Part shown: piece after piece, positions 1 through 64,000 of the stretch
How positions within the stretch are numbered: the stretch's first letter is position 1
Layout of the letters: the number at the start of each line of letters is the position of its first letter
NCBI GenBank assembly: GCA_001778055.1
Contig: MFFY01000061.1
Location: forward strand, 515 to 64,514
Reading direction: 5' to 3'
Origin: Candidatus Falkowbacteria bacterium RIFCSPLOWO2_12_FULL_45_13
Lineage (GTDB): Bacteria; Patescibacteriota; Patescibacteriia; Patescibacteriales; GWC2-42-12
Length of the DNA stretch: 64,000 nt
The notes under the pieces: model-generated
The model's input: only the letters and a program-made list of their open reading frames with translations
Told to the model about the DNA's origin: nothing
The model's database searches: none
Position numbers and translations under genes: made by a program

Positions 1-66
1 GTAAAATGCAAAAATCAAAATGTAAAATTAAAAGTTAGTTTCAATTTTTCATTTTTAACTGTCATT

Positions 67-1812
67 TTACATTTTGAGATTTAAATTTAAAACTTTCCTT
101 ATATCCACGATCTTCATCTGTACCGACCGCCGTCCGTTAAATTCGTTAAATTCCAAATAATAAACCGCGTCCACCTGGTCGCCAATCTTAAAGTTTTTGC
201 AGTTTTCCGCCTGGCAAAACCCGACGGCCCATAGATTGCCGAACCTAAATTTTATATGTTGGGCATTGGCGCCCATATTGACCTTATCCATTATTTTGAG
301 ACCGCGGCTTAAAAATTTCGGCCGGTCATTTTCTTCGCCGAAAGGCTCAAACTCTGCCAAAGTTTCTACCAGTTCGCTAGTTATTTCCGCCGTGCTAATT
401 TCCGCTTCAATTAAAATTTTAGGCGCCAATTCCGCGCCGGCCAATTCTTTGGCGGCCATAGCTTTTATTTTTTTAGAAAACTCCCCTAAATCTTCCCGGC
501 TTTTCAAAGTCAAACCGCAAGCCGCGGCGTGGCCGCCGAATTTTTTCAGATGCTGGCTTAATTGTTCAACCGCGCGAATGATATTAAATTCTTCTATGCT
601 CCGACCCGAGCCTTTAATTTCTTTATCAAATTTGGTGATCACCAGAGCCGGACGCGAATAGGCTTCGCAAAGCCTGCCCGCTACCAGCCCCATCACTCCT
701 TCGGGCCAGGGCCGGTTCCCCCGCCCGTCTTTGCCAGGACAAACCACCACTAAAATTTTATCGTCCAGCATTTTTCCCTCTACCATCTTTTGGGCAACGG
801 CGAATATTTCTTCGGTTATTTTTTGCCTGGCCTGATTTTTTTCATTAAGCTTTTGAGCGATTTCTCTAGCCTCGGTTTTGTCCTTGGTAATCAATAATTC
901 ATAGGCCGTATTGGCATGGTCCATCCGGCCGGCGGAATTTAAACGCGGCGCCAGCTGCCAGCCAATATTCCAGGCCTTAATCTCCCTTTCTCCATTTGAA
1001 TTAATTTGCGAAACTTTTATTAATTCATCAAGGCCCGTTCGTTTGCGCTGATTGATTATTTTCAATCCGGCTTTGACTAAAATTCTGTTTTCTCCGACCA
1101 AACTAACCATATCAGCCACCGTGCCGACGGCCACTAAATCTAAAATTTTATCTTCAAGTTTGACTTTTAAATTATCGTCCAATTTAGAGCGCTCAATCAG
1201 GGCTTTGGCGAATTTAAAGGCCACGCCGACTCCGGCTAAAAATTTATCAGGATAATCATCGGCCTTGGGATTGATAATCAAACAATCAGGCCAATCATCT
1301 CGGCTGGCCGGGACCTCGTGATGATCGGTCACGATTATGTCCAAACCCAGGCTGGCCGCGTAGACAACTTCTTTTTTATTGCGAATACCGTTATCGACGG
1401 TAATAATTAATTTAACCGCCTTTTTGGCGAATGCCTCAATCGCTTTTTTATTCAATCCATAACCCTCGCTGATTCTCCCTGGAATATAAACGCTGGCTTT
1501 GGCTTTAAAAGTATTTAGAATTTCAGTTAAAACCGCCGCGGCCGTGACCCCATCGGCGTCATAATCGCCGTAGACGACGATTGGTTCCCGCGCTTTGATG
1601 TGTTTAATCGTCAGGTCCGCGGCCGCCGCCATGTCCTTAAACAAAAATGGATCCGCCAAATCAGCCGAAGAGGAATTAAGAAATAATTTTATGTCTTTTT
1701 TCTGAATCAATCCCCGATTAAAAAAAAGCTGCGCAATAATTTTACCATATTCAATCTGCTGTTTAGCAAATTCAGCCGATAACTTGGGTTTTAGCTGCCA
1801 TTTATTTTGCAT
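67..1812 (-). CDS. recJ: Single-stranded-DNA-specific exonuclease RecJ (DHH/DHHA1 family)
   Basis: 581 aa ORF. The N-terminal half matches RecJ architecture, including VVYGDYDADGVTAAAVL and the DHH-type motif IVTDHHEVP. Domain order is consistent with bacterial RecJ. Confidence 0.85.
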   Translation of the reverse strand: MQNKWQLKPKLSAEFAKQQIEYGKIIAQLFFNRGLIQKKDIKLFLNSSSADLADPFLFKDMAAAADLTIKHIKAREPIVVYGDYDADGVTAAAVLTEILNTFKAKASVYIPGRISEGYGLNKKAIEAFAKKAVKLIITVDNGIRNKKEVVYAASLGLDIIVTDHHEVPASRDDWPDCLIINPKADDYPDKFLAGVGVAFKFAKALIERSKLDDNLKVKLEDKILDLVAVGTVADMVSLVGENRILVKAGLKIINQRKRTGLDELIKVSQINSNGEREIKAWNIGWQLAPRLNSAGRMDHANTAYELLITKDKTEAREIAQKLNEKNQARQKITEEIFAVAQKMVEGKMLDDKILVVVCPGKDGRGNRPWPEGVMGLVAGRLCEAYSRPALVITKFDKEIKGSGRSIEEFNIIRAVEQLSQHLKKFGGHAAACGLTLKSREDLGEFSKKIKAMAAKELAGAELAPKILIEAEISTAEITSELVETLAEFEPFGEENDRPKFLSRGLKIMDKVNMGANAQHIKFRFGNLWAVGFCQAENCKNFKIGDQVDAVYYLEFNEFNGRRSVQMKIVDIRKVLNLNLKM

Positions 1813-1814
1813 AA

Positions 1815-2350
1815 AATAAACTACCTCGCAGCAAGCTGACGAGGTATTAACCCTCGAAAAGTCTTGGCTGATTGGTATGAATTTGTTCGTACTTTAAACC
1901 TTAATTTTGAACATACTGCTTGATAGCCTCTTCGCTTGCTGCTTTACCAACCGTGTTAATGTAATAACCTTTCGTCCAAAATTCACCGCCCCAAAGCAAT
2001 TTTCTGATTTCCGGCTTTACGCGAAATATTTCCCGAGCCGTGATGCTTTTGACTATTTTCGCCAAATTGGTGGGGCTGATCATCGGAACAGACTGAATTA
2101 GAAAATGAACATGGTTTTGGTCAACGCCGATTTCAACAAAATGTATGTCAAACCTTTTTTCAATCTCCAAACAAATCTTCTTAATCTCTTGGTCTGCACC
2201 GGCCACATCCCTAAATACATTTCTGCGATATTTGGCCGGACAAACCAAATGATATAGTAGCAACGACGAATTATGTGATTTTTTTATGTGTTCGGACATG
2301 TTTTCATTCTAACGTACCCGCCCCTCGAGGCAAGCCTCGGGGAAATCTAT
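1815..2350 (-). mobile_element. IS200/IS605-family insertion sequence (tnpA only) with subterminal hairpins
   Basis: A Y1/HUH transposase ORF is flanked by imperfect hairpins: tacctcg...cgaggta at ~1823-1846 and cccctcgagg...cctcgggg at ~2321-2342. This is typical of IS200-like ends. The element abuts the recJ start. Confidence 0.6.
1901..2299 (-). CDS. tnpA: IS200/IS605 family transposase TnpA (Y1 HUH)
   Basis: 132 aa. HUH motif HVHFLIQ, conserved YxxK-type C-terminal region, and a size typical of IS200 TnpA. Confidence 0.85.
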   Translation of the reverse strand: MSEHIKKSHNSSLLLYHLVCPAKYRRNVFRDVAGADQEIKKICLEIEKRFDIHFVEIGVDQNHVHFLIQSVPMISPTNLAKIVKSITAREIFRVKPEIRKLLWGGEFWTKGYYINTVGKAASEEAIKQYVQN

Positions 2351-2582
2351 TCCATTATACCAATAAATCTACGAATCTGCTATAAATATCACGAATAAAT
2401 ATAACGCTAATTCGTGAATACATGATAATGCAGCGAGCAATATTTGTAATATTCGTAGCTGATTTGTAGATTCGTGGGGTTCAAAAAAAGCCGCCCACAG
2501 TCCAGGCCAGCATACTGAAAATCACCATCACGCTGATAATCACCCAAAGAATTTTTTGCAAAGGTTTCTTTTTCATATTTAT

Positions 2583-2742
2583 TGCTGTCATTGCGAGGAG
2601 CAAATGTAGCGAAGCGAAACGAGCGAGCGGCAACCTCACGGATGTCTATATTTCACTAAATCTCGCAAAGTTTTATAATGATTATTTTCATCGTTCGTGA
2701 GATTGCTTCGTCGCCTGATTACAGGCTCCTCGCAATGACAAA
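2583..2742. repeat. MITE-like structured repeat, copy A (terminal inverted repeat GTCATTGCGAG / CTCGCAATGAC, internal inverted repeat GCAATCTCACG / CGTGAGATTGC)
   Basis: Shares its termini and an internal AT-rich core (tcactaaatctcg...ttttat.atgattatt...cgttcgtgagattgc) with the copies at 11733-11925 and 33163-33326. Confidence 0.7.
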
Positions 2743-2790
2743 CGATATTGTACGCCACTCACCATGAAAACTCGCATAATGATATAAATT

Positions 2791-4620
2791 TTACCTCTTT
2801 AATAACTTAATAAACGTATCCGATGGAATTTCCACGCTGCCCTTACCGTGAGCCGTCATTTTCTTTTTGCCCTTTTTCTGCTTTTCCAACAATTTGCGTT
2901 TGCGCGTGACGTCGCCGCCGTAAAGCTTGGCCGTAACGTCTTTTTTCATGGCGGAAATTCTCTCGGCCGCGATAATTTTCCCGCCGATAGCCGCCTGCAA
3001 TTTGACCGCGAACATCTGCTTGGGCAAAGTTTCTTTTAAAGTAACCACGACTTCTTTACCGCGCTTAAAGGCTTCATCGCGATAAATTATCATGGCCAGC
3101 GCCTCGATCGCGTCTTCGGCCACCAGGATATCCATTTTTGCCACGTCGGCTTGCCTATAGGCGATAAAATCATAATTAACCGAAGCATAACCAGAGCTGG
3201 CGCTTTTTATTTTATCATAAAAATCCGTCAAAATCGCGACCAAGGGGATTTCATAATGCAAAATCACCCTGGTCTCGTCAATATACTCGGTATTCTTATA
3301 AATACCGCGCTTCTCCTGCACCAAATTCAAAATTGGCCCGATATATTCTTTGGGCGCGATGATATCCAGACTAACCCATGGCTCTTCAATCCTGTCTGTT
3401 TGCGAAGGGTCAGGCAATTTCTGCGGACTGCGGATGATCAGTCCTTCGCCGTTCTTTTTAAAAACCTTGTAGGCGACGCTGGGAACGGTAACGATTAAAT
3501 TTAAATTATATTCTCTTTTCAGGCGCTCTTGAAAAATTTCCAAATGCAATAACCCCAAAAAACCGCATCTGAAGCCAAAACCCAAAGCTTCGGAATTTTC
3601 CGGCTCATAAATTAAAGCGGCATCGTTAAGCTTTAATTTGGCTAGGGCTTCTCTTAATTCCTCAAATTCATTGCCCTCGCGCGGAAAAATTCCGGCAAAA
3701 ACCATTGGCTTTACTTCATCATAGCCTTTTAGCGCTTTGGTGTCATGGCTAAACTTCGTTAGCGCCACTGTGTCGCCCACTCGGGCATAGCTGACGTCTC
3801 TAAAACCGGTAACAATATAGCCAATCTCGCCTGCCTTTAATTCGCCGGTTGACTTATACTCCGGTTTAAACACCCCGGCGTCCAAAGCTTCGCTTTTGGC
3901 CTGGGTGGCAAGCAATACTATTTTATCGCCCTTTTTCACCATGCCGTCGAAGATTCTGACATAAACCACCACGCCGCGGTATTCGTCATAGGTTGAATCA
4001 AAAATCAACGCCCGCAAAGGCCTTTCGTCATAATCTATCCAATCGCCGTTTGATCGAGATTTCGCCATTTTATTATATTTTTCAGCCGGTGCCGGGACGC
4101 GGTCAATTACCGTTTTTAACACTTCAACCACGCCCTGTCCGGTTTTAGCGGAAGCTAAAATAATCTCTTGAGGCTGACAACCTAATAAATGAATAATTTC
4201 TTTTTTTGTTTTTTCTATATTGGCCGCCGGCAAATCAATTTTGTTTATCACCGGAATAACGGCTAAATTCTGCTCTAAGGCTAAGTATAAATTGGCCATG
4301 GTTTGCGCCTGAATGCCCTGGGTCGCGTCCACGAGCATTATGGCGCCCTCAACCGCGGCCAGGCTGCGAGAAACCTCATAGGTAAAATCCACATGTCCCG
4401 GCGTATCAATCAAATTTAGAATGAAGCCCGAGTATTCCATTCTGACCGGCTGCAGCTTAATGGTAATTCCCCTTTCCCGCTCCAGATCCATTTGGTCAAG
4501 CACCTGATTTCTCATTTTTCTTTTCTCAATCGTGCCGGTTATTTCCAGCATGCGGTCAGCCATGGTGGACTTGCCGTGGTCAATATGGGCAATGATGCAA
4601 AAATTTCTTATCTTGGACAT
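2791..4620 (-). CDS. lepA: Elongation factor 4 (LepA)
   Basis: 609 aa. N-terminal GTPase motif IRNFCIIAHIDHGKSTMADRML, the LepA-specific C-terminal domain, and a typical length. Confidence 0.95.
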   Translation of the reverse strand: MSKIRNFCIIAHIDHGKSTMADRMLEITGTIEKRKMRNQVLDQMDLERERGITIKLQPVRMEYSGFILNLIDTPGHVDFTYEVSRSLAAVEGAIMLVDATQGIQAQTMANLYLALEQNLAVIPVINKIDLPAANIEKTKKEIIHLLGCQPQEIILASAKTGQGVVEVLKTVIDRVPAPAEKYNKMAKSRSNGDWIDYDERPLRALIFDSTYDEYRGVVVYVRIFDGMVKKGDKIVLLATQAKSEALDAGVFKPEYKSTGELKAGEIGYIVTGFRDVSYARVGDTVALTKFSHDTKALKGYDEVKPMVFAGIFPREGNEFEELREALAKLKLNDAALIYEPENSEALGFGFRCGFLGLLHLEIFQERLKREYNLNLIVTVPSVAYKVFKKNGEGLIIRSPQKLPDPSQTDRIEEPWVSLDIIAPKEYIGPILNLVQEKRGIYKNTEYIDETRVILHYEIPLVAILTDFYDKIKSASSGYASVNYDFIAYRQADVAKMDILVAEDAIEALAMIIYRDEAFKRGKEVVVTLKETLPKQMFAVKLQAAIGGKIIAAERISAMKKDVTAKLYGGDVTRKRKLLEKQKKGKKKMTAHGKGSVEIPSDTFIKLLKR

Positions 4621-5004
4621 AATATTCGTAAATTTACAAAATATAACCCGGCAATTCGCGGGCTATCGCTATCATCATCCTACTAATTTTTAAGGGTTAG
4701 GTCAAATTTTATTATATTTTTAATAAAAAACACGGTGCTCGTTTAAAAGCTCCGTGTCGCGGTTTCGGCTTTCACGCCTACGATTGGCCTACAAGGCCAA
4801 AAGGATCCTCCTCTGCGGACAAATCGGAAAAGCCTTGTGGCTCGGGTTTGGGCAGACTTTCCGTACTTACGTGGTCTTTGCAATACGAAACAATTCGCAA
4901 AGAGACCTCGTCCTCGCTAACAGTCAAGTACTCCACACTTTTCCCGTCTTGTCTACACATTGTTATCATAATTTTTTATTTGTTTTTTATTGAAAATTTT
5001 AAGC

Positions 5005-5352
5005 TCATGCCGCCCAGCGTATCCGCCACTCCGGCACATGTTCAGCCTGACATTTTTTAATAAGCCGCCAATGTTCATCAGCCTGCTTATATTCGCAAGT
5101 TCTGTAGGTGCACTTTTTGTGGTCGTGGTACGGAACAAAATCCGTCTCGTAAAGGATTACAAAGCGCGGAGAGCCGATTGAGTGAAGCTCAATTAAGAGC
5201 TCGCGGTGGCATTTGTTAATCGTTATCAGTGCAACCACTGCCTGCACCTTGATTATTAGTTTTCCGATACATATCAGTAGCAGCAGCAATGCCAACAAAG
5301 GCGAGAGTGCTACAATGGCGATGATCAGTCCTGCCAACTTTACTATTTTCAT
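5005..5352 (-). CDS. Hypothetical small membrane protein (N-terminal TM helix, C-terminal Cys/His-rich segment)
   Basis: 115 aa ORF with a plausible Shine-Dalgarno-like AGAGGA about 7 nt upstream of the ATG. Hydrophobic N-terminus, no recognisable family. Confidence 0.35.
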   Translation of the reverse strand: MKIVKLAGLIIAIVALSPLLALLLLLICIGKLIIKVQAVVALITINKCHRELLIELHSIGSPRFVILYETDFVPYHDHKKCTYRTCEYKQADEHWRLIKKCQAEHVPEWRIRWAA

Positions 5353-5558
5353 TATTAATCCTCTGTTTGTTGATGTTGATTGCGTTTATTGCAGGTTGCA
5401 AATATTCTTCCGCAAGTTAAAGGATAGAGTATCTAAAACCTGCAATAATTAGCTAATCTTATTTAATTTTAAGGTACGATGATTAACTTTGATTTATACC
5501 ACAAAAATTAATTAATGTCCAGACCGAAAATTAATCCAAAATCGCAAATCATAAATTC

Positions 5559-7199
5559 TTAGATGCCTCTGGCTTCTCCCTGATCCGGAGAGCCAACTTT
5601 TTTACCCGGCCAACGGCGTTTCAAAGATGACCAAAAGTTAAATAATTCCTCGCTTTTTAAAGTCAAACAAACTAAAACATAAACAAAAATTCCCGCCAAA
5701 CCGGCAACTAGGCCTTGAGTTAAAACGCCCCAAAATCTGGTCATGTCAATATTGGCGCCGATAATTAATTTCACGCCCTGAACCGCCAGCCCGGCCGCCA
5801 AAGCGGCTAATAAAAATTTTATGGTTGAAACAAATATTTTAATTTCATCTAACCAGCCAATCTCCAGATTCAGCCACAGCCAAAGCAAAATCAAGTTCAT
5901 GACGCTGGCCAGAGAAAAGGCCAAAGCCAAACCAGCGACGCCCAGGCGGTCGGACAGCCAAATTGATAAAAAAATGTTGGCTAACGCCGCGATCAGGCCG
6001 ATGATAAAAGGAGTTTTAGCCGTCAAACGGGCATAAAAGACGCGAACCAATAGCGGAATCAAGGCTTGGGCGAAAAGCGACAAGCAAAAAAAGCCCAGAG
6101 TATCAATCGTCAGAACCGTGTCCTGCCAATCAAACTGGCCGGTGCCTAAAATAACCCTGATAATTTGCGCGCGCAAAGCCAGCAGAATAACGGTGGCCGG
6201 TATGATAAAAAACAATATTTGCCGTACCGTTAAAGACAGGTCTTTAACCAAAATTTTTTTATCAAAAGCCGCGGCCGACATGGCCGGAAAGGCGGCGATG
6301 GCGAAGGAAATGCCGAAAATGCCCACCGGAAAAGACTGTAAATTGTTGGCTAGATTGAACACCGCCAGCGACCCGCTGGCCAAGGTTGAGGCGATAATAG
6401 TAATAACCAGTAAATTTAGCTGCGAAATAGCCAGGCTCATGGTCCGCGGTACCATCATCAGCCAAATTTTCATGACTTTCTCGCTTCTAAAATTAAAACT
6501 TAATTTATACTTAAAGCCAAGTTGAATCAGGGCAGGAAGTTGAATCAGCAGATGAGCCAGAGCGCCCAGGCAGACGCCCCAGGCCAAACCGTAAATTCCC
6601 CAGCTTGGCGCTAAAAATAAAGCGCCGATAATAATGCCGATATTATAAAAAATCGGCGATAAGGAATAAACAAAAAATCTTTTAAACGATTGCAAGACGC
6701 CGCCGCAGACGCTGGAAATACCTAAAAAAATCGGCGATAAAAACATTATTCTTGATAAATTTATGGTCAAGGCCATTTTCTCCTGATTAAATCCGGGAGT
6801 AATCAGCTTCATAATTTGCGGAGCGAAAATCACGCCCAAGCCACATAAAATTATGAGCCCGACGGTTAAAATGTTTAAGACGTTGCTGGTTAATTCCCAG
6901 GCCTCTTTATACCGATCGCCAAATAAAGAGCGGACTTTTTGCAGCGGTCCGTTAATCAATGAGGTGAAAATCGGAATAAAGCCGGCCGACAGCGCCCCCA
7001 ATATAAGCAAATTAAAAATTAAATCCGGGACGCGGAAAGCCGCGTAATAAATATCCAAAGTATCGCCGGCGCCAAACTGACCGGCTAAAATCCGATCGCG
7101 AAAAATTCCCAAAAAACGGCTGATTAAAGAAGATCCGCCGACCAGCAAGGCGGCCATGGTGATGCTGTTTATTTCGCCATTGAGCAGACGTTTGATCAT
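5559..7199 (-). CDS. murJ: Lipid II flippase MurJ (MviN family)
   Basis: 546 aa polytopic membrane protein. N-terminal motif LISRFLGIFRDRILAGQFGAGDTLDIYYAAFRVPDLIFNLL is typical of MurJ. Confidence 0.9.
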   Translation of the reverse strand: MIKRLLNGEINSITMAALLVGGSSLISRFLGIFRDRILAGQFGAGDTLDIYYAAFRVPDLIFNLLILGALSAGFIPIFTSLINGPLQKVRSLFGDRYKEAWELTSNVLNILTVGLIILCGLGVIFAPQIMKLITPGFNQEKMALTINLSRIMFLSPIFLGISSVCGGVLQSFKRFFVYSLSPIFYNIGIIIGALFLAPSWGIYGLAWGVCLGALAHLLIQLPALIQLGFKYKLSFNFRSEKVMKIWLMMVPRTMSLAISQLNLLVITIIASTLASGSLAVFNLANNLQSFPVGIFGISFAIAAFPAMSAAAFDKKILVKDLSLTVRQILFFIIPATVILLALRAQIIRVILGTGQFDWQDTVLTIDTLGFFCLSLFAQALIPLLVRVFYARLTAKTPFIIGLIAALANIFLSIWLSDRLGVAGLALAFSLASVMNLILLWLWLNLEIGWLDEIKIFVSTIKFLLAALAAGLAVQGVKLIIGANIDMTRFWGVLTQGLVAGLAGIFVYVLVCLTLKSEELFNFWSSLKRRWPGKKVGSPDQGEARGI

Positions 7200-7284
7200 A
7201 ATTAAAAGATACTATAACCAAGAAACAATAATCAAACAAGTAAAATTGCAAATTCAAAACTAAATTTTATTATTCACCTTTTGG

Positions 7285-8337
7285 TTATTGGTTATTCAAG
7301 ATTTCCTTGACTTCCCTCATAATCATCAGCTCTTCATCGGTTTTAATCGCCAGCACGGGCAGCTCGCCTAAACATTTAATTTTTTTCATAACTTCTAAAC
7401 GTGTCGTCGGGTTGCCCGAGCCAATCGCGCCGGTAAAAATTATCGCGTCCACCCGGCCATTAAGCTCGACCCAATAAGCGCCAATATATTTAGCCAAACG
7501 GTTAATCGCCAAGGCAAAGGCTAATTTTGCCGCCCGGCCGCCCAAAGAGACGTTGGTTAAAAACGTCAGATAATTTTCAGAACCAGACAAACCCTTAATG
7601 CCTGACTGCTTATTTAATATATCATAAAGTTGATCCAGCTTGGCCCGGTTCAATTCTCCCGGCATAATTTCCAGCAGTTTAAAAATTATCCCCGGGTCCA
7701 TGTCCCCCGCTCTGGCCATCATGACTAAGCCCTCCAAGGGAGTAAATCCCATGGAAGTATCGACTGGCAAGCCGTTTTTTATGGCGGTAATGGACCAGCC
7801 GCCGCCCAAATGACAACTGATTAAATTTATTTTATGGACTTTTTTCTGCAGCAGCTTGGCGGCTTCAATCATGACAAATTTATGCGAAATGCCATGAAAA
7901 CCGTAGCGGCGGAGATTATATTTTTCCGTTAACTCCAAGGGCAAAGCGTAAAATTTAGCCGTTTCAGGCAGATCGTGGTAAAAGGCCGTATCAAAAACCC
8001 CCACCTGCTTGGCTTGCGGCAGATAGGCTATGGCCGCCCTGATGCCGGCCAAATTATAAGGATTATGGAGCGGCGCCAAATCATTGAATTGCTCCAATTC
8101 AAAAAGGCGGCTGGCGTCAACTAGCAGCGGTTGAAAAAATTTGTGGCCGCCATGAACCACTCTGTGCCCCACGGCCGCCAAATCCCTCAAATCACCGATT
8201 TCTCTTAAAACTAACTTGACGGCCGTAAAATGGTCTTTAATATTTTCAATGCAACCTTGCTTGATCTCCTTTTCATCATCGGCGAAGAGCTTGTATTTGA
8301 CCGAAGTAGAACCTGAATTTATGGCTAAAATGGACAT
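7285..8337 (-). CDS. ackA: Acetate/propionate kinase family protein (short form)
   Basis: 350 aa. Carries ILAINSGSTSVKYKLF (ATP-binding N-terminal motif), GHRVVHGG, RYGFHGISH, ISCHLGGGWSITAI and the C-terminal EELMIMREV. It is shorter than canonical AckA (~400 aa). Confidence 0.8.
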   Translation of the reverse strand: MSILAINSGSTSVKYKLFADDEKEIKQGCIENIKDHFTAVKLVLREIGDLRDLAAVGHRVVHGGHKFFQPLLVDASRLFELEQFNDLAPLHNPYNLAGIRAAIAYLPQAKQVGVFDTAFYHDLPETAKFYALPLELTEKYNLRRYGFHGISHKFVMIEAAKLLQKKVHKINLISCHLGGGWSITAIKNGLPVDTSMGFTPLEGLVMMARAGDMDPGIIFKLLEIMPGELNRAKLDQLYDILNKQSGIKGLSGSENYLTFLTNVSLGGRAAKLAFALAINRLAKYIGAYWVELNGRVDAIIFTGAIGSGNPTTRLEVMKKIKCLGELPVLAIKTDEELMIMREVKEILNNQ

Positions 8338-8453
8338 AATAAAAATTTAAAATGTAAAAATTAAAATGTAAAATTATTGTAAAAATTACTCCGTAAAAAA
8401 AATTAAAATTTTTTTCACTCCATAATTTTTAATTTTAATTTTTACATTTTAAA

Positions 8454-10049
8454 CTAAATTAGACTCCGGCCCGTCATCTCGGCCGACTTTTCCAAATTCA
8501 TCAGTTTCAAAATTGTCGGCGCCACATCGGATAATATGCCTTGCGGCTGAACCAGGCTCAAATCTCCGCCGGGCGCGTCTCCTAAAGACAGGCTCTTGCC
8601 TTCATAGTCTTGGCCAACAATTATGAACGGCACGGGGTTGGCCGAATGCTCTTTGTCTATCTGGCCGGTTTGCATATTAAACAAAACCTCGGCGTTGCCG
8701 TGATCGGCGGTAATAAATATCAAACCGGATTTGCTTAAGACAGATTTAACAATTCTGCCCAGGCACTTATCAACCGTTTCAACGGCTTTAGCCGTGGCTT
8801 TTAAATTACCGGTATGGCCGACCATATCGGCGTTGGCGTAATTAACCAAAATAAAGTCATAACTGTCTTGTTCAACCGCCTCAACAACTTTGTCGGTTAT
8901 TTTAACGGCCGACATCTCGGGTTGTTCGTCATAACTGGAAACCGCCGGTGATTGAATTAACACATGGTCTTCGTCGATAGACTTGCTTTCTCGGCCGCCG
9001 TTAAAAAAATAAGTCACATGAGCGTATTTTTCGGTTTCCGCGATCCTTAACTGTTTCAGGCCGGCTTTAGCTAAAATTTCACCGAAAGTATGCCTGATAA
9101 TTTCCTTGGGAAAAACCGTTTCCATGGGTAAACTAATTTCATATTCGGAAAAGCCAGCAAAAAATATTTTCAAGTATTTTTCCCGCTTAAATTTTTCAAA
9201 ACCGGGCAAGACAAAAGCCTTAGCCAGCTGGCGCGCCCGGTCCGGCCGGTAATTAAAAAATATTACCACGTCGCCGTCTTCAATCATGGCCACAGGTTTA
9301 TTATTTTTAACAATTACCGTGGGCATAAACTCTTCGTCGTAAATCTTCTTTTTATAGCTGGCTTCAACCGCTTTCCCGGCCGACTCGTGTTTCTCGCCCA
9401 GGCCTTGCGTTATGGCTTGATACGACTTAGCCGTTCTACCCCAATGATTATCGCGGTCCATGGCATAAAATCGGCCGTGGACCGTGGCAATTTTGCCGAC
9501 AGTCCCTTTAAGAGATCTTTCGATTTCTTGAATAAAATTAATTCCGGAATTGAACGGCGTGTCCCGGCCGTCTAAAATCGCGTGAATATAAAAATTTTTC
9601 ACCTTCTTCTCTTTGGCCATTTCAATCAAGGCTTGAAGATGCTCCAGCGAAGAATGAACCGCTCCGGAGGAAACCAAACCGATAAAATGCAACTTTGAAT
9701 TATGATTTTCCGCCTGTTCAATGGCCTTTAACAAAACTTTATTCTTGTAAAAACTGCGGTCGGCGATCATTTTGTTGATTCTGGGCAAGCTCTGATATAA
9801 AATCCTCCCCAGCCCTAAATTAAGATGGCCGACTTCGCTATTGCCCGATTCGCCCCAAGGCAAGCCCACGCCCTCGCCCGAAGCCACTAATGTGGCGGAC
9901 GGGTACTTGGTTATATAGTTATTGATATTCGGGGTATTGGCCTGGCTAATGGCGTTGCCGGAATAAGGAGTGGTAATGCCCCAGCCATCCAAGACGATCA
10001 GCACGACTGGTTTTGGGCGTAAATTTTGTTCTTTATTTACCATAGACAT
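8454..10049 (-). CDS. gpmI: 2,3-bisphosphoglycerate-independent phosphoglycerate mutase (iPGM), paralog 1
   Basis: 531 aa. VVLIVLDGWG, GNSEVGHLNLGLGR and ADMVGHTG motifs place it in the alkaline-phosphatase superfamily iPGM group. Confidence 0.9.
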   Translation of the reverse strand: MSMVNKEQNLRPKPVVLIVLDGWGITTPYSGNAISQANTPNINNYITKYPSATLVASGEGVGLPWGESGNSEVGHLNLGLGRILYQSLPRINKMIADRSFYKNKVLLKAIEQAENHNSKLHFIGLVSSGAVHSSLEHLQALIEMAKEKKVKNFYIHAILDGRDTPFNSGINFIQEIERSLKGTVGKIATVHGRFYAMDRDNHWGRTAKSYQAITQGLGEKHESAGKAVEASYKKKIYDEEFMPTVIVKNNKPVAMIEDGDVVIFFNYRPDRARQLAKAFVLPGFEKFKREKYLKIFFAGFSEYEISLPMETVFPKEIIRHTFGEILAKAGLKQLRIAETEKYAHVTYFFNGGRESKSIDEDHVLIQSPAVSSYDEQPEMSAVKITDKVVEAVEQDSYDFILVNYANADMVGHTGNLKATAKAVETVDKCLGRIVKSVLSKSGLIFITADHGNAEVLFNMQTGQIDKEHSANPVPFIIVGQDYEGKSLSLGDAPGGDLSLVQPQGILSDVAPTILKLMNLEKSAEMTGRSLI

Positions 10050-10073
10050 TAATTTTAAATTTAAAATTTTTGA

Positions 10074-11714
10074 TTATTTTATTAGATTCTTGCCCGTCAT
10101 TTCTTTGGGTTTTTTAATATTTAACAACTCCAGTATGGTCGGCGCGATATCGCCTAAAACTCCGCCATTTCTTAATTTGACTTTATGGCCAAGGTTTTTG
10201 TTGATTAATACAAAGGGTACCAGATTAGTTGAATGCTCGGTATTGATTTCACCGGTTTTTAAATTAATCATCTCCTCGATATTGCCATGATCAGCCGTCG
10301 CTAAAACTGTGCCGCCGACGTTCAAATAAGCCTTAACAATTTCGCCCAGACACTTATCAACCCCATGGCAGCATTTTATCGCGGCGTCCAGATTGCCCGT
10401 GTGGCCGACCATGTCGGGCGCGGCAAAATTCAAAACCGTAAAGTCATATTTCCAGTCTAAACCCTTTTTCTGGCCAATATAACCCCCCTGCTCCCCTTTC
10501 AAAAGGGGGTGAGGGGGGGTTAAATTGTTGACCACTGCCTCGGTCAACTCCGCCGAACTCATCGTCGGCGTCTGATCATACGATCTGACGTTGGGCGAAG
10601 GCACAAGGCGCCGCCCTTCCCTCGCGATCGGATCGGCATAGCCGCCGTTAAAAAAATAAGTCACATGAGCGTATTTTTCCGATTCGGCGATATATAATTG
10701 CGACAAACCTTTTAGCGCCTGCGGCAAAGTCTGTTTTAAATCGACGCTGGGATAAGCGGTTAAAATACCGTCTAAGTCCGGTCCAAAATCAGTCATGGCC
10801 ACGAACAACAAATTTTTTAATACTTTTTTTCTTAAAAAAGAACCGGGATTTAATCTATCAAAATCTTTTTGCACGAAAACCTTGGCGAATTGCCTGGCCC
10901 GATCCGATCTTAAATTAAAAAAGATAACGCCGTCGCCGTTGCCGATCCGGGGTAAGGGCCGGCCATTTCTGGTGATCACATAGGGCTCAATAAATTCGTC
11001 GCTTTCGCCGCGGTTATAACTTTCCATGATCGCGGCTTCCGGGCTGGCGGCTTTCCGGCCCAAGCCGCTCGTTAAAGCATCATAAGCTTTTTCGGTTCTC
11101 GACCAGGTTTTTTTTCTGTCCATGGCGTAATATCGGCCGACGACGGAAGCGATGGCTTCGCCGTTTTTAAAAACTTTTTGGATATCTTCGACCAATTTCA
11201 AAGAGGCATACCTAGGCGAATCCCGGCCGTCGGTGAATAAATGCAAATAAACTTCCTTGACTTTAGTTATTTTAACCAAAGACAGCAGAGCCAGCAAATG
11301 GTCCGGGTCGCTATGCGCGCTCATGCCATTGGAGATCATGCCCATTAGATGAAGCTTGGATTTATTCTTTTTGACCTGGCGGATCGCCTCGATAAAACCG
11401 GCATTTTTAAAAAAAGTCCCGTTATTAACGCTTTTAGAAATTTTAACTACGTCTTGCTCGACAATTCTGCCGGCGCCAATATTCATATGCCCGGCTTCAG
11501 AATTACCCGATTGGCTCGGCGGCAGGCCCACGGCCTTGCCGGAAGCATTGATTAAAGTATTGGGAAATTTTTTAATCAAGCCGTCCATAACCGCGGTATT
11601 GGCCAAGGTGATGGCATTACCCTGGCTCGGTTCAGCCATGCCCCAGCCGTCTAGGATGACCAGAATCATGGGTAAAACATTTTTAGCTGGCTTATTTAAC
11701 TTTTCTGGTTTCAT
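10074..11714 (-). CDS. gpmI: 2,3-bisphosphoglycerate-independent phosphoglycerate mutase (iPGM), paralog 2 (tandem duplicate, carries an in-frame palindromic insertion)
   Basis: 546 aa. ILVILDGWG, GNSEAGHMNIGAGR and PDMVGHTG motifs. The segment NNLTPPHPLLKGEQGGYIGQKKGLDWK has no counterpart in paralog 1 and is encoded by the palindromic element at 10483-10520. Confidence 0.9.
   Translation of the reverse strand: MKPEKLNKPAKNVLPMILVILDGWGMAEPSQGNAITLANTAVMDGLIKKFPNTLINASGKAVGLPPSQSGNSEAGHMNIGAGRIVEQDVVKISKSVNNGTFFKNAGFIEAIRQVKKNKSKLHLMGMISNGMSAHSDPDHLLALLSLVKITKVKEVYLHLFTDGRDSPRYASLKLVEDIQKVFKNGEAIASVVGRYYAMDRKKTWSRTEKAYDALTSGLGRKAASPEAAIMESYNRGESDEFIEPYVITRNGRPLPRIGNGDGVIFFNLRSDRARQFAKVFVQKDFDRLNPGSFLRKKVLKNLLFVAMTDFGPDLDGILTAYPSVDLKQTLPQALKGLSQLYIAESEKYAHVTYFFNGGYADPIAREGRRLVPSPNVRSYDQTPTMSSAELTEAVVNNLTPPHPLLKGEQGGYIGQKKGLDWKYDFTVLNFAAPDMVGHTGNLDAAIKCCHGVDKCLGEIVKAYLNVGGTVLATADHGNIEEMINLKTGEINTEHSTNLVPFVLINKNLGHKVKLRNGGVLGDIAPTILELLNIKKPKEMTGKNLIK
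10483..10520. repeat. In-frame palindromic element (C5-TGACAAGG-AGGG family) inside the gpmI paralog 2 coding sequence
   Basis: cccccctgctcccctttcaaaagggggtgagggggggt is a near-palindrome. Related copies occur in eno, gap and rarA and at two intergenic sites. Confidence 0.7.
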
Positions 11715-11732
11715 ATATTAAATACACAAAAT

Positions 11733-11925
11733 GACAGTCTTCCTGTCATTGCGAGCCCCGACGCTCTGGGTGGGGCGAAGCAATCTCACGTATGACTATA
11801 CCTCACTAAATCTCGTAATAATTTTATTATGATTATTCTTTACCGTTCGAGATTGCCCGCCCGACTGAACGTCGTTCGGGCGGGCTTCGTCGCTGGCGCT
11901 CCTCGCAATGACAGAAACTTTACAT
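11733..11925. repeat. MITE-like structured repeat, copy B (between eno and gpmI)
   Basis: Termini gtcattgcgag...ctcgcaatgac, internal gcaatctcacg...cg.gagattgc, and the perfect hairpin gcccgcccga...cgggcgggc. Confidence 0.7.
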
Positions 11926-11934
11926 TTTTAACTG

Positions 11935-13251
11935 TCATTTTAATTTTTGATTTTTGCATTTTAAATTTTCTTCAATCTCCATCAGCCTGTTATATTTCGC
12001 CAGCCTTTCTCCCCGCGACAGCGACCCGGCCTTAATGTAATCAGCCCCGACCGCCACGGCTAAATCAGCGATAAAGTCATCCGTAGTTTCGCCCGAGCGA
12101 TGCGAAACAATAATTTTATAATTATGCTTCTTGGCCAGTTTTACGCAGTCAACCGTTTCCGACAGGGTCCCGACCTGATTGGGTTTTATTAAAATAGCGT
12201 TAGCGGCGTTTTCTTTCAAGCCTCGCCTCAAGCGCTCCGGATTGGTGACGAACAAATCATCGCCGACCAGCATTACGTCCCGGCCAAGCTCTTTATTTAA
12301 TTTTTGCCAGCCGGCCCAATCGTCTTCAGCTAAACCGTCTTCAAGGTAAATTATCGGATACTTCCTAAACCATTCGTAATATAAGCCGGCTAAAGTAGCC
12401 GCGGTGTAACTGGCGCGATCCAGCTTAAAAACATACCTGCCGTTTCTCTGATTATAAAGTTGAGATGAGCCTACATCAATGCCTAAGGCTAAATCTGCCC
12501 CGGGTTTATAACCAGCTTTAATTGCGGCCGCCATAATTAATTCAATCGCCTGGATGCTGGAACTGATATCCGGCGCGTAGCCGCCTTCATTGCCCACATC
12601 CGTGTCATAGCCAGCTCTTTTTAAAACATCCCCTAAAGCATGAAAAATCTCCGCGCCCATTCTAACTTGTTCGGCAAAACTTCTTCTCCCCCCCCTGACA
12701 AGGAGGGCTGGGGGTGTTAAATAAGCCAGGGGAATTATCATAAATTCCTGAAAATCCAGGTTGGTATCGGCGTGCTTGCCGCCGTTAAAAATATTAAAAC
12801 ATGGAACAGGTAATTGGAAATTGGAAATTGGAAATTGGAAATTATTAGAGATATATTCATATAACTCCAGACCAGAAGCCAAGGCGCCGGCGCGGGCGCA
12901 AGCGAGCGACACGGGCAGGATCGCATTAGCGCCTAATTTACTTTTATTTTTTGTACCATCTAATTTTATCATGATATCATCAATCTCCGCCTGCTTGGTT
13001 ACTCCAGCTCCGATTAGCTTAGGCGCGATTTTGCTTTCAATATTTTTAATGGCATGCAAAACCCCCAAACCGCCGTATCTTTTAGCATCATTGTCCCGCA
13101 GTTCCACGGCTTCATGCGCGCCCGTAGACGCGCCCGCAGGCGCGCTGGCTTTTGCTTTAACGCCATTATCCAATAAAACCGTGGCTTCCACAGTGGGATT
13201 GCCGCGCGAATCTAAAATCTCACGAGTCGTTATTTTTTTTATTTTAGGCAT
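11935..13251 (-). CDS. eno: Enolase (phosphopyruvate hydratase)
   Basis: 438 aa. TTREILDSRGNPTVEA, SAPAGASTGAHEAVELRD, SHRSGETTD and the full enolase domain order. It also contains an in-frame 12-aa insertion and a 7-bp tandem repeat. Confidence 0.95.
   Translation of the reverse strand: MPKIKKITTREILDSRGNPTVEATVLLDNGVKAKASAPAGASTGAHEAVELRDNDAKRYGGLGVLHAIKNIESKIAPKLIGAGVTKQAEIDDIMIKLDGTKNKSKLGANAILPVSLACARAGALASGLELYEYISNNFQFPISNFQLPVPCFNIFNGGKHADTNLDFQEFMIIPLAYLTPPALLVRGGRRSFAEQVRMGAEIFHALGDVLKRAGYDTDVGNEGGYAPDISSSIQAIELIMAAAIKAGYKPGADLALGIDVGSSQLYNQRNGRYVFKLDRASYTAATLAGLYYEWFRKYPIIYLEDGLAEDDWAGWQKLNKELGRDVMLVGDDLFVTNPERLRRGLKENAANAILIKPNQVGTLSETVDCVKLAKKHNYKIIVSHRSGETTDDFIADLAVAVGADYIKAGSLSRGERLAKYNRLMEIEENLKCKNQKLK
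12686..12716. repeat. In-frame palindromic element (same family as 10483-10520) inside eno
   Basis: ctcccccccctgacaaggagggctgggggtg. It encodes the extra YLTPPALLVRGGRR relative to the canonical EFMIQPVGAKT...IRMG loop of enolase. Confidence 0.7.
12808..12844. repeat. Coding microsatellite: about 4.5 copies of a 7-bp unit (GGAAATT / AATTGGA) inside eno
   Basis: ggtaattggaaattggaaattggaaattggaaatta. It encodes NNFQFPISNFQ in the variable loop preceding the conserved LPVP. Confidence 0.85.
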
Positions 13252-13276
13252 AAATTACTTACTTATTATTAAATAA

Positions 13277-13783
13277 TTACCAAGTATTGCAAACTGTTGT
13301 ATTCGCGCTACACAACATCCATGCCCAGGTAGGACGAAATGGATCATAAAACGGTTGACCGGCGGAAGGATAACTTTCCGGACTAACATGTGAAAGAAGT
13401 TTGTAATTTACAGTGTCGGAATAATATAGATAACCATTGCCGTTTGAACAGGGGCTAGGATCAATTGGTAATTTGCCAATATGGGTTGGCGCCAAATTGG
13501 GAATATAACCAGTAGCCCCGCTGGTCGGGTATCCGCCATAACTTGGGCAAGCGCTCCGCCAAGCGCCGCTGCTTGATGGATAAGCGCTATTAGCATCATA
13601 ATACAAATCTAACGCTTTTCTAATCTGGGTTAAATCGGCCTTTCTCCGCGTATCTCTGGCTTTTATCCTTACGCTATTAAAAACAACCATAGAAGCGGTC
13701 GCCAAAAAACCGATAATGCTAATGACAACCAATAGTTCAATTAAAGTAAAACCAAATTGTTTATTGATTTTTTCTTTAAACAT
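13277..13783 (-). CDS. Type IV pilin / pseudopilin (prepilin-type N-terminal cleavage/methylation domain)
   Basis: 168 aa. N-terminal KQFGFTLIELLVVISIIGFLA prepilin signal with invariant Glu+5, followed by a PulG-like region. Confidence 0.8.
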   Translation of the reverse strand: MFKEKINKQFGFTLIELLVVISIIGFLATASMVVFNSVRIKARDTRRKADLTQIRKALDLYYDANSAYPSSSGAWRSACPSYGGYPTSGATGYIPNLAPTHIGKLPIDPSPCSNGNGYLYYSDTVNYKLLSHVSPESYPSAGQPFYDPFRPTWAWMLCSANTTVCNTW

Positions 13784-13788
13784 AAATT

Positions 13789-14544
13789 TTACAAAATTTC
13801 ATACTCCACCGTGGCGATTATGATTATTTCATTACTGCCGGCCTCCACCGTTGGCCCTGCGCCACCGCCCAGGCCAGCAGCGGATTTTTCAAGCGCGTAA
13901 AACGGCTGCGGCGGATTGTCGCTGGACGATTCGCTGAAAGATATGACTTTCCCCAGTTTCACGCCCACTGCCTCTGCCAAGGTTTTGGCTTTTTCCTGGG
14001 CTTGCGCCAAAGCCTTCTCGCGCGCGGCCTGCTTCAACTGCTCCGGATTGTCAATTTCAAAACTTAAATTGCCGACTTGATTTAAGCCGATTACACCGGC
14101 CGCTTCAATAATACTGGAGACTCTGTCCATTTGCCTTAATTTTACGTTTAAGTTTTGGCTGACCAAGTAACCGCGTAAAGTTTGTTTGCCATCATTCCAA
14201 TCATACTGCGGCGAGATATAATAATTAGCCGTTTGAATATCTTTGGGGTCAATTTTAAAATCTTTTTTCAGTTTATCTATCATGGCGTTCATTTTATTGC
14301 TGTTGTCTTTCTGCGCCTCGGCCACAGTTTTTTTCTCAACCGAATAGCCTAATTGTATTTTGGCCACATCCGGCAAGCCGATAATTTTGCCCTCGCCCAT
14401 GATGCTGATAGAATGCGGTGTCTTGGGGCTGATGCCGATATAATCATGCGCCTTATACGCGTTCCAGGAAAGCAGCGCCAGATAAATTGAGCCAATCGTT
14501 AAAAATACGCCGATAAAAATTGTCACGATTTTGTTGGGAATCAT
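13789..14544 (-). CDS. SIMPL-domain (DUF541/BP26-like) secreted or membrane-anchored protein
   Basis: 251 aa. N-terminal TM/signal and C-terminal region NLSFEIDNPEQLKQAAREKALAQAQEKAKTLAEAVGVKLGKV, typical of SIMPL/BP26. Confidence 0.65.
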   Translation of the reverse strand: MIPNKIVTIFIGVFLTIGSIYLALLSWNAYKAHDYIGISPKTPHSISIMGEGKIIGLPDVAKIQLGYSVEKKTVAEAQKDNSNKMNAMIDKLKKDFKIDPKDIQTANYYISPQYDWNDGKQTLRGYLVSQNLNVKLRQMDRVSSIIEAAGVIGLNQVGNLSFEIDNPEQLKQAAREKALAQAQEKAKTLAEAVGVKLGKVISFSESSSDNPPQPFYALEKSAAGLGGGAGPTVEAGSNEIIIIATVEYEIL

Positions 14545-14592
14545 AAAATTAAATTAAAAATTAAAAAATCAAAATGAAAAATTAAGGTAAAA

Positions 14593-15747
14593 TTATTTCA
14601 CCAGACCTCTTAGCCCCGGCATCTCCTCGCCGCCCAAAAAGGCCAACATGGCGCCGCCGCCGGTCGACACCCAGTCAATATAATGACCCATCTTTGTCAT
14701 GTCAAGCGCCTCGACGGTCTCTCCGCCGCCCACGGCGCCGAAAGCCTGGCCGGTGGAGCGGGCGGCAACTAAGCGGGCCACGGATAAAGTGCCATGCTTA
14801 AAATGAATATTCTCAAAATATCCCATCGGGCCGTTCCAGACGATAGTATTGGCCTGTCGTATAAAATGCGCGAATAAATTAACGGTTTTCGGGCCGATAT
14901 CTAAAATTATATCCTTTTGCTGGACCTGATTAACCGCCCTGACCTGGACCTGATTGCTTTTAAAGTCGCCGGCCACCAGGACATCAACCGGCAGAATAAT
15001 ATTCTTATGGCGCTTGATTAGGCTGGCCGCGGCTCTTAAGCTAGCCTTATCGACGAGCGATTCGCCGATTTTAAATCCATGAGCGGCGATAAAATTGTTG
15101 GCCAGAGCGCCGCCGATCAAAACCCGATGTGATTTTTTGGCTAAGCTATTTAATAAAACGATTTTAGTTTCTATTTTGGCCCCGCCAATGATTGAAATTA
15201 GCGGCTGTTTCGGCCTTAAAACCTTTTCCAGATTTAAAATTTCTTTTTCCAGGAGCAGGCCGGCGAAGCTGGATAAATATTTTTTAATGGCGCTGACCGA
15301 AGCATGATTCCGGTGGCTCGAGGCGAAAGCGTCATTTACGTAAAGATTGGCTAAGGCCGCCAAACTTTTAGCAAGCTTATTATTATTTTTTACTTCGCCT
15401 GGCTCAAGACGTAAATTTTCCAAAAGTAAGATATCTTTAGCCGCCATTTTTTTTACCGCTTTTTCAACCTTATCGCCCACGCAACCGTTCACCAATCGCA
15501 CCTTTTTGTCCAATAATTGCGCCAACCTCTTGGCCACCGGTTTGGTTGACGCCCGGCTATCGGATAAATGGGTAGCGATAATCAAGCGGCAATTATGCCT
15601 TAACAAAAAACGAATCGTTGGCAAAATCATGACAATTTTATAATCATCCAGAACCGTCCTGTTTTTAATGGGCACATTCAAATCGGCGCGTAAAAAAACG
15701 ATTTTGCCGGCTAAATTATTGGCTCGCCTAATAGATTTAATTTTCAT
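14593..15747 (-). CDS. pgk: Phosphoglycerate kinase (the ORF is open up to 15903; likely true start is MKIKSIRR at 15747)
   Basis: Motifs KIVFLRADLNVP, ATHLS, and the C-terminal GGGETVEALD and STGGGAMLAFLGGEEMPGL. The 52-aa N-terminal extension has no homology to Pgk. Confidence 0.9.
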   Translation of the reverse strand: MKIKSIRRANNLAGKIVFLRADLNVPIKNRTVLDDYKIVMILPTIRFLLRHNCRLIIATHLSDSRASTKPVAKRLAQLLDKKVRLVNGCVGDKVEKAVKKMAAKDILLLENLRLEPGEVKNNNKLAKSLAALANLYVNDAFASSHRNHASVSAIKKYLSSFAGLLLEKEILNLEKVLRPKQPLISIIGGAKIETKIVLLNSLAKKSHRVLIGGALANNFIAAHGFKIGESLVDKASLRAAASLIKRHKNIILPVDVLVAGDFKSNQVQVRAVNQVQQKDIILDIGPKTVNLFAHFIRQANTIVWNGPMGYFENIHFKHGTLSVARLVAARSTGQAFGAVGGGETVEALDMTKMGHYIDWVSTGGGAMLAFLGGEEMPGLRGLVK

Positions 15748-15940
15748 AAAGCTTGTTAATATTATAACATAAATAAAAATAAAATTAAAACCCGTTGCAC
15801 CCGTCCAACGGTTAATGCCAAACAGGTTCTGATTTAATTTATTTAGGACTGACGCATTTGAAAAACCTCCGTCAAACGCGTAAGTCCTATCGCTATTTAT
15901 CAACCCGGCTTATAGCGATTTGTGAACTAAGCGCCAAGCG

Positions 15941-17095
15941 CTACTTTATGGCCTCCAGCCGCAACCTGACTTCCCGCTCTAAGTCATTGCGTAAAACAAC
16001 CAAATCAATCACTTCTCCGGCCTCGCGATCCTGAATAACATCAGCCAAATCATTGTCTTTATTTAAGAAAACATCGTCAACGGAAATAATGACATCGCCT
16101 TCGCGCAAGCCCGCTTTATCGGCCGGACTATCCTTTCTGACCGCCGGCGCCTTGGAGCTTCTGTGAATAATCACGCCTTTCTGCCAACGGCTATTTTGGC
16201 CGTCAACTTCGGCCAGCTCGTCCAAAACGATATAGTTAATCCCCAAATAAATCCTAGCGCTGGTTTTATTTTTAAATAAACTTTTAACCGCGCCGCCAAA
16301 ATGATTGATCGGCTCAATTTCTCCCCGATCGTCAGCCAGTCCCAAGGCCTCGCCGGCCAAATTAAAGATAATTGAGCCTTGAAATTCCGGCGGCAGCTTG
16401 TCGTTTAATAAGAGCTTCTCCGAAAAACTGTCGCTCGATTTCACCAGGCCGCCGGTCCGGCTAAAACCGGCCACCGCGGAAACGAGGCTTGAGCCCAGCC
16501 AATTAACGGCCACGGCTAATTGTCCGCTTTTTACCCGTTGGTCTTCCGCGAATTTTCTGACCGGTAAATCCCGAGCCTGAACATGGATAAAATTAAACTT
16601 GGTCAGATTATCGACCACGGCTTTGTCAATCTGGTATATTTTTTTATCCTTGGTAATGACCGCGTAATCGTTATAGCTTTTATCCAGGGCTTGGCTCGTA
16701 ACAATCCAGCCATCCGAGGTTATAATAAATCCCTGACCGCTCGGTTCGTTAATTTTATAAAAATTATCTAAAATAAAAAGCTGGTTTGATTTAACGGGTT
16801 TCTGCTTTTTATAAATTCCCACTAAACTGCTCGAAACCGAATTAATGGTCTCGTCTACTTTAGCGTCCTGCTGCACAATCACGTTCTTGGGATTGCTTAT
16901 CACCAGGCCTTGGTCGCCGTATTGGCCGTTGGAAAAATCCAGATTGCCAAAAGACGAAAAACCGTACCAAGAATCAGCCAGATAAGCTTGGGCCGTTATT
17001 TCCCCGACCAAGCCGCCGCCCAGCCCAAAAATCAGAGATATTATAATCAAGACGATTAAATTGTGTTTTTTAAAAAAATCTTTGACTCTTCTCAT
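15941..17095 (-). CDS. PDZ-domain periplasmic protein (HtrA-like architecture, catalytic triad not evident)
   Basis: 384 aa. N-terminal TM, C-terminal PDZ-like GLREGDVIISVDDVFLNKDNDLADVIQDREAGEVIDLVVLRND. No clear GNSGG serine motif. Confidence 0.5.
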   Translation of the reverse strand: MRRVKDFFKKHNLIVLIIISLIFGLGGGLVGEITAQAYLADSWYGFSSFGNLDFSNGQYGDQGLVISNPKNVIVQQDAKVDETINSVSSSLVGIYKKQKPVKSNQLFILDNFYKINEPSGQGFIITSDGWIVTSQALDKSYNDYAVITKDKKIYQIDKAVVDNLTKFNFIHVQARDLPVRKFAEDQRVKSGQLAVAVNWLGSSLVSAVAGFSRTGGLVKSSDSFSEKLLLNDKLPPEFQGSIIFNLAGEALGLADDRGEIEPINHFGGAVKSLFKNKTSARIYLGINYIVLDELAEVDGQNSRWQKGVIIHRSSKAPAVRKDSPADKAGLREGDVIISVDDVFLNKDNDLADVIQDREAGEVIDLVVLRNDLEREVRLRLEAIK

Positions 17096-17281
17096 AAATT
17101 CCTTAATGCCGCCTTGGCTAAATATTTATTCGCGGCCTACGCGCATATAACGCATGGATTATGCTAGAGCCTGTCTCAAAAATAGCTTTTAGTCATTTTT
17201 GAGATAGACTCTAGTTAATGATTTTAATTTTGCATTTTATTGATTCGTAATATTTGCAGCTGATTCGTAGATTTGCGGGGC

Positions 17282-18043
17282 CTACATCCACTTCGCCGTG
17301 GACAAGACTAATAATAAGCTGATTGATCCCAAAATTAAATACATTTTTACCTTGGCCGCGTCCAATTTTAGAAGTAAATGATTTTTAACCAGGCCGATAA
17401 CCACATAATAGCAAATCGCCAAGCTCAAGCCGGAAATATTATAATTAAACGGCAAAAAGGAAATTGACCAAAATAATTCAACCAAAATCAGGCAACTGAT
17501 TAAAATATAAGGCAAACTGGGCATCAGTTCTATCTTGTTGGCCCAAATTATCTGATAAACCAGCAAACTTGTCAAGCTTATCATAATGAGCACCAGCCAA
17601 GAAATCGGCAAGTTCAAAAAGGACGCCAGGCCGTAAACCGTGGCCGCCAGCAAAAAAAAGGTCAGCCAGTTGATATATGAGGAGATATTTTCTATGCTAA
17701 AAACTTCATAGGCCAAAGGGTTAAGCAAATAATAATAAACATACCGTAAATATAAATATAAAAAAACCAAATTAAAAAAATACAGTAGTTGAATAATAAG
17801 CTTAAAACTTAAAAAAACCGAATAGCTCATCACCGCCACGGACATAACGGCCGGCAAGATTAAGTAATTCCACCAGCGCTTATCAATTTCGCTGGTTTGG
17901 CTAAATTGCCAAACCGTGAAAAAAATCAGTAAATTTACCAAAACTGCGGCTACGTAAATCAGTTTCGGAGACAAATAATACATTTCTTCAAGTAAAAAAA
18001 CCAACGCCGGAATTATTAAGGGCAATAAACGATTAAGCTTCAT
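17282..18043 (-). CDS. Hypothetical polytopic membrane protein
   Basis: 253 aa, highly hydrophobic with many predicted TM helices. No recognisable family. Confidence 0.5.
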   Translation of the reverse strand: MKLNRLLPLIIPALVFLLEEMYYLSPKLIYVAAVLVNLLIFFTVWQFSQTSEIDKRWWNYLILPAVMSVAVMSYSVFLSFKLIIQLLYFFNLVFLYLYLRYVYYYLLNPLAYEVFSIENISSYINWLTFFLLAATVYGLASFLNLPISWLVLIMISLTSLLVYQIIWANKIELMPSLPYILISCLILVELFWSISFLPFNYNISGLSLAICYYVVIGLVKNHLLLKLDAAKVKMYLILGSISLLLVLSTAKWM

Positions 18044-18046
18044 ATA

Positions 18047-18463
18047 TTAATTATTCAACCAGCTATAATCAGCTTTCAATTGATTGGCCATTTGTTGGCT
18101 GGCGTTTTTTTCTTGCTCTTTCTTGCCGATCAAATAATTTTCCATCCGATCCAAGGTTAAAACAAAATTCAAATGCATGGTCCGAAATTTTGCCTGAAAA
18201 CCCTTCATCTCCAGCAAGGCATTTCTTAATTCCTCGATTTTTTTGATCGTCAGCTTATTATCCAAAACCAATTTCTCGTAAGAGGAAAGAATTGCTTTTA
18301 CCCCGGCTTTATACTCCTCTTCAGGCATGGCGATTTTCTCTTTTTCCGCCATGCGGACAGACTGCCCAACCTCTTTTAAAGAGCCTGAAGTCAAGATCAA
18401 ATAAAAAAATAACAGCAAAAAAACAGCTAGAAAAAAAATCAAGACTCCGGTTCTTTTTGTCAT
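18047..18463 (-). CDS. Hypothetical membrane-anchored coiled-coil protein
   Basis: 138 aa. N-terminal TM then a charged helical region. It is 4 bp from the downstream ORF, so likely an operon. Confidence 0.5.
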   Translation of the reverse strand: MTKRTGVLIFFLAVFLLLFFYLILTSGSLKEVGQSVRMAEKEKIAMPEEEYKAGVKAILSSYEKLVLDNKLTIKKIEELRNALLEMKGFQAKFRTMHLNFVLTLDRMENYLIGKKEQEKNASQQMANQLKADYSWLNN

Positions 18464-18629
18464 ATAGAATAATTTAATAGTACTTACGCGCTCTCCAATA
18501 TTATCTAAAGTTAATAAAAATTGTTAATTTATGCCAACCAACTGTAATTACCCGCAAATCTACAAATCAGCTACGAATACTACCAATGCTATTCGTGATA
18601 TTCGTAGCTGATTTGTAGATTTGCGGGAG

Positions 18630-18971
18630 CTATATACCAAATTTTTTAGCTTCCATTTCCAGCCAATCGTTTATCGCTTCGTCCCATTTATAGGCTTTTA
18701 ATTTGTGGCTTTTTTCCTTCGGGCTGTAAACATATTCCACCACGGTCTCGGCGCCAAGACGGTTGGAATATTTGGTTTTTTTATCAATGACCGCCGGCTT
18801 GGTGATAAATTCTAATTTCATCCTGCCCAACGGGCCTTTAAAAATAATATATTCAACCTCAACGCCGCCTTGTTCTTCAAGGTATCGTTTTTCGCACTCT
18901 TCCACCTCATAATTATCTTTTATATTGCCGACGATTTGTTGCCATTTTTCTGACGTCATAAAATAAAGCAT
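18630..18971 (-). CDS. Hypothetical protein
   Basis: 113 aa ORF, no recognisable motifs. Confidence 0.45.
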   Translation of the reverse strand: MLYFMTSEKWQQIVGNIKDNYEVEECEKRYLEEQGGVEVEYIIFKGPLGRMKLEFITKPAVIDKKTKYSNRLGAETVVEYVYSPKEKSHKLKAYKWDEAINDWLEMEAKKFGI

Positions 18972-19012
18972 TAATTATGGGACCTACCCGGTTGACTGGC
19001 GGTTGGCTGAAA

Positions 19013-20056
19013 TTAATAATAGGACGCTTGAGTTTCCGGATTTCTTTTATTATTTCGCGCCACATCTTTGCTGATTAAACCGTCCGAGAATAGCTTATCG
19101 ATCGCTTTATTCATCGTCATCATGCCATCTCTTTGTCCGGTCTGAATAACTGAATAAATTTGGCCGATTTGATTGCTTCTGATTAAATTAGCTGTGGCCG
19201 AATTATTAATCATAATCTCTCTGGCTGCCACTCGCCCGCCGCCAATTTTTGGCACTAAGGCTTGAGCGATTACGGCGCGTAAAATCGAGGACAACTGGAT
19301 CAAGATTTGTTTCTGGCGATGGGATGGAAAAACGTCAACAATGCGGTTGATCGTTTCCGGGGCGGTAGAAGTATGCAAAGTGGAAATAACTAAATGGCCA
19401 GTCTCGGCCGCGGTTATGACCGCCGAGATTGTCTCGGCATCCCTCATCTCGCCGAGCATGATAACATTGGGATCTTGCCTCAAGGCATACTTTAAAGCCG
19501 AAGCAAAGCTGATGGTATCATGGCCTAACTCACGTTGTTCAATGATGCTTTGTTCTTCCGCAAATAAATATTCTACCGGATCCTCAATCGTCACGATGTG
19601 GGCGCGCCGTTCATTATTGATTATGTTAATCATGCAAGCCATGGTGGTGGATTTGCCCGAGCCGGACGGACCAGTGACAATAATCAAGCCGTCTCTTAAA
19701 TGAGTCAGCCTGTACAGCACATCATTAAATCTCAACTCTAAAGGCGTTGGTATGGTTTTAGACACCAATCTGGCGGTCAGGCCAATTTTGCCCTCCTGAT
19801 AATGCAAATTAACTCTGAAGCGGCTGCCGAAAAAATCCTGGGAAAAATCCAATTCGCGCTTGCGAGCTAATTTTTCCATGGTTTTTTTACTAATCAAGGA
19901 AGAAATAGCCCGTTCCAAATCATAACCGTTGATAACGCCTTGATTCAATTTAACCAAATCGCCGCCGATGCGTAAAGCCGGAGCGCTGCCGGCTGCTAAA
20001 TGCAAATCAGAAGCATTTTGTTTAATCGCTTGCTTAAAATAATGGCTAATATCCAT
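19013..20056 (-). CDS. pilT: Type IV pilus retraction ATPase PilT (twitching motility protein)
   Basis: 347 aa. Walker A GLIIVTGPSGSGKSTT, then HIVTIEDPVEY, His box and Asp box, and a length typical of PilT. Confidence 0.9.
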   Translation of the reverse strand: MDISHYFKQAIKQNASDLHLAAGSAPALRIGGDLVKLNQGVINGYDLERAISSLISKKTMEKLARKRELDFSQDFFGSRFRVNLHYQEGKIGLTARLVSKTIPTPLELRFNDVLYRLTHLRDGLIIVTGPSGSGKSTTMACMINIINNERRAHIVTIEDPVEYLFAEEQSIIEQRELGHDTISFASALKYALRQDPNVIMLGEMRDAETISAVITAAETGHLVISTLHTSTAPETINRIVDVFPSHRQKQILIQLSSILRAVIAQALVPKIGGGRVAAREIMINNSATANLIRSNQIGQIYSVIQTGQRDGMMTMNKAIDKLFSDGLISKDVARNNKRNPETQASYY

Positions 20057-20194
20057 ATAAGACGAATTATATTTACAACTATACTATAACACAGTTATCC
20101 ATTAAATTACAAACCGGCATTTCTTGCAACCAGAAACTCGCAACTCATAACTCAAAATGTAAAAAACCATAAACTCGGCGACCGTGGACCTGGG

Positions 20195-20785
20195 TTACGT
20201 TTTTTTGGTTAAGAGCTGCGGGTTGTGAGATCTGCTGAATTCGCAGCCGCAATAATTCTGCCGATATAAACCAAGCTGGCGCGATAGCGCGGCGGATTTC
20301 TTAAAGCCGTCTTGTTTTTTTAAATCTTGGGTGAGAAACTTAAGCTGAAAATTCGCCGCCGCGCCTTGGCCGATTTTATTGACGGCCAAAGCGTCCTTAT
20401 GCGGACTAGTAGTCAGGGTGGTAATTAAATACTCGCGGTTTAATTTTTTCGCCACGGCCGCGGCTTTATCCAACCTGAATTTATAGCAGATCAGGCAACG
20501 CTGGCCCCGTTCCGGATCGTTTTCGCGTCCGCGCACCGCTTCAAGCCATCGATTATGATCGTACGCGCCTTCAATTAATTTCAAATTAAATTGTTCAGCA
20601 ATTTTTTCCGCCTCGGCCAGCCGTTTATTATATTCCTCTTCCGGCCAAATATTAGGATTATAAAAAAACAGCATTATATCATAATCCTGTTTGAGAAGCT
20701 GACTGGCGTAAACGCCACAACCGACGCAGCAAATATGGAGCAACAGGCTAGATTTCTGGTTTAGCGGATTTAACGCTTGTCTCAT
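20195..20785 (-). CDS. queH: Epoxyqueuosine reductase QueH (DUF208)
   Basis: 196 aa. LLLHICCVGCG near the N-terminus and YRQNYCGCEFS near the C-terminus are QueH cysteine motifs. Confidence 0.85.
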   Translation of the reverse strand: MRQALNPLNQKSSLLLHICCVGCGVYASQLLKQDYDIMLFFYNPNIWPEEEYNKRLAEAEKIAEQFNLKLIEGAYDHNRWLEAVRGRENDPERGQRCLICYKFRLDKAAAVAKKLNREYLITTLTTSPHKDALAVNKIGQGAAANFQLKFLTQDLKKQDGFKKSAALSRQLGLYRQNYCGCEFSRSHNPQLLTKKT

Positions 20786-21123
20786 TTTATTTTACTTTTA
20801 ATCATAATTAACAGCATTTTAAATCGTGCAATAGCTTTAAGCGAGTGCGGTTGATCGGCCGGCATGATAATCATGTCGCCGGACGCTAATTTTTTTGTCT
20901 GGCCAGAAATTCTGATATCCGCCCGGCCATCAAATAAATATACCAAAGCGTCATAGGGCGCGGTGTGTTCGCTTAAACCCTGGCCTTGGTCGAAGGCGAA
21001 CAAAGTCACCGTGCCTAAGGGCTGATTAATTATGGTCCGGCTGACGATCGTTCCCTTCTGATAATTAATTGATTCTAATAAATTTTCTTTCTTTGACATA
21101 TTACTTTTTATCAGCTTGACCAT
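20782..21123 (-). CDS. Cupin-domain protein
   Basis: 113 aa. G(X)5HXH-like segment GLSEHTAPYDALVYLFDGRA and PADQPHSL. It overlaps both neighbours by a few bp. Confidence 0.55.
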   Translation of the reverse strand: MVKLIKSNMSKKENLLESINYQKGTIVSRTIINQPLGTVTLFAFDQGQGLSEHTAPYDALVYLFDGRADIRISGQTKKLASGDMIIMPADQPHSLKAIARFKMLLIMIKSKIK

Positions 21124-22396
21124 GATTAACCTTAAAGTATTTTCTCCCCCTTAACTTCCCCGGCAGATAGTCCTGCTTTTCTTTATAATCATAATCCGGG
21201 CTGTATTTATAGTCTTGGCCGTAGCCCAGCTCCTTCATCAGCTTGGTGGGCGCGTTCCTGATAGACAAAGGTACCGGCAAATTGCCATATTCATGAACAT
21301 CAGCCGCGGCTTGTTTATAGGCTATGTATAAATCATTAGACTTTTCGCACTTGGCCATATAAACCACGGCCTGGGCTAAAATAACATTGCCTTCCGGCAG
21401 GCCGATAAAATGGCAGGCCTGATAGGCGGCCACGGCCTGCTCCAGGGCGCGCGAATTGGCCAAGCCGATATCCTCCGAGGCAAAGCGCACCAGCCGGCGG
21501 GCGATATAGAGCGGATCTTCGCCCGCCTCGGTCATGCGCGCCAGCCAATACAAGGCCGCGTCCGCGTCAGACCCGCGCATGGCCTTATGCAGAGCGGAAA
21601 TTATATTATAGTGCTCATCTCCGTCCTTATCGTATAACAAATGAGACTTTTGAAAAGCTTCTTTAATAATCTCGGCTGTTATTTCTTTACTCCCCTCTCC
21701 TTGAGTTACACCCTCTCCTTTAGAAGGAGAGGGTTGGGGTGAGGTGGCCGCGTACTCCAAAACATTCAGCGCCGCGCGCGCGTCGCCGTTGGACAGGCGC
21801 GCCAATAAATTTATGGCGGCCGCGTCTATTTTAATTTTAAATACGCCCAGTCCCCTGGCCTTGTCTGCCAACGCTCTTTTAATAATTTCTCCTATCTGCG
21901 TTTCGTCTAATTGCTTTAAAACAAACACGCGGCAGCGCGACAACAAAGCTCCGCGCACTTCAAAGCTGGGGTTTTCCGTGGTGGCGCCAATCAGAATAAT
22001 GACGCCGCGCTCCACCTGCGGCAACAGCGCGTCCTGCTGGGCTTTATTCCAACGGTGGATTTCATCAATGAATAAAATGGTTTTTTTGCCCTCAATGCTG
22101 TTTTCTTTGGCTTTTTTTATAATCAGCCTCAAATCCTTCAAACCGCTGGTAACGGCGCTAATGCGTAAAAATTCCGACTTGGTTTGCCTGGCGATGATAT
22201 GGGCCAAGGTGGTTTTGCCGCTACCCGGCGGGCCCCAAAAAATCATGGAGGGCAACTGGTCACCGGTTATGGCCTGCCTTAATAATTTTCCCGACCCGAC
22301 GATTTCATCCTGTCCTAAAAAATCTGCCAGCGTCTCTGGCCGCAGCCGATCGGCTAGGGGTGAAGTATTTAGTATATTTGGAGCCGTTGTTTCCAT
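21101..22396 (-). CDS. rarA: Replication-associated recombination protein A (RarA/MgsA AAA+ ATPase)
   Basis: 431 aa. Walker A FWGPPGSGKTTLA, Walker B ILFIDEIHRWNKAQQDALL, and the C-terminal RarA helical domain (ISALHKAMRGSDADAALYW). Confidence 0.9.
   Translation of the reverse strand: METTAPNILNTSPLADRLRPETLADFLGQDEIVGSGKLLRQAITGDQLPSMIFWGPPGSGKTTLAHIIARQTKSEFLRISAVTSGLKDLRLIIKKAKENSIEGKKTILFIDEIHRWNKAQQDALLPQVERGVIILIGATTENPSFEVRGALLSRCRVFVLKQLDETQIGEIIKRALADKARGLGVFKIKIDAAAINLLARLSNGDARAALNVLEYAATSPQPSPSKGEGVTQGEGSKEITAEIIKEAFQKSHLLYDKDGDEHYNIISALHKAMRGSDADAALYWLARMTEAGEDPLYIARRLVRFASEDIGLANSRALEQAVAAYQACHFIGLPEGNVILAQAVVYMAKCEKSNDLYIAYKQAAADVHEYGNLPVPLSIRNAPTKLMKELGYGQDYKYSPDYDYKEKQDYLPGKLRGRKYFKVNHGQADKK
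21690..21748. repeat. Palindromic element (C-rich / GGAGAGGG family) inside rarA
   Basis: ctcccctctccttgagttacaccctctcctttagaaggagagggttggggtgagg. It encodes SPQPSPSKGEGVTQGEGSK in the RarA linker. Confidence 0.6.
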
Positions 22397-22445
22397 ATTT
22401 CGTAATATTTACCTGAAAATATATAAAATTGTAGCTTCAAAATTT

Positions 22446-23150
22446 TTACACTCCAAATCGTCTCTTTCTCTCCGCGAATTCTTTAATGATCATATCCGCG
22501 TCCAGCTCCTCAAAATCGGGCCAATATTTTTTAATAAAAAATAATTCGCTGTAAGCCGCCTGCCACATCATAAAGCCGGACAGCCTTTGCTCGCCCGAAG
22601 TGCGCACAATTATATCCGGATCGCTTAAATCCCCGTTATATAAATATTTTTTTATCATGCCTTCATGCACTTGTTCCAATTCAACTTTATTTTTCATCAT
22701 TTTGCGCACGGCGTCAACGATTTCCGCCCGACCACCGTAATTTAAGCAAAAATTTATAATACCGCGTTTGTTGGCTTGAGTTTCGGCGATTATTTCCAGG
22801 CACTTGGCCGGCAAATCTCCGGGCAGTTCTTTCAGCCGACCGCTGATTAAGACTTTATAACCCTCTTTTTTGGCCTGTTCGCGCAAACTGAACTCAACCG
22901 CGTTTAAGAGCAGCTTCATCAAATAGTTTACTTCTTCCGGCTGCCGCTGCCAATTTTCCGTGGAAAAAGCGTAAAATGATAAAATTTTAACCCCGCGGGA
23001 AAAAAACCAGTCCGACGCCAGCTTTAATTTCTCGTAGCCCTTTTGATGGCCTTCAAAAGTCGGCAGGTTTCTTTCCTTGGCCCAGCGCCGGTTGCCATCC
23101 ATAATAATGCCGACATGAACGGGTATGTCTTGTTTCTTTTTTTCAGACAT
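22446..23150 (-). CDS. uppS: Undecaprenyl diphosphate synthase (isoprenyl transferase)
   Basis: 234 aa. HVGIIMDGNRRWA and FSTENWQR motifs. Confidence 0.9.
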   Translation of the reverse strand: MSEKKKQDIPVHVGIIMDGNRRWAKERNLPTFEGHQKGYEKLKLASDWFFSRGVKILSFYAFSTENWQRQPEEVNYLMKLLLNAVEFSLREQAKKEGYKVLISGRLKELPGDLPAKCLEIIAETQANKRGIINFCLNYGGRAEIVDAVRKMMKNKVELEQVHEGMIKKYLYNGDLSDPDIIVRTSGEQRLSGFMMWQAAYSELFFIKKYWPDFEELDADMIIKEFAERKRRFGV

Positions 23151-23342
23151 AAATAAAATTTCTAATTGTTCTAATTTCCCCGACCCGCATCGCGTTAAAT
23201 AGTCTGCTAATAATTATTCGTCTATATCTACTAAACAACTTAAATTGACAAACAAGTAAACGGCGAGCGAGGAAGGTTAATTGACCTAATAAAATTCCAA
23301 TGACCAAATCCCAATGACCAATAAAATTTCAAGCCCCAAGCC

Positions 23343-23909
23343 TTAATTGATTTTTTCCAAAGATTCGGCTACGGCCGGAGAAACGAACCCTCGATAAGCC
23401 TGGCTTCTAATCCTTTTCAAGAGCCTCTCCACTTCCAGCCGAGAATAGGCGTGCATGCCGTAAACCGTACCCATTTTCATTTTATCAGGTAAAATCGGCA
23501 GGCGATAAACCCGGCCTTCGGCCTCGGGCTGACTGTGGAAGATGATGCCCCGGGCGTAACCGGAGGTATTATTCACCGAAACGCTGGCGAAGGAAAGCAC
23601 CACGAGATAATTCAGTTCTAATTCCGGTTTTTCCACCAAGGGAATGGCGGAAATAATATTGGCATTAACGAAAAGCGGATGCTGGATAATCGAATGATGG
23701 TCGGCGGTCGAAATCAAAGGCAACCGGCCAAGCTGTCCGGCCACACCCGACGCCACCTCTTCACCCAATTTGACCGTCAACAGATCCCGGATAATTTTGA
23801 TCAATTGCGGTTTTCTGCTGTCTAAAAGCGGCATTGTATTGACATCGAGAAAATCTTTGGCGTATTCGTAAAGCGCCAGGTCTTTGTGCTGAGCCATGAT
23901 TTTCCCCAA
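23343..23909 (-). CDS. Hypothetical protein
   Basis: 188 aa ORF upstream of uppS. No recognisable family. Confidence 0.45.
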   Translation of the reverse strand: MGKIMAQHKDLALYEYAKDFLDVNTMPLLDSRKPQLIKIIRDLLTVKLGEEVASGVAGQLGRLPLISTADHHSIIQHPLFVNANIISAIPLVEKPELELNYLVVLSFASVSVNNTSGYARGIIFHSQPEAEGRVYRLPILPDKMKMGTVYGMHAYSRLEVERLLKRIRSQAYRGFVSPAVAESLEKIN

Positions 23910-24140
23910 AATCGGGCGACGGCGTCAAATCGCTTCTTTAATTTCCTTAATTAGTAGTGGAACGTCGTCATTACTCATAAAATATGACAATGAACTGATT
24001 ACTATTTAATGTTTTAAAACATTGAAAATTAAGTTATTGGAAACTATTTAAAAATTAAAAATTATAAAATCTAAAAATTTTTTTTAATACGCGAGCGAAG
24101 CGAGCGCGTTCCATGCGCTCAAACTGCTCAATGTTTCACT

Positions 24141-24214
24141 TGGTCGGGCCACTGGGAATTGAACCCAGTCTACACGCACCCGAAGCGTGTGTACTACCGG
24201 TATACGATGGCCCG
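24141..24214 (-). tRNA. tRNA-Pro (anticodon CGG)
   Basis: Hand fold of the reverse complement: acceptor CGGGCCA/TGGCCCG, D arm GTAT-ACCGGTA-GTAC, anticodon stem CACGC/GCGTG with loop TTCGGGT, T arm CTGGG-TTCAATT-CCCAG, then A-CCA. 74 nt. Confidence 0.85.
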
Positions 24215-24285
24215 TAGAAATTTTAGATTTGCGATTTCTGATTTTAGATTTTAAAATTGCTAAATCGTAAATCGAAAATATTTTT

Positions 24286-24359
24286 TGGTGGACTCACCGG
24301 GAATCGGACCCGGACCTCGGCAATGCGAATGCCGCGTAATACCGTTTTACTATGAGCCC
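24286..24359 (-). tRNA. tRNA-Ala (anticodon CGC) with G3:U70 identity pair
   Basis: Reverse complement gives GGGCTCA TA GTAA-AACGGTA-TTAC G CGGCA-TTCGCAT-TGCCG AGGT CCGGG-TCCGATT-CCCGG TGAGTCC A CCA. Acceptor position 3 is a G:T pair. 74 nt. Confidence 0.8.
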
Positions 24360-24401
24360 CTTTTAAATTTACGAATTACGATTTTCGATTTACGATTTAA
24401 A

Positions 24402-25139
24402 TTATTTTACCAACTCAATTCCATTAATCACCACATCCTCTATCGGCCGGTCATTCTCGCTGACTTCAACCTTTTCAACTTTCTCTACTATGTCCAATCC
24501 GGCCGTAACATAGCCGAAATTCGTGTGCTTGCCGTCCAGCCAGGGAGTGGAATCCTTGGTCACGATAAAAAATTGCGAACCGTTGGTGTTGGGGCCTGAA
24601 TTGGCCATGGCCAAACTACCTTTAACTAATTTGTGCCGGTTAATTTCGTCCTGAAATTTATAGCCTGGCCCGCCCTGGCCATCGTTTGACGGATCATCGT
24701 CTTTACTTAAAGGATCGCCGCCCTGGATCATAAAATCTTTTATCACCCGGTGGAATTTCGTCCCGTCGTAAAAGCCGGCTTGAGCTAAATTTAAAAAATT
24801 ATTAACCGTAATCGAGGCTTCCGCGGCGTAAAATTTTACCGTGATATCGCCCAGATTGGTTTTAATTATGGCGCCGCTGAACTCCGTCGCCAGATTTGCC
24901 AGTTGTTTTTGGCTAGCGCCTGCCGACTCGGCCGGTTCGGCCGGCGGTTCGGTTTTACCGGTGGGTTTTACGTTAGGCTTTAAGCCGTTTTTTATCGCGG
25001 TCATTCTATCTACTATATCCGCTTGGCTAAAATTGTCCATAGCCGGAGGCGCGCTGACCTCATCGTAGCTATACGGCTTCTCCTCGACGCAAGCGGTGGT
25101 TAGTAATAAAATAAAAATAATAAATAATAATTTTTTCAT
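24402..25139 (-). CDS. ppiB: Peptidyl-prolyl cis-trans isomerase, cyclophilin type (lipoprotein)
   Basis: 245 aa. Lipoprotein signal LLLTTAC, cyclophilin core FHRVIKDFMIQGGDP, SLAMANSGPNTNGSQFFI, WLDGKHTNFG. Confidence 0.9.
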   Translation of the reverse strand: MKKLLFIIFILLLTTACVEEKPYSYDEVSAPPAMDNFSQADIVDRMTAIKNGLKPNVKPTGKTEPPAEPAESAGASQKQLANLATEFSGAIIKTNLGDITVKFYAAEASITVNNFLNLAQAGFYDGTKFHRVIKDFMIQGGDPLSKDDDPSNDGQGGPGYKFQDEINRHKLVKGSLAMANSGPNTNGSQFFIVTKDSTPWLDGKHTNFGYVTAGLDIVEKVEKVEVSENDRPIEDVVINGIELVK

Positions 25140-25171
25140 AATTTTTATTATCTGGCTTGGCCTGCCAAGCT

Positions 25172-25768
25172 CTATTTTTTAATTACCGCTTTATCCAAAA
25201 TTTTCATCGCTGCCATATAATTGTCCCTGATCAGCTGCCTCCCCGCCGGCATGATTTTTTTCCAGCTGCGCTCAAGTTTACCTTTCAGCCAGATCGCGCC
25301 TTCTCTGGTTTTTAACTTATGAATGCCATATACCAAAAACATCATATCCGCCAGCTCGGTAAAATGCGACATGGCGTCGGCCGAAGCCAAAATTTTTTCC
25401 TCCAGGCTTAGCCGCGGTCTGGACTTGCTGCCGCGATGATTTAAAATGCAGTTTTTTATTTTTACAATTTTTTCTTCAGGTAAAGCCAAACCACTTAAAA
25501 TTTTTCCGGCCATTTTGGCGCCATGACGATGATGATCAGGAATATATTTTTTATCGGTGATGGCCGCCACATCATGCAATAAGGCCGACAGTTCCAGCAC
25601 TTCCAGATCCGCTTTTAATATTTTCCCCAATTTTATGCTGTGTTCAACCACCGGCAGGATATGATACCGCCAGACGGTCTCCTGATAAAAGTTATCCGGC
25701 GAATCGCTGGCTCGTTTAACCAAAGCGGCGACCTGATTTCTTACTTTTTTATAATTATATTTTTTCAT
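25172..25768 (-). CDS. HD-domain phosphohydrolase
   Basis: 198 aa. HD motif region HSIKLGK...ALLHDVA and downstream His residues. Confidence 0.7.
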   Translation of the reverse strand: MKKYNYKKVRNQVAALVKRASDSPDNFYQETVWRYHILPVVEHSIKLGKILKADLEVLELSALLHDVAAITDKKYIPDHHRHGAKMAGKILSGLALPEEKIVKIKNCILNHRGSKSRPRLSLEEKILASADAMSHFTELADMMFLVYGIHKLKTREGAIWLKGKLERSWKKIMPAGRQLIRDNYMAAMKILDKAVIKK

Positions 25769-25771
25769 GAT

Positions 25772-27340
25772 TTATTTCACGTAAAATTCTTTTTTTATTT
25801 CTTCATCATCTTCCATTTTTTTCTCTTCAATTTTTTCTTTGGCTTTTTCCCGTAATTCTTTTAAATCCATTTTATTTAGCTCCAAGCTCCGCGTCTCCAA
25901 ATATTTTTGATCATTCAATTTTTGATCTTCAATCACTTCCGACAGCAAGACGTCCAAAATCGCCCCAATTTTCGGCCCAGGCGCTATACCCAACAGTTTC
26001 ATCAAATCATCGCCATTGATGGCGAGCATTTTTACCGACACCGCATCATGCCTGACCTTTTCCATCATATATTCCAGATGCCTTAACTTATACGGCTTGG
26101 CTTTGGGCACGCCCGAGCCCAGACGATCGGCGACGCGCAGGGCAATCAAATCGGCCAGATTCTCTTCGCCGACTTTTCTAACCAGGCGCCTGACCGAGCT
26201 CTCGGTCACTTCGCCCACATTATAATAAAACATATGGTTTCTGACCAAGCTGGTCACTTTTTCAATATCCTGGCCGGCAAACTTTAACCGGCGCATGATT
26301 TTTTCCGTCACCCTGGCGCCGATGATGTCATGGTTATAAAAAGTCGCCTCCTGCCCCGAACTGATCCGCTTGGTTTGCGGCTTGGCAATGTCATGCAAAA
26401 GCGAGGCCAGTTTAACCTGCCACTTTTTACTGGGAGTATGCTTCAGAGATAGCACACTATGGTTAAAAACCGTATAAATATGATGCCGATTCTGCGCCAC
26501 ACCCACGCCGCGCTCCAGTTCCGGCATCAGATATTGAAGCAATTTAAATTCATGAAGCATCATGATGCCTTCATAGGCTTTATCCGTTTCTAAAATTTTA
26601 ATAAGCTCGTCGCGCAAGCGTTCGCCGGAAATAAATTTAATACTACCGGCCATTTTAACTATGCCTCTCTCGGTTTTCGGCTCAAGCATAAATCCTAATT
26701 GGCAGGCCAGGCGCACCGCGCGCATCATGCGCAAAGCGTCCTCTTTAAACCGGTCTTCCGGCTCGCCCACGGCGCGGATTACTTTCTTTTTCAAATCCTT
26801 CGCGCCGCCAAACAAATCAATAAGCTCGTAACTCGCATCTCGTAACTCATAACTCTTTTTATCCCGCATTTGAGTTACGGGTTGTGAGTTGTGAGTTATG
26901 AGCCGCAACGCCATGGCATTAACCGTAAAATCCCTGCGGCTCAAATCTTTTTCCAGACTGTCCTCAAACCGTACCTGGTCCGGATGCCGGCGGTCGCTAT
27001 AACCTTGTTCAGAACGATAAGTTGTTACCTCGACAACGTCTTCCGCTTCTCCGTTAGCCGGCTTTACCGGCACTAAAACCGTACCAAAGTCATTTTTATA
27101 TTTGCCGTCAGGAAAAATTTCCAAAATTTTTTCCGGCCGCGCGTTGGTGGTTACGTCCCAATCTTTCGGCTGCCGTGCCATTAACAAATCACGCACGCAA
27201 CCGCCCACGATATAGGCTTCAAAACCGGCTTGCTCCAGTTTTTCCACGATATTTTTAATATAGTCGGGAGTTTGCATTATAGCAAAAACGGCACTATCAT
27301 TAGCGCCTAAAATTATTATGATTACAGCTAAAATATACAA
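25772..27340 (-). CDS. cca: CCA-adding tRNA nucleotidyltransferase / poly(A) polymerase family protein with C-terminal HD domain
   Basis: 522 aa. GGCVRDLLM and DWD (NTase motifs), RRDFTVNAMAL, and a C-terminal HD region. It carries an in-frame palindromic insertion. Confidence 0.85.
   Translation of the reverse strand: MYILAVIIIILGANDSAVFAIMQTPDYIKNIVEKLEQAGFEAYIVGGCVRDLLMARQPKDWDVTTNARPEKILEIFPDGKYKNDFGTVLVPVKPANGEAEDVVEVTTYRSEQGYSDRRHPDQVRFEDSLEKDLSRRDFTVNAMALRLITHNSQPVTQMRDKKSYELRDASYELIDLFGGAKDLKKKVIRAVGEPEDRFKEDALRMMRAVRLACQLGFMLEPKTERGIVKMAGSIKFISGERLRDELIKILETDKAYEGIMMLHEFKLLQYLMPELERGVGVAQNRHHIYTVFNHSVLSLKHTPSKKWQVKLASLLHDIAKPQTKRISSGQEATFYNHDIIGARVTEKIMRRLKFAGQDIEKVTSLVRNHMFYYNVGEVTESSVRRLVRKVGEENLADLIALRVADRLGSGVPKAKPYKLRHLEYMMEKVRHDAVSVKMLAINGDDLMKLLGIAPGPKIGAILDVLLSEVIEDQKLNDQKYLETRSLELNKMDLKELREKAKEKIEEKKMEDDEEIKKEFYVK
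26825..26902. repeat. In-frame palindromic element (GAGTTATGAG / CTCATAACTC family) inside cca
   Basis: ctcgtaactcgcatctcgtaactcataactc...gagttacgggttgtgagttgtgagttatgag. It encodes RLITHNSQPVTQMRDKKSYELRDASYEL between the conserved NAMAL and IDLFGG. An intergenic copy lies at 49264-49356. Confidence 0.7.
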
Positions 27341-27365
27341 TAAAATAAATTAAAAGTCAAAAAAA

Positions 27366-27395
27366 ATAACTTCGGATATCCGAAATTATTTTTTG
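27366..27395 (-). terminator. Rho-independent terminator hairpin (ttcggatatccgaa) with flanking U/A runs; likely terminates the hydA transcript
   Basis: aataacttcggatatccgaaattatttttt. The stem plus T-run reads as a terminator on either strand. Confidence 0.6.
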
Positions 27396-27545
27396 TGCTA
27401 AATATCTTAAATTTTTTTAAATTTGGCGAAGAGCAATAATATAGTATAAATTAACGTTTCTCTCGGGAAATTTATATTGACCAGGCAGGTTTTCCATATT
27501 ATTAATTTTATAAAAATATTCTTCTTACTTCTGACTTCTTACTTA

Positions 27546-29501
27546 CTAACTTCTCTTTTTGTAGGTGGTATATAAAACGGTTTTTTCCAATTTCCCCTGC
27601 TTTTTTAGCCAACTTAAAGCCCCGATTGCTTCGTCGTTCTCGTGCGCTCTTCTTATTTTGCTAGCGCCGTCAATTTTATACAAAGCGGCCAATCTTTTTT
27701 TTCTTATTTCGGCCGTGGTGGGAATCGGCTGGCCGCCACCGCCGATACAACCGTCCGGGCAGGCCATAACTTCAATATAATCAAAATCTTTTAATTTATC
27801 TAAGATCGGTTGAATACTGCCAATGCCGTTTACCACCGCCACTCTGACTTTTTTTCCGCCCATCTCCAAATTTGCCGTTTTTACTCCTTCCTGACCGCGG
27901 ACATCTTTAAATTCAACTCTCTGGATCTCGGAATCGCCAAACCTGATTTTAGCTTCTAGGCCCAAATCACGACATACCCGGTCTTGGGCCGTGGCCATCA
28001 AATAAGCGGCGGTCCTCAGGGCTGATTCCATTACGCCTCCCGTGGCGCCGTAGATCGCGCCGGCTCCGCTCGCCGTCCCAAGTGGATTATCCGCCCGTTC
28101 CGCTTTCAAACTTTTAAAATCTATCTTATTTTTCTTGATCAACCAGGCTAATTCGCGGGTAGTTAGGCAATAATCAATCGGCCAATCGCCTCTGATCTTA
28201 AGTTCTTTGCGGCTAGACTCAAACTTCTTGGCCGTACAAGGCATGATTGACACGACCACGATGTTCTTTGGCTTGATTTTTCGGCCCGAGGCCGATCCGC
28301 CTTGGGCGGACATTTTCTCGGCCCAATAAGTTTTAATAATGCCGGCGCTATGCATCTGCGGACTGCGCGCCGTGGTCATGTTAGGAATTAAGTCGGGACG
28401 GAAAAATTCCACATATTTTATCCAGGCCGGGCAACAGGAGGTAAACATGGGCAAATTAGAAATTGGCGTGACCTTACCAAATTTCAAATTTCTAATTTCT
28501 AGTTTCTTGTCTTCATGGTTTAATAACCTCTCTCTTATTTTTAATCTCTCAATTAACTCTTCCGCCTCAACAATGGTGGTAACGTCGGCGCCGAAATTAA
28601 CGTCGAAAACGTAGGCGAAACCCAATTTTTTCAAAGCCGCCACCACCTGGCCGGTCATGACCCTTCCGGTTTCAACGCCAAATTCTTCGCCAATGCTGAC
28701 CCTAATAGAAGGGGCTATCTGAGCGACCAATACCTCGGACTTGTTTTTAAGCGCTTTCTCCACGAGGTGCCAATCGGCCTGCTCCTGCGCCGCCCCGACC
28801 GGACAATGCAAGGCGCACTGGCCGCAATAGATGCAATCGACCTTTCTCCTGTCCGCTTTGGCGAAAGCGAAAACGCCCTTTTCCGTTACCGGTACAATTT
28901 CCTGAGCCACGCCCTTACCCCTTAGTTCCAGATAATTTATTTTCTGCAAATCATTGCAGGCCTCCAGGCAATTCCGGCAATCAATGCATTGGCTAGAGTC
29001 AATTTCCACGGCATTGGCGAATTTATATGTTTGCCTCTTGCCTTTACGATCTTTAAATCTGCAAATTTCAATTTTATACCTTTCGGCCAATTCCAGCAGC
29101 TTGCAGTTAACCCGCCAAATGCAAGTCGGGCATTTTTCAATATGCTCGGCGAATATCAATTCAATATTTAAATTGCGCGAACGTTTGACTCTGGTCGTAT
29201 CGGTTTTTATTTCCATGCCGGCTTTGACTTTTGTATCGCATGCCGTCACCAGCCTGGCCTGCGCCGACTTCGGCGCCTTCATCCCGAAGTCAGGCCGAAG
29301 AGAGCTCGGTTGAACCGAGTCCGCCGAATACGCCACCTCTACCACGCAAATCCGGCAATTGGCTTTAACCGAAAAATCAGGATGATAACAGAGATTAGGC
29401 AACATCATGCCGTTATCTTGAGCCACCCGCATGATAGTCGCGCCTTCATCGCAGATGATTTCTTTGCCGTCTAAATATATTTTAACTTTTTTATCAGTCA
29501 T
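27546..29501 (-). CDS. hydA: [FeFe]-hydrogenase catalytic subunit (HydA/HndD-like) with N-terminal 2Fe-2S and multiple 4Fe-4S domains
   Basis: 651 aa. H-cluster motifs L1 TSCCPAW, L2 MPCTAKKFE, L3 EVMACPDGCIGGGGQP. N-terminal NuoG-like 2Fe-2S domain (CRICVVEV) and ferredoxin-type CxxCxxCxxxCP motifs. Confidence 0.9.
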   Translation of the reverse strand: MTDKKVKIYLDGKEIICDEGATIMRVAQDNGMMLPNLCYHPDFSVKANCRICVVEVAYSADSVQPSSLRPDFGMKAPKSAQARLVTACDTKVKAGMEIKTDTTRVKRSRNLNIELIFAEHIEKCPTCIWRVNCKLLELAERYKIEICRFKDRKGKRQTYKFANAVEIDSSQCIDCRNCLEACNDLQKINYLELRGKGVAQEIVPVTEKGVFAFAKADRRKVDCIYCGQCALHCPVGAAQEQADWHLVEKALKNKSEVLVAQIAPSIRVSIGEEFGVETGRVMTGQVVAALKKLGFAYVFDVNFGADVTTIVEAEELIERLKIRERLLNHEDKKLEIRNLKFGKVTPISNLPMFTSCCPAWIKYVEFFRPDLIPNMTTARSPQMHSAGIIKTYWAEKMSAQGGSASGRKIKPKNIVVVSIMPCTAKKFESSRKELKIRGDWPIDYCLTTRELAWLIKKNKIDFKSLKAERADNPLGTASGAGAIYGATGGVMESALRTAAYLMATAQDRVCRDLGLEAKIRFGDSEIQRVEFKDVRGQEGVKTANLEMGGKKVRVAVVNGIGSIQPILDKLKDFDYIEVMACPDGCIGGGGQPIPTTAEIRKKRLAALYKIDGASKIRRAHENDEAIGALSWLKKQGKLEKTVLYTTYKKRS

Positions 29502-29588
29502 AATCAGTCATGTTTTTGCAAATTCATAATTGCCTAACAAATCAACGAATTAACTACGAATATCACGAATAATATAATTGAAAAATAA

Positions 29589-30668
29589 TTATTTTAGTAT
29601 TTGTATATTCGTTGTAAAATTCGTTGATTCGTTAGCCTGGTTGATTTGTGGGTAGACATTCTTTAAAAAGCTTCTGATCGGCACAGGCACCGAGCAGCCC
29701 AGGGCGCAAACCGAAGTATCGGCCAGATTGTCCAATAAATTATTAAACAAGACCCAGTCGGTTTTTCCCGCCAGAAAAACCTCGCCCAATCTAAAAGTTC
29801 CTTCGCGGCAGGGCGCGCATTGCCCGCAAGATTCGCTCATAAAAAAATTAAGCCAAGACTTAATGATTTTTTTATAATTATTCTTTGTGATGCTGTAAAT
29901 AGTGATGGAACCCGCGCCCTGAACCGATCTTTTTAACTGTCGGCTATTTAAAACTTCGCCGGCCGCGCCGCCGCCACATTGGACAAAAAAAGGAAATTTA
30001 GGATAATTTTTTGTCGCTTTTAATATTTTCTCAATGCTAAAACTTTCCGGCAAATCATAAACTCCCTCCCGCGGGCAATCGCCGGTCAGGCTGTAAAATC
30101 TTTTATTTTCATATCGATTGGCTTCAACCAGGCTGACATTATAAAAAGTTTCAACGTTATTCACTAAGGTGGGGCAGCCCCACAGGCCGGCGGTGGTGGG
30201 AAACGGCGGTTTTAACCTAGGCTCGACCCTTCGACCTTCAATGGCGTTTAAAATCGCGCTTTCCTCGCCGCCGATATAACCGGCGTTCGGCGGCTTAACG
30301 AAGATTTCAATAACAGAAGATTTCAACAGAACGGTTAATTTTTTTTTCAATTTTTTATTATAACCGTAGTTTAAAAATAAATAACCTTTTACAACTCCCT
30401 TGTCCGCCGAGGCTTTAGCGTAGGCGGATAAAAAATCAACGGCGATTTTCATGCCGTTAATCACCTGATCCGCGTGATGCTCTAAAATATAATCATCTTT
30501 GATCACGCCCGGTTCGCCTTCAGCCGCGTTACAGACCACATAGCATTTTTTTTCGCCTGCTTTATCCGCCAGAGCCTGAGCGACGGCAGACCACTTTTTC
30601 GCCACCGGAAAGCAGGCGCCACCGCGCCCGACCAGACCGGCTAGTTTTATTTTTTCCAGGATATCCAT
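29589..30668 (-). CDS. NuoF-like NADH-binding FMN flavoprotein subunit (hydrogenase HydB/HndC-like, short form)
   Basis: 359 aa. GLVGRGGACFPVAKKW, YVVCNAAEGEPG, GYIGGEESAILNAIEGRRVEPRLKPPFP, PTLVNNVETF, ESCGQCAPCREG. It lacks the N-terminal NuoE-like and C-terminal ferredoxin extensions of full HydB. Confidence 0.8.
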   Translation of the reverse strand: MDILEKIKLAGLVGRGGACFPVAKKWSAVAQALADKAGEKKCYVVCNAAEGEPGVIKDDYILEHHADQVINGMKIAVDFLSAYAKASADKGVVKGYLFLNYGYNKKLKKKLTVLLKSSVIEIFVKPPNAGYIGGEESAILNAIEGRRVEPRLKPPFPTTAGLWGCPTLVNNVETFYNVSLVEANRYENKRFYSLTGDCPREGVYDLPESFSIEKILKATKNYPKFPFFVQCGGGAAGEVLNSRQLKRSVQGAGSITIYSITKNNYKKIIKSWLNFFMSESCGQCAPCREGTFRLGEVFLAGKTDWVLFNNLLDNLADTSVCALGCSVPVPIRSFLKNVYPQINQANESTNFTTNIQILK

Positions 30669-30906
30669 GACAAAAAATTTAAAGTTGAAAAATCAAAATG
30701 AAAAATGACCATGTAAAATTTAAAATTATTAATTCAGACATTTTTCATTTTAAATTGTCATTTTACAATTTGCCTGCCTCGCTCGCCGTTTTATTGTTTA
30801 TTAATCATAAATGTTCGTTAGATATTATCAGCGATTATTAACAGACAAATTAACGCGAGGCGGGCCGGGGAGATTTACATTTTGCATTTCTAAACAAAAA
30901 GATAAT

Positions 30907-32034
30907 TTACAACAACTTCTTTTTTCCAATATACTCGCATAAATCCGCCAATCGGCAGGAATAGCCCCACTCGTTATCATACCAAGCGATTATTTTCAAA
31001 AGATCGCCGTCAATAACCTTGGTTAAAGGCAAATCAACGATGGCGCTGTTTGCGTTGCCGATAAAATCGGAAGAAACCAGCGGTTCTTCCGTTACCGCCA
31101 CGTAACCTTTATAATCGCCGGCCGCGGCTTTTTTTATCGCTTGATTAACCGCCTCGGCGGTAACCGATTTTTCCGTAAGATACACGATATCGCACAAGGA
31201 CACCACCGGCGTGGGCAGGCGCAAGGCCAGGCCATCAAATTTTCCGGCCAGCTCCGGAATAGTTTTAGCCGTGGCTTTGGCCGCGCCGGTCGTGGTCGGC
31301 ACGATATTTAGGCCGGCCGCGCGAGCTCGGCGCAAATCCTTATGCGGCCCGTCCACTAAATTTTGACCAGCCGTATAAGAATGCGCGGTAGACATAATGG
31401 CCTTTTTAACGCCGAAATTGTCTCTAACTATTTTCGTTACCGGAGCCAAACAATTGGTGGTGCAGGAAGCCATGGAAATAATTTTGTCATCTTTAGTTAA
31501 ATCTTTTTCATTAACCGACAAAACAATAGTTTTAATAGCCTCTCCCCCTGACAAGAGGGAGCTGGAGGGGGTTTTTTCTTTAGCGGGCTTGCCCGCCGTA
31601 GCTTTTTTATCCGCCAAAGCCTTGGCGTCGGCGGAAGCGGAGGCGGGCGCCGACAAAATCACTTTTGTAGCACCGGCTTCAAGATGCTGTCCGGCGCCAA
31701 GCGCGTCCAGAAATCTGCCGGTGCATTCCAAAACAATATCCACCTTCAGTTTACCCCAGGGCAATCTGGCCGGCTCTTTTTCCTTGAGCACCCGATATTT
31801 TTTACCGCCAACCATCAAATTATCGGCTTCTGCCGCAACTTTTTTTTCATAAGTTCCATAACAGCTATCGTGCTGTAAGAGATGCGCCAGCGTCTTGGTG
31901 TCCGTCAAATCATTTATTGCCGCCACATTTATCCCCTTTTTATTTAACAAGGCTTTAAAAGCGGCCCGGCCGATCCGGCCGAAGCCATTGATGGCGATGT
32001 TCACCCCGTTAGATATTGGCATATATTTTTTCAT
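30907..32034 (-). CDS. gap: Glyceraldehyde-3-phosphate dehydrogenase (type I) with an internal insertion of about 30 aa
   Basis: 375 aa. INGFGRIGR, active site ASCTTNCLAPV, WYDNEWGYS. The Ala/Lys-rich insertion ...ASADAKALADKKATAGKPAKEKTPSSSLLSGGEAI is encoded partly by the palindrome at 31541-31572. Confidence 0.95.
   Translation of the reverse strand: MKKYMPISNGVNIAINGFGRIGRAAFKALLNKKGINVAAINDLTDTKTLAHLLQHDSCYGTYEKKVAAEADNLMVGGKKYRVLKEKEPARLPWGKLKVDIVLECTGRFLDALGAGQHLEAGATKVILSAPASASADAKALADKKATAGKPAKEKTPSSSLLSGGEAIKTIVLSVNEKDLTKDDKIISMASCTTNCLAPVTKIVRDNFGVKKAIMSTAHSYTAGQNLVDGPHKDLRRARAAGLNIVPTTTGAAKATAKTIPELAGKFDGLALRLPTPVVSLCDIVYLTEKSVTAEAVNQAIKKAAAGDYKGYVAVTEEPLVSSDFIGNANSAIVDLPLTKVIDGDLLKIIAWYDNEWGYSCRLADLCEYIGKKKLL
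31541..31572. repeat. In-frame palindromic element (C5-TGACAAG-AGGG family) inside gap
   Basis: tctccccctgacaagagggagctggagggggt. Nearly identical core to the eno copy. Confidence 0.7.
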
Positions 32035-32243
32035 GATCTCCGCCAGACCCTAATATCTAACGGGGTTCATATTTTTTAGGTTAAAAGTTATGAAATTATT
32101 ATATCATATTAAAGCCCACTTTAACAAAGGTGATCGTTTTGTCCCCCTTCCAAAGTCCTTAATTTATGTCCAGCAAATTAAATAATTTTTACTTAAATTA
32201 CAATAAAAAAAACAGCTTCAAGCTGTTTTTTTTTCCGCTCTAA

Positions 32244-33152
32244 CTATCTTATCGGCTTTACTTTCCCCGCCTCCACCTCAACCACACCGCCCGTCTCGCC
32301 GTTGCCAGCTTCAAAGAAAACGCTGACAGTCTGCTTTAAGATATGCTGGGCCACTACCCGGCCCTGCCGGCCTTCAAATTTTACTTCGCTGTCCAGGGGC
32401 GGTAATTTCTCGGCCAGCTTTTTATAGCCCGCCTCTTCAAAAGACAAACAGCACATCAGCCGGCCGCAAACGCCGGAGATTCTTTCCGAGCCGCGGTGCG
32501 CGCATTGCTGCAACTCGGCCATTTCCGAAGTTATGGAATTAAGCTCGCCCAAAAATCGCCCGCAGCATAGCGGCCGACCGCAATGGCCGAAATCGCCGCA
32601 GTGCCTGGCTTCATCGCGAATGCCGATTTGCTGCAATCTTATATTGCGGCCGAAATACTTAGTCAGTTCTTTAACCAGCTCCCTAAAATCTATCCTGGAA
32701 TCGGCAATGAAAGGGAAGGTGATCCTTGAATCGTCAAACGAATAATGCACATCCACCAATTTCATGGGCAATTGATGTTTGGCGATAACCATTTTACAAT
32801 AATCAAAATCTTCTTTTGACTGCTGGGCGCTTGGCAATTTCTCCAAATCGGCCGTGGCCGCTTTACTTATAATTTTTTTTATTTCACCCGGCGCCGGGCT
32901 GGCTGAAGGAGTTCGCTCCGCCTTTGTCCCGATCCCTGGAAAAAGAGCGTCTGCCGTGCCGGCCGGCATTTTGGCCGGCTTCAGCGAATCGGCACCCGCA
33001 ACCGGCCAATCAGTAAAGCCCGTCACCTTGCCCAATTCCAAGCCCAGTTCAGTTTCAACGATCACCTGGTCGCCAACTTCCAAAATTAAATCAGCCGGAT
33101 CAAAATTATACTTCTTGTCCCAAGGGGCGAATTGTACCTGGGCTACCTTCAT
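32244..33152 (-). CDS. PSP1 C-terminal domain protein (RicT/YaaT-like); the ORF is open up to 33230 but the likely start is MKVAQVQF at 33152
   Basis: VVETELGLELGKV N-terminal region and Cys clusters CGDFGHCGRPLCCGRFL and GVCGRLMCCLSFE match PSP1/RicT. The extended N-terminus overlaps MITE-like copy C. Confidence 0.65.
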   Translation of the reverse strand: MKVAQVQFAPWDKKYNFDPADLILEVGDQVIVETELGLELGKVTGFTDWPVAGADSLKPAKMPAGTADALFPGIGTKAERTPSASPAPGEIKKIISKAATADLEKLPSAQQSKEDFDYCKMVIAKHQLPMKLVDVHYSFDDSRITFPFIADSRIDFRELVKELTKYFGRNIRLQQIGIRDEARHCGDFGHCGRPLCCGRFLGELNSITSEMAELQQCAHRGSERISGVCGRLMCCLSFEEAGYKKLAEKLPPLDSEVKFEGRQGRVVAQHILKQTVSVFFEAGNGETGGVVEVEAGKVKPIR

Positions 33153-33162
33153 AGAATAGCAA

Positions 33163-33326
33163 TTGTCATTGCGATGATGCAGCTCCAGTTTCTTAAACTG
33201 GGGCTGGAGACGAAGCAATCTCACGAACATCTAAGCACAAAGTACTAGGCAAAAGGAATTTTTAGTACAAGCAAGATATGCGTGAGATTGCTTCCCCCGG
33301 CTTAAGGCCGGGGTCGCAATGACAAT
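33163..33326. repeat. MITE-like structured repeat, copy C (between tsf and the PSP1-domain gene)
   Basis: Termini gtcattgcga...tcgcaatgaca and internal gaagcaatctcacg...cgtgagattgcttc. The central segment differs from copies A and B. Confidence 0.65.
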
Positions 33327-33341
33327 CAAAAATTTAAAAAT

Positions 33342-34193
33342 TTACAAACTGTACCTAACAAACTTTTCTGCTTTCACCCCGCCCAAAATATCTTCAACGC
33401 TCTTCTTGTCGTCCTTAATATACTCCTGTTTAACCAAGCAAACTTCTTCGTAAAATTTATTCAACTTACCGGCGATAATTTTATCGATCATATTTTCCGG
33501 CTTGCCTTCTTTCAGGAGTTGCGCCCGATAAATTTCTTTTTCTTTGGCGATTTCCCCCGGGCTGACATCTTCGGGTTTGATATATTTTGGATTGGCGGCC
33601 GCGATTTGCATGGCCACATTATAGGCTAAACTGCTTTGTCCGGCTTTATCCAGGGCGGCTAAAACGCCGATTCTTCCGCCGGCATGCGTATAACAGGCCA
33701 CCGTTCCGGCGGACGACAGAATGTCGTACTTTTTAATCTCAAGTTTTTCACCGATGGTCCCGCTTAAAGCAGCCAACCTCTCTCCAACAGTTTCTTCTCT
33801 ATTTAACGGAGTGTTACCAGACAAGCTAACCATATAATCACTTAACTTTATCCGGAGCAATTCTTTTTGGCTTTTTGGCTTTTTTGTTTCTATAATTTTC
33901 AAGACTAAATCAGCGAACCCTTTAAATTGTTCGTTCCGCGCCACAAAATCAGTTTCCGAATTCATCTCTAAAATGTAGCCTTCATTCCCCGCTTTATTTG
34001 TATCAACCAGAATCACGCCTTCGCCGGCCTCGCGATCGCTTCTTTTGGCCGCTTTGGCAATGCCCTTTTTTCTTAAAATTTCAATGGCTTTTTCAATTTC
34101 GCCGCCGGCTTCGTCCAGGGCAATTTTACAATCAGCCATGCCTGCCCCGCTCTTTTCTCTCAGCAATTTTAATAATCGAGATTTATTTTCCAT
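33342..34193 (-). CDS. tsf: Translation elongation factor Ts
   Basis: 283 aa. N-terminal UBA-like LLKLLREKSGAGMADCKIALDEAGGEIEKAIEILRKKG and dimerisation domains. Conserved rpsB-tsf gene order. Confidence 0.95.
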   Translation of the reverse strand: MENKSRLLKLLREKSGAGMADCKIALDEAGGEIEKAIEILRKKGIAKAAKRSDREAGEGVILVDTNKAGNEGYILEMNSETDFVARNEQFKGFADLVLKIIETKKPKSQKELLRIKLSDYMVSLSGNTPLNREETVGERLAALSGTIGEKLEIKKYDILSSAGTVACYTHAGGRIGVLAALDKAGQSSLAYNVAMQIAAANPKYIKPEDVSPGEIAKEKEIYRAQLLKEGKPENMIDKIIAGKLNKFYEEVCLVKQEYIKDDKKSVEDILGGVKAEKFVRYSL

Positions 34194-34459
34194 ATGTTTA
34201 TAAATTTAATTATTATTTTAAAAGTAAAAGAAAAGTTGCGGGGACTGCCCCGGTTCTTTCTCGCAATATTTTTAATTTCTCCATAAAATTCTACAATTAA
34301 ATAAATTTTTAGGACTTACGCGGTTGACTGAACGAAGGTTTTTCAAACGCATAAGTTCTAATTTTTATAAATTTCGGAAGTTTGCTCCCCCGAGTCAAAC
34401 GCGAAATTGCGAAGTTTATAGGAATTGATGGAAGTTTACTATTTTATTCATCAAACAAT

Positions 34460-35164
34460 TTATTTGTCTTCTTTCTTTTGTCCCTCGGCTTTGCCTTCCA
34501 AAATCGCCTCTTTGATCAAGTCCATCACCAGTTTAATGCCCTTGGTCGCGTCATCGTTGGCCGGGATTACGAATTTCACCCCCTCCGGGTTAACGTTGGT
34601 GTCGCAGACCGCCACCACCGGAATTTTTTTCTGAATGGCTTCGGTAAAAGCGGTTTTTTCCTTTTTTATGTCCCAAATAAAAATTACATCCGGCGCCTTG
34701 ATTAAGCTAACCAGGCCGCCAACGTTGGTTTCCAGTTTGGCGATTAAGCGATCAAAATCCAGCCTTTCTTTTTTAGTGTATTTATCCAATTTCCCGCTCT
34801 GTCTTTTTTCCACCAAGTCTTTAAATTTTCTGACCAGATTTCTGATCACGGCGAAGTTGGTTAACAGCCCGCCCAGCCATCTTTCCGACACATAAGGCAT
34901 GCCTGCTTCCTCGGCGATTTTTTTCAGCGTGTTTTTGACTTGCATCTTTGTTCCCACCAATAAAATCGCCTTGCCTTCTTGGGCTTGTTTTTTTAAATAA
35001 TCTAAAGCGGCGCCCAGCAGATTTTGAGTTTTTCTAAGATCAATGATATGAATGCCCTTTCTTGAACCAAAAATAAAAGGCTCCATTTTCGGATGCCATT
35101 TTGAAGTGCGATGCCCAAAATGCATTCCAGCTTTAAGCATCTCTTCGATTGAAGGTAAGGTCAT
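34460..35164 (-). CDS. rpsB: 30S ribosomal protein S2
   Basis: 234 aa. MLKAGMHFGHRTSKWHPKM, GIHIIDL, LLVGTK and VVAVCDTNVNP motifs. Confidence 0.95.
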   Translation of the reverse strand: MTLPSIEEMLKAGMHFGHRTSKWHPKMEPFIFGSRKGIHIIDLRKTQNLLGAALDYLKKQAQEGKAILLVGTKMQVKNTLKKIAEEAGMPYVSERWLGGLLTNFAVIRNLVRKFKDLVEKRQSGKLDKYTKKERLDFDRLIAKLETNVGGLVSLIKAPDVIFIWDIKKEKTAFTEAIQKKIPVVAVCDTNVNPEGVKFVIPANDDATKGIKLVMDLIKEAILEGKAEGQKKEDK

Positions 35165-35182
35165 AATTGTTTTCCTTTTCTC

Positions 35183-35397
35183 CAGCCCCAGTTTTTATGG
35201 ATAAACGAAAAGCTTAAAACTAATCAACGACGACTCAAACTCAAAATATGGTCAATTTTTCCACGAAAACTGGAGCTGGGTTAGCCTCTACTCCGAATCG
35301 TCCAGACCCAGTTTCCGCGAATAATAATCGAGAACTGTCTGATCGGCAGTTTCCATATATTCAATAATAGCAAATTATTTTTGGAAACTGGGGCTGG
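35183..35397 (-). promoter_or_regulatory. Candidate rpsB 5' leader: five copies of a 13-15 bp motif (GGAAACTGGRGCTGG) in alternating orientation, predicted to form long hairpins
   Basis: Motif copies at about 35183-97 (rc), 35265-80 (+), 35303-17 (rc), 35345-57 (rc, partial) and 35383-97 (+), immediately upstream of the rpsB start. Confidence 0.4.
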
Positions 35398-35709
35398 ACA
35401 AGGAAATTTAATGGAGTATGAGAGATTAATTTAATAAAAATTTATTCCCACCTGCTGGCAAACAAATACCTTTAGCAGGTTATTTTAACCACAAAAATAG
35501 ACTATAATATTATTTAGGGTTTGTCAACCTCAAAAACGAAAATTCCTTAGCCGCTTTGTCTGACGACAGCACCTCAAATTTTCATCCTGTTAACAGGAGT
35601 TTAATTCTCCTAAAAGCCCATCTTGGTATTTTTCGTTACGGGATTTAAAAAAGCCCGACAAACTCCGAATAATCGGCTGTCGAGCTTAGACGGAAAGGGA
35701 GGATTCCTC

Positions 35710-35961
35710 TTATTCTCCCTCTCCTTGCAGGTATTCGTAGGTGTACCCGACAATGGTACTCACTTTCCACCCGTGCCGGGGAGCAAAACGTTTCGGAATA
35801 GGTCTCCCGATGCGTACCGCGATTTGCCCAAAGAGCTGGTCAGCCTCCCCCTTTTTAAGCTCCGTGCTGTCATTGACATTTGTAATGAGCCACCCTCTGG
35901 ACTCTGCCACCATGCTCTGCACGAGCATCCGAATACGTCCTTTCGTAATGGCGTTATTCAT
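35710..35961 (-). CDS. Hypothetical small protein (83 aa)
   Basis: ORF with an AGGAAAG-like ribosome-binding site. Locally elevated GC. No recognisable family. Confidence 0.25.
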   Translation of the reverse strand: MNNAITKGRIRMLVQSMVAESRGWLITNVNDSTELKKGEADQLFGQIAVRIGRPIPKRFAPRHGWKVSTIVGYTYEYLQGEGE

Positions 35962-36096
35962 TTCTTTCCTTTCTCGTTTGTTCTTCGCGCCATTGCGGAG
36001 AAACCTTGATTTAAATGATATGTTTTATTCGTCTTTTTGTCAACATCTTTTTGTCAACTCTTGCCAAAAATAATTTTATATGTTAAGGTAAAATCT

Positions 36097-36624
36097 GACA
36101 AATAAAACAAGGCTTGTGAATTTCATCAAGGAAAATTCGCTTACCGGGCGGTACTGGCGCGAAGCCATGTCATTAAAAGACTATACCTCGTTCAAATTAT
36201 TTTAAGGGAGGTAGACATGCTCCCCATGCTTTCCGGTAAGCGTCGATCTTTTTAAGCTTGGGTCTGGTTTTGGCGGAACGGTAGACGCACGGACATAGTC
36301 CGGTATGCCACAAGTTGGATTTAACGACATGTCAAGCCCGCATAGCTTGTGCCATTGTGGGTTCAACTCCCATAAGCTAGACCAATTTGGGCCAACGGAT
36401 GACTTTCGAATTTACTGCTAGGGGGTAGCGACCATCCCCGGACAAAACGCATAGTCAGATCCGATCTGACTCCCAAGGGTTCATACCCCAAGGGATATGC
36501 GCGGGTAAATCCGATTGTCTATCCGCTGGCCCCTAATTTGTGAGCATTGATTGCCGATCCTCCCGTCCACGCCCTGACAAAGTGGCCGACAGAAAAGGAC
36601 ATGGCAGGCTGACTCAATGCTCAC
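36097..36624 (+). ncRNA. Candidate structured ncRNA region (about 540 bp, no ORFs, GC-rich): an internal tRNA-like T-arm/acceptor ending ...GTGGGTTCAACTCCCATAAGCTAGACCA at 36384, a preceding tRNA-Leu-like D-arm GGCGGAACGGTAGACGC, and a closed 85-nt hairpin domain at 36540-36624. Identity unresolved (tmRNA, RNase P RNA or other)
   Basis: A putative promoter (TTGCCA, 17 nt spacer, TATATG) lies at about 36060-36095. T-loop TTCAACT with 3' ...ACCA. Terminal 11-bp inverted repeat gtgagcattga / tcaatgctcac. I could not pair a canonical 5' acceptor strand by eye. Confidence 0.3.
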
Positions 36625-36761
36625 TTCCTTAATTAAGCTCACAAGCCGTAAAAAAAATTCACCAAAAATTATTTCGCAGTTTCGCGTATTTAATCGTTAC
36701 ATTATTCGCATATTCACGGCATTCGCTGTATTCGCTTTAAATTCGTTATTTATTCGTATTT

Positions 36762-37052
36762 ATGAAAAAAGATATTCATCCAAAATATTACCCCCAGGCT
36801 AAAGTAACCTGCGCCTGCGGCAACGCTTTTATTACCGGCTCAACCCTGCCGGAACTTAAAGTGGAAATCTGTTCCGCTTGCCATCCTTTTTATACCGGCA
36901 AACAAAAACTGATCGACAGCGCCCGCAGGGTAGAAAAATTTCAGGCCAAAGTTGAAGCCAAAAACAAAAATCTGGCCGTGCATAAGAATAAAAAGGCTAA
37001 ACGGGTGGCCAAAACCAAAGCCAAGGCGGCCAAAAAAACCGAAAAAAAGTAA
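36762..37052 (+). CDS. rpmE: 50S ribosomal protein L31 (with Lys-rich C-terminal extension)
   Basis: 96 aa. MKKDIHPKY, CxCG...[10 protein letters not shown] zinc-ribbon pattern. Confidence 0.9.
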
Positions 37053-37156
37053 CCATCTTAAACGGTTATTCTTTTGATTATGCTATAATATGATTATGGC
37101 GTAATTAAGAGAATAACCGTTTTATTATAACGTAAAATTTCAATTTTAATTTTTTT

Positions 37157-38191
37157 ATGTACGAAGATATTAAAAAAAAATTCAGCGACTTAGAAACCGA
37201 GCTTCAAAATCCAGCCGTCATTTCCGACCCCAAAAAGCTGAAAACAATTTCAAAGCAGCATAGCGAACTCAAGTCTGCCATTGAGCTGATTTTAGAGTTA
37301 GAAAAGAACCAGACTCAACTGGAGCAAAATGAGGCGCTGGTGGAGAATGAATCCGACCGGGAATTGGTAAAAATCGCCAAAGACGAACTCCCGGAGTTAA
37401 AACGGCAAATCGATGAAGTAAAAAACAAGATAGAAGCTGAATTGCATCCGGCCGATCCCAATGATAAAAAAAATGTCATCATGGAAATCAGGGCGGGCGC
37501 GGGCGGCGACGAATCGTCTCTATTTACCGCCGAGCTGTTCCGTCTTTACGCGCGCTACGCCGAAAGGCGCGGCGCCAAAGTGGAAATTCTAAACTCCAAC
37601 CGCATCGGCATTGGCGGTTATAAAGAAATTATCTTCTCGGTGAGCGGAAAAAACGTTTACGGCGATTTAAAATACGAAGCGGGAACTCATCGGGTGCAGA
37701 GAGTGCCGGAAACCGAAAAAACCGGGCGCGTGCATACCAGCACCGTGACCGTGGCGGTCATGCCCGAAGCCGAAGAGATCGATCTGGCGATAAAGCCTCA
37801 AGACATAAAAGTTGACGCTTACTGCTCTTCCGGGCCGGGCGGCCAAAGCGTCAATACCACTTACTCGGCCATCAGGATAACCCATCTGCCGACCGGCCTG
37901 GTGGTAACCTGCCAAAACGAAAAATCCCAGCACCAAAACAAAGAACAGGCCATGCAAATCCTGCGTTCCCGGCTTTTGGCCAGGCTGGAAGACGAAAAAC
38001 GCGCCAAAGAATCGGCCGAAAGAAAACAGCAAATCGGCTCCGGCGACAGAAGCGAAAAAATCCGGACTTATAATTTCTCCCAAGACCGAGTAACCGACCA
38101 CCGCATTAAACGGAATTGGCATGGCATCTCAAGAATTATGGATGGCGATATCGGGGAAATAATCGCGGCGCTTAAAAATACGACGAAATAA
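37157..38191 (+). CDS. prfA: Peptide chain release factor 1
   Basis: 344 aa. GGQ motif [14 protein letters not shown]1-type PxT tripeptide context [17 protein letters not shown]. Confidence 0.95.
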
Positions 38192-38195
38192 GCTT

Positions 38196-39248
38196 ATGAC
38201 CATCAGCCAGACTCTTAAATTTGCCACGGACAAATTAAGCGCCAAGAAAATAAAACTTCCGCTCCTTGAGGCGGAAATCTTATTATCCAGCATTTTAAAA
38301 AAACCGCGCGAGTTCCTTTTGACGCACCCCGAATATAATCTGACAGCCGAGCAAGTTTCCCGGTCTAAGTTTCAAATTTCCTGCCGTCTTAAAGGCGCGC
38401 CCATAGCCTATCTGACCGGCCATAAGGAATTCTACGGGCTGAATTTTAAGGTCAATAAAAACGTCTTAATCCCCCGCCCGGAAACGGAATTAATGGTTAA
38501 TGAAGCGCTCAAACTAATAATGCGCGACCCGCTACCCATGACACTCCTTGACATAGGCACTGGCTCGGGGTGCATTATTATTAGTTTAGTTAAAAATATA
38601 ATTTCCAAATTTCCTTCGCCAGCCGACGTATCAAATTTTGAATTTTTAGCCACAGACATCTCAAAATCAACTTTATCCATCGCCAAACAAAATGCCAAAC
38701 TACATGGTCTCAACAAAATAAAATTCATCCACGCTGATCTATTAAGTCCGTCGGTTAAATCGAAAATCGAAAATCTTCGCCAGAGGCGCCCTGCCCGCCG
38801 GCAGGCAGGGATCTCCGCCCAAGGCGGACCAGCCTCTGGCTGGCGCGACAAACTCTGGCGGAGAAAATCGAAAATCTTTTTGGCTAATCTGCCCTACGGC
38901 TGGAAAGCCTGGAAAAATAATTGCTCCCTGGACACGATTGGCCTGAAATTTGAGCCCGAGCAGGCGCTTTTTACCGGCGAAAACGGCTTGGAGCTCTATA
39001 AAAAATTGTTTAGACAAATAAAAAATTTAGCCATCCAACCTGCCGCCTGTCATATATTATGCGAATTTGACCCGCGGCAAACCGCGAAGATCAAACAGCT
39101 CATCAAACAAGAACTGCCTTGGGCCGAATGCCAAATAAAAAAAGACCTGGCCGGCCTTAATCGCTTGGCAATTGTAAGATACTGCCGCCGAATGCCGCAT
39201 TCGGCGGCAGTCCCATCACCACTTCCGCTTAACAATCACAACCAATAA
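38196..39248 (+). CDS. prmC: Release factor glutamine N5-methyltransferase PrmC (HemK) with an in-frame insertion of about 45 aa
   Basis: 350 aa. SAM-binding LLDIGTGSGCI and catalytic NLPY (NPPY variant). Conserved prfA-prmC order. The extra segment SVKSKIENLRQRRPARRQAGISAQGGPASGWRDKLWRRKSKIF is encoded by a palindromic element. Confidence 0.85.
   Translation: MTISQTLKFATDKLSAKKIKLPLLEAEILLSSILKKPREFLLTHPEYNLTAEQVSRSKFQISCRLKGAPIAYLTGHKEFYGLNFKVNKNVLIPRPETELMVNEALKLIMRDPLPMTLLDIGTGSGCIIISLVKNIISKFPSPADVSNFEFLATDISKSTLSIAKQNAKLHGLNKIKFIHADLLSPSVKSKIENLRQRRPARRQAGISAQGGPASGWRDKLWRRKSKIFLANLPYGWKAWKNNCSLDTIGLKFEPEQALFTGENGLELYKKLFRQIKNLAIQPAACHILCEFDPRQTAKIKQLIKQELPWAECQIKKDLAGLNRLAIVRYCRRMPHSAAVPSPLPLNNHNQ
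38757..38876. repeat. In-frame palindromic insertion element inside prmC (AT-rich arms aaatcgaaaatc..., GC-rich palindromic core)
   Basis: Arms cgaaaatcttcgccagag / ctctggcggagaaaatcg flank the core ccctgcccgccggcaggcaggg. The arm motif resembles the tRNA-Ala flanks at 24262-24395. Confidence 0.65.
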
Positions 39249-39325
39249 TAAAACAGCCTCAACTATTATAAGGCTGTTTTATTTAGCGGAGGTTATGCGC
39301 TCTGGCAAACGCTTCCGCGGCGGAA

Positions 39326-40030
39326 TTACTTTTTCTTCTCTGGCGTTTTGGTTTCGCCGCCCGCCTGGTCTTTGGTGTCCTTAGCGGGCGCGCCGGCATC
39401 TTTCCCGGAGCTTAGCGCGCCGGTCTCGCCTTCGACGGGCGCGGCCTCGGCCGGCTTGGGAGCTTCCGTCTCGATCTTGGTCTCGATCACGCCGACCACG
39501 GCTTCATCGGTGGAGCTGCCCAACTCCAAGCCCTGGGGCAAAACTAAATCATGCAGTCTGATAAATTGATTAAAATTATCTAATTTGGAAATATCAACTT
39601 CAATCTGGCTGGCTAAATCTCCGGGCAAGCAGGTAATCTTAACCGTGTCCATGTTTTTCACCAATGTCCCGCCTAAATCTTTAACCGCTTTGGATTCGCC
39701 GACAAAATGCAAAGGAATTTCAGTGGAAATTTTTTTGGCCATGTCCACCCGATAAAAATCAATATGAATAATATTGTTAGTCAGGCCGTCCCGCTCTATA
39801 TCCTTAATGATAACTTTGGCCGCCTTATCCTGACCAATAATCAAATCAATTAAATTAAACTCGCCAGCTATCTGAAAAGCTTTTTCAAAATCATGTTTTT
39901 TTACTTTTACGCTAATATTTGGCGCTTTGGAGCCGTATATCACCGCCGGAATAAAACCGGTCTTTCTAATGGCTTTGGCTTTGCCGTCAACATCGGCTTT
40001 AGGCTGAGCCTGCAATTGGACTTTAGTCAT
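39326..40030 (-). CDS. rplY: 50S ribosomal protein L25 / general stress protein Ctc
   Basis: 234 aa. N-terminal L25 fold KTGFIPAVIYG, second beta-barrel domain, and acidic/Ala-Pro-rich tail, typical of the Ctc form. Confidence 0.85.
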   Translation of the reverse strand: MTKVQLQAQPKADVDGKAKAIRKTGFIPAVIYGSKAPNISVKVKKHDFEKAFQIAGEFNLIDLIIGQDKAAKVIIKDIERDGLTNNIIHIDFYRVDMAKKISTEIPLHFVGESKAVKDLGGTLVKNMDTVKITCLPGDLASQIEVDISKLDNFNQFIRLHDLVLPQGLELGSSTDEAVVGVIETKIETEAPKPAEAAPVEGETGALSSGKDAGAPAKDTKDQAGGETKTPEKKK

Positions 40031-40183
40031 AAATTTAATGCGAATCCGCGAATAAATGCGAATGCTGCGAATATTATTAGCGGCATTCGCATACTAAATT
40101 CGCGACACTAGCATTATATTGTAAATATTTTTATAAAATTAAATTAATCTTAGCTAAAATTATTAACCGAGCAAGCCTGTACT

Positions 40184-41311
40184 TTAGTAATTTATTTTAG
40201 ATTTTATGATAATATTCTCCATCACGCCCACCAGCATCAGGCTGGAAATCAGGCCGCTGCCGCCATAACTCAAAAAAGGCAGGGAAATGCCGATTACCGG
40301 CAGGATGCCAAGATTCATACCTATATTAATAAACATTTCGGTAAAAATCAAGCTGACCGAGCCTAAAATGAAAAAAATGCCGAAATCATTATTGATTCTT
40401 TTTAAATAATAAAGGGCCCGATAAAAGAATATACCAAAAAATAACAGAACCAGCAAGACTCCGGTAAAACCCAATTCTTCGGCCACCACGGCAAAAATAA
40501 AATCGGTTTGGGCTTCGGGCAAGAACTTCAACTGCGATTGCGAGCCGAAGCCAATGCCGCGTCCTACCCAACGGCCGGCGCCGACGGCGATAATCGCCTG
40601 CGAAATATTATAACCCTGGGCCAAAGCGTTAAATGACGGATTTAAAAAAGTATTGATTCTTTGCTTTTGGTAATCGCGAAAAATAAAATACCAGGAACCG
40701 GCGAAAGTAACCGCAATGGCCAGAAAAATGATAATAAAATATTTTTTATCAAAGCCGACCAGCGCGACCATCGTCAGCCAAAGCAAAAATAAAACAAAGG
40801 CTGAACCGAAATCCGGCTGCGCCAGAACTAGCAAAATAAATATGGCCGCTCCGCCGCCGGAAATTACCAGATGCTTCAGTTCTTTAGCTTTCAACGAAAC
40901 GGAAGAAAAGTATTTAGCTAAAAATAAAATTAATATAAATTTTACAAATTCAACCGGCTGAAGGTTGAGGCCGGCCAGAGCATACCAGGCTTTCGCCCCT
41001 CTGACGGTCTGGCCAAAAATCAAAACTCCAACCAATAAAATCAAGCCAAGCATATAAAAATATTTGCTGTAGCTCCTTAGGCTGTGATAATCAAAGGCGG
41101 CCAATAAAAAAAGCAAAATAATCCCTAAAATAATAAAAACAATTTGTTTTTTAAAATTTAACAGATCCAGTTGGGAGCGGCCGAGCGCCACGCTGTAAAT
41201 TTCCGCCAAACCAAAACAGACCAATAAAACCACCGGCGTAAAAAGAATCCAATCAAAATTTTTTAGATATATTATCAGCCTATTAAACATCGATTTTATA
41301 TCAAATCTCAA
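40184..41311 (-). CDS. SEDS-family peptidoglycan glycosyltransferase (FtsW/RodA)
   Basis: 375 aa, 10-TM topology, with conserved SEDS segments (QPDFGSA, GFTGV, LPFLSYGGS). Confidence 0.85.
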   Translation of the reverse strand: MRFDIKSMFNRLIIYLKNFDWILFTPVVLLVCFGLAEIYSVALGRSQLDLLNFKKQIVFIILGIILLFLLAAFDYHSLRSYSKYFYMLGLILLVGVLIFGQTVRGAKAWYALAGLNLQPVEFVKFILILFLAKYFSSVSLKAKELKHLVISGGGAAIFILLVLAQPDFGSAFVLFLLWLTMVALVGFDKKYFIIIFLAIAVTFAGSWYFIFRDYQKQRINTFLNPSFNALAQGYNISQAIIAVGAGRWVGRGIGFGSQSQLKFLPEAQTDFIFAVVAEELGFTGVLLVLLFFGIFFYRALYYLKRINNDFGIFFILGSVSLIFTEMFINIGMNLGILPVIGISLPFLSYGGSGLISSLMLVGVMENIIIKSKINY

Positions 41312-41390
41312 AACGCAAATCTCAAATCTATAATTTAAAACTCAAAACTATTATCAAATTTAATGATTTGAACTACAGTTTTGAGTTTTT

Positions 41391-41418
41391 CCGCCGGAGG
41401 CGGATCCGCCTCCGGCGG
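41391..41418. repeat. Perfect 28-bp palindrome (ccgccggaggcggatccgcctccggcgg) nested in a longer AT-rich inverted repeat (aaaactcaaaact / agttttgagtttt)
   Basis: Intercistronic, between a hypothetical gene and the ftsW/rodA-family gene. Contains a BamHI-like ggatcc core. Confidence 0.8.
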
Positions 41419-41479
41419 AGACATTTGAGTTTTGAGATACTAAAACGAGATATTGAAATAGCTTTTCTATAACACTATA

Positions 41480-42445
41480 TTATTTTTCTTGTCCTATACC
41501 ACCTTCATACTTAATGTAAATATCATCTCTCATGATATCAATCTCCGGAATTATTTCAAATTTGTCAACCCGGCCGATATTCCCCGGCCAGCTTAAGGAA
41601 ATGGGCCTTTCCTCCCCTGACATAAAATCATTCAAAGTATAATAGTTAATGTTGGCCAGATTATCGCCGTTATAAAGCAAGATAGAAAAACCCGCCTCCC
41701 AATAATTAAAAGCCGTATGATTAATTACCTTAAAATCCAGCCGATTTAAATTTAATTTTTCAGACAACTGGCTGGCGTTCGGCGGCGTAAAATTAATCTC
41801 CGCGCTTTCAATGTCTAAATGGCTCCTATAATAGGCATTCCAATCTGGAAATTTATGCCGGTCAATCCTCTGCCATTGGATATTTTCTATGACCAGGCTG
41901 GCGGCGGCCGGCTCGACGGTAAAGTCTCGGGCTAAAGCCATAAGATACTTAGCCTCCATGGGCAGTATAAAGCCGCTGGCATTCGGCAACGCCTGCCCGT
42001 CGGCCATAAAATAATAATCAAACTTCGCCCACCATTTCGGATTAAAATTTCTTAATTGGACGTAAAAATCATATTTCTTATCGGCTGACTTTAGTATGCC
42101 AACCGGAGTCACGGCTAACGGCTTGGCGCCGACCTGCAAAACATAGTCATGGCCAAGGCTGCCGGCTTCAACTAATTGTTTAACCAGCAGCCGATCTTCG
42201 TCCAGACCGCGGACCAGATAATCGGCGAAACCATAAATAGAGTAAGCCAGGGAAACCGCGCCGACCAAAATCAATAAGCCATTTAAAATGTTTCTTAAAA
42301 ACTGTTTATGCTCAACATACCAGAGGCCGGCCTCCAACTGTTTGGTGGTCAGGCCTTCGGGCCCGGCATAATTTTTCACTCTGGCTTCTATAATTTGATC
42401 TTTGGCTGGGCTGTTCTCTTGATTAAGTTGTTGGCTGTTTTCCAT
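41480..42445 (-). CDS. Hypothetical membrane-anchored protein
   Basis: 321 aa. Single N-terminal TM (ILNGLLILVGAVSLAYSIYGF), large extracytoplasmic domain, no known motifs. Confidence 0.5.
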   Translation of the reverse strand: MENSQQLNQENSPAKDQIIEARVKNYAGPEGLTTKQLEAGLWYVEHKQFLRNILNGLLILVGAVSLAYSIYGFADYLVRGLDEDRLLVKQLVEAGSLGHDYVLQVGAKPLAVTPVGILKSADKKYDFYVQLRNFNPKWWAKFDYYFMADGQALPNASGFILPMEAKYLMALARDFTVEPAAASLVIENIQWQRIDRHKFPDWNAYYRSHLDIESAEINFTPPNASQLSEKLNLNRLDFKVINHTAFNYWEAGFSILLYNGDNLANINYYTLNDFMSGEERPISLSWPGNIGRVDKFEIIPEIDIMRDDIYIKYEGGIGQEK

Positions 42446-42737
42446 GCTATTATTTTAACATAATTTGCCCCCTTGATAAAGGGGGCCGGGGGCAAAAATA
42501 CGAGCGCCCAGGCAACCCCTTGAATAACTGTTGAGATTTAACCTCCACATGTAGGTTAAATCTCTTATTTTTTTCACCCATCTCCCTTGCCGTTTCCGCT
42601 TTTTTTTGCTAAAATTTAAGTATAAAAATGAGCTAATTTAGATGTTTTTATTTTAAAATATTTAGGCTAAAATTAAATAAAAAAATACACAAATTATACA
42701 CGCCAATCAATTCGTCGTATTCGCACATAATTTGTAG

Positions 42738-44804
<2,067 letters not shown>

Positions 44805-44898
44805 AAACACAAATTAAACACCAATAAAATATCGAAAATTAACACAAATTATGAAGGCGAGGAAACGTTTCCTCGCCTTCATTTTGTTTTCTTGTTTT

Positions 44899-46677
44899 TT
44901 ACATTCTATTTTTTATCTTTTTATTCACCTCTTTAATAAACTCCTGTTTGCCAATCTCGCGCGTGGTCTTCTCTCCCCTGTCCCGCACCGTCAATTTTAG
45001 AGACGCCATTTCCCGGTCACCCACCACCAGCATATACGGCACTTTCTCGCCTACGGCCTTTCTGATTTTATTGCCCACGGTTTCGTCCGAGTCGTCCGCT
45101 TCCGCTCTGACGCCGTTTTCCCTAAATTCAGCCGCCAATTTTTGGCAGAATTCCCCGTGAGCTTGGCCCACTGACGCTATTTTTACCTGCGTCGGCGAAA
45201 GCCAAACCGGAAAAGCGCCGGCGTAATGCTCGATTAAAAAAGCCATGGTTCTTTCGAAACAACCGATAGAGGAACGATGGATAACAATCGGCTCGTTTTC
45301 TTTGCCGTCTCTATCAATATATTTCATGGCAAATCTTTTGGGCATGACAAAGTCGTATTGGACGGTAAAAGCAGTCTCCTCCTGGCCGTTGATCTTCTTC
45401 ATCTGCACGTCAATCTTCGGCCCGTAAAAAGCGGCCTCGCCCTTGGCCTCAAAATAAGGCACGCCGATTTTTTCCAGAGTTTTTCTCAAAATACCTTCAG
45501 CTTTATCCCAGGCCGCGTCATCTTTATAAAACTTTTTATTATCGCCTCTGTCTCCCAAGGACAACCGATAGCGATAATCCTTGCCCTTGGCTAAACCAAA
45601 GATATTATAAGAGTAGTCTATTAAATCCAAAACATTCTTTATTTCATCCTCGGCCTGTTCTTTGGCGCAAATGATATGAGCGTCCGCCAGGCAGAACATT
45701 CTGACTCGCGTCAACCCCGACAGTTCTCCGCTTTTTTCATACCTGTATTGGTGCGCGATTTCGGCTAGTCTTAGCGGCAACTCTTTGTAGCTTCTGGGTC
45801 TGGAATTATAAAGCTCAAAATGATGCGGGCAGGTCATGGGCCGTAAAATCAATTCTTCTTCGTCAACTTTCATCATCGGATACATGGTGTCTTTATAATA
45901 CGGGTAATGGCCGGACTTTTTATATAGCTCCACCCTGGCCAAATTAGGAGTAACTACATGCTGATAGCCTCTTTTAGTCTCTTCTTCCAAAACAAATTTT
46001 TCCAGCTCCTTCCTGATGACCGTACCCTTTGGAGTAAGCAGGGGTAAGCCCTTGCCCACAATTTCAGAAAAGACGAATAAATCCAGCTCTTTGCCCAATT
46101 TTCGATGGTCCCGCTTCTCCGCTTCGGCCATCATCTTCAGGTGGTTTTCCAGCTCTTGCTTAGTGGCAAAGGCCAATCCATAAATCCGGGTCAGCATTTT
46201 ATTTTTTTCGCTCCCGCGCCAGTAAGCGCCGGCCAGTTTCGTCAACATAAAAGCTTCCGGATTTATCTCTTTAGTGGATTCAACGTGAGGTCCGGCGCAA
46301 AGATTATCAAAATTTTCCGACTTATAAAAACTGACGTTTTTCTCTCCGGCCGCCTTCAAATCTTTAATCAGCTCGGTTTTATATGGGTCGTGCTTGTATT
46401 GCTTAAGCGCCTGGGCAAAGCTCATCTGATGCTGCTTGAATTCTATGTTTTCACCAATCATTTCTCTCATGCGTTTTTCCAATTTGGGCAAGATGTCCGG
46501 ATTTAAGGCTTCGGGCAGATCATAATCCTGATAAAAGCCGTTTTCAATTACCGGCCCCACGCCCAGTCCGACCCGGGGATACAATTCACTAATTGCCATG
46601 CTCATCAGATGAGACAAGGAATGGCGAATTTTTTCCAACTTGCCTGCCGAAGCGGGCTTTTCATTTTTGTCTGACAT
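44899..46677 (-). CDS. thrS: Threonyl-tRNA synthetase
   Basis: 592 aa. Class II motifs (RDHRKLG, FRYEKSGELSGLTRVR, GAFYGPKID) and a C-terminal anticodon-binding domain. Confidence 0.95.
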   Translation of the reverse strand: MSDKNEKPASAGKLEKIRHSLSHLMSMAISELYPRVGLGVGPVIENGFYQDYDLPEALNPDILPKLEKRMREMIGENIEFKQHQMSFAQALKQYKHDPYKTELIKDLKAAGEKNVSFYKSENFDNLCAGPHVESTKEINPEAFMLTKLAGAYWRGSEKNKMLTRIYGLAFATKQELENHLKMMAEAEKRDHRKLGKELDLFVFSEIVGKGLPLLTPKGTVIRKELEKFVLEEETKRGYQHVVTPNLARVELYKKSGHYPYYKDTMYPMMKVDEEELILRPMTCPHHFELYNSRPRSYKELPLRLAEIAHQYRYEKSGELSGLTRVRMFCLADAHIICAKEQAEDEIKNVLDLIDYSYNIFGLAKGKDYRYRLSLGDRGDNKKFYKDDAAWDKAEGILRKTLEKIGVPYFEAKGEAAFYGPKIDVQMKKINGQEETAFTVQYDFVMPKRFAMKYIDRDGKENEPIVIHRSSIGCFERTMAFLIEHYAGAFPVWLSPTQVKIASVGQAHGEFCQKLAAEFRENGVRAEADDSDETVGNKIRKAVGEKVPYMLVVGDREMASLKLTVRDRGEKTTREIGKQEFIKEVNKKIKNRM

Positions 46678-47227
46678 ATTTTTTATTTAGTTTATTATAA
46701 TCATCCTTGGTTATGCCCATTATTATCTCGTCAACAAATTTACCATTTTTTCTTACCGACTGTTTTTTTATACCCTCAATTTTAAAACCGCACTTTTTGT
46801 AGCATCTTATGCCTCTGGGATTGAACTTAAAAACGCCCAATTCAACTCTATTCAATTTAAGCTTGCCAAAACAATATTTTAAAACTGTTTTTAAAACATC
46901 TGTCCCCAAGCCTTGACCCCAGTAACTTTTTTCGCCGATCATTACGCCCCAACTAGCTTTCAAATTTTTCTTTCTGTCAATTTCATGTAAGCCCGTATTA
47001 CCTATATGCGCGCCAGTCTTAGTATAAATTGCCCATCTAAGGTTGGTCTTGTTTCTATTGGATTTTTTTATAAACTCTTTTTCCCTCTTTAAATTTAAAC
47101 TGCTAAAATCGTTGCTTAAAAATTTTGTTACCTCGGAATCCTTAAGCCAGCGCATATAATTTTCCGCCTGTCTGATTACCAGCGGTTTTAAAATTATTTT
47201 TTTGCCTTTTAATGTTGGCCCCTTCAT
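46661..47227 (-). CDS. GNAT-family N-acetyltransferase (RimJ/RimL-like)
   Basis: 188 aa. Acetyl-CoA-binding region IGEKSYWGQGLGTDVLKTVLKYCF... and a C-terminal GFK.EG motif. Overlaps the thrS start by 17 bp. Confidence 0.7.
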   Translation of the reverse strand: MKGPTLKGKKIILKPLVIRQAENYMRWLKDSEVTKFLSNDFSSLNLKREKEFIKKSNRNKTNLRWAIYTKTGAHIGNTGLHEIDRKKNLKASWGVMIGEKSYWGQGLGTDVLKTVLKYCFGKLKLNRVELGVFKFNPRGIRCYKKCGFKIEGIKKQSVRKNGKFVDEIIMGITKDDYNKLNKKYVRQK

Positions 47228-47236
47228 ATGTTAAAA

Positions 47237-47290
47237 AGGCTCGTCCCGAACACCTAAAAAAATAAATGTTCGGGACGAGCCTTTAATAGG
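47237..47290 (-). terminator. Rho-independent terminator (aggctcgtcccgaacac ... gttcgggacgagcct plus T-run), likely for the 47411-47878 gene
   Basis: 15-bp perfect stem, and the minus-strand RNA is followed by UUUUUAAC. Confidence 0.65.
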
Positions 47291-47410
47291 TCCGTGGTTC
47301 CACCCGATTTCCCCCATTTTTGGGAGCGCTCTTCAGTCTGGCTTAGTCCCACGACGGGATCCCGCTATTTGCGGGACTATACTTGGTAATATAGCAATCG
47401 CCTTTAGAAT

Positions 47411-47878
47411 TTACTTTAACAAATTTATTAATATCTCCAATTCTTGTGGATTGGCAATTTTCTCTCTCTTGAATATATTGATCACTTTCATCTTCCAATT
47501 CTTATCGCGTTCCTGATCGCCTTTCATGTAAGAAATTATGTCTCCTTTATTTTCAGCGAGCTTAACGTCAATATAATTTTTCATCTCATGGCGATGTCTG
47601 CCGATTTCACCGCTTACTATTCTGCTGACCGCCGGCAGAATAACTTCCTCGGCAAACTTACCTAATTTAACATCAAGAGATTTATCAATCTCCCCAAATT
47701 TTTTATCAAAAAATAGATTAACTTCGCCAAATTTTTTATCAAATTTAGCGTCAAAAGATTTATCTAATTTATTATATAAATTATCTAAATCAACTCTGGT
47801 TATCGGTTTGTTTTTATCTTTTTTTATCATGGTTTTATTATATTTTAACCAAACAAAAATGTCAATCTGCGCGGACAA
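47411..47878 (-). CDS. Hypothetical protein with internal FDKKFGE-type tandem repeats
   Basis: 155 aa. The DKSFDAKFDKKFGEVNLFFDKKFGEIDKSLDVKLGKF repeat region is visible at both DNA and protein level. Confidence 0.45.
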   Translation of the reverse strand: MSAQIDIFVWLKYNKTMIKKDKNKPITRVDLDNLYNKLDKSFDAKFDKKFGEVNLFFDKKFGEIDKSLDVKLGKFAEEVILPAVSRIVSGEIGRHRHEMKNYIDVKLAENKGDIISYMKGDQERDKNWKMKVINIFKREKIANPQELEILINLLK

Positions 47879-47893
47879 TCAGCGAATCGCCCC

Positions 47894-49243
47894 CTACTTC
47901 TTTATCACCACCTCAATCCGGTCAACCAGGTTCGGCATCTTTTTCAAAAAGGCGGGGAAAAACTTTACTTCATAACCCGCCACTTCAGGCAGACTATTTA
48001 AATAGGCTTTTAGCTGCTCATTATTCAAACCAGCCAAATTATTTTTCTTGATTATTTTCGCGTTGTCTTTAAGCGTCACTTTAGCGACAAAATCAACGTC
48101 AACCGTGGCCGTGCCTTGGCTTAAATTTATGCCGCCTAAATGATACGCTGTATCCGCGCGTCTTAATTCAACAATTTCTTTGTCATCAGCCAAGGCATTA
48201 ATTAGCTTGGCCCGGACCTGACTATAAATATCATTATCCTTAAAAGCCGCTACTGTAATCTTGGTTTTTATTTTAATGGTAAATTTATCTTTTTCCTCTC
48301 CGACCTTGCCTTGCACTTCCTGGCTAATCGAATTGTTGTCAACTTCAATAATCGACTGTTCATATTCCTGATAAGCTTGGCTAATTTCTTTTTTAGCGTT
48401 GGTTAATAAACTTAACTTTAAACCGCTAACAGCCTTATCAATATCGCTTTGCGTGATTATATATTTAACCTTTTCCTGATAGGCCATTGGCGACTGACTC
48501 TGAGCGTAAATTTTATCTTGTAACCCGGCCCAAAGTCCGGGAATGGTAAATTTGCTCGGACCGATGGCCATATCAGGCTTGGCTTCATCAGCGTAAACTT
48601 CGGCCACTACCCGGCCCCCGGCCGGCACATTAACGGTATTTTTTAATCTAAACAATTTATTGTCCTGCGACAGTAGCCTAGTGGTGGCCACTAGGGGCTG
48701 ATTCTTCAGATAATCATTTATAATCGTCACCTGGCCCGTAACTTCTTCGCCCAAAATTTTTTTGCCGGTAGCGGTGAAGGTTTGCGATTGCTCCAGCGGC
48801 ACCTGCCTGACGATGCCCAGAATTTCTCCTTGAGCCATGCCGGCCGTACTATCCATATCAACTATGGTGACGTTTAAACTATCAGTAACTTTCTCTTGAG
48901 TCGGAATAATAATCAAAGTCGCCTTGGCAAAGCCTAAATATAACACGGCTAAAACCAAAATAACGGTTAAGGCGATGAAACTGCCGGCAATCTTAAAATA
49001 AATATTTTTCGCCTCGCTCTTTTTCGCGGCCGTTAAATTTTCTTTAATTTTATATCCAGCTCTTGGCATCGACTGAATAGTATTAAAATTTTCATTTATT
49101 TTAAAAGGCGGTTTGTCCGCTTTTCTGACGCCGATGGCGACTCCTGCTTTGGTTGATTTTCTAGATGTTCTTTGCTTGGATTTTTTTACGGCTGCTTGTG
49201 GCGGAACTAAAAAATTTGTTTCTGGCATATAAATTTCGCGCAA
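47894..49243 (-). CDS. Hypothetical membrane-anchored extracytoplasmic protein
   Basis: 449 aa. Basic N-terminus, a single TM helix (IAGSFIALTVILVLAVLYLGF), and a large domain with no recognisable family. Confidence 0.5.
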   Translation of the reverse strand: MREIYMPETNFLVPPQAAVKKSKQRTSRKSTKAGVAIGVRKADKPPFKINENFNTIQSMPRAGYKIKENLTAAKKSEAKNIYFKIAGSFIALTVILVLAVLYLGFAKATLIIIPTQEKVTDSLNVTIVDMDSTAGMAQGEILGIVRQVPLEQSQTFTATGKKILGEEVTGQVTIINDYLKNQPLVATTRLLSQDNKLFRLKNTVNVPAGGRVVAEVYADEAKPDMAIGPSKFTIPGLWAGLQDKIYAQSQSPMAYQEKVKYIITQSDIDKAVSGLKLSLLTNAKKEISQAYQEYEQSIIEVDNNSISQEVQGKVGEEKDKFTIKIKTKITVAAFKDNDIYSQVRAKLINALADDKEIVELRRADTAYHLGGINLSQGTATVDVDFVAKVTLKDNAKIIKKNNLAGLNNEQLKAYLNSLPEVAGYEVKFFPAFLKKMPNLVDRIEVVIKK

Positions 49244-49263
49244 CCTGCCTGCCGATAGGCAGG

Positions 49264-49356
49264 CTCATAACTCGTAGCTCGCAACTCTTTTACCTAATAT
49301 TTTGAGTTATGAGCTATGGGTTATGGGTTATGAGTTACGAGTTGTGAGTTATGAGA
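49264..49356. repeat. Intergenic copy of the GAGTTATGAG / CTCATAACTC palindromic element (same family as the cca insert)
   Basis: ctcataactcgtagctcgcaactc...gagttatgagctatgggttatgggttatgagttacgagttgtgagttatgag, between the hypothetical gene and the dnaE stop. Confidence 0.75.
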
Positions 49357-49390
49357 TTAATATTATTTTACCAGCTTTCAGCCATTCTGT

Positions 49391-52300
49391 CTAATCTAAA
49401 ATCTTGTTTATTGCTTCAACCATATCCCGGCTGTAATTTACCTTAAAATCGGTTTTCACCAGGTTAGTCTTAGCGCCGGAAATTAATTTAAAAAAGACTT
49501 TTTTGTCGCCGCTATTTTTTATTAAAATTTGCTTTAATTTAGCTAATATTAACTCATTGATGTTGCCATTTAAAGTTATGAAGAGCTTGTCATTTTTAAG
49601 AACTAGGTTCTTGGCGGCCGGTAAGGCGCCAGCCCACGCCGGCTGGCTGGCTGACGAAACGGCTTGGAGCGAGGGATAGCCGTAAGACACGGCGCCATTA
49701 GACGCCTTGGGGTAAAATCTTTTTATTCCACCATTGCTTTTATTATTACCGCTGGCCGTAAATTTATTTATGGCCTCGGCCGCGGTTTCGGAGGTTAGCT
49801 CCATGACTTTATTACAAAGCAATTTCAACTCCTGATCTTTGTCCGATAATTTTCCCTGGCAAAGCACGACTTTGCCTTCCTGCCAAATTAAATTGTTTTC
49901 TTTAAGAAGGCTGGGGAAAACTAAAATTTCCAGGCTGCCGGTCATATCTTCAATCTTGACAAACAGCATGGGTTCGGCAGAGCGGGTGATGATCTTCTTT
50001 ATTTTAGTTATCACTCCGCCCAAGCTAACCTGATAATCAGACTGATGCTCGGCTAAAGCGGCTACGGGCAGCACGGCTGAATTCAGTATTTTTTTGCAGC
50101 CGGAAAAGGGATGATCGCTGATATAGAGCCCGAGCAATTCTTTTTCCCAGGCTAATTTTTCCCGCGCCGTGGCCGCCGGCGCCGGTCCTAACTTAATCCG
50201 GCGGTTAAAATTTATGCTGGGAGCGTCCATAAATAAACTGGCCTGGCAATTGGATTTTGATTTGGCGATGTCGCGGTTAAATCCCAAAATATTTTCCATA
50301 TTGCCCAAGAGCTGACCGCGTTCGCCGAAATTATCCAAGCTACCGCTTTTGACCAGGCTCTCCAGCGATTTTTTATTTAAATCTTTATCGCAGACTCTTT
50401 CCAATAAGTCAGTGATATCTTTATACGGGCCATGCTGTTTGCGCTCCTTGATGATCTCCTCGGCAATATGGCCGCCGATATTTTTTATGGCTTTAAGCCC
50501 GAAACGGATTGTTTTGGACTCTTCATTCTGGCCAACCGCCTGATTTCTCTCCGTGCCGCTGGTTACCACGGTAAAGGATTCGTATGATTGATTAATGTCC
50601 GGCGCCATCACTTTTATGCCCATGTGGCGGCATTCCTCAATTTCAATGGCAATGCGGTCGATATTCTCCTGATCGGCGGTCAAAAGCGCGGCCATGAATT
50701 CTGCCGGCCAGCGCGCTTTTAAATAGGCGGTTTGATAACCGATCAAAGCGTAGCAGGCGGCATGGCTCCTATTAAAGCCGTAGCCGGCGAATGGCTCGAT
50801 AAAGGAAAAGATGTTTTCCGCTTGCTGGCTGGAGATGCCGTTTTTAACGCAGCCGTCGATAAACTTTTCTTTTTGTTCAGCCAGCAATTTCACTATTTTT
50901 TTGCCCATGGCTTTTCTTAAAACATCGGCTTCGGCCATGGTAAAGCCGGCCAAATCCCTGGCCATCCGCATCACCTGCTCCTGATAAATGGCCACGCCAT
51001 AGGTTTTTTTTAGGATCGGCTCCAGCTTGGCGTGAAGTAGCCGCGGTTTTTTTAGGGCCTTCTTGCCGTTGATATAATCGGGAATCCATTCCATCGGCCC
51101 GGGGCGATAGAGCGCTACCATGGCGATGATATCTTCAAACTCAGTGGGTTTAAGCTCGCGCAAATACCTTTTCATGCCGCTGGATTCAAATTGAAAGACG
51201 CCGGTGGTTTCTCCGGCCTGGAATAGTTTATAGGTCAAAGCGTCATTTTGCGGAATTTTATCTATATCAATCGCCAGGTCGCGGGTATTTTTAATAATCT
51301 TAATGGCCGACTCGATAATGGTCAGATTTTTTAAACCCAGAAAATCCATTTTTAAAAGACCCAAATCTTCCACCGGGTGCAAAGAATATTGCGAGATCAC
51401 GCTGCGATCAGAAGAGGAGGCGTATTGCAAAGGCAGATATTCGGTTAAAGGATCCTTGGTGATGACTACGCCGCAGGCGTGGGTGGAGGCGTGCCGCGCC
51501 ACGCCCTCCAGCCGCCGGGCGTAATCAATGATCCGCCGGGCCGATTCATCGTTTCTGTAAAGCTCTTTTAATTCGCCGACTTCCTCGACCGCTTGCTTGA
51601 TTTTAGAAAACATCGGGATCATCTTAGCCAGTTTATCGCAAAATTCGTAAGGATAATTAAGCGCCCGGCCGACGTCGCGGATGGCGGCCCGGGCGGCCAT
51701 GGTGCCGAAAGTGATAATTTGCGCCACATGGTCTTTGCCATATTTCTCTTCCACGTAACGGAGCACTTCATCGCGCCTGGCGTCGGCAAAATCCATGTCA
51801 ATATCCGGCATGGAAATCCGGTCGGGATTTAAAAACCTCTCAAACAGCAAATCGTACTTAAGCGGGTCAATATTAGTGATATTCAATAAATACGAAACCA
51901 GCGAACCGGCGGCCGAACCGCGGCCCGGTCCGACCACGATGTTATTTGATTTGGCCCAGTTGACGAAATCCGCCACAATTAAAAAATAAGACGGCCAGCC
52001 CATTTTTTTAATGACGGTCAGTTCGTAATCCATTCTGGCTTTAATTGTCGGGTCAATTTGCTCATAATTTTTGCCGTAACGAATCATTAAGCCCTGATGG
52101 CATAAATTATCCAGATAAGCTTCAATCTCCTGCCCGCCCGGCGTGAGGAAAAACGGCAACTGAATTTTTCCCAGCTCTAATTCCAGATTGCATAAAGCGG
52201 CGATTTTTTCCGTGTTCAAGATGGCTTCGGGCGTCTCCTTAAAAGCTTCGATCATCTCTTTGGTCGGCCGGAAAGAATAATCGCCTCCCAGCATCATCAT

Positions 52301-53005
52301 GCGATCGCGGTCTTCTTTTTTCTTCTTGGTCTGCAAGCATAATAAAACATCCTGCGGCTCGTCATCATCTTTATTCAAATAGTGGATATCGTTAGTCGCC
52401 ACCAGCGGGAGATTAAGTTCCCGGGAGATGGCGATAAGCGCCTGATTAACCGGCCCCTGCTCCGCCAGATTGGGATGGCTTTGCAGTTCCAGGTAAAAAT
52501 TACCCGGACCGAACAGCTGGCTGTATTCCAACACTCTTTTTTTGGCCTTGTCTAACTTCCCCGCCGTAACGAGGCGCGGGATTTCCCCGGCCAAACAAGC
52601 GGTTAAAGCGATCAAGCCTTCGCAGTGCTTGGACAAAACTTCCCAATCAATTCTGGGCTTATAATAAAAGCCTTCCAGGTGGGCGATGGAAGTCAGTTTG
52701 ATTAAATTTTGGTAGCCAACCCTATTTTTCGCCAACAGCACCAGGTGGTAATTCCTTCCGTCGGATTTAACATTTTTATCCAGCCGCGACCCGGGCGCCA
52801 GATAAGTTTCCACGCCGATGATTGGTTTAAGGCCGGCCTGTTTGCATTTCTGATAAAATTCAATTACGCCGTACATGACGCCATGGTCGGTCAAGGCCAG
52901 GCTGGTCGAACCCTCGTCCTTGGCTTTTTTTACCAGCTCGTCAATTTTGGTTAAGCCGTCCAGCAAAGAATAATGGCTATGGACATGGAGATGTGTAAAT
53001 TGCAT
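49391..53005 (-). CDS. dnaE: DNA polymerase III alpha subunit
   Basis: 1204 aa. N-terminal PHP domain FTHLHVHSHYSLLDG, polymerase core (PDIDMDF, GLLKMDFLGLKNL) and OB-fold region. Confidence 0.95.
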   Translation of the reverse strand: MQFTHLHVHSHYSLLDGLTKIDELVKKAKDEGSTSLALTDHGVMYGVIEFYQKCKQAGLKPIIGVETYLAPGSRLDKNVKSDGRNYHLVLLAKNRVGYQNLIKLTSIAHLEGFYYKPRIDWEVLSKHCEGLIALTACLAGEIPRLVTAGKLDKAKKRVLEYSQLFGPGNFYLELQSHPNLAEQGPVNQALIAISRELNLPLVATNDIHYLNKDDDEPQDVLLCLQTKKKKEDRDRMMMLGGDYSFRPTKEMIEAFKETPEAILNTEKIAALCNLELELGKIQLPFFLTPGGQEIEAYLDNLCHQGLMIRYGKNYEQIDPTIKARMDYELTVIKKMGWPSYFLIVADFVNWAKSNNIVVGPGRGSAAGSLVSYLLNITNIDPLKYDLLFERFLNPDRISMPDIDMDFADARRDEVLRYVEEKYGKDHVAQIITFGTMAARAAIRDVGRALNYPYEFCDKLAKMIPMFSKIKQAVEEVGELKELYRNDESARRIIDYARRLEGVARHASTHACGVVITKDPLTEYLPLQYASSSDRSVISQYSLHPVEDLGLLKMDFLGLKNLTIIESAIKIIKNTRDLAIDIDKIPQNDALTYKLFQAGETTGVFQFESSGMKRYLRELKPTEFEDIIAMVALYRPGPMEWIPDYINGKKALKKPRLLHAKLEPILKKTYGVAIYQEQVMRMARDLAGFTMAEADVLRKAMGKKIVKLLAEQKEKFIDGCVKNGISSQQAENIFSFIEPFAGYGFNRSHAACYALIGYQTAYLKARWPAEFMAALLTADQENIDRIAIEIEECRHMGIKVMAPDINQSYESFTVVTSGTERNQAVGQNEESKTIRFGLKAIKNIGGHIAEEIIKERKQHGPYKDITDLLERVCDKDLNKKSLESLVKSGSLDNFGERGQLLGNMENILGFNRDIAKSKSNCQASLFMDAPSINFNRRIKLGPAPAATAREKLAWEKELLGLYISDHPFSGCKKILNSAVLPVAALAEHQSDYQVSLGGVITKIKKIITRSAEPMLFVKIEDMTGSLEILVFPSLLKENNLIWQEGKVVLCQGKLSDKDQELKLLCNKVMELTSETAAEAINKFTASGNNKSNGGIKRFYPKASNGAVSYGYPSLQAVSSASQPAWAGALPAAKNLVLKNDKLFITLNGNINELILAKLKQILIKNSGDKKVFFKLISGAKTNLVKTDFKVNYSRDMVEAINKILD

Positions 53006-53278
53006 ACCTGCTGACTTATTATGCGCGTTGTTCTTAATTCATTGGCCCTACAAATCTACGAATCCACTAAAAATATACAAATATTTGTAAATTCGTTATT
53101 TTATTCGTTGATTCGTTAGGGTTTTGATTATTATAATATAACATTTTTTCCGGTAATGGCAAACTTTTAATTTAAACGGTCTTTTTTTATTTTAAAAATT
53201 TCGTCGCCAAGCAAAAAACAGGCTTTAAAATTTTAAACCTGTCTTTTACTTCTTACTTCCTACTTCTTACTTCTAACT

Positions 53279-54157
53279 TCACTTCTTAATTTTATTAGTC
53301 AGCTCGCCCAGCTCTTCGTCCGAGAAAAAATAAATAATGACTTCCCCGCCCTTGCCTTTCCTTTTAATTTCCGCTTTGGTGCCGAAAAACTGGCGGAAAG
53401 CAAATTCCTTGTCTTTATCGGCGTAGTTAATTTTTATTCTGGCCTGTTTGGTCCCGCCCATAACCCTGGTCTCTTTGACAGCGTCACTGACCGTCATTTG
53501 ACCGCGCAATATTTTTTTAAATAAAGCCATCTGCTTGACCTCGTTTTCCAGACCGGCGATTGTTTTGGCATGGCCCTCGTTAATCCGGCCTTCAATCAGG
53601 GCGGTTTGAATTTCTTCGGGCAAATTCAAAAGTCTGATGGCGTTGGCTATAACCGGCCGCGATTTGGAGAGCCTCAAAGCCAGTTCGTCCTGGCTTAAAT
53701 TAAATTCATCTATCAATTTGCGGTAAGCCACCGCGGCCTCAATCGGGTTTAAGTCTTCCCGCTGCAGGTTTTCCACCAGCGCCACTTCCAGTTTTTGCTG
53801 TTCGCTGGCCTGGCGGATAATCACCGGTATCAGCGGCAGGCCTAAAACTTTGGCCGCTCTTAAGCGGCGTTCGCCCGCGATTAATTCGTACTGGCCGTTT
53901 TTTTGCGTTACTATCAATGGCTGAATGACGCCGTATTGCTTAATTGACGTCGCCAGCTCGCTTTGCTGGAGCTCGCTAAAATTCCGGCGGGGCTGCAGGG
54001 GATTAAACCGTATTTGTTCCGGACTGATCTGATGTATCCGGTTCTTATCCGTTTCGCTAGCCACCTCAACCACGGCTTCGCCGCTTGAAGCCGTGGTAAC
54101 TTTTTTAACTTTTTGCGGAATCAGGGAACTAAGTCCCCTGCCTAAGCTATTGGACAT
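53279..54157 (-). CDS. parB: Chromosome partitioning protein ParB (Spo0J)
   Basis: 292 aa. ParB box [27 protein letters not shown], and an HTH region. Confidence 0.9.
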
Positions 54158-54234
54158 ATTTTAATAAAATTTTAAATTTGAAATTTGAATTGAATTTAAA
54201 ATTACAAAATTTAAAATTGATTTAAATTATAAAT

Positions 54235-55008
54235 TTAAAATTTAGACCTTTCCAAATCCATCACTTCCCTGGCCAGCTTTTCGTAAGCCCGGCCGCCTTT
54301 TGATTTAGGGTCGTAATATAAAATCGAACGGCCATAGCTCGGCGCCTCGGCCAGCTTGACGCTTCTGGGGATAATGCTCCTAAAAACTTTGTTGGGAAAA
54401 TATTGGTAGAGCTCGTTCATGACCGATCCGGATAGGCGGTTCCTTTTATCAAACATGGTTATGACCGCGCCCATAATGCCCAGCCCCGCCTTTAAATTGC
54501 TTTGCACCAGGCTGATGGTGTCCAATAACTGGCCTAAGCCTTCCAGGGCGAAATATTCGCTCTGGATGGGAATTAAGACTTCGTCAGCCGCCACCAGGCT
54601 GTTGACGGTTAACAGCCCCAGCGAGGGCGGCCCGTCAATAATGATATAATCATATTCGTCTTTAATCTGGTCCAAAATTTGCGCCAACCTAAATTCCCGG
54701 TTTTCCAAATTAACCAGTTCAATGCCGGCGCCGGCCAAAGCAATCGTGGCCGGAGCGATCTTATAGCCGTCCTGCAAAGTATATTTGATGACTTCAAAGA
54801 TCGGCTTATGCCCGATCAGGGCTTCGTAAATGCCGTGTTCCAAATTTTTATGGTCAATCCCTAAGCCGGACGTGGCGTTGGCCTGCGGATCAATGTCAAC
54901 CAACAGCACCTGTTTGCCCAAATAGGCCAGATAAGCGCCCAAATTCAAGGCGGTAGTGGTTTTGCCCACCCCGCCCTTTTGATTGACAATGGAGATTATT
55001 TTACCCAT
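54235..55008 (-). CDS. parA: Chromosome partitioning ATPase ParA (Soj)
   Basis: 257 aa. Deviant Walker A KGGVGKTTTALNLGAYLA, then VLLVDIDPQANAT. Confidence 0.9.
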   Translation of the reverse strand: MGKIISIVNQKGGVGKTTTALNLGAYLAYLGKQVLLVDIDPQANATSGLGIDHKNLEHGIYEALIGHKPIFEVIKYTLQDGYKIAPATIALAGAGIELVNLENREFRLAQILDQIKDEYDYIIIDGPPSLGLLTVNSLVAADEVLIPIQSEYFALEGLGQLLDTISLVQSNLKAGLGIMGAVITMFDKRNRLSGSVMNELYQYFPNKVFRSIIPRSVKLAEAPSYGRSILYYDPKSKGGRAYEKLAREVMDLERSKF

Positions 55009-55210
55009 TTAGAATAAGAAACAATAATCAAGAAACAATAACCGAAACCAAGCAAAACATCCAAATTTCAAATTATTATTGTTTGTTGCTTGTATCTTGG
55101 TTATTGGTTATTTTTCACATTTATATTATACCCCATTTCCGCCCTCTTTGACAAATTTATAAAAAAAATTTATTATTATATCAGAATAAAACTAGCTTGA
55201 GCTGGTTTTT

Positions 55211-55397
55211 ATATAGAGATGGTTACAAAACTATTTCGTAGCGAAATTTAGATATTTTTCGGCCAGGCGAGGAAAACCAGCGAAATGATTTGAACCGTAA
55301 TAGTATTACGGTGAAAATCATTTCGCGCCAGTTTGACGAAGCCTGGCCGAAAAATAGCAAATTGCAGCAAAAATAGTTTTGTAACCATCTCATATAA
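55211..55397. repeat. Long (about 185 bp) near-perfect hairpin palindrome immediately upstream of tRNA-Leu
   Basis: Nested arms gagatggttacaaaactattt / aaatagttttgtaaccatctc (21 bp, perfect), atttttcggccaggc / gcctggccgaaaaat, cagcgaaatgattt / aaatcatttcgcgc, and the central palindrome ccgtaatagtattacgg. Confidence 0.8.
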
Positions 55398-55425
55398 AGG
55401 TAAGCTCAAAAAATCGAAAATTTTG

Positions 55426-55512
55426 GGGGATGTGTTGGAACTGGTAGACGAGAAGGTCTCAAAAACCTTTGGAAGCAATTCCGTGTGGGTTCGACTCCCA
55501 CCATCCCCACCA
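55426..55512 (+). tRNA. tRNA-Leu (anticodon CAA), class II with long variable arm
   Basis: Acceptor GGGGATG/CATCCCC, D arm TTG-GAACTGGTAGA-CGA, anticodon stem AAGGT/ACCTT with loop CTCAAAA, variable arm TGGAAGCAATTCCG, T arm GTGGG-TTCGACT-CCCAC, then A-CCA. 87 nt. Confidence 0.85.
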
Positions 55513-55636
55513 GCGATTTTTATATCACACTGTGTGTGTATGCTCTGAACGAGCAGGGCGGGCTGGCTTTCTTGGTCTGGTTTCGTTCAGGAGTTTCGGA
55601 TAAAATGAGTTCGAGCCAAACTGTAAAAACACACCA

Positions 55637-55680
55637 AGGAGGACCAAGCCCGGAAGAAGTTTGGTCTTTTTGGACCTTAA
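55637..55680 (+). promoter_or_regulatory. Conserved 45-nt leader element upstream of purD (AAGGAGGACCAAGCCCGGAAGAAGTTTGGTCTTTTTGGACCTTAA); terminator/antiterminator-like alternative hairpins
   Basis: Near-identical copy at 57201-57247 upstream of purB. GGACCAA/TTGGTCT stem followed by a T5 run, and a competing GGTC/GACC pairing. Confidence 0.5.
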
Positions 55681-55736
55681 AAAGATTTTAAAAAACGGTA
55701 AACTTAACCTAACAACAGACAAGAAAGGAACCAGCC

Positions 55737-57080
55737 ATGAACGAAAACGTACTATTGGTCGGCAACAGCGCCCGAGGGCACGCTATCGCGGAAGCGATAA
55801 TCAGGTCAAAGCCAACTCCGGTCTTGTTCGCCTACATGAAAGCCAACAACCCTGGAATAGCGGCCCTGGCGGATAAAGTCCAAATTGGCGGCTACGACGA
55901 TCTGAAAAAAATCACCGGTTTCGCCCGGAGTCAGGGCGCCAGTCTGGCCGTAATTGATTCGGAAGAGCCATTAAAAAACGGCGTGGCTGATGCCCTGGAA
56001 ATAGCCCGGATCCCGGTGGTCGGGCCCGGACAGCTAGAGACCCAACTGGAAACCTCAAAAGCTTTCACCAGGGAACTGATGAAGCAATATAACGTAGCCG
56101 GCAGTCCAAAATCAAAAACCTTTAGGACTATGGACGGCATCGAAGAATACCTGAAGGAAAATATGCCATGCGTTTTAAAGCCGGACGGACTGACCGGCGG
56201 CAAAGGCGTTATGGTCCAGGGCGAACACTTCAATACCGTGGATGAAGCATTGGGAATCTGCCTTGACATTCTGACGCATCGCCCGACGGTGGTGATTGAA
56301 GAAAAACTTGAAGGCGAGGAATTTTCTCTCCAATGTTTCTGCTCCGGCCTGATTGTTGTGCCCATGCCGCCGGTTCAAGATCACAAACGCCGACTGATTG
56401 GCGATCAGGGATTGAACACCGGTAGTATGGGTTCGTATTCCTGCCCTGACCATCTGTTGCCGTTCCTAACGCAGGATGATTTGAACCAGGCCGTGGACAT
56501 TCTGGAGCAGATCGTCCTGGTATTGTACTTAGAAACCGGCGGTTATTACAGGGGCATAATCTACGGCGGTTTCATGCTGACTGCCCCGGGGCTTAAACTA
56601 TTGGAGATCAACGCCCGCTTCGGCGATCCGGAAGCCATCAACGTCTTGTCGCTCCTGGAAACCGATTTCCTAGACATCTGCCGATCTATCACCTGCCCCA
56701 GAAACTATGGCAAGCTCAACCAACTGGACATTAGGTTCAAACCCCTGGCCACGGTGGTAAAATACGTGGTGCCGGTCAATTACGGCCTGCCCAAAAACCA
56801 GTATGTCCAAACAGCCTCTGATGTTATCCAACTCGACAACCCGGGAGAGGCCCGCCTTTATTATTCATCCGTTGCGAGCAAGCGGACCGTCATTCGCCTG
56901 ACCTCTTCCCGCGCCGTGGCGGTCCTGGGAACCGGTTCCGACCTGGCTGAAGCGGAAAGGATCGCCGAACAAGGGACTCGCGCCGTTATCGGAGCGGTGG
57001 ATCACCGTTCGGACATCGGCACGGCCGCGCTTATCGCCAAACGAGTGCGGCACATGGAGAAGTTAAAAAAAACAAAATAA
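55737..57080 (+). CDS. purD: Phosphoribosylamine--glycine ligase (GAR synthetase, ATP-grasp)
   Basis: 447 aa. N-terminal VLLVGNSARGHAIAEA, ATP-grasp core PCVLKPDGLTGGKGVMV, EEKLEGEEFSLQCF, and ARFGDPE. Confidence 0.8.
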   Translation: MNENVLLVGNSARGHAIAEAIIRSKPTPVLFAYMKANNPGIAALADKVQIGGYDDLKKITGFARSQGASLAVIDSEEPLKNGVADALEIARIPVVGPGQLETQLETSKAFTRELMKQYNVAGSPKSKTFRTMDGIEEYLKENMPCVLKPDGLTGGKGVMVQGEHFNTVDEALGICLDILTHRPTVVIEEKLEGEEFSLQCFCSGLIVVPMPPVQDHKRRLIGDQGLNTGSMGSYSCPDHLLPFLTQDDLNQAVDILEQIVLVLYLETGGYYRGIIYGGFMLTAPGLKLLEINARFGDPEAINVLSLLETDFLDICRSITCPRNYGKLNQLDIRFKPLATVVKYVVPVNYGLPKNQYVQTASDVIQLDNPGEARLYYSSVASKRTVIRLTSSRAVAVLGTGSDLAEAERIAEQGTRAVIGAVDHRSDIGTAALIAKRVRHMEKLKKTK

Positions 57081-57104
57081 TATCCCGTTTAAGGGATATA
57101 ATAG

Positions 57105-57157
57105 GGTTTCGATTTAGAACGTATTGCAATGCGTCCTACTGCCGAAACCCTTTTTTT
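57105..57157 (+). terminator. Rho-independent terminator after purD (gggtttcg ... cgaaaccc plus T7)
   Basis: 8-bp GC-rich stem followed by ttttttt. A second small hairpin, atcccgtttaagggat, lies just upstream. Confidence 0.7.
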
Positions 57158-57200
57158 GCTTGCCTTTTCCCAACCTTTGTACTAACATTTAATCAAACAT

Positions 57201-57247
57201 AAGGAGGACCAAGCCCGGAGTAGGTTTGGTCTTTTTGGACCTTAACA
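57201..57247 (+). promoter_or_regulatory. Second copy of the conserved pur leader element (AAGGAGGACCAAGCCCGGAGTAGGTTTGGTCTTTTTGGACCTTAA), upstream of purB
   Basis: Differs from copy 1 at only 3-4 loop positions. Located about 100-150 nt upstream of the purB start. Confidence 0.5.
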
Positions 57248-57350
57248 ATCCTACCAAAGGTTTTCGGGAGAAAAAACAAACCCCATACCAGGCTTGGTGT
57301 GGAGACAAACCAGACAACAACTATAACAAAAAAGAGAAAGCGAGAAAGTC

Positions 57351-58826
57351 ATGCATAAATTACTGGAAACAGTCATTAGCCAAAATCTGCCGACGGTGTC
57401 AAAACTGCCTGGCAGAAACCTGCAGATGCCGGGCGACCCCCGCTATCAGCCCGAGGCGCTTAAACCGTTCTTGGGCTACGACATGTGGGCTTCGTTCCTG
57501 ATAATCGTGGAATGGTTCTGGCTCATGACACTAGCGGAAATTGGCTTCATGCCGCGTAAAGAAACGGCCGGGTTAACCCGTGAGCGGCTGTTGAATCTGC
57601 TCGAGAACATTTCTACCACTGTTCAAGACGCCCGAGAATACGGCCGGGATGGACGAGCAGGAACTAACCACGACATCCTGGCCCTGTTGGAACTGATGAA
57701 ACGGTATTTGCCTAAGGCGCTGCATAAATACTTGCACCTGGGCGCGACCTCATACAACATCATCAATACGGCCTACGCCTTGATTTTAGCGCAAGTATTT
57801 CAACGGGTCTTTAAGCCGAAACTGCTGGTCGTGGATCAGGTTTGGCGGGACAAAATCAGCCAGTACGCCGAGGTTGTACAAGCAGGCCGGACTCATCTGC
57901 AAACTGCTCTGCCCGTAACCGTTGGCTTCTGGCTGGCCTGCCTGCATTATCAGTTTAGAAACTGCGTCCAAAACGCTTACTTTCTGTCCATGATTGTTCC
58001 GGGAAGTTTCAACGGCGCCGTGGGCACTTCAGCCGCGCTCCTGGCCATGCTCGGAAGAGACAAAGCCATAATGGCGCAAGAGACGCTGATGAAATACCTA
58101 GACTTGGAGAGAGCGGAGTATACTACACAAATTTCCCCGCCCCAGGATGCGGCCCGCTTCTACTTTGAGCTGTTGCTGCTGTCGGGGGTGCTGGGTAATT
58201 TGGGCGAGGATGTCCGCATCCTGCAGTCATCGGAGTTCGGCGAAATTGTCAGCGCCACCGAGGTTAATTCTTCTTCATCCACTATGGCTCATAAAAAGGC
58301 CAATCCGATCAAGGCGGAAAATAACTGCGGCATGCACGTCAATGTCATCGCCGAGGTCATGAAAGTAGCGCTGACGCTGACGAGCGACCTGCAAAGAGAT
58401 TTAAGGTGGTCCTGCGTTATGCGCAGTTTCAGCTCGGCCATGGTCTACGCTTACCAGCAGATCAGCACCACCGAGAGGCTGATTAAGTCGCTGGCCGTTG
58501 ACCCGCGTCGGGTCAAAACCAACTTCAGGAGAGAAGCCAAGCTGGTCGTGGCTGAACTCTTGCACTTGTGCTTGCAACGGCAGGGATATGCCGGTACGCA
58601 CGAACTGGTCAACAAAACCATCGTGCCGGCGGCTGCTGCTAAAGGTATCAGCCTGCCCTTAGCCATGCGGTATCACCTGCAATCTCATCCGGACAAAAAA
58701 CTCGAACAAGCCTGGCGGTTAACACCGGCAAGCTCGCTTGAGTTGCTCAAGCGCCCGGAAAAATACATCGGCCGGGCAATTGAATTGGCCAAAGCCGAAG
58801 CCAAAAACAAACTGGAAATGGAATAG
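57351..58826 (+). CDS. purB: Adenylosuccinate lyase (fumarate-lyase superfamily); the true start may be the internal MPGDPRYQ
   Basis: 491 aa. Fumarate-lyase signature SSSTMAHKKANP, N-terminal RYQPEAL pattern, GATSYNI motif. Confidence 0.8.
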   Translation: MHKLLETVISQNLPTVSKLPGRNLQMPGDPRYQPEALKPFLGYDMWASFLIIVEWFWLMTLAEIGFMPRKETAGLTRERLLNLLENISTTVQDAREYGRDGRAGTNHDILALLELMKRYLPKALHKYLHLGATSYNIINTAYALILAQVFQRVFKPKLLVVDQVWRDKISQYAEVVQAGRTHLQTALPVTVGFWLACLHYQFRNCVQNAYFLSMIVPGSFNGAVGTSAALLAMLGRDKAIMAQETLMKYLDLERAEYTTQISPPQDAARFYFELLLLSGVLGNLGEDVRILQSSEFGEIVSATEVNSSSSTMAHKKANPIKAENNCGMHVNVIAEVMKVALTLTSDLQRDLRWSCVMRSFSSAMVYAYQQISTTERLIKSLAVDPRRVKTNFRREAKLVVAELLHLCLQRQGYAGTHELVNKTIVPAAAAKGISLPLAMRYHLQSHPDKKLEQAWRLTPASSLELLKRPEKYIGRAIELAKAEAKNKLEME

Positions 58827-59118
58827 ATAACCTAAAACCGAACAACCCCGAACCGCCCCGCCGGGAATTAAAACCCCGGCGGGGTAAACCACAAACCAGG
58901 AAAGAAATAGGAGAAAACACAAAATGAACCAAAAAATGCTCCGCGCCCGAACTGCCAGCAGAGATCGTTCAAAAAACCAGCGAAAAATACCTGGAAGCGC
59001 TTAGACGCTTAAGCAAGGTACTGGCGAAATAGGCGGGGCTTACGCCAAGGCTAGATTTTAGAGAGTAAACAACACGCGGCCTCTCCATGATGGAGAAACT
59101 GCGGCGAGGAGGATTAAA

Positions 59119-59346
59119 ATGAGAGCGATATCAGGATTATGCAAATGCCAAGCCTGCCAGTCACAGTTTCCGCTAATCTGGGTTGCTCAAAGCAAGAACG
59201 GAGCTTGCCAGATTGGCGCCTTTAAGTTCTGCTGTCAGAAATGCGCGGAGCATTTTTTGGCAAACAATCTCTTGCCCAAACGGATGGGTAGAGATATTCA
59301 ATTTACCCTGGAGTTAAAAAAACTCCAGAACGGACCGCGACCGTAA
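59119..59346 (+). CDS. Hypothetical Cys-rich small protein (possible zinc-ribbon)
   Basis: 75 aa. Strong ribosome-binding site GAGGAGGA 7 nt upstream of the ATG. Cysteines arranged CKCQAC ... C ... CCQKC. Followed by a terminator. Confidence 0.4.
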   Translation: MRAISGLCKCQACQSQFPLIWVAQSKNGACQIGAFKFCCQKCAEHFLANNLLPKRMGRDIQFTLELKKLQNGPRP

Positions 59347-59379
59347 CTTAAGCTGAACTTTTAAAGGAGGACAACGCGA

Positions 59380-59415
59380 AAGGACACTTGTCTAGGCAAG
59401 TGTCCTTCTTTTTAT
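59380..59415 (+). terminator. Rho-independent terminator (aaggacacttg-tctaggc-caagtgtcctt plus T-run), bidirectional between convergent genes
   Basis: 11-bp perfect stem followed by cttttta. Confidence 0.7.
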
Positions 59416-61742
59416 TTACCTAAGGCCTTTATTTTGTTATTCACTTCTTCATTCCCCGGATTCAGTTCCAAAACTTTCTCTAAATATCTTAGCGCCTCCT
59501 TAATCTTTCCTTGAGCCTCATACGCTATGCCTAAGCTGTACAGGCTGTTAGAGTGCCGGGGTGAAACGGTTAGGGCCAGTTTGAACCGCTCGATAGCTTT
59601 GTCAATTTCACCGCGGTTATAATAATATCTGCCCAGTTCATAATAGACATCCGCCGTCGGGACCTGGCGCGCCAGCTCATTTAATAAACCTAGAGCCTGA
59701 TTGTCTTTTTTATTGTTTAGGTAGGTTTTGGCCAGCCAAAATTTAGCCTCATAATAATCGCTCTTCAGCGCCAAAGCGGTTTTAAAATATTCTTCCGCGT
59801 TAGCCGTCTCATTATGGTTAAAATACGCTTTGCCCAGCTCGGTGGCCAGGACCGGATTGGTCGGTTCAAGCTCAAAAGCTCGCGCGAAAGACCTGACCGC
59901 CCAAGGCTCGCTGCCGCTGGTTAACGGCCGGCTGTCGCGGTAGATCATGCCCATGGTTTCCTGGGCCAAAACCGAATGGGGCGCTAAAATTTGAGCTTGT
60001 TTGGCCATTTCTACGGCCTCCGTGATATTGGCTTTGATATTTAGATTATTTCTTTGCTCAATCGGCTTTAAAGCTTCGGCTCGGGCCTGATTTAAATAAA
60101 TTTCGGCTAAACTGATCCGATAATTATAACGGTAAGGGTTTAATTTAACCGCCGTCAGCAAATTGATTTCATCCTTGGGCTTGAGCGCGGCCATGATATC
60201 CGCGGCTAAAAATTTAACCTCAAAAGTCAAAAGAATCATCCAGCCAACGGTTAGCATAAGCAGGCCGGAAAAAAACGACCAATAAGATATCTTGCTGTTG
60301 CTTAAATCAATGATTTTTTCCTTAAACAAAGCCGGGTGGCGATTTTGCCAAAAAGCCATAACCAGGCTTAGGCCCAGCCAAAAAATAAAATTTAAAACCG
60401 TATTGGCGAGAAAAAAAAACTGGAAAAAAAATACTAAAATAAATATAGTAAAGAGAGCGGCGATTAAATTATAATCATCGCCGGCCAAAAAGTAGTTTTG
60501 GCTGGTAAAATGCTTTCTGATTAAAACGACAGTCAGATAGATTAGCAGACTAACCACCAAAAGATAGCTTAAAACCGTCAACAGCCCGCCGGTCGCCAGC
60601 ATTTCCAGAAGATGAGAACCGCTTTTATCAAACCTGATCTGCCAAAAAGGGCCATTATTTAATTCGGCCGGGCGATACCGTGAAAAGTCCGCCGCGTAAG
60701 TTCCCGGACCGCTACCCAGGGCCGGATTTTTAAAAACCGCCTCTTGGCTGACGTCCAAAGCCTGGCTGTAATCCAGCATGGCTTCTTGGGGAAATTCTCG
60801 GCCTAAAATTTTTTTAGCTAAATTTATGCCGTTAGGCTGCTCCGCCCGGCTGGAAACTGATTTCACGGGATGCGCGTTGGGCAGAGCCAGCATTAAAACG
60901 GCCAGCAGCATGAGCGCCAGCGGAAGCGATAAATAGTAATTCAATGTTTTTTTAAAATTATACCTTTGAGCCGGCTTACCAGCCGCGGCTTCGGCCTGGG
61001 CGGGCCGGCGGAATAAAATAATCAAACCAGCGCCGAGAAACAGCGAAATCCAGCTTAAAGAAAAATTAACCAGCGTTAAAACCATCAGGCAGATTATCAG
61101 GCCGGCGCGAAAAATAAAGCGGTCAAATTTATTCAAATAACCGCTAAGCAAAAAATCGGCCAGCGCCACTGCCACGACCGCCAGCAGAACCGCCAACGCC
61201 AAGAGCGAACTGCCGGCTAAATTAAGCGGCGGCCATGAAAAAGCCGAGCCTGCCTCGCCTAGGCTCGGACCGCCCAAGGCGGTGAATAAAAAAACGGCCG
61301 CTACCATGATTGAGGAATAAAGAAACAGTTTCCAAAGATCAATGATTTTTCTGGTACTGTCGGCCAGCTCGGCATTAACCATTAAAAAATAAAACAGCGC
61401 CAAACTAAATAGGCCGAACCAGGCGTCGGAAAATCTGCCGAAATAACCGAAAAATGACGAGAAGCGATCCAGGCTGAACCAGGATGAAACGGCGGTTAGC
61501 GATAAAAAAATCAATATCGGTAAATTTAAAGGGTTATTTTTAATCTTAATCTGTTTCCGCGCCGCCATTTTATAAAGCCCGATCATGGCGGCCGCGGGCA
61601 TCAAGAGCCATAGCAAAAACTGCTTAGCCAGCTCAAAGCCTTCGCTGGTCCAGGGTAAAAAAAATAAAGGCAGGAGGAAAATCACGCCCTTGATCAATAT
61701 TAAAATTGTTTTATCAAATTTGCCGGCAAAATTATCTGACAT
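59412..61742 (-). CDS. Polytopic membrane protein with C-terminal TPR repeats (O-antigen-ligase/Wzy_C-like membrane domain plus TPR)
   Basis: 776 aa. At least 10 predicted TM helices in the N-terminal 470 aa. The C-terminal ~250 aa contains several TPR-like 34-aa repeats (ALRYLEKVLELNPGN, AIERFKLALTVSP, AEEYFKTALALKSDY). Confidence 0.5.
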   Translation of the reverse strand: MSDNFAGKFDKTILILIKGVIFLLPLFFLPWTSEGFELAKQFLLWLLMPAAAMIGLYKMAARKQIKIKNNPLNLPILIFLSLTAVSSWFSLDRFSSFFGYFGRFSDAWFGLFSLALFYFLMVNAELADSTRKIIDLWKLFLYSSIMVAAVFLFTALGGPSLGEAGSAFSWPPLNLAGSSLLALAVLLAVVAVALADFLLSGYLNKFDRFIFRAGLIICLMVLTLVNFSLSWISLFLGAGLIILFRRPAQAEAAAGKPAQRYNFKKTLNYYLSLPLALMLLAVLMLALPNAHPVKSVSSRAEQPNGINLAKKILGREFPQEAMLDYSQALDVSQEAVFKNPALGSGPGTYAADFSRYRPAELNNGPFWQIRFDKSGSHLLEMLATGGLLTVLSYLLVVSLLIYLTVVLIRKHFTSQNYFLAGDDYNLIAALFTIFILVFFFQFFFLANTVLNFIFWLGLSLVMAFWQNRHPALFKEKIIDLSNSKISYWSFFSGLLMLTVGWMILLTFEVKFLAADIMAALKPKDEINLLTAVKLNPYRYNYRISLAEIYLNQARAEALKPIEQRNNLNIKANITEAVEMAKQAQILAPHSVLAQETMGMIYRDSRPLTSGSEPWAVRSFARAFELEPTNPVLATELGKAYFNHNETANAEEYFKTALALKSDYYEAKFWLAKTYLNNKKDNQALGLLNELARQVPTADVYYELGRYYYNRGEIDKAIERFKLALTVSPRHSNSLYSLGIAYEAQGKIKEALRYLEKVLELNPGNEEVNNKIKALGK

Positions 61743-61846
61743 TGATTTATGTCAAAACTCAAATGTTAAATGTTAAAACTAAATCTCAAATATAAAAACT
61801 ATCAACTTAATATTAGTTTTGACATTTAAGTTATAGTTTTGAGTTT

Positions 61847-62944
61847 TTAATTTTGAAACTTGAGATGATTAAAATTATCTTCCTGCCCTTCATTCACCAT
61901 TGCTTTTTTCCCGTTTTCGCGGCTGTTAAAAATATCCTTAATAAAAATAGCCGCCACCGTGGTGACGGGTATGGAAAGAATGGCGCCGACGACCCCGGCC
62001 AGCTTAAAGCCGGCCAGCATGGCTAAAATGCTGATAATCGGATTTAAGCCCACGGCCTTTTCCATGATTTTCGGGTAGAGAAAATTACCCTCAATAAACT
62101 GTATTATATAAAATAAAATAATCACAAAAATGGCTAAGAGCGGCGTTTGCGTGAAAGCGATAAACACCGCCGGCAATGAGCCTAAAATTGCCCCCATGTA
62201 GGGTATAAAAGAAAACAGGCCGACTAAAATCGCCAATAGCAAGGCGTAATTAACGTCTAAAATTAACAGTCCGATGTAGGTCATGATGGTTAAGGCCAAA
62301 CCCAATATCAGCTGGCCGCGGAGCCAATAGCCCATTTTTATTTGCGCGCGGCGGACTAATTGCATGATATAGGGCTGATGCCTGGCCGGCGCGATTGACC
62401 AGACTAGTTTTTTCAGGCAGTTTTCCTCCACCGCCAGATAAAAAGTCAAAACCAAAATCAAAATAAAAGAAAAAATTCCGCCGAAAATATTGGTGACCGT
62501 GAAAAAAATTCCTGAAGCCGTGCTGGAGAGATAGCTGGAAAGCAGATCCAATGACCCTTGAAATTTATCATAGACGCCGTATTTTGACGAATAATCTCTT
62601 AAATCGCTGAATTTTGAATAAATAGATTCAAAGTAGCGCGGGAAATTGTTTGACAAGTCGTTAATTTCTTTTATAATTATCGGGATAATCAGATACAAAA
62701 CCAGCCCCAGAACGGCCAAGATAACCAGATATAAAAATAATACGCTGACCGACCGCGGAATCTTCTTTTTCTTCAGCCAGTCCACCCAAGGGTCCAGGCC
62801 GCTGGCGATCACCAGGGCCACAAAAAAAAGTATCAAGATGTCGCTGACTAAAGACAGAAAATAAAACAAAATAAAAATCGCGATAACTTTAAAAATCGCG
62901 GCGCTAGAAATATTAATACTGATGGGCCGTTGATTAAGTTCCAT
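61847..62944 (-). CDS. AI-2E family transporter (UPF0118/PerM-like)
   Basis: 365 aa, 8-TM topology. Characteristic N-terminal IFKVIAIFILFYFL...FFVALVIASGLDPWVDWL and C-terminal Gly-rich TM segments. Confidence 0.8.
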   Translation of the reverse strand: MELNQRPISINISSAAIFKVIAIFILFYFLSLVSDILILFFVALVIASGLDPWVDWLKKKKIPRSVSVLFLYLVILAVLGLVLYLIIPIIIKEINDLSNNFPRYFESIYSKFSDLRDYSSKYGVYDKFQGSLDLLSSYLSSTASGIFFTVTNIFGGIFSFILILVLTFYLAVEENCLKKLVWSIAPARHQPYIMQLVRRAQIKMGYWLRGQLILGLALTIMTYIGLLILDVNYALLLAILVGLFSFIPYMGAILGSLPAVFIAFTQTPLLAIFVIILFYIIQFIEGNFLYPKIMEKAVGLNPIISILAMLAGFKLAGVVGAILSIPVTTVAAIFIKDIFNSRENGKKAMVNEGQEDNFNHLKFQN

Positions 62945-63040
62945 ATGTTTTTATTTTACCATATTTTACCCCCTTGATAAAGGGGCAAACCCTGGCCTTA
63001 ATCAAGCGCCAGGGCTAGAGCCGTCAGAGCCAACCAATCA

Positions 63041-63673
63041 TTAGGGTTTTTCTTCCATCAACTCCCCGATTACCACCAGCCGATTTTTTTTTGAAAAAAT
63101 CGGGTCGCAGGTATAGAGGGTTAAAGTCGGCTGGGCAGTCGGCTCTAAAATTGAAACTTCGCTGGCCGGCACGATTTTTGTCTCTTTGATCCGGTAATTA
63201 TAAATCTTATTTTTCCAGCTAAGCGAGACCAGGTCTCCGGTTATTAATTTATCAAGTAAATAAAAAGTTAAATTGTTGGGCGGCAGGTATTTAAAGCGGT
63301 GTCCGGTGATAACCGTATTGCCGCCATGATCCGGCGTGGAGCTTTCCGGTATTCTCCAGGCGCCTCGGCTTAAGCCAATTTCAGAATTTTTCGCCTCAAC
63401 AATCGGCGCGTTAACGCCGATTTTCGCGATCAGTAAACGGTTTAAGGAAATATTTTCTTCGGCCGCGGGCAAAGGGTTGGTAGGCGGTTCAGTTTGGCTG
63501 GCGGTTTTTTTTGGATCTGGCGCTTCGGCCGCGCCAGCCTGATTTAGCTGAAAATATTTATACTTCAGGGCCGGCCAAACAGGCATTATAATTAAATAAG
63601 CAGCCAGGCCAATAGCTAAAAGCTCCAGTATAAACACCAGAGCTTTTAAAATTTTATTATTATCTTTTAACAT
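63041..63673 (-). CDS. Sortase family transpeptidase (class E-like)
   Basis: 210 aa. N-terminal TM anchor, catalytic His (ITGHRF), and TLYTCDP (the TLxTC active-site Cys motif). Confidence 0.8.
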   Translation of the reverse strand: MLKDNNKILKALVFILELLAIGLAAYLIIMPVWPALKYKYFQLNQAGAAEAPDPKKTASQTEPPTNPLPAAEENISLNRLLIAKIGVNAPIVEAKNSEIGLSRGAWRIPESSTPDHGGNTVITGHRFKYLPPNNLTFYLLDKLITGDLVSLSWKNKIYNYRIKETKIVPASEVSILEPTAQPTLTLYTCDPIFSKKNRLVVIGELMEEKP

Positions 63674-63684
63674 CTTAAGCAGAT

Positions 63685-64000
63685 TTAGCGGTTTTTAAAA
63701 TAAATGTCCGCCCGCTGGTAAATAAATAAATCCTGGTTAAAAATTAAAGTTTTTTTCAGCCAGCAGCGATGTCGGCCATCGACTTTAAGGTATTTTATTT
63801 TTATAAAAGCGATTAAGCTTAATAAAATTAATAAAATTAAGATCAGGGCCATAAATTCTGAAGGTTTAAAGCCAGTATCAGCTAAAACTTTTCCGTTTGG
63901 CTTAGCGGCAACTTTTTGACCCAAAATCAGGCCGGTCGCGGGCTTGGTTATCTTATCGCCCAATACTTGCTCAACCGGCGTAATAGCAACCGCGCTGCCA
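63685..64000 (-). CDS. C-terminal fragment of a surface protein with LAXTG-type sorting signal (LADTG, then hydrophobic helix, then basic tail); the 5' end lies beyond the window
   Basis: ...KVLADTGFKPSEFMALILILLILLSLIAFIKIKYLK... immediately upstream of the sortase gene. The reading frame remains open to the window edge. Confidence 0.5.
   Translation of the reverse strand, partial: GSAVAITPVEQVLGDKITKPATGLILGQKVAAKPNGKVLADTGFKPSEFMALILILLILLSLIAFIKIKYLKVDGRHRCWLKKTLIFNQDLFIYQRADIYFKNR

Follow-up and report, generated by a model that had tools for sequence, protein, structure and literature searches.

The leader of the rpmE-prfA-prmC operon in Candidatus Falkowbacteria RIFCSPLOWO2_12_FULL_45_13, an uncultured CPR bacterium, is predicted to contain a single, highly structured, ORF-free RNA of about 540 nucleotides, in which four arms surround a central junction (positions 36111 to 36647, plus strand, of the 64,000-nucleotide stretch analyzed here, referred to as the window). 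We estimate a probability of roughly one half that this is an accessory multi-arm RNA of tRNA-derived modules that is co-transcribed with rpmE, probably excised at its closing helix (P1), and serves as a tRNA mimic.

A structured RNA between a conserved promoter and rpmE

The first-pass annotation had described the region as ORF-free and GC-rich, with one or more structured RNAs downstream of a sigma-70-like promoter. No ORF longer than 54 amino acids was found in the region, and the short ones lie exclusively on the minus strand. The description as GC-rich is true only relative to other spacers, as the region (47 to 51% GC) exceeds neighboring intergenic DNA (33 to 38%) and flanking genes reach about 40 to 55%. 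Folding of positions 36097 to 36660 on the plus strand gave an MFE of −211.7 kcal/mol, compared with −159.8 ± 7.0 kcal/mol for 100 dinucleotide shuffles, none of which folded as well (z = −7.46), and the acceptor stem, T-stem, and P1 contain G-U pairs that are compatible with the plus strand only. The shuffle test and the conserved promoter described below thus bear out that a real promoter precedes a structured, noncoding RNA on the plus strand. The element is larger than originally flagged, as a 23-bp helix, P1, encloses the whole region; what were initially treated as potentially separate RNAs, a tRNA-like piece and an 85-nt hairpin, would then both be arms of the single RNA that this long-range helix closes. 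Arm stems of about 10 bp each radiate from the junction that P1 closes. Features are listed in Table 1.

The −35 hexamer proposed for the promoter, TTGCCA (36061 to 36066), was correct. The assigned −10 hexamer, TATATG, lies only 10 nt away from it, whereas TAAGGT (36084 to 36089) sits at the 17-nt spacing and is preceded by TG, giving an extended −10 element (TGtTAAGGT, 36081 to 36089). This layout, and not TATATG, is the arrangement kept in relatives: the motif CTTGYYAAA-N-TRTGTTARNNT precedes rpmE in 9 of the 11 loci inspected in relatives, whether the RNA is present or absent, and a similar sequence is visible in L232 even though the search pattern did not catch it. A consensus promoter scan had missed the site because TAAGGT agrees at only three of six positions. 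Transcription would start near 36096 to 36097.

A scan from the RNA up to the rpmE ATG (36762) picked up a single weak terminator-like site and no promoter on the plus strand. The remaining leader contains ATTCG five times (0.12 expected) and TTCG seven times (0.46 expected), and the rpmE leaders of L091 and L092, two related loci that also carry the RNA, have the same (A)UUCG repeats. Neighboring genes are tsf, rpsB, rpmE, prfA, and prmC, and those downstream of the RNA all function in translation or termination. A neighboring 83-amino-acid ORF lacks both homologues and Pfam domains, making it an orphan; it therefore offers no guide to relatives and is probably unrelated to the RNA.

Table 1. 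Predicted features of the rpmE leader and its RNA (window coordinates)
Feature	Position	Strand	Basis
Promoter of the RNA and rpmE operon	36061–36089	+	Conserved motif upstream of rpmE in relatives
P1, 5' strand, GGCUUGUGAAUUUCAUCAAGGAA	36111–36133	+	MFE pairing with 36625–36647; three-species comparison
Arm 1, 105-nt irregular hairpin, 10-bp basal stem CGCUUACCGG/CCGGUAAGCG	36138–36242	+	MFE fold
Conserved linker, 3- to 4-bp mini-hairpin (CUU-UUU-AAG)	36244–36260	+	Shared with L091 and L092; MFE fold
Arm 2, tRNA-like module	36261–36384	+	Sequence reading; ARAGORN -i; MFE fold
Arm 2, GGU leader	36261–36263	+	Paired with ACC 36381–36383
Arm 2, acceptor stem, 7 bp	36264–36270 with 36374–36380	+	Includes G3:U70
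Arm 2, D-arm	36273–36288	+	Sequence reading
Arm 2, hairpin with 3-nt loop	36290–36302	+	Sequence reading
Arm 2, 8-bp hairpin with 27-nt loop (43 nt)	36309–36351	+	Sequence reading
Arm 2, T-arm	36357–36373	+	Sequence reading
Arm 2, A73	36381	+	Sequence reading
Arm 2, CCA	36382–36384	+	Sequence reading
Arm 3, 144-nt branched arm, 11-bp stem GGCCAACGGAU/AUCCGCUGGCC	36389–36532	+	MFE fold; alignment
Arm 4, 85-nt hairpin closed by GUGAGCAUUGA/UCAAUGCUCAC	36540–36624	+	Confirmed inverted repeat
P1, 3' strand, UUCCUUAAUUAAGCUCACAAGCC	36625–36647	+	MFE pairing with 36111–36133; three-species comparison
Remaining rpmE leader, repeated (A)UUCG motifs	36648–36761	+	Motif counts; terminator/promoter scan
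rpmE (ribosomal protein L31), first gene of rpmE-prfA-prmC	36762–37052	+	ORF list; source-contig Pfam labels

Arm 1 was assigned its positional homology with relatives because the conserved linker AAUCGNUCUUUUUAA comes right after it. Arm 3, by alignment, is the positional homologue of a tRNA-Sec-like arm in L091 and L092, and a degenerate T-arm remnant, GCGCGGGUAAAUCC, lies within it. The 11-nt inverted repeat that had drawn attention to arm 4 is present (gtgagcattga, 36540 to 36550; tcaatgctcac, 36614 to 36624); this arm directly abuts the 3' strand of P1 with zero linker, its closing 10 bp are unchanged in L092, and its A-rich internal loop, ACAGAAAAGGACA, has comparable counterparts in L092 and L091. 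A pseudoknot between the U-rich linker and this loop was rejected on hand checking, as it is absent in L091 and the mini-hairpin is a simpler account of the linker.

A tRNA-shaped arm without an anticodon loop

Three tRNA-like elements recognized in the first pass were all located within arm 2: the D-arm-like sequence GGCGGAACGGTAGACGC at 36272 to 36288; the hairpin CGGAC-AUA-GUCCG at 36290 to 36302, in the anticodon-arm position; and GTGGG-TTCAACT-CCCAT-AAGCTAG-A-CCA at 36357 to 36384, a canonical T-arm plus acceptor/CCA end. The 5' acceptor strand, which had been reported missing, is also there, as CUGGUUU (36264 to 36270) pairs with AAGCUAG (36374 to 36380) through five Watson-Crick and two G-U pairs, the first pair being C1-G72. 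ARAGORN run with introns allowed (-i) placed the ends of a tRNA at exactly 36264 and 36384. The D-arm 17-mer is identical to tRNA-Leu positions 9 to 25 in 6 of 10 loci checked, and this exact match to tRNA-Leu genes upholds the earlier suggestion of a tRNA-derived element. Further tRNA hallmarks are U8, A14, G18G19, U54U55C56, A58, and the T-loop UUCAACU with G53-C61.

Compared with the tRNA cloverleaf (RF00005), arm 2 has the acceptor, the D-arm, the T-arm, and the conserved tertiary nucleotides, and lacks the anticodon arm, as a triloop hairpin replaces the 5-bp stem and 7-nt loop (U33, anticodon, and R37). The arm is therefore not a standard tRNA fold, as had been noted; the triloop and the 43-nt hairpin stand in for the anticodon and variable region. 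Because acceptor stem, D-arm, T-arm, and CCA are retained, the tRNA "elbow" is intact. From its sequence, we conclude that arm 2 is a tRNA-Leu-derived module without a usable anticodon loop, which should be unable to read codons. The MFE fold contains the 10-bp extended acceptor of this arm, and for arm 2 the folding model favors a non-cloverleaf structure by 7 kcal/mol (−47.5 kcal/mol for the MFE versus −40.5 for a cloverleaf-type fold).

The RCC of the RCCA end of arm 2 is base-paired to the GGU leader. Such a leader pairs with the discriminator and CC in five of five CCA-ended tRNA-like arms, and this pairing occurs in none of the three ordinary tRNA genes of the window, which likewise encode CCA.

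Related RNAs share a frame and vary in their arms

Homologous RNAs were identified in L091 (2706 to 3457) and L092 (2867 to 3470), both between the same promoter and rpmE. Together with the window, these are the only carriers found; eight other relatives with the same synteny are cleanly without the RNA, which is therefore dispensable. In a prfA tree, carriers and non-carriers are intermixed within one clade. The L091 and L092 RNAs have the same frame (P1, linker, and last arm), to which four to five tRNA-like or CCA-ended hairpin arms are added; the window copy, with a single recognizable tRNA-like arm, has fewer, and the arm complement varies greatly among carriers. Arm 1 of L092 scores 65.7 bits as tRNA-Gln(UUG), and L091 contains two tRNA-scoring arms. 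The orthologous arm 1 has the anticodon UCG in L091 and UUG in L092; thus, it is not a conserved decoding tRNA. Anticodon loops of other arms are truncated or noncanonical, and the L092 orthologue of arm 2 has G3-C70 instead of a G-U pair.

The first-pass annotation had named a lack of conservation or covariation in relatives as grounds for its own rejection; both were detected, for P1 and for arm stems. Across the three species, 87% of P1 cells are paired, compared with 32 to 54% in slid-register controls, and 4 of 23 pairs show compensatory changes, although with three sequences the statistics are weak and 13 to 70 of 500 shuffles reached the observed values. The tRNA-Gln-like arm displays three compensatory changes and zero broken pairs, its UGGU leader pairing with GCCA, and the Sec-like arm displays four compensatory changes.

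Wider searches yielded no further carriers. BLASTN and nhmmer comparisons of the region with 80 prfA loci of GTDB species recovered only the window's own population (99 to 100% identity), and BLASTN found no match to the region in phage and plasmid collections. A metagenome scan with CAATGCTCACTTCCTTWAT gave 12 matches, all by chance in unrelated coding DNA. Scanning viral sequences with the AT-rich P1 motif returned over 120 matches, located in unrelated viral contigs and taken as chance without inspection; the Sec-like arm motif gave none, and the T-arm/acceptor motif gave one, unrelated. Viral matches of the D-arm 17-mer were ordinary tRNA-Leu genes, which fixes the ancestry of the arm and adds no relatives of the RNA. 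A tRNA-Leu upstream of rpmE in L016 was also rejected as a relative, being an ordinary tRNA in a different context.

Comparison with known RNA families and tRNA-like systems

Positions 35900 to 36800 were searched against Rfam 15, at the gathering threshold and then at E ≤ 10. Consistent with the view that the RNA matches no Rfam family, no model matched at the gathering threshold and no relevant one at E ≤ 10, tRNA (RF00005), SRP RNA, and 6S RNA included. RNase P RNA, offered earlier as a possible identity, was likewise unmatched at E ≤ 10, and Rfam L31 leader families and the T-box gave no match in the region. The other proposed identity, tmRNA, is contradicted by negative ARAGORN and Rfam tmRNA searches and by the lack of a tag frame, P2, or pseudoknots. 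Standard ARAGORN called neither a tRNA nor a tmRNA in the region, and its relaxed tmRNA search (-m) returned only implausible permuted calls with non-tag peptides. A permuted two-piece tmRNA was rejected, as the sequence downstream of the CCA contains no 5' acceptor strand and the acceptor partner is upstream, in normal order.

Among larger RNAs, GOLLD and ROOL, ornate RNAs of phages and prophages that occur with tRNA arrays, are similar in that this RNA is also large (0.5 to 0.8 kb), multi-domain, and without an ORF. In GOLLD, tRNAs are at times embedded in a variable linker region, and "inhibited storage" of the embedded tRNA has been proposed (PMC12286853, PMC12990946); the present RNA likewise combines a conserved frame with tRNA-shaped inserts that vary. 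However, RF01998 and RF03087 were unmatched in the window at E ≤ 10 and in L091 and L092 at E ≤ 1, no conserved pseudoknotted core was recognized in this RNA, and the setting is a chromosomal CPR ribosomal-protein operon leader rather than a phage or prophage tRNA island. In addition, the tRNA-like arms make up the bulk of this molecule, whereas in GOLLD they are an occasional insert.

YrlA RNAs, which are bacterial Y RNAs, carry a tRNA-like domain inside a longer helix, and some members are substrates of RNase P and the CCA enzyme (PMC4201824). The present RNA resembles YrlA (RF02553) in placing an acceptor-like stem, a D-arm, and a T-arm without a functional anticodon arm within a larger RNA. 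It differs in being five times larger, in that its relatives have several tRNA-like arms, and in its scores (no match in the window and a subthreshold 24.3 bits in L092, where the gathering score is 69). Inspection of arm 1 and arm 3 did not reveal the conserved YrlA motif GNCGAAN0-1G, rsr/Ro60 is absent from the neighboring genes in the window, L001, L091, and L092, and rtcB was not found among neighboring genes. Arm 2 resembles tmRNA in having G3:U70, A73, CCA, a UUCAACU-type T-loop, and no anticodon, but it has a full tRNA-Leu D-arm in place of the tmRNA D-loop analogue and C1-G72 as its first pair.

The tRNA genes of Escherichia coli can be co-transcribed with translation genes, as in thrU-tyrU-glyT-thrT-tufB and metY-nusA-infB. 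The rpmE leader similarly places tRNA-shaped sequences between a promoter and translation-factor genes, and RNase III/RNase P processing would likewise part the RNA from the mRNA. In contrast to those operons, none of the window arms decodes, a 23-bp helix encloses them, non-tRNA arms are interspersed, and the CCA ends are paired with leaders.

A model for the RNA and its alternatives

In the reading that we favor, the RNA would be co-transcribed with rpmE from the conserved promoter, and P1, which amounts to about two turns of double-stranded RNA, may act as an RNase III-type processing stem that frees it from the mRNA. The GGU:ACC extension would keep the tRNA-like arms within the larger RNA or slow their release. 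Leader-RCCA pairing is an anti-determinant for bacterial RNase P, yet G(−2)U(−1) extensions occur in many bona fide E. coli pre-tRNAs that undergo processing all the same (PMC10731613), so that the tRNA-like arms could nonetheless be released. Excised at P1 and with its arms retained, the RNA would thus display tRNA-shaped surfaces without decoding and might offer a tRNA-binding factor a decoy or a scaffold, or store tRNA-like pieces. A broader proposal, which we advance only tentatively and hold to be somewhat doubtful, would make this RNA the founding member of a class not described before, a CPR "bouquet" of tRNA-derived arms on a conserved helical frame with sequestered CCA ends, acting as a multivalent tRNA mimic or store.

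The RNA could instead descend from a small tRNA operon upstream of rpmE whose window copy is a nonfunctional remnant with leftover architecture. The good tRNA-Gln(UUG) in L092, the two tRNA-scoring arms of L091, the degraded anticodon loops elsewhere, the single recognizable tRNA-like arm of the window, and the lack of the RNA in most relatives are all as such decay would leave them. Nevertheless, we consider this origin unlikely, as the conserved frame consists of the non-tRNA parts (P1, arm 4, and linker), with covariation in P1; compensatory changes preserve the arm helices; the whole region folds far better than its shuffles; GGU:ACC pairing is found in every CCA-ended tRNA-like arm and in none of the ordinary tRNAs checked; and the anticodons of orthologous arm 1 differ. 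Moreover, streamlined CPR genomes would not usually keep about 540 nt of inert spacer.

Transposition is a second, also unlikely, source. P1 would then represent the 23-bp terminal inverted repeats of a MITE, that is, a non-autonomous transposon, possibly a TA-targeting IS630/Correia-like element, with tRNA-derived cargo, inserted into the rpmE leader. In Correia elements, co-transcription yields hairpins that RNase III cleaves, as it might P1; these elements likewise have inverted-repeat bounds of about 23 bp and clean presence or absence at a TA-containing site. In our comparison, presence and absence are clean with limits exactly at the inverted repeat, carriers interleave with non-carriers in the prfA tree, and L098 and L233 resemble empty sites in which AAATCTATTGAWTA followed by YAATAA corresponds to the joined flanks of the inserts in L091 and L092. 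The junctions contain TA, which lies in AT-rich sequence and is not diagnostic. On the other hand, Correia elements measure about 100 to 150 nt, compared with 540 to 750 nt here, and the RNA occurs once in the 64-kb window, with no similar DNA in phage and plasmid collections or the 80 GTDB loci and no transposase nearby in the window ORF list. The three copies occupy one orthologous site in three species with interiors diverged beyond BLAST recognition, which fits old vertical descent plus loss; their two ends change compensatorily, which is not a product of independent decay of transposon ends; and long inverted repeats are deletion-prone, an alternative cause of clean loss.

Also considered was a cis-regulatory leader, in which the arms would bind a translation component (e.g., L31, RF1, EF-Tu, or the ribosome) and thereby control rpmE-prfA-prmC, similar to the tRNA-like operators of thrS. 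We regard this as rather improbable. The RNA does lie between the sole detectable promoter and rpmE, all downstream genes serve translation or termination, and UUCG repeats run from the RNA to the start codon; however, most close relatives have the same operon and promoter without the element, some apparently leaderless, the arm set differs among carriers more than expected for a specific operator, the length of 540 to 750 nt far exceeds known ribosomal-protein leaders, and P1 is clear of the rpmE start region, which is 115 nt further downstream.

Finally, it is very improbable that arm 2 is itself a genuine product, either the intron-containing tRNA-Asp(GUC) with a 34-nt intron called by ARAGORN -i or a minimal domain with G3:U70 and A73 (major alanine identity elements) and an encoded CCA that becomes an AlaRS substrate once RNase P has freed it, given that the 34-nt insert at 31/32 is unlike bacterial group I tRNA introns or archaeal bulge-helix-bulge introns, an A-C mismatch interrupts the proposed anticodon stem, the anticodons called for orthologous arms disagree (Lys in L091, Asn in L092), the tmRNA searches described above were negative, the L092 orthologue lacks G3:U70, and arm 2 has C1-G72 as its first pair and a sequestered CCA.

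Implications

Mimicry of tRNA by noncoding RNAs (tmRNA, YrlA, viral tRNA-like structures, mascRNA, and GOLLD-embedded tRNAs) is recurrent and still poorly understood. A decaying tRNA cluster or a MITE would make this locus an ordinary curiosity. In minimal CPR genomes, a structured RNA of 0.5 to 0.75 kb is unlikely to be idle. Should it form a class of its own, it would be a chromosomal, cellular counterpart of phage GOLLD RNAs with embedded tRNAs, one that sequesters or scaffolds tRNA-binding enzymes or ribosomal sites or stores pieces for regulated release. Should the tRNA-mimic reading be true, this RNA, a cellular one consisting almost wholly of tRNA-derived arms and equipped with RNase P anti-determinants, would provide a tractable system for the exaptation of tRNA genes into new RNAs, would show how processing enzymes are kept away from tRNA-shaped substrates, and would test the existence of large "ornate" RNAs with embedded tRNAs beyond phages.

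An enclosed, multi-arm RNA ahead of rpmE

In Candidatus Falkowbacteria bacterium RIFCSPLOWO2_12_FULL_45_13 (the window was matched to GCA_001778015.1), between PSP1-tsf-rpsB (minus strand) and rpmE-prfA-prmC (plus strand), lies a spacer in which the first-pass annotation had described an ORF-free, GC-rich region. Re-reading of 35700-37000 recovered all of its motifs, and the longest ORFs were only 42 to 54 aa, every one on the minus strand. GC content (47 to 51%) is raised relative to neighboring spacers (33 to 38%) but is not higher than that of coding DNA. The flagged pieces had been left as potentially separate RNAs; they are instead parts of one region enclosed by a 23-bp helix, P1. Of the annotated promoter, the −35 box holds, whereas TATATG lies just 10 nt from it and was set aside. 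The folding energy of 36097-36660 was −211.7 kcal/mol, compared with −159.8 ± 7.0 for shuffles (z = −7.46). The minus strand of this stretch folds equally well; the G-U pairs (acceptor stem, T-stem, and P1) and the tRNA motifs fit the plus strand alone.

Features of the RNA and its promoter (window coordinates)
Feature	Position	Strand	Remark
Promoter: TTGCCA, 17-nt spacer, TGtTAAGGT	36061-36066, 36081-36089	+	
P1, 23-bp helix	36111-36133 with 36625-36647	+	encloses whole region
Arm 1	36138-36242	+	inside P1
Arm 2, tRNA-like module	36261-36384	+	inside P1
D-arm, tRNA-Leu type, GGCGGAACGGTAGACGC	36272-36288	+	read from sequence
Triloop hairpin CGGAC-AUA-GUCCG	36290-36302	+	read from sequence
T-arm, acceptor strand, and CCA (GTGGG-TTCAACT-CCCAT-AAGCTAG-A-CCA)	36357-36384	+	read from sequence
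Arm 3	36389-36532	+	inside P1
Arm 4, the annotated 85-nt hairpin	36540-36624	+	inside P1, adjoins it without a gap
Inverted repeat, 11 nt	36540-36550 and 36614-36624		read from sequence

Rfam 15 gave no match to the region at gathering threshold and, at E ≤ 10, three meaningless snoRNA/sRNA matches. Standard ARAGORN recovered the window's three ordinary tRNAs, no tRNA in the region, and no tmRNA. On these negatives, tmRNA and RNase P RNA, both suggested initially, are unsupported, as are SRP RNA, 6S RNA, GOLLD, ROOL, YrlA, T-box, and L31 leaders. A literature search returned no paper linking "tRNA-like" with Patescibacteria or candidate phyla radiation (CPR), and a metagenome scan with a 19-mer gave chance matches only.

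A tRNA-like module with a paired CCA end

Although arm 2 had been thought to lack a canonical 5' acceptor strand, CUGGUUU (36264-36270) pairs with AAGCUAG (36374-36380), including G3:U70 and U5:G68, and is followed by A73 and CCA. With introns allowed, ARAGORN places tRNA ends exactly at 36264-36384; that call is tRNA-Asp(GUC) with a 34-nt insert at position 31/32. The leader GGU (36261-36263), the 3 nt before +1, pairs with ACC (36381-36383), which lengthens the stem to 10 bp and sequesters the CCA. Arm 2 derives from tRNA-Leu, as its D-arm 17-mer is identical to tRNA-Leu gene positions 9-25 in 6 of 10 viral loci checked. A cloverleaf-type fold lies 7 kcal/mol above the minimum; the case for a tRNA shape therefore comes from conserved motifs, not from thermodynamics. 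The loop AUGUCAA in the long hairpin of this arm resembles an anticodon loop and may be a vestige of the module's past.

Conservation and variation among relatives

The annotation had proposed looking for conservation and covariation in relatives; prfA homologues at 75 to 83% identity were traced to their own contigs. Synteny is conserved, and the promoter CTTGYYAAA...TRTGTTARNNT is kept in 9 of 11 loci displayed; L232 escaped the search pattern, yet similar sequence is visible there. Two relatives carry inserts between promoter and rpmE, of 752 nt (L091, GCA_964560005.1) and 604 nt (L092, GCA_028707005.1), and nhmmer identified both as homologous to the window RNA (E = 4.2e-07 and 5.5e-15, respectively). 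Eight others (L093, L095-L099, L232, and L233) have no large insert and a leader of just 36 to 185 nt. The RNA is dispensable, and three members were found. In L095, L093, L233, and L098, the rpmE leader is very short, with no Shine-Dalgarno sequence evident ahead of rpmE; in L095 (3598-3635) the ATG falls 6 nt past the −10 box, which suggests a leaderless mRNA.

The three carriers share P1, the junction AAGGAAA...YUCCUU, the linker AAUCGNUCUUUUUAA with its mini-hairpin, the arm 2 base (UGGGUC...GACCAAU), CCAAUUUGG junctions between arms (repeated in L091 and the window), the arm 3 base with a T-arm remnant, matching a tRNA-Sec-like arm in L091 and L092, and the A-rich internal loop of arm 4, whose closing helix is also common to carriers and identical in L092. 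Across the three sequences, 87% of cells in the 23 pairs of P1 are paired, with double compensatory changes in 4 pairs; slid registers pair at 32 to 54%. Arm 1 retains 25/25 pairs between L091 and L092 with 3 compensatory changes, and the Sec-like arm (30 pairs) has 4. These counts, from three sequences, support selection on structure, suggestively rather than conclusively.

Arm content varies. In L092, one arm scores as tRNA-Gln(UUG) at 65.7 bits, another, whose "anticodon" loop is 5 nt, scores as a tRNA at 52 bits, a third is a long hairpin with an ACCA end, and the Sec-like arm reaches 30 bits, under threshold. In L091, the orthologue of the Gln arm carries anticodon UCG, and a "Val(AAC)" arm has C37 and a T-loop that is defective; two hairpins with CCA ends and the Sec-like arm are also present. 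The anticodons that ARAGORN -i calls for the orthologous Sec-like arms disagree, which points to arms that are tRNA-shaped, not conserved decoders. In 5/5 CCA-ended tRNA-like arms, the discriminator and CC are paired with a GGU leader (UGGU in arm 1); the window's three ordinary tRNA genes (tRNA-Leu, tRNA-Pro, and tRNA-Ala) likewise encode CCA, and their leaders are AT-rich and unpaired.

The first arms (L091 2738-2814, L092 2899-2975) are orthologous, ~85% identical, and both tRNA-scoring. Their anticodons differ (UCG "Arg" with U1-G72 in L091; UUG "Gln" with U1-A72 in L092), and both retain a 7-nt loop with U33 and R37, reflecting either a working tRNA that changed its anticodon or a mimic under relaxed constraint. 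Alternating with tRNA-like arms are long hairpins (L091 2834-2908 and 3002-3068; L092 3116-3200) ending in ...CCGCCG-CCA or ...CUGCC-ACCA, which resemble acceptor/T minihelix mimics with single-stranded CCA.

Alternative explanations

A decaying tRNA cluster would explain the patchy distribution and lost anticodon loops, but we consider it unlikely: the non-tRNA frame is conserved, changes are compensatory, and leaders pair with the CCA ends. A MITE-like insertion, similarly improbable, draws on clean presence or absence with limits at the inverted repeat, on L098 and L233, which resemble empty sites with TA at the junction, and on a prfA tree in which one clade mixes carriers and non-carriers. 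However, the element is single copy within the 64-kb window, occupies the same orthologous site in 3/3 carriers, and has deeply diverged interiors and covarying ends; hairpin-mediated deletion accounts for clean loss equally well. Position and a translation-related operon would suit a cis-regulatory leader, a reading made rather doubtful by the absence of the RNA from most relatives and by its variable arms. That arm 2 is a real tRNA or tmRNA-like alanine acceptor, as G3:U70, A73, and CCA might suggest, is very improbable, as G3:U70 is missing from the L092 orthologue of the arm, the CCA is base-paired, and tmRNA features are absent.

Neighboring sequences

For an 83-aa ORF upstream (35710-35961, minus strand), a search of 5.8 billion proteins yielded no homologue, and no Pfam domain was recognized; it probably has no connection with the RNA. 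An 11/12 sigma-70-like promoter (36043-36015, minus strand) precedes it. About 700 bp around 35710-36043 are missing from the equivalent L091 and L092 spacers, indicating a lineage-specific insertion adjoining the RNA. The stretch that separates the RNA from the rpmE start codon (36648-36761) contains ATTCG 5 times (0.12 expected) and TTCG 7 times (0.46 expected), at spacings of 8 to 24 nt. Such (A)UUCG repeats ahead of the rpmE ATG are common to all three carriers, including the L091 and L092 leaders, and are not found in non-carriers L098 and L233; they may be a protein-binding array tied to the element. In the rpsB leader (35165-35420, minus strand), blocks TTAGCCTCTACTCC, ACAAGGAAA, and GGAGTATGAGAGATT are kept in all relatives, broken up in the window by two long hairpins of inverted CCAGMCCCAGTTT copies and in relatives by other GC-rich hairpins at the same positions. 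The rpsB leader thus resembles an S2 leader whose stems vary; Rfam made no call on it.

Proposed function

We rate the RNA as a kind of tRNA-mimicking large non-coding RNA that matches no described family. The sequence shows the promoter, P1, the arms, and a tRNA-like module whose CCA is sequestered, with a frame conserved in three species; from these we infer a function. The RNA would be co-transcribed with rpmE, because the interval separating the two has no plus-strand promoter and only one weak terminator-like site. RNase III-type cleavage in P1, which spans about two turns of double-stranded RNA, could then excise it. The tRNA-like arms would be shielded from RNase P by leader-RCCA pairing, which is documented as an anti-determinant and competes with GGU in the L15 loop of RNase P (PMC10731613). 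The product would expose tRNA elbows and mimics of the acceptor but would not decode, acting as a decoy, scaffold, or storage form. The nearest concepts, which this idea parallels, are GOLLD, for whose embedded tRNAs "inhibited storage" was proposed (PMC12990946), and the tRNA mimic YrlA with its tRNA-like module (PMC4201824). The architecture is unusual and belongs to a streamlined CPR genome.

Follow-up and report, generated by a model that had tools for sequence, protein, structure and literature searches.

The prmC gene studied here lies in a 64,000-nucleotide stretch of Candidatus Falkowbacteria DNA (the window), and it raises the question of what the extra segment in its 350-residue product is and how it came to be there. 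We give a probability of about three in four to the reading that this segment goes back to a GC-rich, non-coding mobile repeat of 87 nt, a copy of which landed in prmC and left the reading frame unbroken.

The host gene and its protein

38196–39248, plus strand: prmC, encoding release factor N5-glutamine methyltransferase, host gene of the insertion; open reading frame of 350 aa, Candidatus Falkowbacteria
39181–39209, unstranded: separate perfect palindrome of 29 nt, with a 13-bp stem and a 3-nt loop

The product scores 208.2 bits against the PrmC equivalog model TIGR03534 (cut-off 199.1), with the match split into two stretches at the insert, and it contains the PrmC_N domain PF17827 (E 2.7e-14) and a SAM motif reading DIGTGSG. 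The gene order L31-prfA-prmC-L25-ftsW is common to the window and the homologues. An AF2 model of the protein (mean pLDDT 83.8) compares with 2B3T_A and 1VQ1 at TMt 0.83–0.85, 2B3T_A being the best Foldseek match. The PrmC fold is predicted to be left intact by the insert, whose own residues (pLDDT 47–59) are predicted to be poorly ordered.

An earlier note on this DNA had described a 350-aa PrmC with an extra segment and had proposed an alignment of homologues, which bears the description out: homologues measure about 275–340 aa, and none of the 29 that were aligned carries the segment. The homologous region comprises 58 aa in the window PrmC versus 22 in T. maritima HemK, and other CPR PrmCs have different inserts in the same loop. 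The position that had been assigned to the segment was right, namely after the SAM-binding motifs and ahead of the N(L/P)PY strand; the catalytic motif itself had been misread as NPPY and is NLPY, as in 30 of 30 aligned clade members. Not all of the additional residues belong to the insert, as had been assumed. About 20 of them form a separate C-terminal extension (pLDDT about 60), encoded where the reading frame runs through the palindrome at 39181–39209, and homologues stop at about NRLAII.

Boundaries and anatomy of the insert

38757–38775, plus strand: left part of an AT-rich heptamer array (aaatcg-aaaatcg-aaaatc), host sequence encoding KSKIEN
38776–38862, plus strand: inserted element of 87 nt or 29 codons, residues 194–222 (LRQRRPARRQAGISAQGGPASGWRDKLWR), a GC-rich nested-hairpin repeat
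38776–38785, plus strand: left arm of the terminal inverted repeat (TTCGCCAGAG), pairing with 38853–38862
38789–38810, unstranded: 22-bp palindrome CCCTGCCCGCCGGCAGGCAGGG with one mismatch, encoding PARRQAG; none expected by chance
38814–38843, plus strand: 30-nt double-hairpin module in its canonical form within the 87-mer, encoding SAQGGPASGW
38853–38862, plus strand: right arm of the terminal inverted repeat (CTCTGGCGGA), pairing with 38776–38785
38863–38878, plus strand: right part of the heptamer array (gaaaatcgaaaatctt), host sequence encoding (R)KSKIF, start of strand beta4

The insertion point, aaaTC^GAaaa, lies within an (AAATCGA)n heptamer array. When exactly 87 nt are taken out, the array (AAATCGA)4-AAATCTT is restored together with the in-frame peptide SVKSKIENRKSKIFLANLPY, whose 7-aa periodic pattern matches that of homologues. 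The insert thus measures 87 nt and 29 aa, in place of the 120 bp and 45 aa given previously. Homologues show the same 21-nt periodic repeat without the GC insert, for example a heptamer-coded 7-aa repeat (DSKFVIHNSKFVIL) built from AATTCGT units at the equivalent site of one of them (L125), and the array was therefore probably already present in prmC before the insertion. The AF2 model has a strand at residues 225–230.

The inverted arms of the element are GC-rich. The AT-rich stretches that had been taken for inverted arms turned out to be array units, forming a perfect 16-nt direct repeat (GAAAATCGAAAATCTT) at 38762–38777 and 38863–38878; the inverted parts are exclusively the GC-rich CTTCGCCAGAG and CTCTGGCGGAG. 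The terminal inverted repeat measures 10–11 bp. A resemblance between the arm motif and the flanks of tRNA-Ala had also been pointed out, and aaaatcg does recur there and upstream of tRNA-Leu (9 matches versus 2.6 expected). The two places have the AT-rich heptamer array in common, a frequent setting for GC modules, and not the inserted element.

The insert region is a GC island (0.65 versus about 0.40–0.45 in the surroundings), and its folding is better than that of shuffled sequences (z = -4.8 as RNA and -4.0 as DNA, none of 200 shuffles being equally good). The GC-rich palindromic core that had been postulated is recovered as the 22-nt palindrome, and kindred CCTGCC..GGCAGG hairpins are present at loci of unrelated taxa, in one case (L055) nested inside a module loop. 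The 30-nt module consists of hairpin A, TCCGCC-CAA-GGCGGA (38814–38828), and hairpin B, CCAGCC-TCT-GGCTGG (38829–38843). A PrmC that is only 49% identical (L001) has the same 24 nt (ATCTCCGCCCAAGGCGGACCAGCC) in the same loop at a nearby position. The outer part of the 87-mer resembles a palindromic 30-nt module (TCCGCC-nnn-GGCGGA twice), and the 87-mer as a whole seems to have been put together from small hairpin units.

Since 87 is a multiple of three and the frame used has no stop, the element would, judging from frame conservation, be translated as a 29-residue loop rich in Arg, Gly and Pro; the Arg-rich character noted before holds, with eight arginines in the insert. Because these lie beside the active-site strand, the insert may have a functional effect on PrmC.

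The allele with the insert is found on 14 contigs of several assemblies, three of which were compared at the DNA level and are 99.9–100% identical to the window, and the same 350-aa PrmC occurs in two Falkowbacteria MAG proteins (OGF24280.1 and OGF29883.1). The insert is therefore not an assembly artefact. The contigs and MAG proteins compared showed neither a recent presence/absence polymorphism nor a transposition intermediate of the prmC copy, and the allele looks fixed.

Dispersed copies of the 87-mer

The 87-mer was found at seven other metagenome-contig loci, eight including the window, with a mean column identity of about 97%, which agrees with the earlier assignment of the segment to a class of repeat elements. 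Its interior is nearly invariant, and variation falls mostly in the end triplets; the triplet after TCCGCC differs among copies and is the exact complement of its partner triplet in three of the eight. One copy lies in reverse orientation within a 1025-aa PolA-like ORF and another, in a different frame, within a 1208-aa helicase-like ORF (both identities were read from the translations), and further copies lie outside long ORFs. Several are flanked by direct repeats of 6–7 nt (aaaattg at L127, aaatgtc at L133, gacattt at L139). By sequence, then, the 87-mer as a whole is a dispersed repeat in its own right.

The 30-nucleotide module family

The module TCCGCC-nnA-GGCGGA-CCAGCC-Tnn-GGCTGG was detected in a species-representative genome collection in no fewer than 119 stretches, whose flanks are unrelated. 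Its hosts are mostly Patescibacteria, with others in the Omnitrophota, Planctomycetota and Bdellovibrionales, and modules of Patescibacteria, Planctomycetota and Bdellovibrionales have all 24 specified bases in common. The consensus of the family is YCNGCC-NNA-GGCNGR, twice, and the stem variants (TCCGCC, CCAGCC, TCAGCC, CCCGCC, TCGGCC, TCTGCC) each occur with a compensating partner. Among 158 modules, 91% have A as the last base of loop 1 and 93% have T as the first base of loop 2, and the flanking sequence is TT/TC ^ AA/GA. The target is thus TY^RA, symmetric and cut at its centre, and this tetranucleotide is the only sequence shared at module insertion sites. Empty sites of 30-mers show no duplication (gcagtt^ggctgt at L050, gtggtt^gaat at L164, and the tRNA D-arm target ggct^gagcgg at L152). 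A further pair, L146 and L147, was set aside as a clean presence/absence comparison, the indel being of 50 nt, that is, the module plus 20 nt.

Long open frames contain 77 of the 120 unique module copies, and 44 of these 77 use the frame reading SAxGGPAxGW. Inside ORFs, 44 modules lie in frame +0 versus 6 in frame -0, an orientation bias for which simple neutral tolerance is not a sufficient account. Many modules are found in unique coding sequence, for example in DnaJ-, MiaA- and CCA-enzyme-like frames (identified by eye), and heptamer arrays of a similar kind very often surround modules and 87-mers alike. Others lie within tRNA-like sequences, which are 5' fragments adjoining intact tRNA copies.

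Several other origins for the module were considered and rejected. A phage origin was dropped on a single match among viral contigs. A multi-copy repeat in Moanabacter, a candidate for an autonomous element, proved to be an IS with a DDE_Tnp_1 transposase in which the module lies 45 nt inside one end, and the module is treated as a passenger there. A tRNA-like minihelix (GGCGGA-CCA) does not suit family variants that have TCA, TCC or CCC in place of CCA. Literature searched on the motif, on CPR palindromic or MITE elements and on GIY-YIG proteins with tRNA in CPR held no description of the family.

Association with small GIY-YIG nuclease genes

In other genomes, modules lie 9–25 nt upstream of small GIY-YIG nuclease genes situated beside class II tRNA genes, in the order tRNA 5' fragment, module, GIY-YIG gene, intact tRNA. 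The proteins have about 80 aa and consist of the catalytic domain only. A module is at most 125 nt away for five of the eight GIY-YIG genes in module-selected loci, and about 29 of 31 over-called GIY-YIG N-termini, inspected by eye, translate a module right before the MYYVYIL start. Three further GIY-YIG genes, which are more divergent, have no perfect module upstream. Neither the 64-kb window, where tblastn gave weak spurious matches only (the best in a 447-aa ORF at 55737–57080), nor about 130 kb of contigs with other copies of the 87-mer yielded a GIY-YIG gene. The tight linkage of modules to this nuclease gene family argues for an enzyme-driven process.

The following mechanism would be consistent with these findings. 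Modules would be moved in trans by a nuclease through a hairpin or cruciform DNA intermediate, after which break repair or gene conversion would fix the new copies. The best candidate for the nuclease is the GIY-YIG-only family of about 80 aa, with its module just upstream of the start codon and its place next to class II tRNA genes. In prmC, the element sits at the centre of TC^GA, in the AT-rich array that already coded for the loop before strand beta4, which bears the NLPY catalytic motif. We propose tentatively, as a possibility short of even odds, that the 30-nt double hairpin is the cis element of an undescribed, cross-phylum kind of mobile DNA driven by these nucleases. Its non-autonomous descendants would be the solo modules and their mergers, the 87-mer in prmC among them, inserting at TY^RA without duplication and persisting in frame in essential genes of CPR and other ultrasmall or predatory bacteria.

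Alternative explanations

The element might have no mobility of its own, its copies being spread solely through template switching and recombination, homologous or microhomology-mediated, between AT-rich heptamer arrays, with the hairpins perfected by quasi-palindrome correction. The frequent location of modules and 87-mers in such arrays would suit this explanation, as would an invariant 87-mer interior with variable ends, the pattern that conversion into pre-existing sites would give, and yeast mitochondrial GC clusters are reported to have been exchanged between species at conserved flanks (PMC4478555). Many modules, however, sit in unique coding sequence with neither an array nor a shared flank, their 24 bases are identical across phyla at sites that share TY^RA alone, and they are tightly linked to the nuclease genes. 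We therefore consider spread by recombination alone to be unlikely.

The insert could also be an adaptive, lineage-specific protein insertion, an Arg-rich loop selected for the binding of PrmC to release factor, rRNA or another partner, with the palindromic nature of its DNA incidental. Its place directly before the catalytic NLPY strand, its eight Arg residues, the apparent fixation of the allele in several samples and the other inserts in this loop of CPR PrmCs are all compatible with selection. On the other hand, the same 87 nt (about 97% identical) encode unrelated peptides in other frames or orientation in the PolA-like and helicase-like ORFs and also occupy non-ORF sites; the 30-nt core is kept as DNA across phyla, with GC-rich codons in AT-rich genomes; and the poorly ordered insert residues form a peptide conserved in no homologue. 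An adaptive origin is thus quite improbable, and we regard the insert not as an adaptation but as selfish DNA that is tolerated.

A classical MITE, with terminal inverted repeats, a long target-site duplication (the 12–16-nt GAAAATCGAAAAT repeat) and a DDE transposase encoded elsewhere, is an equally doubtful candidate. It would account for the 10–11-bp inverted repeats, for the direct repeats on the flanks here and at L127, L133 and L139, and for the module copy inside the DDE-transposase IS of Moanabacter. The 16-nt direct repeat was nevertheless rejected as a target-site duplication: its copies are spaced 101 nt apart (87 + 14), and removal of 101 nt, or of 94 nt for a 7-nt duplication, breaks the frame, whereas removal of 87 nt without duplication restores both frame and array. 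The flanking repeats are pre-existing heptamer units, the same heptamer-coded repeat being found in homologues that have no insert. Moreover, the empty sites of 30-mers are clean, the Moanabacter module has a passenger-like position, and no IS with termini matching the 87-mer was found.

Removal of the segment after transcription or translation, as a mini-intron, BHB-type intron or intein that would leave a canonical mature PrmC, might be suggested by the highly structured element and by modules within tRNA-like sequences, and is very improbable, nothing pointing to an intron or intein: no Rfam family matches 38757–38876 even at E ≤ 10, group I/II introns are far larger than units of 87 and 30 nt and inteins far larger than 29 aa, every unit has a length divisible by three, 87-mers lie inside other long ORFs, one frame is strongly preferred in ORF copies (44 of 77), unexpectedly for spliced elements, and the module-bearing tRNA-like sequences are 5' fragments beside intact tRNA copies.

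Comparison with known systems

We read the mobile repeat in prmC, by analogy, as a selfish, translated, non-autonomous repeat comparable to Rickettsia palindromic elements (RPEs) and mitochondrial GC clusters. RPEs were reportedly described by Ogata and co-workers in 2000. They measure about 100–150 bp and are restricted to Rickettsia. The host here is Candidatus Falkowbacteria, and the likeness is one of function only: in both cases short palindromic repeats lie in frame in protein genes, including housekeeping genes, would be translated as extra surface segments with the host protein functional, have intergenic copies as well and encode no transposase. The prmC insert is in frame and, according to the model, compatible with the host fold. 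In contrast to RPEs, the element described here is built on a 30-nt double-hairpin unit, from which the 87-mer is merged, and it occurs across phyla, has a defined TY^RA target and is associated with GIY-YIG nuclease genes. RPEs are mentioned in PMC1779305 and PMC10969869.

Yeast mitochondrial GC clusters and fungal mitochondrial double-hairpin elements (PMC4478555; Paquin et al. 2000 as cited there) are likewise GC-rich palindromic units in an AT-rich genome, with conserved stems and variable loops, which merge and nest, occur both between genes and in frame in a protein gene (var1/rps3) and are transferred between species. Mobilisation by endonucleases encoded elsewhere has been proposed for them, as it is here for the modules. 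They differ in being organellar and unrelated in sequence, in the putative AG target duplication of the GC42 type, where none is seen here, and in that the candidate partner of the modules is a free-standing GIY-YIG-only protein beside tRNA genes.

REP/REPIN sequences with RAYT transposases (PMC3733652, PMC3184786) are also GC-rich stem-loops of 20–40 nt, often paired and non-autonomous, and are thought to be mobilised in trans via single-stranded hairpins without target duplication. REPs, however, are extragenic and form families of narrow taxonomic range, whereas modules are cross-phylum and often intragenic, as in the 77 copies within long open frames and the window copy inside prmC. The GTAG or CGTC tag of REPs (PMC3733652) is absent from both ends of the module. 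Elements of the IS200/IS605 type (PATE-like), which have a Y1 transposase and insert strand-specifically beside a fixed target of 4–5 nt, share hairpins and the lack of a target duplication, and the modules show an orientation bias in genes; the module target, though, is TY^RA, which is symmetric and split in the middle, and not a sequence 5' of the left end.

Among GIY-YIG enzymes, Seg proteins are larger and have DNA-binding domains, in contrast to the putative nuclease of about 80 aa, with the catalytic domain only, whose tie to solo intragenic modules we infer. The phage T4 SegB gene, a free-standing GIY-YIG homing endonuclease gene in a tRNA gene cluster (PMC2330249), nevertheless offers a parallel: the GIY-YIG gene lies among or next to tRNA genes, with repeats of the target sequence around it, and spread would be expected by break repair with co-conversion of flanks.

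Implications

Our findings suggest that many lineage-specific insertions in CPR proteins may be translated selfish DNA and not adaptations, which would bear on annotation, on alignments and phylogenies of conserved genes and on structure prediction. The 30-nt unit is unusually small and unusually widespread among mobile sequences. How GC-rich palindromic clusters move has been a puzzle since their first description in yeast mitochondria, and the link to a tiny GIY-YIG nuclease family offers a concrete enzyme and substrate that can be tested. If the proposed mechanism is true, the modules would correspond, in bacterial chromosomes, to the mitochondrial GC clusters, and their enzyme could be identified; and if hairpins or TY^RA sites are what the nuclease recognises, it would also be a compact nuclease specific for a structure or a site.

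Related sequences elsewhere in the window

Two points had escaped the earlier note, namely that the 30-nt core is a widespread module and that the whole 87-mer is a dispersed repeat. A search of the 64-kb window for further whole 87-mers or 22-bp palindromes gave only partial relatives, one at 49244–49263 and two modules:

28281–28310, minus strand: second module, TCCGCC-CAA-GGCGGA plus TCGGCC-TCG-GGCCGA, in frame in a 651-aa ORF (MSAQGGSASGRK)
41390–41419, unstranded: third module, a perfect palindrome (TCCGCCGGAGGCGGATCCGCCTCCGGCGGA), intergenic, with TTTTGAG heptamers on its flanks

The 30-mer of the third module recurs at two other loci, L136 and L142, with 100% identity over 30–32 nt, and the match extends to 43 nt at 93–95% when the flanks are included.

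Identity of the host gene and limits of the insertion

The release factor methyltransferase gene and the element inserted into it lie as follows.

38196..39248, plus strand: prmC ORF, 350 aa
38776-38862, plus strand: inserted element, 29 codons (residues 194-222), at aaaTC^GAaaa, no target duplication

The protein matches TIGR03534 (NCBIfam equivalog; score 208 bits, cut-off 199), the match being split in two at residue ~186, a few residues ahead of the insert, and the PrmC N-terminal domain was also detected. The gene order L31, prfA, prmC, L25 (minus strand), ftsW (minus strand) is the same in the window and in homologues. The search for homologues yielded 7960 proteins; among the matches listed, lengths ranged from 275 to 389 aa, mostly about 300, and the closest besides the source's own sequence was 60% identical.

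An earlier note had described a 120-bp palindromic insertion encoding a 45-aa segment, with AT-rich inverted arms around a GC-rich palindromic core. The check run, an alignment with 29 homologues, demonstrates that the insertion is real: RQRRPARRQAGISAQGGPASGWRDKLWRR occurs only in the window protein, between SVKSKIENL and KSKIFLANLPYG, and the same stretch has 58 residues in the window PrmC but 22 in the solved T. maritima HemK. The core likewise contains a 22-nt palindrome as described. The arms were misread, as GAAAATCGAAAATCTT is present in two perfect, directly repeated copies spaced 101 nt apart and only CTTCGCCAGAG / CTCTGGCGGAG are inverted, and the boundaries had to be redrawn. Deletion of 38776-38862 (87 nt) leaves AAATCG-AAAATCG-AAAATC|G-AAAATCG-AAAATCT and an in-frame peptide, SVKSKIENRKSKIFLANLPY, with the pattern of the homologues and nearly their length, whereas removal of 101 nt, or of 94 nt assuming a 7-nt duplication, would shift the prmC frame. 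Because only the 87-nt deletion restores both array and frame, the insertion comprises 87 nt without target duplication; the 101-nt spacing is the insert plus two heptamers (87 + 14).

The element is a GC island (0.65 versus about 0.40-0.45 nearby) and folds much better than shuffled controls (RNA z = -4.8, DNA z = -4.0); no Rfam family matched it. Its parts are, in order, TTCGCCAGAG / GCGC / CCTGCCCGCCGGCAGGCAGG / GATC / TCCGCCCAAGGCGGA CCAGCCTCTGGCTGG / CGCGACAAA / CTCTGGCGGA. The exact window protein is encoded by 14 contigs from several independent assemblies, three of which, compared as DNA, were 99.9-100% identical to the window, so the insertion is not an assembly artefact. Two Candidatus Falkowbacteria MAGs encode a protein of the same length (350 aa) that clusters with the window protein at 90%, which identifies the organism of the window as a member of the CPR/Patescibacteria.

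The 3' end of the ORF contains a further perfect 29-nt palindrome (39181-39209, CTGCCGCCGAATG-CCG-CATTCGGCGGCAG), through which the ORF reads, adding ~20 residues, RYCRRMPHSAAVPSPLPLNNHNQ, that homologues do not have. Downstream of it lies a hairpin at about 39250-39285, likely a shared terminator.

Effect on the PrmC protein

The alignment-based AlphaFold2 model reaches a mean pLDDT of 83.8; superposition gives target-normalised TM-scores of 0.83-0.85 with T. maritima HemK and E. coli PrmC (2B3T_A). Over residues 191-220, the means of ten-residue blocks fall to 59, 52 and 47, with residues 213-221 below 50, and strand beta4 (225-230) comes next. The SAM motif and NLPY are both intact in the alignment. 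The simplest reading of the model is that the insert would be a tolerated, poorly ordered excursion ahead of the catalytic strand.

In the PrmC clade of the window, the loop ahead of the NLPY strand is encoded by AT-rich heptamer repeats; in the homologous locus L125, TCTAAATTCGTAATTCATAAT TCTAAATTCGTAATT encodes SKFVIHN-SKFVIL, and L124 is similar. Since three heptamers equal seven codons, many homologues contain a peptide with a 7-aa period. A similar array encodes the pre-NLPY loop in many CPR prmC genes, including L124 and L125, with the periodic NSKFVIH-NSKFVIL. Outside prmC, arrays of this kind (AAATCGN / AATTCGT type) lie on both sides of tRNA-Ala as inverted repeats (24230-24280 and 24366-24395), and another (55409-55422) precedes tRNA-Leu. 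Heptamer arrays very often hold GC modules, both in the window and in Omnitrophota loci L020, L102 and L106.

In other CPR PrmC proteins (P0114, P0035, P0040, P0052, P0085 and P0055), other loops hold different inserts, each lineage-specific and with a peptide that resembles a translated repeat, such as THCSQLATRNSQPATRNPQLATRNS, LPAYRTGRPDRQA, PTGRQV and SAKRAGG. The site of the window insert is occupied in locus L003 by 60 nt of inserted GC-rich DNA, bounded on each side by a copy of AATTACTAATTACA.

The 87-mer as a dispersed repeat

Metagenome contigs were scanned for the junction at which the palindrome meets the double hairpin, giving 16 stretches. The whole 87-mer was found in 11 of these, representing seven distinct loci besides the window, with a mean column identity of 97%; these contigs have only short repeats in common with the window and no other long similarity. 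Across the eight copies the interior hardly varies, with four differences scattered through it. More variable are the triplets after TCCGCC and before GGCGGA, which complement each other exactly in three copies (AGA/TCT, GGA/TCC, AAA/TTT).

One copy lies in reverse orientation in a 1025-aa PolA-like ORF (L127) and one in another frame in a 1208-aa helicase-like ORF (L128), both identified by eye from their translations. Their peptides are unrelated, indicating that the conserved entity is the DNA and not the peptide. Both ORFs contain further module-like peptides (SAQGGSASGG, RAGGPPAGRAGNP, RQPEAGPSWAEIRLRR), so that single genes of their host appear to carry several insertions.

A family of 30-nt double-hairpin modules

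The core of the 87-mer is a 30-nt double hairpin. A PrmC only 49% identical to that of the window (L001) shares 24 nt, ATCTCCGCCCAAGGCGGACCAGCC, without a mismatch, placed close by in the equivalent loop; such identity is, on this comparison, incompatible with ordinary coding-sequence divergence. A scan of one genome per species with the pattern TCCGCC-NNN-GGCGGACCAGCC-NNN-GGCTGG yielded at least 119 module stretches with unrelated flanks. Among the matches listed, the hosts were mostly Patescibacteria, the others being Omnitrophota, Planctomycetota, Bdellovibrionales, uncultured Gammaproteobacteria, Lentisphaerales, Kiritimatiellia, a verrucomicrobium and a Leptospira MAG. The matches listed comprise 120 unique copies, 77 of them within open frames of 150 codons or longer; 44 of these 77 are in the frame reading SAxGGPAxGW, and by eye the translations of several of these frames resemble DnaJ G/F regions, MiaA and CCA-adding enzymes.

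Variants maintain the architecture through paired, compensating substitutions in the stems (TCAGCC/GGCTGA, CCCGCC/GGCGGG, TCGGCC/GGCCGA, TCTGCC/GGCAGA). Across 158 modules, A is the last base of loop 1 in 91% and T the first base of loop 2 in 93%; the left flank is TT or TC and the right flank AA or GA, defining a symmetric TY^RA target. Within-locus repeat comparison revealed exact 30-nt insertions without duplication in L050 (gcagtt^ggctgt), L164 (gtggtt^gaat) and L152 (ggct^gagcgg). Units nest in one another, as seen directly in L055 (about 6798-6845), where a CCTGCC-GGCGA-GGCAGG hairpin lies within the hairpin A loop of a module, TCCGCCAGAcccg[...]GGCGGACCAGCC.

The window contains two further modules.

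28281-28310, minus strand: second module, TCCGCC-CAA-GGCGGA + TCGGCC-TCG-GGCCGA, in frame in ORF 27546..29501 (651 aa), reading KMSAQGGSASGRKIK
41390-41419, no strand assigned: third module, perfect 30-bp palindrome TCCGCCGGAGGCGGATCCGCCTCCGGCGGA, between two minus-strand genes

From its Cys-rich translation, the 651-aa ORF looks like an Fe-S or hydrogenase-type protein. The third module sits amid TTTTGAG / CTCAAAA heptamer repeats (flanks 41320-41440); contigs L136 and L142 carry the identical 30-mer, with 93-95% identity when the flanks are included. This palindrome looks like the precursor of the 87-mer's outer part, and the pattern of variation among the 87-mer copies fits an origin from such a 30-mer with 57 nt added at its centre.

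Association with GIY-YIG genes and tRNAs

Small GIY-YIG ORFs (about 80 aa, PF01541) number eight in the module-selected loci, and five of them have a module within 125 nt; in L017 and L050 the gene is flanked by modules on both sides. In the reverse test, ~29 of 31 upstream-extended GIY-YIG homologue ORFs, read by eye, translate a module directly before the conserved MYYVYIL start. In four independently fetched contexts a tRNA 5' fragment comes first and the module second; the GIY-YIG gene begins 10-15 nt further on (32 nt in L147) and is followed by an intact class II tRNA. The perfect module was absent at three divergent GIY-YIG genes, and neither the window nor the contigs with other 87-mers contain a GIY-YIG gene.

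A recurrent cassette, in which a module interrupts a duplicated class II tRNA 5' fragment, followed after 9-25 nt by an ~80-aa GIY-YIG-only ORF and the intact tRNA (classed by eye), is present in L017 (6491-6847), L050 (4420-4870), L152, L158, L164 (about 440-1000), L024 (7096-7375) and L026 (1002-1242). The hosts are MAGs assigned by their labels to several CPR lineages and, in one case, to Leptospira. In L164 the tRNA 5' fragment recurs at least three times, which suggests repeated events.

The layout resembles T4 segB, a free-standing GIY-YIG homing endonuclease gene in a tRNA cluster (PMC2330249), and the proposed mobilisation of mitochondrial GC clusters by endonucleases (PMC4478555). Given the GIY-YIG association and these likenesses, we favour a model in which the candidate GIY-YIG nuclease would drive module spread and repair would fix the new copies.

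Relation to known elements

The insert departs from a MITE in having no target duplication, and from a REP element in having no GTAG/CGTC tag and in not being extragenic. Rickettsia palindromic elements are functionally the same phenomenon as the window insert, and yeast mitochondrial GC clusters and fungal double-hairpin elements are a close parallel to the module family; the traits in common are GC hairpins amid AT-rich DNA, loops that vary, merged units, movement between species and an occasional in-frame position within a gene. In-frame selfish palindromic repeats are thus a known kind of element. The module, the 87-mer and the GIY-YIG-tRNA-module cassette were not described in the literature searched. 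The prmC insert holds up and amounts to more than an isolated oddity; what is new is the family size, the cross-phylum reach, the defined target and the candidate nuclease partner.

Other repeats

Candidatus Moanabacter has a multi-copy IS encoding a 556-aa DDE_Tnp_1 transposase, in which a 30-nt module lies some 45 nt in from one end (L034, 1536-3430 and 3847-5740; also L011, L015, L036, L043, L052, L064, L086, L089, L109, L116 and L122); the module probably hitch-hiked on this IS. In the window, 49244-49356 contains an intergenic hairpin, CCTGCCTGCCGATAGGCAGG, related to the 22-bp palindrome of the prmC insert and followed by CTCATAA-type and inverted GAGTTAT-type heptamers. Short matches of 88-100% identity at 33164-33227, 2319-2359, 34311-34361, 29604-29635 and 55216-55247, to contigs L128, L131, L133, L136, L137 and L139 whose surrounding DNA is unmatched, are apparently further dispersed repeat families common to these organisms.

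Follow-up and report, generated by a model that had tools for sequence, protein, structure and literature searches.

The parA-tRNA-Leu locus and its palindrome

In this work, we analysed a stretch of 64,000 nucleotides (the window) from a contig of Candidatus Falkowbacteria bacterium RIFCSPLOWO2_12_FULL_45_13. The genes dnaE (49391-53005), parB (53279-54157) and parA (54235-55008) are located on its − strand, and a 417-bp spacer separates parA from a gene for tRNA-Leu(CAA) on the + strand (55426..55512, ARAGORN), whose 5' leader received the insertion described below. The tRNA gene is followed by purD (55737-57080) and purB (57351-58826), both on the + strand. The spacer contains a sigma-70-type promoter of tRNA-Leu, TTGACA-17-TATTAT (55148..55176, +), with 11 of 12 consensus positions, and a divergent promoter-like site for parA, TTGTCA-18-TATAAT (55125..55154, −), which was untouched by the insertion. 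Directly before the insertion point, the host sequence forms a leader hairpin followed by a T-run, CTAGC-TTGA-GCTGG-TTTTT (55192..55210, +). This hairpin lies just past the predicted transcription start of tRNA-Leu and resembles a weak terminator or attenuator; it is kept with loop and stem changes in three sister lineages (L211, L215 and L222) and is absent in a fourth (L219).

The complete element, delimited by its inverted repeats, its fold and the family profile, is 176 bp long (55216..55391, +). Its terminal inverted repeats, GAGATGGTTACAAAACTATTT on the left (55216..55236, +) and AAATAGTTTTGTAACCATCTC on the right (55371..55391, +), are complementary at 21 of 21 positions. They enclose middle arms (55248-55268 and 55341-55361, 90% complementary) and inner arms (55280-55302 and 55304-55326, 91% complementary). 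The trinucleotide ATA, read from the sequence, flanks the element on both sides (55213..55215 and 55392..55394) as a 3-bp target-site duplication, so that the junctions read ATA/GAGATGG...CCATCTC/ATA. The 196 nt from 55205 to 55400 fold on the + strand with −97.9 kcal/mol, compared with −35.6 ± 4.0 kcal/mol for shuffled sequences (z = −15.5; 0 of 200 shuffles as good), and the complementary strand of the palindrome region reaches −93.1 kcal/mol (z = −16.8). The 176-nt element by itself forms 70 base pairs, with −91.9 kcal/mol under RNA parameters and −60.7 kcal/mol under DNA parameters. The family profile matches positions 1-176 of the window copy with 175.6 bits on the + strand and 71 bits on the − strand. 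The element is an imperfect palindrome with polarity, and its + orientation is the better-folding strand of the family.

An earlier note on this DNA had reported a 185-bp near-perfect palindrome 28 bp upstream of the tRNA gene. The palindrome itself is real, with arms at the positions given there and a fold far beyond that of shuffled sequences on both strands. Its size has to be corrected, as the element proper spans the 176 bp from 55216 to 55391, and the extra pairing within 55207-55399 belongs to the AT-rich target and the duplication, outside the element. The distance changes as well, since the element ends 34 nt before tRNA-Leu(CAA). The same note had called the open reading frames across the region spurious on both strands, and we agree: three of them cross the element (55223-55393, −; 55248-55478, −; 55333-55548, +), two overlap the tRNA and none has a Pfam match. 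The element is apparently non-coding. The sole overlapping Rfam match, MIR6217, reached 36.3 bits, where the gathering score is 110, and corresponds to a generic long hairpin.

Possible promoters within the element were also considered. An outward-facing −35-like TTGTAA, read from the sequence, is present inside the right terminal repeat (55379-55384), and in the window copy it is followed at 16 nt by a weak TAAGCT; the promoter scan made no call here. Together, the two hexamers could serve as an alternative tRNA promoter. Inside the element, a conserved TTGACG in the right half has no −10 partner that is conserved across the subfamilies.

The arm is absent elsewhere in the 64-kb window, and the family profile finds one copy there, the palindrome itself. 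The window contains other strong inverted repeats. A tRNA-Ala gene (24286-24359, −) is bracketed by perfect 19-nt inverted repeats (24261-24279 and 24381-24399), so that a long stem would enclose the tRNA. A perfect 18-nt inverted repeat (58929-58946 and 59243-59260, 296 nt apart) lies between purB and a TPR gene, a perfect 19-nt inverted repeat with 72 nt between its halves is found at 44472-44490 and 44563-44581, and inverted arms of 37 nt (92%) occupy 18551-18627; these three may represent further repeat families. Short repeats of the ACGAAT/ATTCGT type are abundant in intergenic DNA (18551-18627 and 29544-29633, and L092:450-546 in another locus). Furthermore, nearly all genes of the window from about 1 to 55000 lie on the − strand, up to parA, and those from 55000 to 64000 on the + strand. 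The GC skew is negative to the left of dnaE-parB-parA and about zero to the right, and the strand switch and the skew beside these genes may mark a region near the replication origin. The palindrome, which lies beside dnaE-parB-parA at the gene-strand switch, was considered as a replication-origin structure itself; this was rejected, as no DnaA-box cluster is present and the element is repeated elsewhere.

A dispersed family and its target sites

The earlier note had asked whether the arm occurs elsewhere. For a 19-mer from it, GATGGTTACAAAACTATTT, at least 120 exact matches lie in metagenome contigs, the same genome included, and most of the listed matches form +/− pairs 152-155 bp apart, as in the window. 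By BLAST, full-length copies with 70-100% identity to the window copy were found. After the removal of duplicates, the matches listed comprise 66 distinct copies, including the window copy, with unrelated flanks. The mode of the copy length is 175-177 bp; longer forms of 196-229 bp and deletion remnants also occur, and the minimal form of 49 bp consists of the two arms and 7 nt. The window copy can be aligned end to end with 47 other full-length copies. The terminal arms are nearly invariant among 28 diverse copies, a conservation that is partly circular, since the copies were retrieved with the 19-nt arm probe.

The target-site duplications that the earlier note had proposed to look for are present. 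A perfect 3-bp AT-rich duplication flanks 49 of the 66 copies, compared with 9 on average and at most 20 for random pairings of the flanks. The commonest are AAT (12), ATT (12), ATA (8) and TAT (7). In both sibling Falkowbacteria MAGs, a copy interrupts a small GIY-YIG nuclease gene downstream of pheT (L229:3530-3852, equal to L099:5976-6298; inserted copy at 3677-3852 of L229). The interrupted reading frame reaches positions 1-41 of the GIY-YIG profile only. When the copy and one AAT were removed in silico from L229, a 98-aa frame was obtained that matches positions 1-76 of 78 with E = 5e-12. As read from these sequences, the restoration is a second, independent proof of duplication on insertion.

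All copies are intergenic except the one in the GIY-YIG gene, and they are often located 0-20 nt from the ends of reading frames. Their orientation relative to the neighbours is unbiased (14 vs. 12 in tandem contexts, with 7 divergent and 2 convergent cases). Of the 65 other copies, only 2 have a tRNA within 500 bp, and about 2.5 would be expected by chance (27 tRNAs in 839 kb of loci). The adjacency to tRNA-Leu is probably coincidental. The suggestion that the tRNA gene had been the integration target is not supported, as this frequency is about that of chance and the element stands 5' of the gene and shares nothing with the tRNA.

Other copies were found in what is probably the same genome. 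The scaffold Ga0156310_105 of IMG (L198, 18,078 bp) carries a reading frame identical to OGF32090.1 with the locus tag A3H09_03155, and the window's ParB has the tag A3H09_02895 and its ParA (OGF29894.1) and PurD (OGF29895.1) belong to the same accession series. From the shared tag and series we infer that the bin Ga0156310 represents the window's genome. Copies or remnants are present on at least seven other scaffolds of it, namely 101, 105 (two), 106, 123, 132 (two), 136 and 152, and four of the copies are 100%, 97.8%, 96.8% and 94.4% identical to the window copy. The first of these (L198:4712-4887) lies at a different locus, and such identity points to recent transposition.

Exact look-ups of its proteins assign the window to Candidatus Falkowbacteria, a lineage of the candidate phyla radiation in Rifle groundwater, with the locus tags A3H09 and A3H66. 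A subfamily starting with ...TATTTTTAAGCG has the same terminal repeats and is about 78% identical to the window copy; by exact look-ups, its host is Candidatus Taylorbacteria / Parcubacteria GW2011_GWF2_50_9. Other copies belong to unclassified Patescibacteria, and the samples with copies include the Rifle and Hainich aquifers and sediments. The copy upstream of hisS in Taylorbacteria and the copy downstream of pheT in Falkowbacteria are fixed in all strains retrieved. Another subfamily, starting with ...TATTTCTGCCGTAATGCCAGATATTCGGCTGCGAC, was observed at the ends of many short contigs of the samples Ga0114945 and Ga0137796 (L105, L109, L112, L113, L117, L120, L128, L133, L138, L164, L170 and others), which suggests that some other host carries very many copies and that its assemblies are fragmented as a result. 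A phage or plasmid vehicle was rejected: IMG/VR gave two matches, both of them chance matches in coding sequence, and INPHARED phages and PLSDB plasmids do not contain the element.

The same tRNA-Leu leader exists without the element. Four sister Falkowbacteria-like lineages (L211, L215, L219 and L222), whose ParA is at least 90% identical, have retained the promoter and tRNA-Leu(CAA) and lack the element, and the family profile found nothing in L211-L215 or L219-L223. These empty-site lineages are about 15-18% diverged in DNA from the window and do not represent an otherwise identical strain. In L211, the parA and promoter DNA is 82-85% identical to the window; the homology covers 55123-55215 at 85%, ends at the last base before the element, and the tRNA begins 11 nt further on. 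The tRNA promoter, which stands 17-50 nt from the tRNA in the four lineages, predates the insertion, since it is conserved in all of them without the element. The −10 region of the parA-side site is conserved in the sister lineages as well. The insertion lies 39 bp past the conserved −10 box and 34 nt before the 5' end of the mature tRNA, and it is fixed in every sampled strain. In more distant relatives, the element is absent from the tRNA-Leu leader (L011 and L015-L017), and the divergent arrangement of parA and tRNA-Leu is conserved with a spacer of 71-139 bp, compared with 417 bp in the window. What the earlier note had named as evidence for a conserved processing element, namely a sequence without other copies that relatives share upstream of tRNA-Leu, was not what we found: copies exist, and the leaders of the relatives do not contain the element.

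Some other features of this locus were observed. The tRNA-Leu(CAA) of the window is about 78% identical to that of the four sister lineages, with differences in the acceptor and anticodon stems, and its CCA is encoded. A divergent tRNA-Leu beside a well-conserved promoter could reflect gene replacement or unusually fast divergence. Up to and including the last base of tRNA-Leu (55512/55513), a strain variant (L007:1-268, ENA ERZ27254836) does not differ from the window; it then continues into unrelated DNA, which codes for the C-terminal end of a small hypothetical protein that is restricted to candidate-phyla-radiation bacteria and often encoded on short contigs. According to this variant, the 3' flank of tRNA-Leu is strain-variable, as at an integration site, a matter separate from the palindrome. 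In a distant relative (L012:2200-3000), the parA/tRNA-Leu spacer is 801 bp long and is filled with units similar to CCCCCTTTTAGGGGGAG, a short palindromic repeat of another kind, along with a second stretch that resembles a tRNA.

Origin of the element and conservation of its fold

We consider it very likely that the palindrome is a copy of a non-autonomous cut-and-paste MITE that landed by chance in the tRNA-Leu leader and is tolerated there. A MITE was among the origins proposed in the earlier note, and the many copies of the arm, the 3-bp duplications and the relatives without the element upstream of tRNA-Leu all support it. Neither the repeat sequence nor MITEs of candidate-phyla-radiation bacteria are mentioned in the literature searched; the family is previously undescribed, and the kind of element is known.

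In the proposed mechanism, a transposase supplied in trans would recognise the terminal repeats and cut an AT-rich site with a 3-bp stagger, which would give rise to the 3-bp duplication. The duplication pattern suggests an enzyme of the DDE type. Enzyme family and mechanism are read solely from the length of the duplication, because no autonomous partner was found in about 840 kb of loci. No transposase ORF lies alongside the solo arms, which are contig ends, deletion remnants of 33-53 nt or chance matches, and pairs of arms 0.3-4 kb apart enclose no transposase and represent two separate MITEs or chance matches. Moreover, no IS-sized repeat was detected among these loci, and a tblastn search of all loci with a single distant query, the IS5 transposase InsH of E. 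coli, gave nothing better than E = 0.7. In the window lineage, the element entered the 5' leader of tRNA-Leu(CAA) at an ATA. The tRNA would now be made with a leader of about 240 nt that holds the 70-bp hairpin, and RNase P cleavage would remove this leader. The hairpin should not terminate transcription, since it is not followed by a U-run (CCATCTCATATAAAGG). The insertion is probably tolerated rather than functional, as it is fixed in every strain that was sampled.

The stems of the family co-vary. For 28 diverse copies, RNAalifold predicted 57 pairs, 25 of them with compensatory changes; 96.8% of the cells are paired, compared with 40-49% when the partners were slid, and the observed covariation was reached by 0 of 500 shuffles. 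In 41 of 42 distinct copies, the + strand folds more stably than the complementary one, the mean difference being 12.9 kcal/mol (Wilcoxon p = 2e-8), although the copies are phylogenetically related, so that the strand and covariation statistics overstate their independence. In the robust helices, G·U cells outnumber A·C cells by 53 to 18. The best-conserved interior positions of the family are unpaired purines. They form an internal loop with the left half 5'-C GA G GA-3' (55268..55273, +; columns 57-62 of alignment A3) and the right half 5'-GA C GAA G-3' (55335..55341, +; columns 132-138), which are invariant or nearly so in the 28 copies and present in all subfamilies. Of the 28 copies, 27-28 retain the flanking pairs C57-G138 and G60-C134. 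The two halves are predicted to form tandem sheared G·A / A·G pairs with one G-C pair between them. A K-turn was rejected by inspection, as the geometry of a 2x3 plus a 2x2 loop does not fit the canonical K-turn with its 3-nt bulge.

The departures from symmetry are common to all subfamilies, so the compensatory changes are later than the asymmetries. As judged from the alignment, this argues for selection on the single-stranded fold of one strand, as opposed to repeated births by fold-back. It is more likely that this selection serves the element's own propagation rather than the host; the lack of an orientation bias suggests propagation and not expression of host genes. Co-varying stems, invariant G·A loops and a bias for one strand exceed the needs of a purely selfish DNA transposon, and cut-and-paste transposition leaves them unexplained.

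These features are the basis of the strongest alternative to the MITE, namely that the family is a mobile structured RNA or single-stranded DNA module whose fold itself is selected, and that it is functional in the pre-tRNA-Leu leader. Its fold would be a rod with protein-binding G·A loops, for example a platform for a transposase or host protein, or a signal for RNA stability or processing. In addition to the covariation, the loops, the strand bias and the excess of G·U cells, it is in favour of this alternative that the + strand of the window copy is the one transcribed from the tRNA promoter. However, the orientation relative to the neighbours is unbiased, one copy interrupts a gene, the sister lineages manage without the element at the tRNA-Leu locus, the relatedness of the copies inflates the strand statistics, and no Rfam family matches. 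On this balance we regard it as unlikely. We also regard as unlikely the related proposal that the family is a horizontally spreading, strand-specific module of candidate-phyla-radiation bacteria, whose co-varying rod and G·A loops would be recognised, in the form of RNA or single-stranded DNA, by a protein of its own, such as an unrecognised transposase or an RNA-binding factor of the host.

The other explanations have far less in their favour than this one. A conserved processing or regulatory hairpin of the tRNA-Leu unit (a guide for RNase III or RNase P, or an attenuator) would fit the site between the conserved promoter and the tRNA, and a different AT-rich imperfect inverted repeat is found in the leader of one distant relative (L011). 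It is nevertheless very improbable, given that the same leader is without the element in four sister lineages and more distant relatives, that dozens of unrelated loci carry the element with target duplications, and that so few of the other copies are near a tRNA. The regulatory or processing structure raised in the earlier note is thereby set aside. An equally slight probability applies to an integrative element, phage or ICE, that was aimed at the tRNA gene and left the palindrome as its scar or attachment site; that note had also listed such a scar. The variant with unrelated DNA directly after the tRNA 3' end would agree with it. Against it, the palindrome lies on the 5' side of the tRNA and shares no tRNA sequence, no direct repeat of the tRNA is present in 54900-55700, the terminal repeats are inverted and not direct, the duplication is 3 bp long, the element's neighbours are parA and purD, and viral contigs, phage genomes and plasmids are without the element. 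A misassembly, for instance a hairpin chimera made by a de Bruijn assembler, has a negligible probability: five of ten independent contigs of the locus end inside the palindrome, but 6 contigs, which come from different samples and assemblers, cross it between the same two distinct flanks and differ by three SNPs only, all in internal loops. The two halves are not identical, and many loci in many projects carry the same element. Assemblies broken within a repeated palindrome are expected assembler behaviour.

The reading as a MITE removes a false lead to a tRNA-specific structure from the annotation of this region and accounts for the spurious reading frames across it. The many breaks at such sites in metagenome assemblies of these organisms are accounted for as well. 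The genomes of candidate-phyla-radiation bacteria are tiny and streamlined, and mobile DNA is usually said to be scarce in them. In these uncultured organisms, a MITE family present at about 10 copies per genome of roughly 1 Mb is useful for tracing recent gene flow and genome dynamics; its value as a marker is given by the identical copies at different loci and by the occurrence of the family in both Falkowbacteria and Taylorbacteria of the same aquifer. If the strand-specific conservation and the G·A loops reflect a real ligand of the single strand, the family would be a handle on a new transposase or RNA-binding protein. If the structured RNA or single-stranded DNA reading is true, it would mean a transposition chemistry in which a single-strand hairpin is the substrate and a 3-bp duplication results, or else a domesticated function as RNA that a transposon carries along.

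Comparison with known elements

The GAG... terminus of the element presumably fits the IS1031 group of ISfinder, with its 3-bp repeat and ends in GAG. A 3-bp AT-rich duplication is found both in this family and in the MITEs derived from IS5 / PIF-Harbinger (Tourist-like MITEs). The IS5/PIF-Harbinger (PHIS) elements mostly give 3-bp duplications, with AT-rich targets ANT or TWA, and bacterial IS5 shares the ANT target (PMC4482050). In our family, 25 of the 49 duplications fit ANT (AAT 12, ATT 12, ACT 1) and TTA occurs twice. However, the ATA and TAT duplications (15 of 49) are outside ANT, and no transposase was found in the roughly 840 kb of loci. Descent from the IS5/PIF-Harbinger group may be taken as a lead only.

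Among hairpin repeats, REP sequences and REPINs are short palindromic intergenic elements mobilised by RAYT transposases, which are IS200/IS605-like. The present family has short, palindromic, intergenic hairpins in common with them, and its strand-specific fold would fit a single-strand transposition chemistry. To our knowledge, REPINs and the relatives of IS200/IS605 have neither terminal inverted repeats in the DDE sense nor a target duplication. In contrast to REP/REPIN and IS200/IS605, the 3-bp duplication of the family is clean, variable from copy to copy and identical on both sides of each copy.

The ERIC/IRU sequences of enterobacteria are imperfect palindromes of about 127-180 bp, which are intergenic, fold as RNA and have orientation-dependent effects on mRNA. 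Our family is likewise an imperfect palindrome that is intergenic and RNA-folding and whose two orientations are not equivalent. It differs from ERIC/IRU in having no orientation bias, and in its ends, duplication and hosts.

The Correia elements of Neisseria (CREE/NEMIS) are 100-160 bp long, end in inverted repeats of about 25 bp and duplicate TA at the target. They are non-coding and mostly intergenic, and they are often co-transcribed with the neighbouring genes as long RNA hairpins. No cognate transposase is known from their host genomes, and none was found for our family in the loci searched. Both families are small, non-coding and mostly intergenic, with terminal inverted repeats and a short AT duplication. 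They have no sequence similarity, and the duplication in our family is 3 bp (AAT/ATT/ATA/TAT) and not TA, in hosts of the candidate phyla radiation. Moreover, unlike in the Correia elements, it is the whole element, and not the ends alone, that forms a co-varying hairpin with invariant G·A loops.

Follow-up and report, generated by a model that had tools for sequence, protein, structure and literature searches.

Leader attenuators of nucleotide operons include those of the Bacillus subtilis pyr operon with its regulator PyrR, the pyrG attenuator that works by reiterative transcription, and Escherichia coli pyrBI. Purine-related genes can also be preceded by cis-acting RNAs, namely the purine, ZTP, PRPP, and preQ1 riboswitches, which often use a terminator as their expression platform. 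Candidate-phyla-radiation (CPR) bacteria, uncultured organisms with tiny genomes, are generally regarded as lacking de novo nucleotide synthesis, and to our knowledge almost nothing is known about gene regulation in them; in the literature that we searched, no purine leader RNA or riboswitch is described for Patescibacteria/CPR bacteria. Two further described elements are relevant here. The purD motif of epsilon-proteobacteria is structured, lies upstream of purD, and is presumed to be cis-regulatory, no ligand having been found for it (Weinberg et al. [quoted passage not shown]

The element that we describe here occurs before purD and before purB on the forward strand of the window, by which we mean the whole 64-kb stretch of DNA that was analyzed. 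It resembles the pyr attenuators in having the sequence of an intrinsic terminator in a 5' leader, in being repeated before successive cistrons, as in pyrR-pyrP-pyrB, and in having read-through as the presumed control point. Unlike them, it has no upstream antiterminator or anti-antiterminator, no PyrR-type binding loop (by inspection), and no leader peptide, and its terminator begins ~5 nt into the predicted transcript and holds a perfect SD box in the 5' arm. There is space for only one hairpin between the 5' end and the U-run, and the loop of that hairpin is unconserved, so that the element does not look like a PyrR-type leader when set against the PyrR-box consensus. With STAB-SD the element shares a non-initiating (U)AAGGAGG near the 5' end that is complementary to the 16S 3' end, but it differs in joining the box to a terminator-like hairpin followed by an invariant U-run, in having a matching CCUU box downstream, and in being confined to purine genes. 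The purD motif differs from it in sequence, structure, and phylum, and the element also precedes purB and purH. Unlike the riboswitches named above, it has no separate aptamer domain, and it conserves too few unpaired nucleotides, of too generic a kind. We class the element as a putative cis-regulatory leader terminator, uncatalogued so far, which belongs to neither the attenuator family nor STAB-SD by sequence or architecture.

Scans with Rfam 15 returned only tRNAs at the gathering score, both in the whole window and in the loci of 11 relatives. At E ≤ 10, the regions 55510-55760 and 57080-57370 gave no forward-strand match over the element, and the best matches there were unrelated, sub-threshold, and mostly on the minus strand. 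The scan covered the purine (RF00167), ZTP/pfl, preQ1-I/II/III, and PRPP/ykkC families as well as the purD motif, and it agrees with a first-pass annotation, made from the letters alone, which had seen no fit to the purine, ZTP, or preQ1 riboswitches.

A leader element repeated before purD and purB

The two copies of the element (55636-55680 and 57201-57245) are identical at 42 of 45 positions and mismatch only at positions 55655, 55656, and 55658 of the loop, which confirms that they are near-identical, as had been noticed at first sight. The element reads AAGGAGGACCAAGCCCGGA[AGAA/GTAG]GTTTGGTCTTTTTGGACCTTAA, with NNNN between the constant parts, and its 36-nt pattern matched twice in the window against 0.00 matches expected from 100 shuffles. 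The stretch of identity runs exactly from AAGG to CCUUAA. With filters off, a covariance model found no third copy in the 64-kb window, where the next match after the two copies (scores in Table 1) reached 15.2 bits. A candidate third copy at 59364, made of a AAGGAGGAC box and a terminator, was not recognized by the model and is the conserved end-of-cluster terminator.

The three G/C blocks to which the first-pass annotation had drawn attention are present (GGACC at 55641-45, GGTC at 55663-66, and GGACC at 55672-76), and so is the GGACCAA/TTGGTC stem followed by U5. The loop had been put at 13 nt and is in fact 7-9 nt long, because two to three further pairs (GCC/GGU) form at its base and covary in relatives. 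Copy 1 ends 56 nt before the start of purD, and copy 2 ends 105 nt before the start of purB; across the copies studied, the remainder of each leader is A/C-rich, apparently unstructured, and 25-130 nt long.

As had been proposed, purD and purB are the sole intact purine-pathway genes of the window according to Pfam and tblastn. None of the ~58 remaining window ORFs belongs to the purine pathway; they include glycolysis, translation, cell-envelope, pilus, hydrogenase, and replication genes, and with the relatives' PurC, PurE, and PurH as queries, tblastn recovered nothing in the window beyond a 3' purC remnant immediately behind purB. The strong terminator behind purD insulates purB from purD, and its hairpin is kept in relatives (Table 1). 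The leaders of purB contain a second small hairpin, which in relatives has the form CCCC-N-GGGG and comes after a tail AACAA. A hairpin that we call E0, which is followed by a U-run and lacks the AAGGAGG and CCUU boxes, stands before tRNA-Leu.

Table 1. Features of the tRNA-Leu, purD, and purB region of the window, with covariance-model scores (filters off) for the two leader elements
Feature	Position	Strand	Score or remark
Promoter of the tRNA-Leu unit	55148..55210 region; TTGACA 55148-53, 17 nt, TATTAT 55171-76	+	
Promoter-proximal hairpin E0, AAAACUAGC-UUGA-GCUGGUUUU, with U-run	55188-55209	+	11 nt after the tRNA-Leu promoter
tRNA-Leu(CAA)	55426..55512	+	ARAGORN, Rfam
Leader element copy 1, before purD	55636..55680	+	61.1 bits
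Copy 1, SD-like box AAGGAGG	55636-42	+	
Copy 1, hairpin	5' arm 55640-50, loop 55651-57, 3' arm 55658-68	+	
Copy 1, tail	U-run 55667-71, bulge UUUGGA 55669-74, CCUU box 55675-78, then AA	+	
purD, phosphoribosylamine-glycine ligase, 447 aa	55737..57080	+	Pfam GARS_N/A/C; homologues
Strong intrinsic terminator after purD, GGGUUUCG...CGAAACCC then U7	57104..57157	+	Hairpin kept in relatives
Inferred purB promoter, TTGCCT, 17 nt, TAACAT	57160..57188	+	-10 ends 12 nt before AAGGAGG
Leader element copy 2, before purB	57200..57245	+	65.6 bits
Copy 2, box UAAGGAGG	57200-07	+	
Copy 2, hairpin	5' arm 57205-15, loop 57216-22, 3' arm 57223-33	+	
Copy 2, tail	U-run 57232-36, bulge 57234-39, CCUUA 57240-44	+	
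Second small hairpin, CCAAA-GGUU-UUCGG	57254..57267	+	purB leaders only
purB, adenylosuccinate lyase family, 491 aa	57351..58826	+	Pfam Lyase_1 and ASL_C

Distribution and transcript position among relatives

The PurD of the window is encoded on 13 metagenome contigs, and its nearest homologues, 57-68% identical, come from uncultured genomes labeled Parcubacteria, Patescibacteria, or Falkowbacteria. These genomes share a conserved synteny of dnaE-parB-parA, a divergent tRNA-Leu(CAA), purD, purB, often purE and purC, and a convergent TPR gene. Across ~13 related uncultured genomes we identified 23 copies of the element, and all of them precede purD, purB, or a split purH, with none elsewhere in the ~530 kb searched. 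Covariance model R1, which was built from 18 copies and run over 524 kb of the relatives' loci, detected no copy away from pur genes there and revealed the copy before the split purH in genome L051. A prediction that the element would precede purH in another species was borne out in L060, which was absent from model building and in which the purH copy scores 40.5 bits and the purB copy 51.8 bits. The order in L060 is tRNA-Leu, element, purH-N, purH-C, and terminator, followed by promoter, element, purB, purE, and purC. The element also stays with the pur genes where their order has changed, with purH first in L051 and L060 and purB alone in L018. The boxless E0 hairpin with its U-run likewise occurs in L009, L023, and L060, where it lies 11-12 nt downstream of the tRNA-Leu promoter's -10, and that of L009 matches model R1 weakly (13.8 bits).

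A strict pattern search of 596 Gb, with one genome per species, returned five MAGs with pur-locus copies only, together with one chance match inside a Nitrospira CDS. Viral contigs had no match to the pattern, and the element was absent from the more distant PurD loci (≤56% identity, and also L024 at 62%). The proposal of a conserved cis element specific to purine genes therefore stood, every one of the 23 copies being at pur genes, and neither the 524 kb of loci nor the 596-Gb pattern search placed it upstream of unrelated genes. This purine specificity is in part a matter of common descent by local duplication, because all copies lie in one syntenic locus. Similarity between the copies within a genome is high in three of eight genomes, those of the window, L007, and L022, the values in the three near-identical cases being 0.80, 0.89, and 0.98, and therefore the near-identity of the window copies points to recent local gene conversion; general concerted evolution, or co-evolution of the two copies with a factor, was rejected on the same count.

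The place of the element within the transcription unit is similarly constrained. At least 13 copies have a conserved promoter (TTGCNT, 17 nt, TAAYNT) whose -10 is 12 nt upstream of the box, and this promoter itself lies downstream of the preceding gene's strong terminator. In L007, L009, L011, L023, and L051 the element follows the 3' end of tRNA-Leu by 1-6 nt, in L060 by ~40 nt, and in the window ~120 nt intervene. The strain variant L003 has a Bro-N gene upstream, and homology resumes there 4 nt before AAGG. Expression of purD in L009 needs transcription through the hairpin, because the tRNA promoter is the only strong forward-strand promoter upstream. With start sites predicted from these promoters, the element is at or near the 5' end of every pur mRNA, and its distance of ~5 nt from the presumed transcript start, or its place shortly behind a tRNA, leaves no space in front of it for an aptamer. 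We also considered a special regulated promoter and rejected it: the TTGCC-T-rich style of -35 is found at gyrB as well and is therefore the ordinary promoter type of the lineage.

Hairpin, U-run, and Shine-Dalgarno-like box

MAFFT and the first covariance-model alignments mis-registered the GGACC against the GGCC types, and we used instead a hand alignment of 21 copies (A3), passed through MAFFT with N as gap. The hairpin has 9-11 bp, and 98.2% of its cells in A3 are paired, a percentage that is inflated by the hand-fitting of A3 to the structure. Five hairpin pairs carry double changes, with observed values reached by 0 of 500 shuffles; sliding the partners makes hairpin pairing drop sharply, and one A-U pair, seen in 10 copies, has been co-deleted from the other 11. 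The double changes can be read in the raw sequences (CCAAGCC/GGUUUGG, CCGAGCC/GGCUUGG, UCAGC/GCUGG, and CUAGAACC/GGUUUAG), and RNAalifold recovered the identical hairpin. The first-pass annotation had staked its proposal on compensatory changes among copies, and the five double-changed pairs and the co-deleted one are such changes. Alternation of G.U with A.U is frequent in the stem, and because G.U pairs would be C.A mismatches on the opposite strand, the structure belongs to forward-strand RNA. The element is therefore an RNA-level structure on the gene strand, with a hairpin free energy of -7 to -17 kcal/mol, a loop of 4-9 nt, and a bulge of 4-8 nt, the last two varying in both sequence and length among the 21 copies. 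The competing downstream GGUC/GACC pairing that had been suggested did not survive the alignment: none of its pairs is double-changed, 9 of 21 copies cannot form pair 46-58, and shuffles equal the real alignment.

Directly 3' of the stem, a run of U4-6 is present in all 21 aligned copies, with four invariant U columns, which substantiates the earlier impression that the hairpin looks like a terminator. None of the Gs that can face this run has a C as its partner (pair 16-47 is GU in 16 copies and AU in 5), so the Us are selected as Us. A stable hairpin with a U-tract on the transcribed strand is the sequence signature of an intrinsic (Rho-independent) terminator, and, the invariant U-run being the hallmark of such terminators, the element is terminator-shaped as far as its sequence goes. 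Hairpins of this kind are not all efficient terminators in the lineage, because the boxless one separates the promoter from the essential tRNA-Leu; its place ahead of tRNA-Leu therefore favors a leaky terminator or a stabilizer.

The 5' box is usually AAGGAGG, with UAAGGAGG in four copies and AAGGGGG or GGGAGG in three, and forms a 7-8 nt perfect complement of the canonical 16S rRNA 3' end, from which the lineage's own 16S may differ. Like STAB-SD, it is an SD-like, 16S-complementary sequence near the 5' end, and a start codon 3-13 nt downstream is absent in 15 of the 16 copies that have the box in the 5' arm. Five AAGGAGG sequences occur in the window on both strands together, and the three non-coding ones are all in the pur locus. 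The sequence is maintained although A would pair better with U, and the genuine RBSs of these genes are shorter (GGAG, AGGAG). The box is degenerate in the directly tRNA-linked copies (purD of L009, L011, and L023, and purH of L051), and L009, L011, and L023 have (A/C)AGGAGG at the junction of loop and 3' arm, with an AUG 10-11 nt later. This pattern of conservation indicates that the orphan SD box is selected as a sequence.

Beyond the U-run, the 3' bulge is variable (GGA, GAA, GG, AUGUA, etc.) and is followed by CCUU and AA. The CCUU box can pair with the AAGG of the 5' box, and this alternative pairing appears to fit better than GGUC/GACC. The outer helix is 71% paired and its core never varies, and the pair that flanks the AAGG/CCUU helix is A-U in 5 copies, U-A in 4, C-G in 2, and mismatched in 10. 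Forcing the AAGG/CCUU helix costs 0-1.5 kcal/mol in 13 of the 17 copies with a 5' purine box and 3.0-6.1 kcal/mol in the other four, and it is the minimum-energy fold in 5 of the 17, a count that leaves out the four directly tRNA-linked copies, in which the helix is unfavorable by +3 to +12.7 kcal/mol.

Proposed attenuation and competing readings

We tentatively favor the reading of the element as a lineage-specific 5'-leader attenuator in which the state of the box sets read-through, with possible stabilization of the mRNA. In a fraction of transcripts the hairpin and U-run would end transcription ~45 nt downstream of the start, with predicted 3' ends at the U-runs, at ~55671 and ~57236. The box supplies the lowest stem pairs, which would matter most for termination, and occupancy of AAGGAGG would determine the fraction that reads through, because an occupant would keep the lowest stem pairs next to the U-run open. 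The likeliest occupant would be the 16S rRNA 3' end of a free 30S subunit; the alternative is a dedicated RNA-binding protein, which is equally compatible with the data. After read-through, CCUU would pair with AAGG to give a clamped 5'-terminal structure of outer helix and hairpin, and this clamp would hide the orphan SD and should protect the 5' end and slow decay.

The clade retains a partial pur cluster in which every transcription unit is headed by the same uncatalogued RNA element, a concrete regulatory RNA candidate that can be synthesized and a candidate for Rfam. If it is gated, this compact fusion of SD and terminator with an anti-SD-like clamp would be a new coupling of ribosome or metabolite status to transcription, and if it is only a leaky terminator and stabilizer, it is a simple conserved marker of the pur locus in the clade. 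More speculative, and doubtful in our view, is the idea that the element is a new purine-pathway sensor, either a minimal riboswitch class or an 'SD-decoy' attenuator that responds to how many 30S subunits are free. In the former, the terminator hairpin, the 3' bulge, and the AAGG/CCUU helix would bind a purine intermediate. In the latter, GTP-dependent initiation would stall, idle 30S subunits would settle on the emerging AAGGAGG, the terminator would be blocked, and purine synthesis would be turned on. Either version, if true, would give CPR bacteria their first described regulatory RNA of nucleotide metabolism.

Among the readings that compete with attenuation, a non-regulatory 5' stabilizer fares best, though we consider it rather unlikely. 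The mRNA would be protected in the manner of STAB-SD, a held 30S subunit blocking 5'-end-dependent decay, and the U-run would be incidental or a weak pause. The precedent in cry3A mRNA (PMC4113751) speaks for it, as do the constant 5'-terminal position of the element, after a start site or after tRNA processing, the 7-8 nt complement of the canonical 16S 3' end without a start codon, and the boxless hairpin that likewise heads the tRNA-Leu transcript. However, a stabilizer does not need the invariant U-run, which is the signature of a terminator, and the SD box is mostly base-paired in both conformers. A stabilizer would moreover be expected on highly expressed genes, yet the ribosomal protein, EF-Ts, glycolysis, and gyrB genes of the window have none.

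A small-molecule riboswitch appears unlikely. On this view a purine-pathway metabolite, for instance guanine, hypoxanthine, PRPP, ZMP, GAR, or a nucleotide, would bind to a compact aptamer made up of the hairpin, the 3' bulge (the U-run, a G, and 1-3 nt more), and the AAGG/CCUU helix, and binding would tip the equilibrium between this helix and the extended terminator stem. The restriction to purine genes, the conserved and covarying structure with its five double-changed pairs, and the two near-isoenergetic conformers that involve the U-run are consistent with this, and the class would have to be new because no known family matched. Gene association alone is no proof of a riboswitch, because the epsilon-proteobacterial purD motif bound no tested purine compound (PMC1950547). 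Against the riboswitch stand the lack of room for an aptamer before the terminator, the variability of loop and bulge, and the nature of the conserved unpaired letters, which amount to AAGGAGG, the U-run, one G, and CCUU. The CCUU tail cannot influence the termination decision, because it is transcribed only after the termination point, and a translational platform is not evident either, because 25-130 nt separate the motif from the start codons and it shows no conserved pairing with the real RBS. The first-pass annotation had left the choice between riboswitch and attenuator open; of the two, the attenuator is the better half, and the riboswitch is not favored.

It is less probable still that the element is an ordinary terminator or insulator without sensing, originally that of tRNA-Leu, which was duplicated or converted to the purB and purD promoters and kept by descent. 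Five genomes (L007, L009, L011, L023, and L051) do have the element a few nucleotides past tRNA-Leu, L060 has it ~40 nt away, the near-identical within-genome copies of three genomes point to gene conversion, and a single locus holds all copies. A terminator ~5 nt downstream of a promoter cannot insulate, however, and purD's own strong terminator is already present just upstream of the purB promoter. Descent also leaves unexplained that the tRNA-Leu of L013 has an unrelated terminator, yet purD there keeps promoter and motif, that the element tracks the pur genes when their order changes (L051, L060, and L018), and that the boxes outside the hairpin are conserved though PurD is only 57-68% identical to that of the window.

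Leader-peptide control through a translated mini-ORF is very improbable. Its AUG or UUG would lie at the end of the U-run and be served by the SD that the hairpin brings near or by the loop GGAGG; 20 of 21 copies have an AUG or UUG in the same register just past the U-run, and every AUG copy also has the loop GGAGG 10-13 nt upstream. UUG, however, is the trivial product of a U-run followed by G, and L051 has UAG at the start position. The candidate ORFs begin after the terminator, range from 3 to 91 codons, and contain no purine-related regulatory codons, and the conserved sites fall on codon 2 position 3 and codon 3 positions 2-3 (C-N-UU), the opposite of coding constraint. Nor does the motif itself read as coding sequence, since the frame that ends at TAA has no start codon. 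A DNA operator, in which the GGACCAA...TTGGTC inverted repeat just 3' of the promoter would bind a dimeric repressor as a roadblock, can hardly be reconciled with the data even though its half-sites change together between genomes, as G.T pairs alternate with A.T on one side only and break the DNA symmetry, the arms are 4 to 9 nt apart depending on the copy, and the same element also follows a tRNA without a promoter.

One copy of the element is a natural variant: the purB copy of L013 has lost the loop, the 3' arm, and the U-run and keeps the box, the tail, and the second hairpin.

Apparent decay and natural variation of the purine locus

Although purD, purB and both of their leaders are intact in the window, purE and purH are absent from it and purC is reduced to a 3' remnant, and the purine pathway therefore looks partly decayed. 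In a tblastn comparison, this remnant matched the last ~25 residues of PurC from a relative's locus (L007), with stop codons lying upstream of the matched part, and at the same position relatives have both purE and purC intact.

In L013, one of the relatives' loci, a natural deletion has removed the loop, 3' arm and U-run from the purB leader. The promoter, AGGAGG box, UUUAACAA tail and the small second hairpin that only purB leaders carry are all still present, and this variant is in effect a 'terminator-less' allele provided by nature. At another locus (L024), purD is 62% identical to that of the window, its neighbours are unrelated (RRM, NUDIX and SOD genes) and the leader element is absent. 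A contig from the same metagenome or sample (L060) carries purH-purB-purE-purC together with the leader element, and purD is absent from it. If these two contigs belong to one genome, purD has been relocated and its leader lost.

Hairpins and a possible integration hotspot around the cluster

In L007, L009, L013, L014, L022 and L027, the end of the pur cluster keeps a terminator, AAAGGACAC...GUGUCCU followed by a U-run, and in all six loci a GGAG-like box precedes it by ~15-20 nt. The corresponding box and terminator of the window were not recognized by the covariance model built from leader-element copies. Behind the tRNA-Leu promoter, at 11-12 nt from the -10 element, lies a hairpin with the sequence AAAACURGC-N4-GCUGGUUUUUAU, which together with its U5 shares the architecture of the pur leader; the AAGGAGG and CCUU boxes are absent from it. 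Between tRNA-Leu and the purD leader, L007 and L023 contain part of a second tRNA-Leu allele, namely a duplicated 3' fragment; in L003, which comes from a variant strain of the window's organism, a Bro-N gene takes this place. This interval looks like an integration hotspot.

Coordinates of features in the window and in relatives' loci
Feature	Window	Relatives' loci
purB leader deletion variant		L013 5480-5560
purC 3' remnant	58925-59031	
Orphan AAGGAGGAC box, then terminator AAAGGACACUUG...CAAGUGUCCUU and U-run	59364-59413	
tRNA-Leu promoter with conserved hairpin and U5 after it	55148-55210	L009 3743-3804; L060 ~1460-1530
tRNA-Leu/purD-leader interval		L007 3827-3925; L023 3844-3925; L003 765-1250
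tRNA-like sequence (acceptor GGUCUGG/CUAGACC, D-arm, T-arm, long insert)	36230-36390	
Gene-free stretch	36390-36650	
Tandem pair of cofactor-independent phosphoglycerate mutase paralogues	8454-11714	
IS200-like transposase gene	1901-2299	
Short intergenic palindromes	10493, 42468, 62969	L007 5420-5490; L013/L014 upstream of purB

Other intergenic features

The tRNA-like sequence of the window received no ARAGORN call and matched no Rfam model, even at E<=1; directly after it, upstream of rpmE, come ~250 nt that are G+C-rich and devoid of genes. Short palindromes recur in intergenic regions, both of the CCCCYUU-N-AAAGGGGG type and, in relatives, of the form CCCCUCCUUU...AAAGGAGGG. A frequent site for them is the stretch from the purD terminator to the purB promoter, and they may represent a REP-like repeat family.
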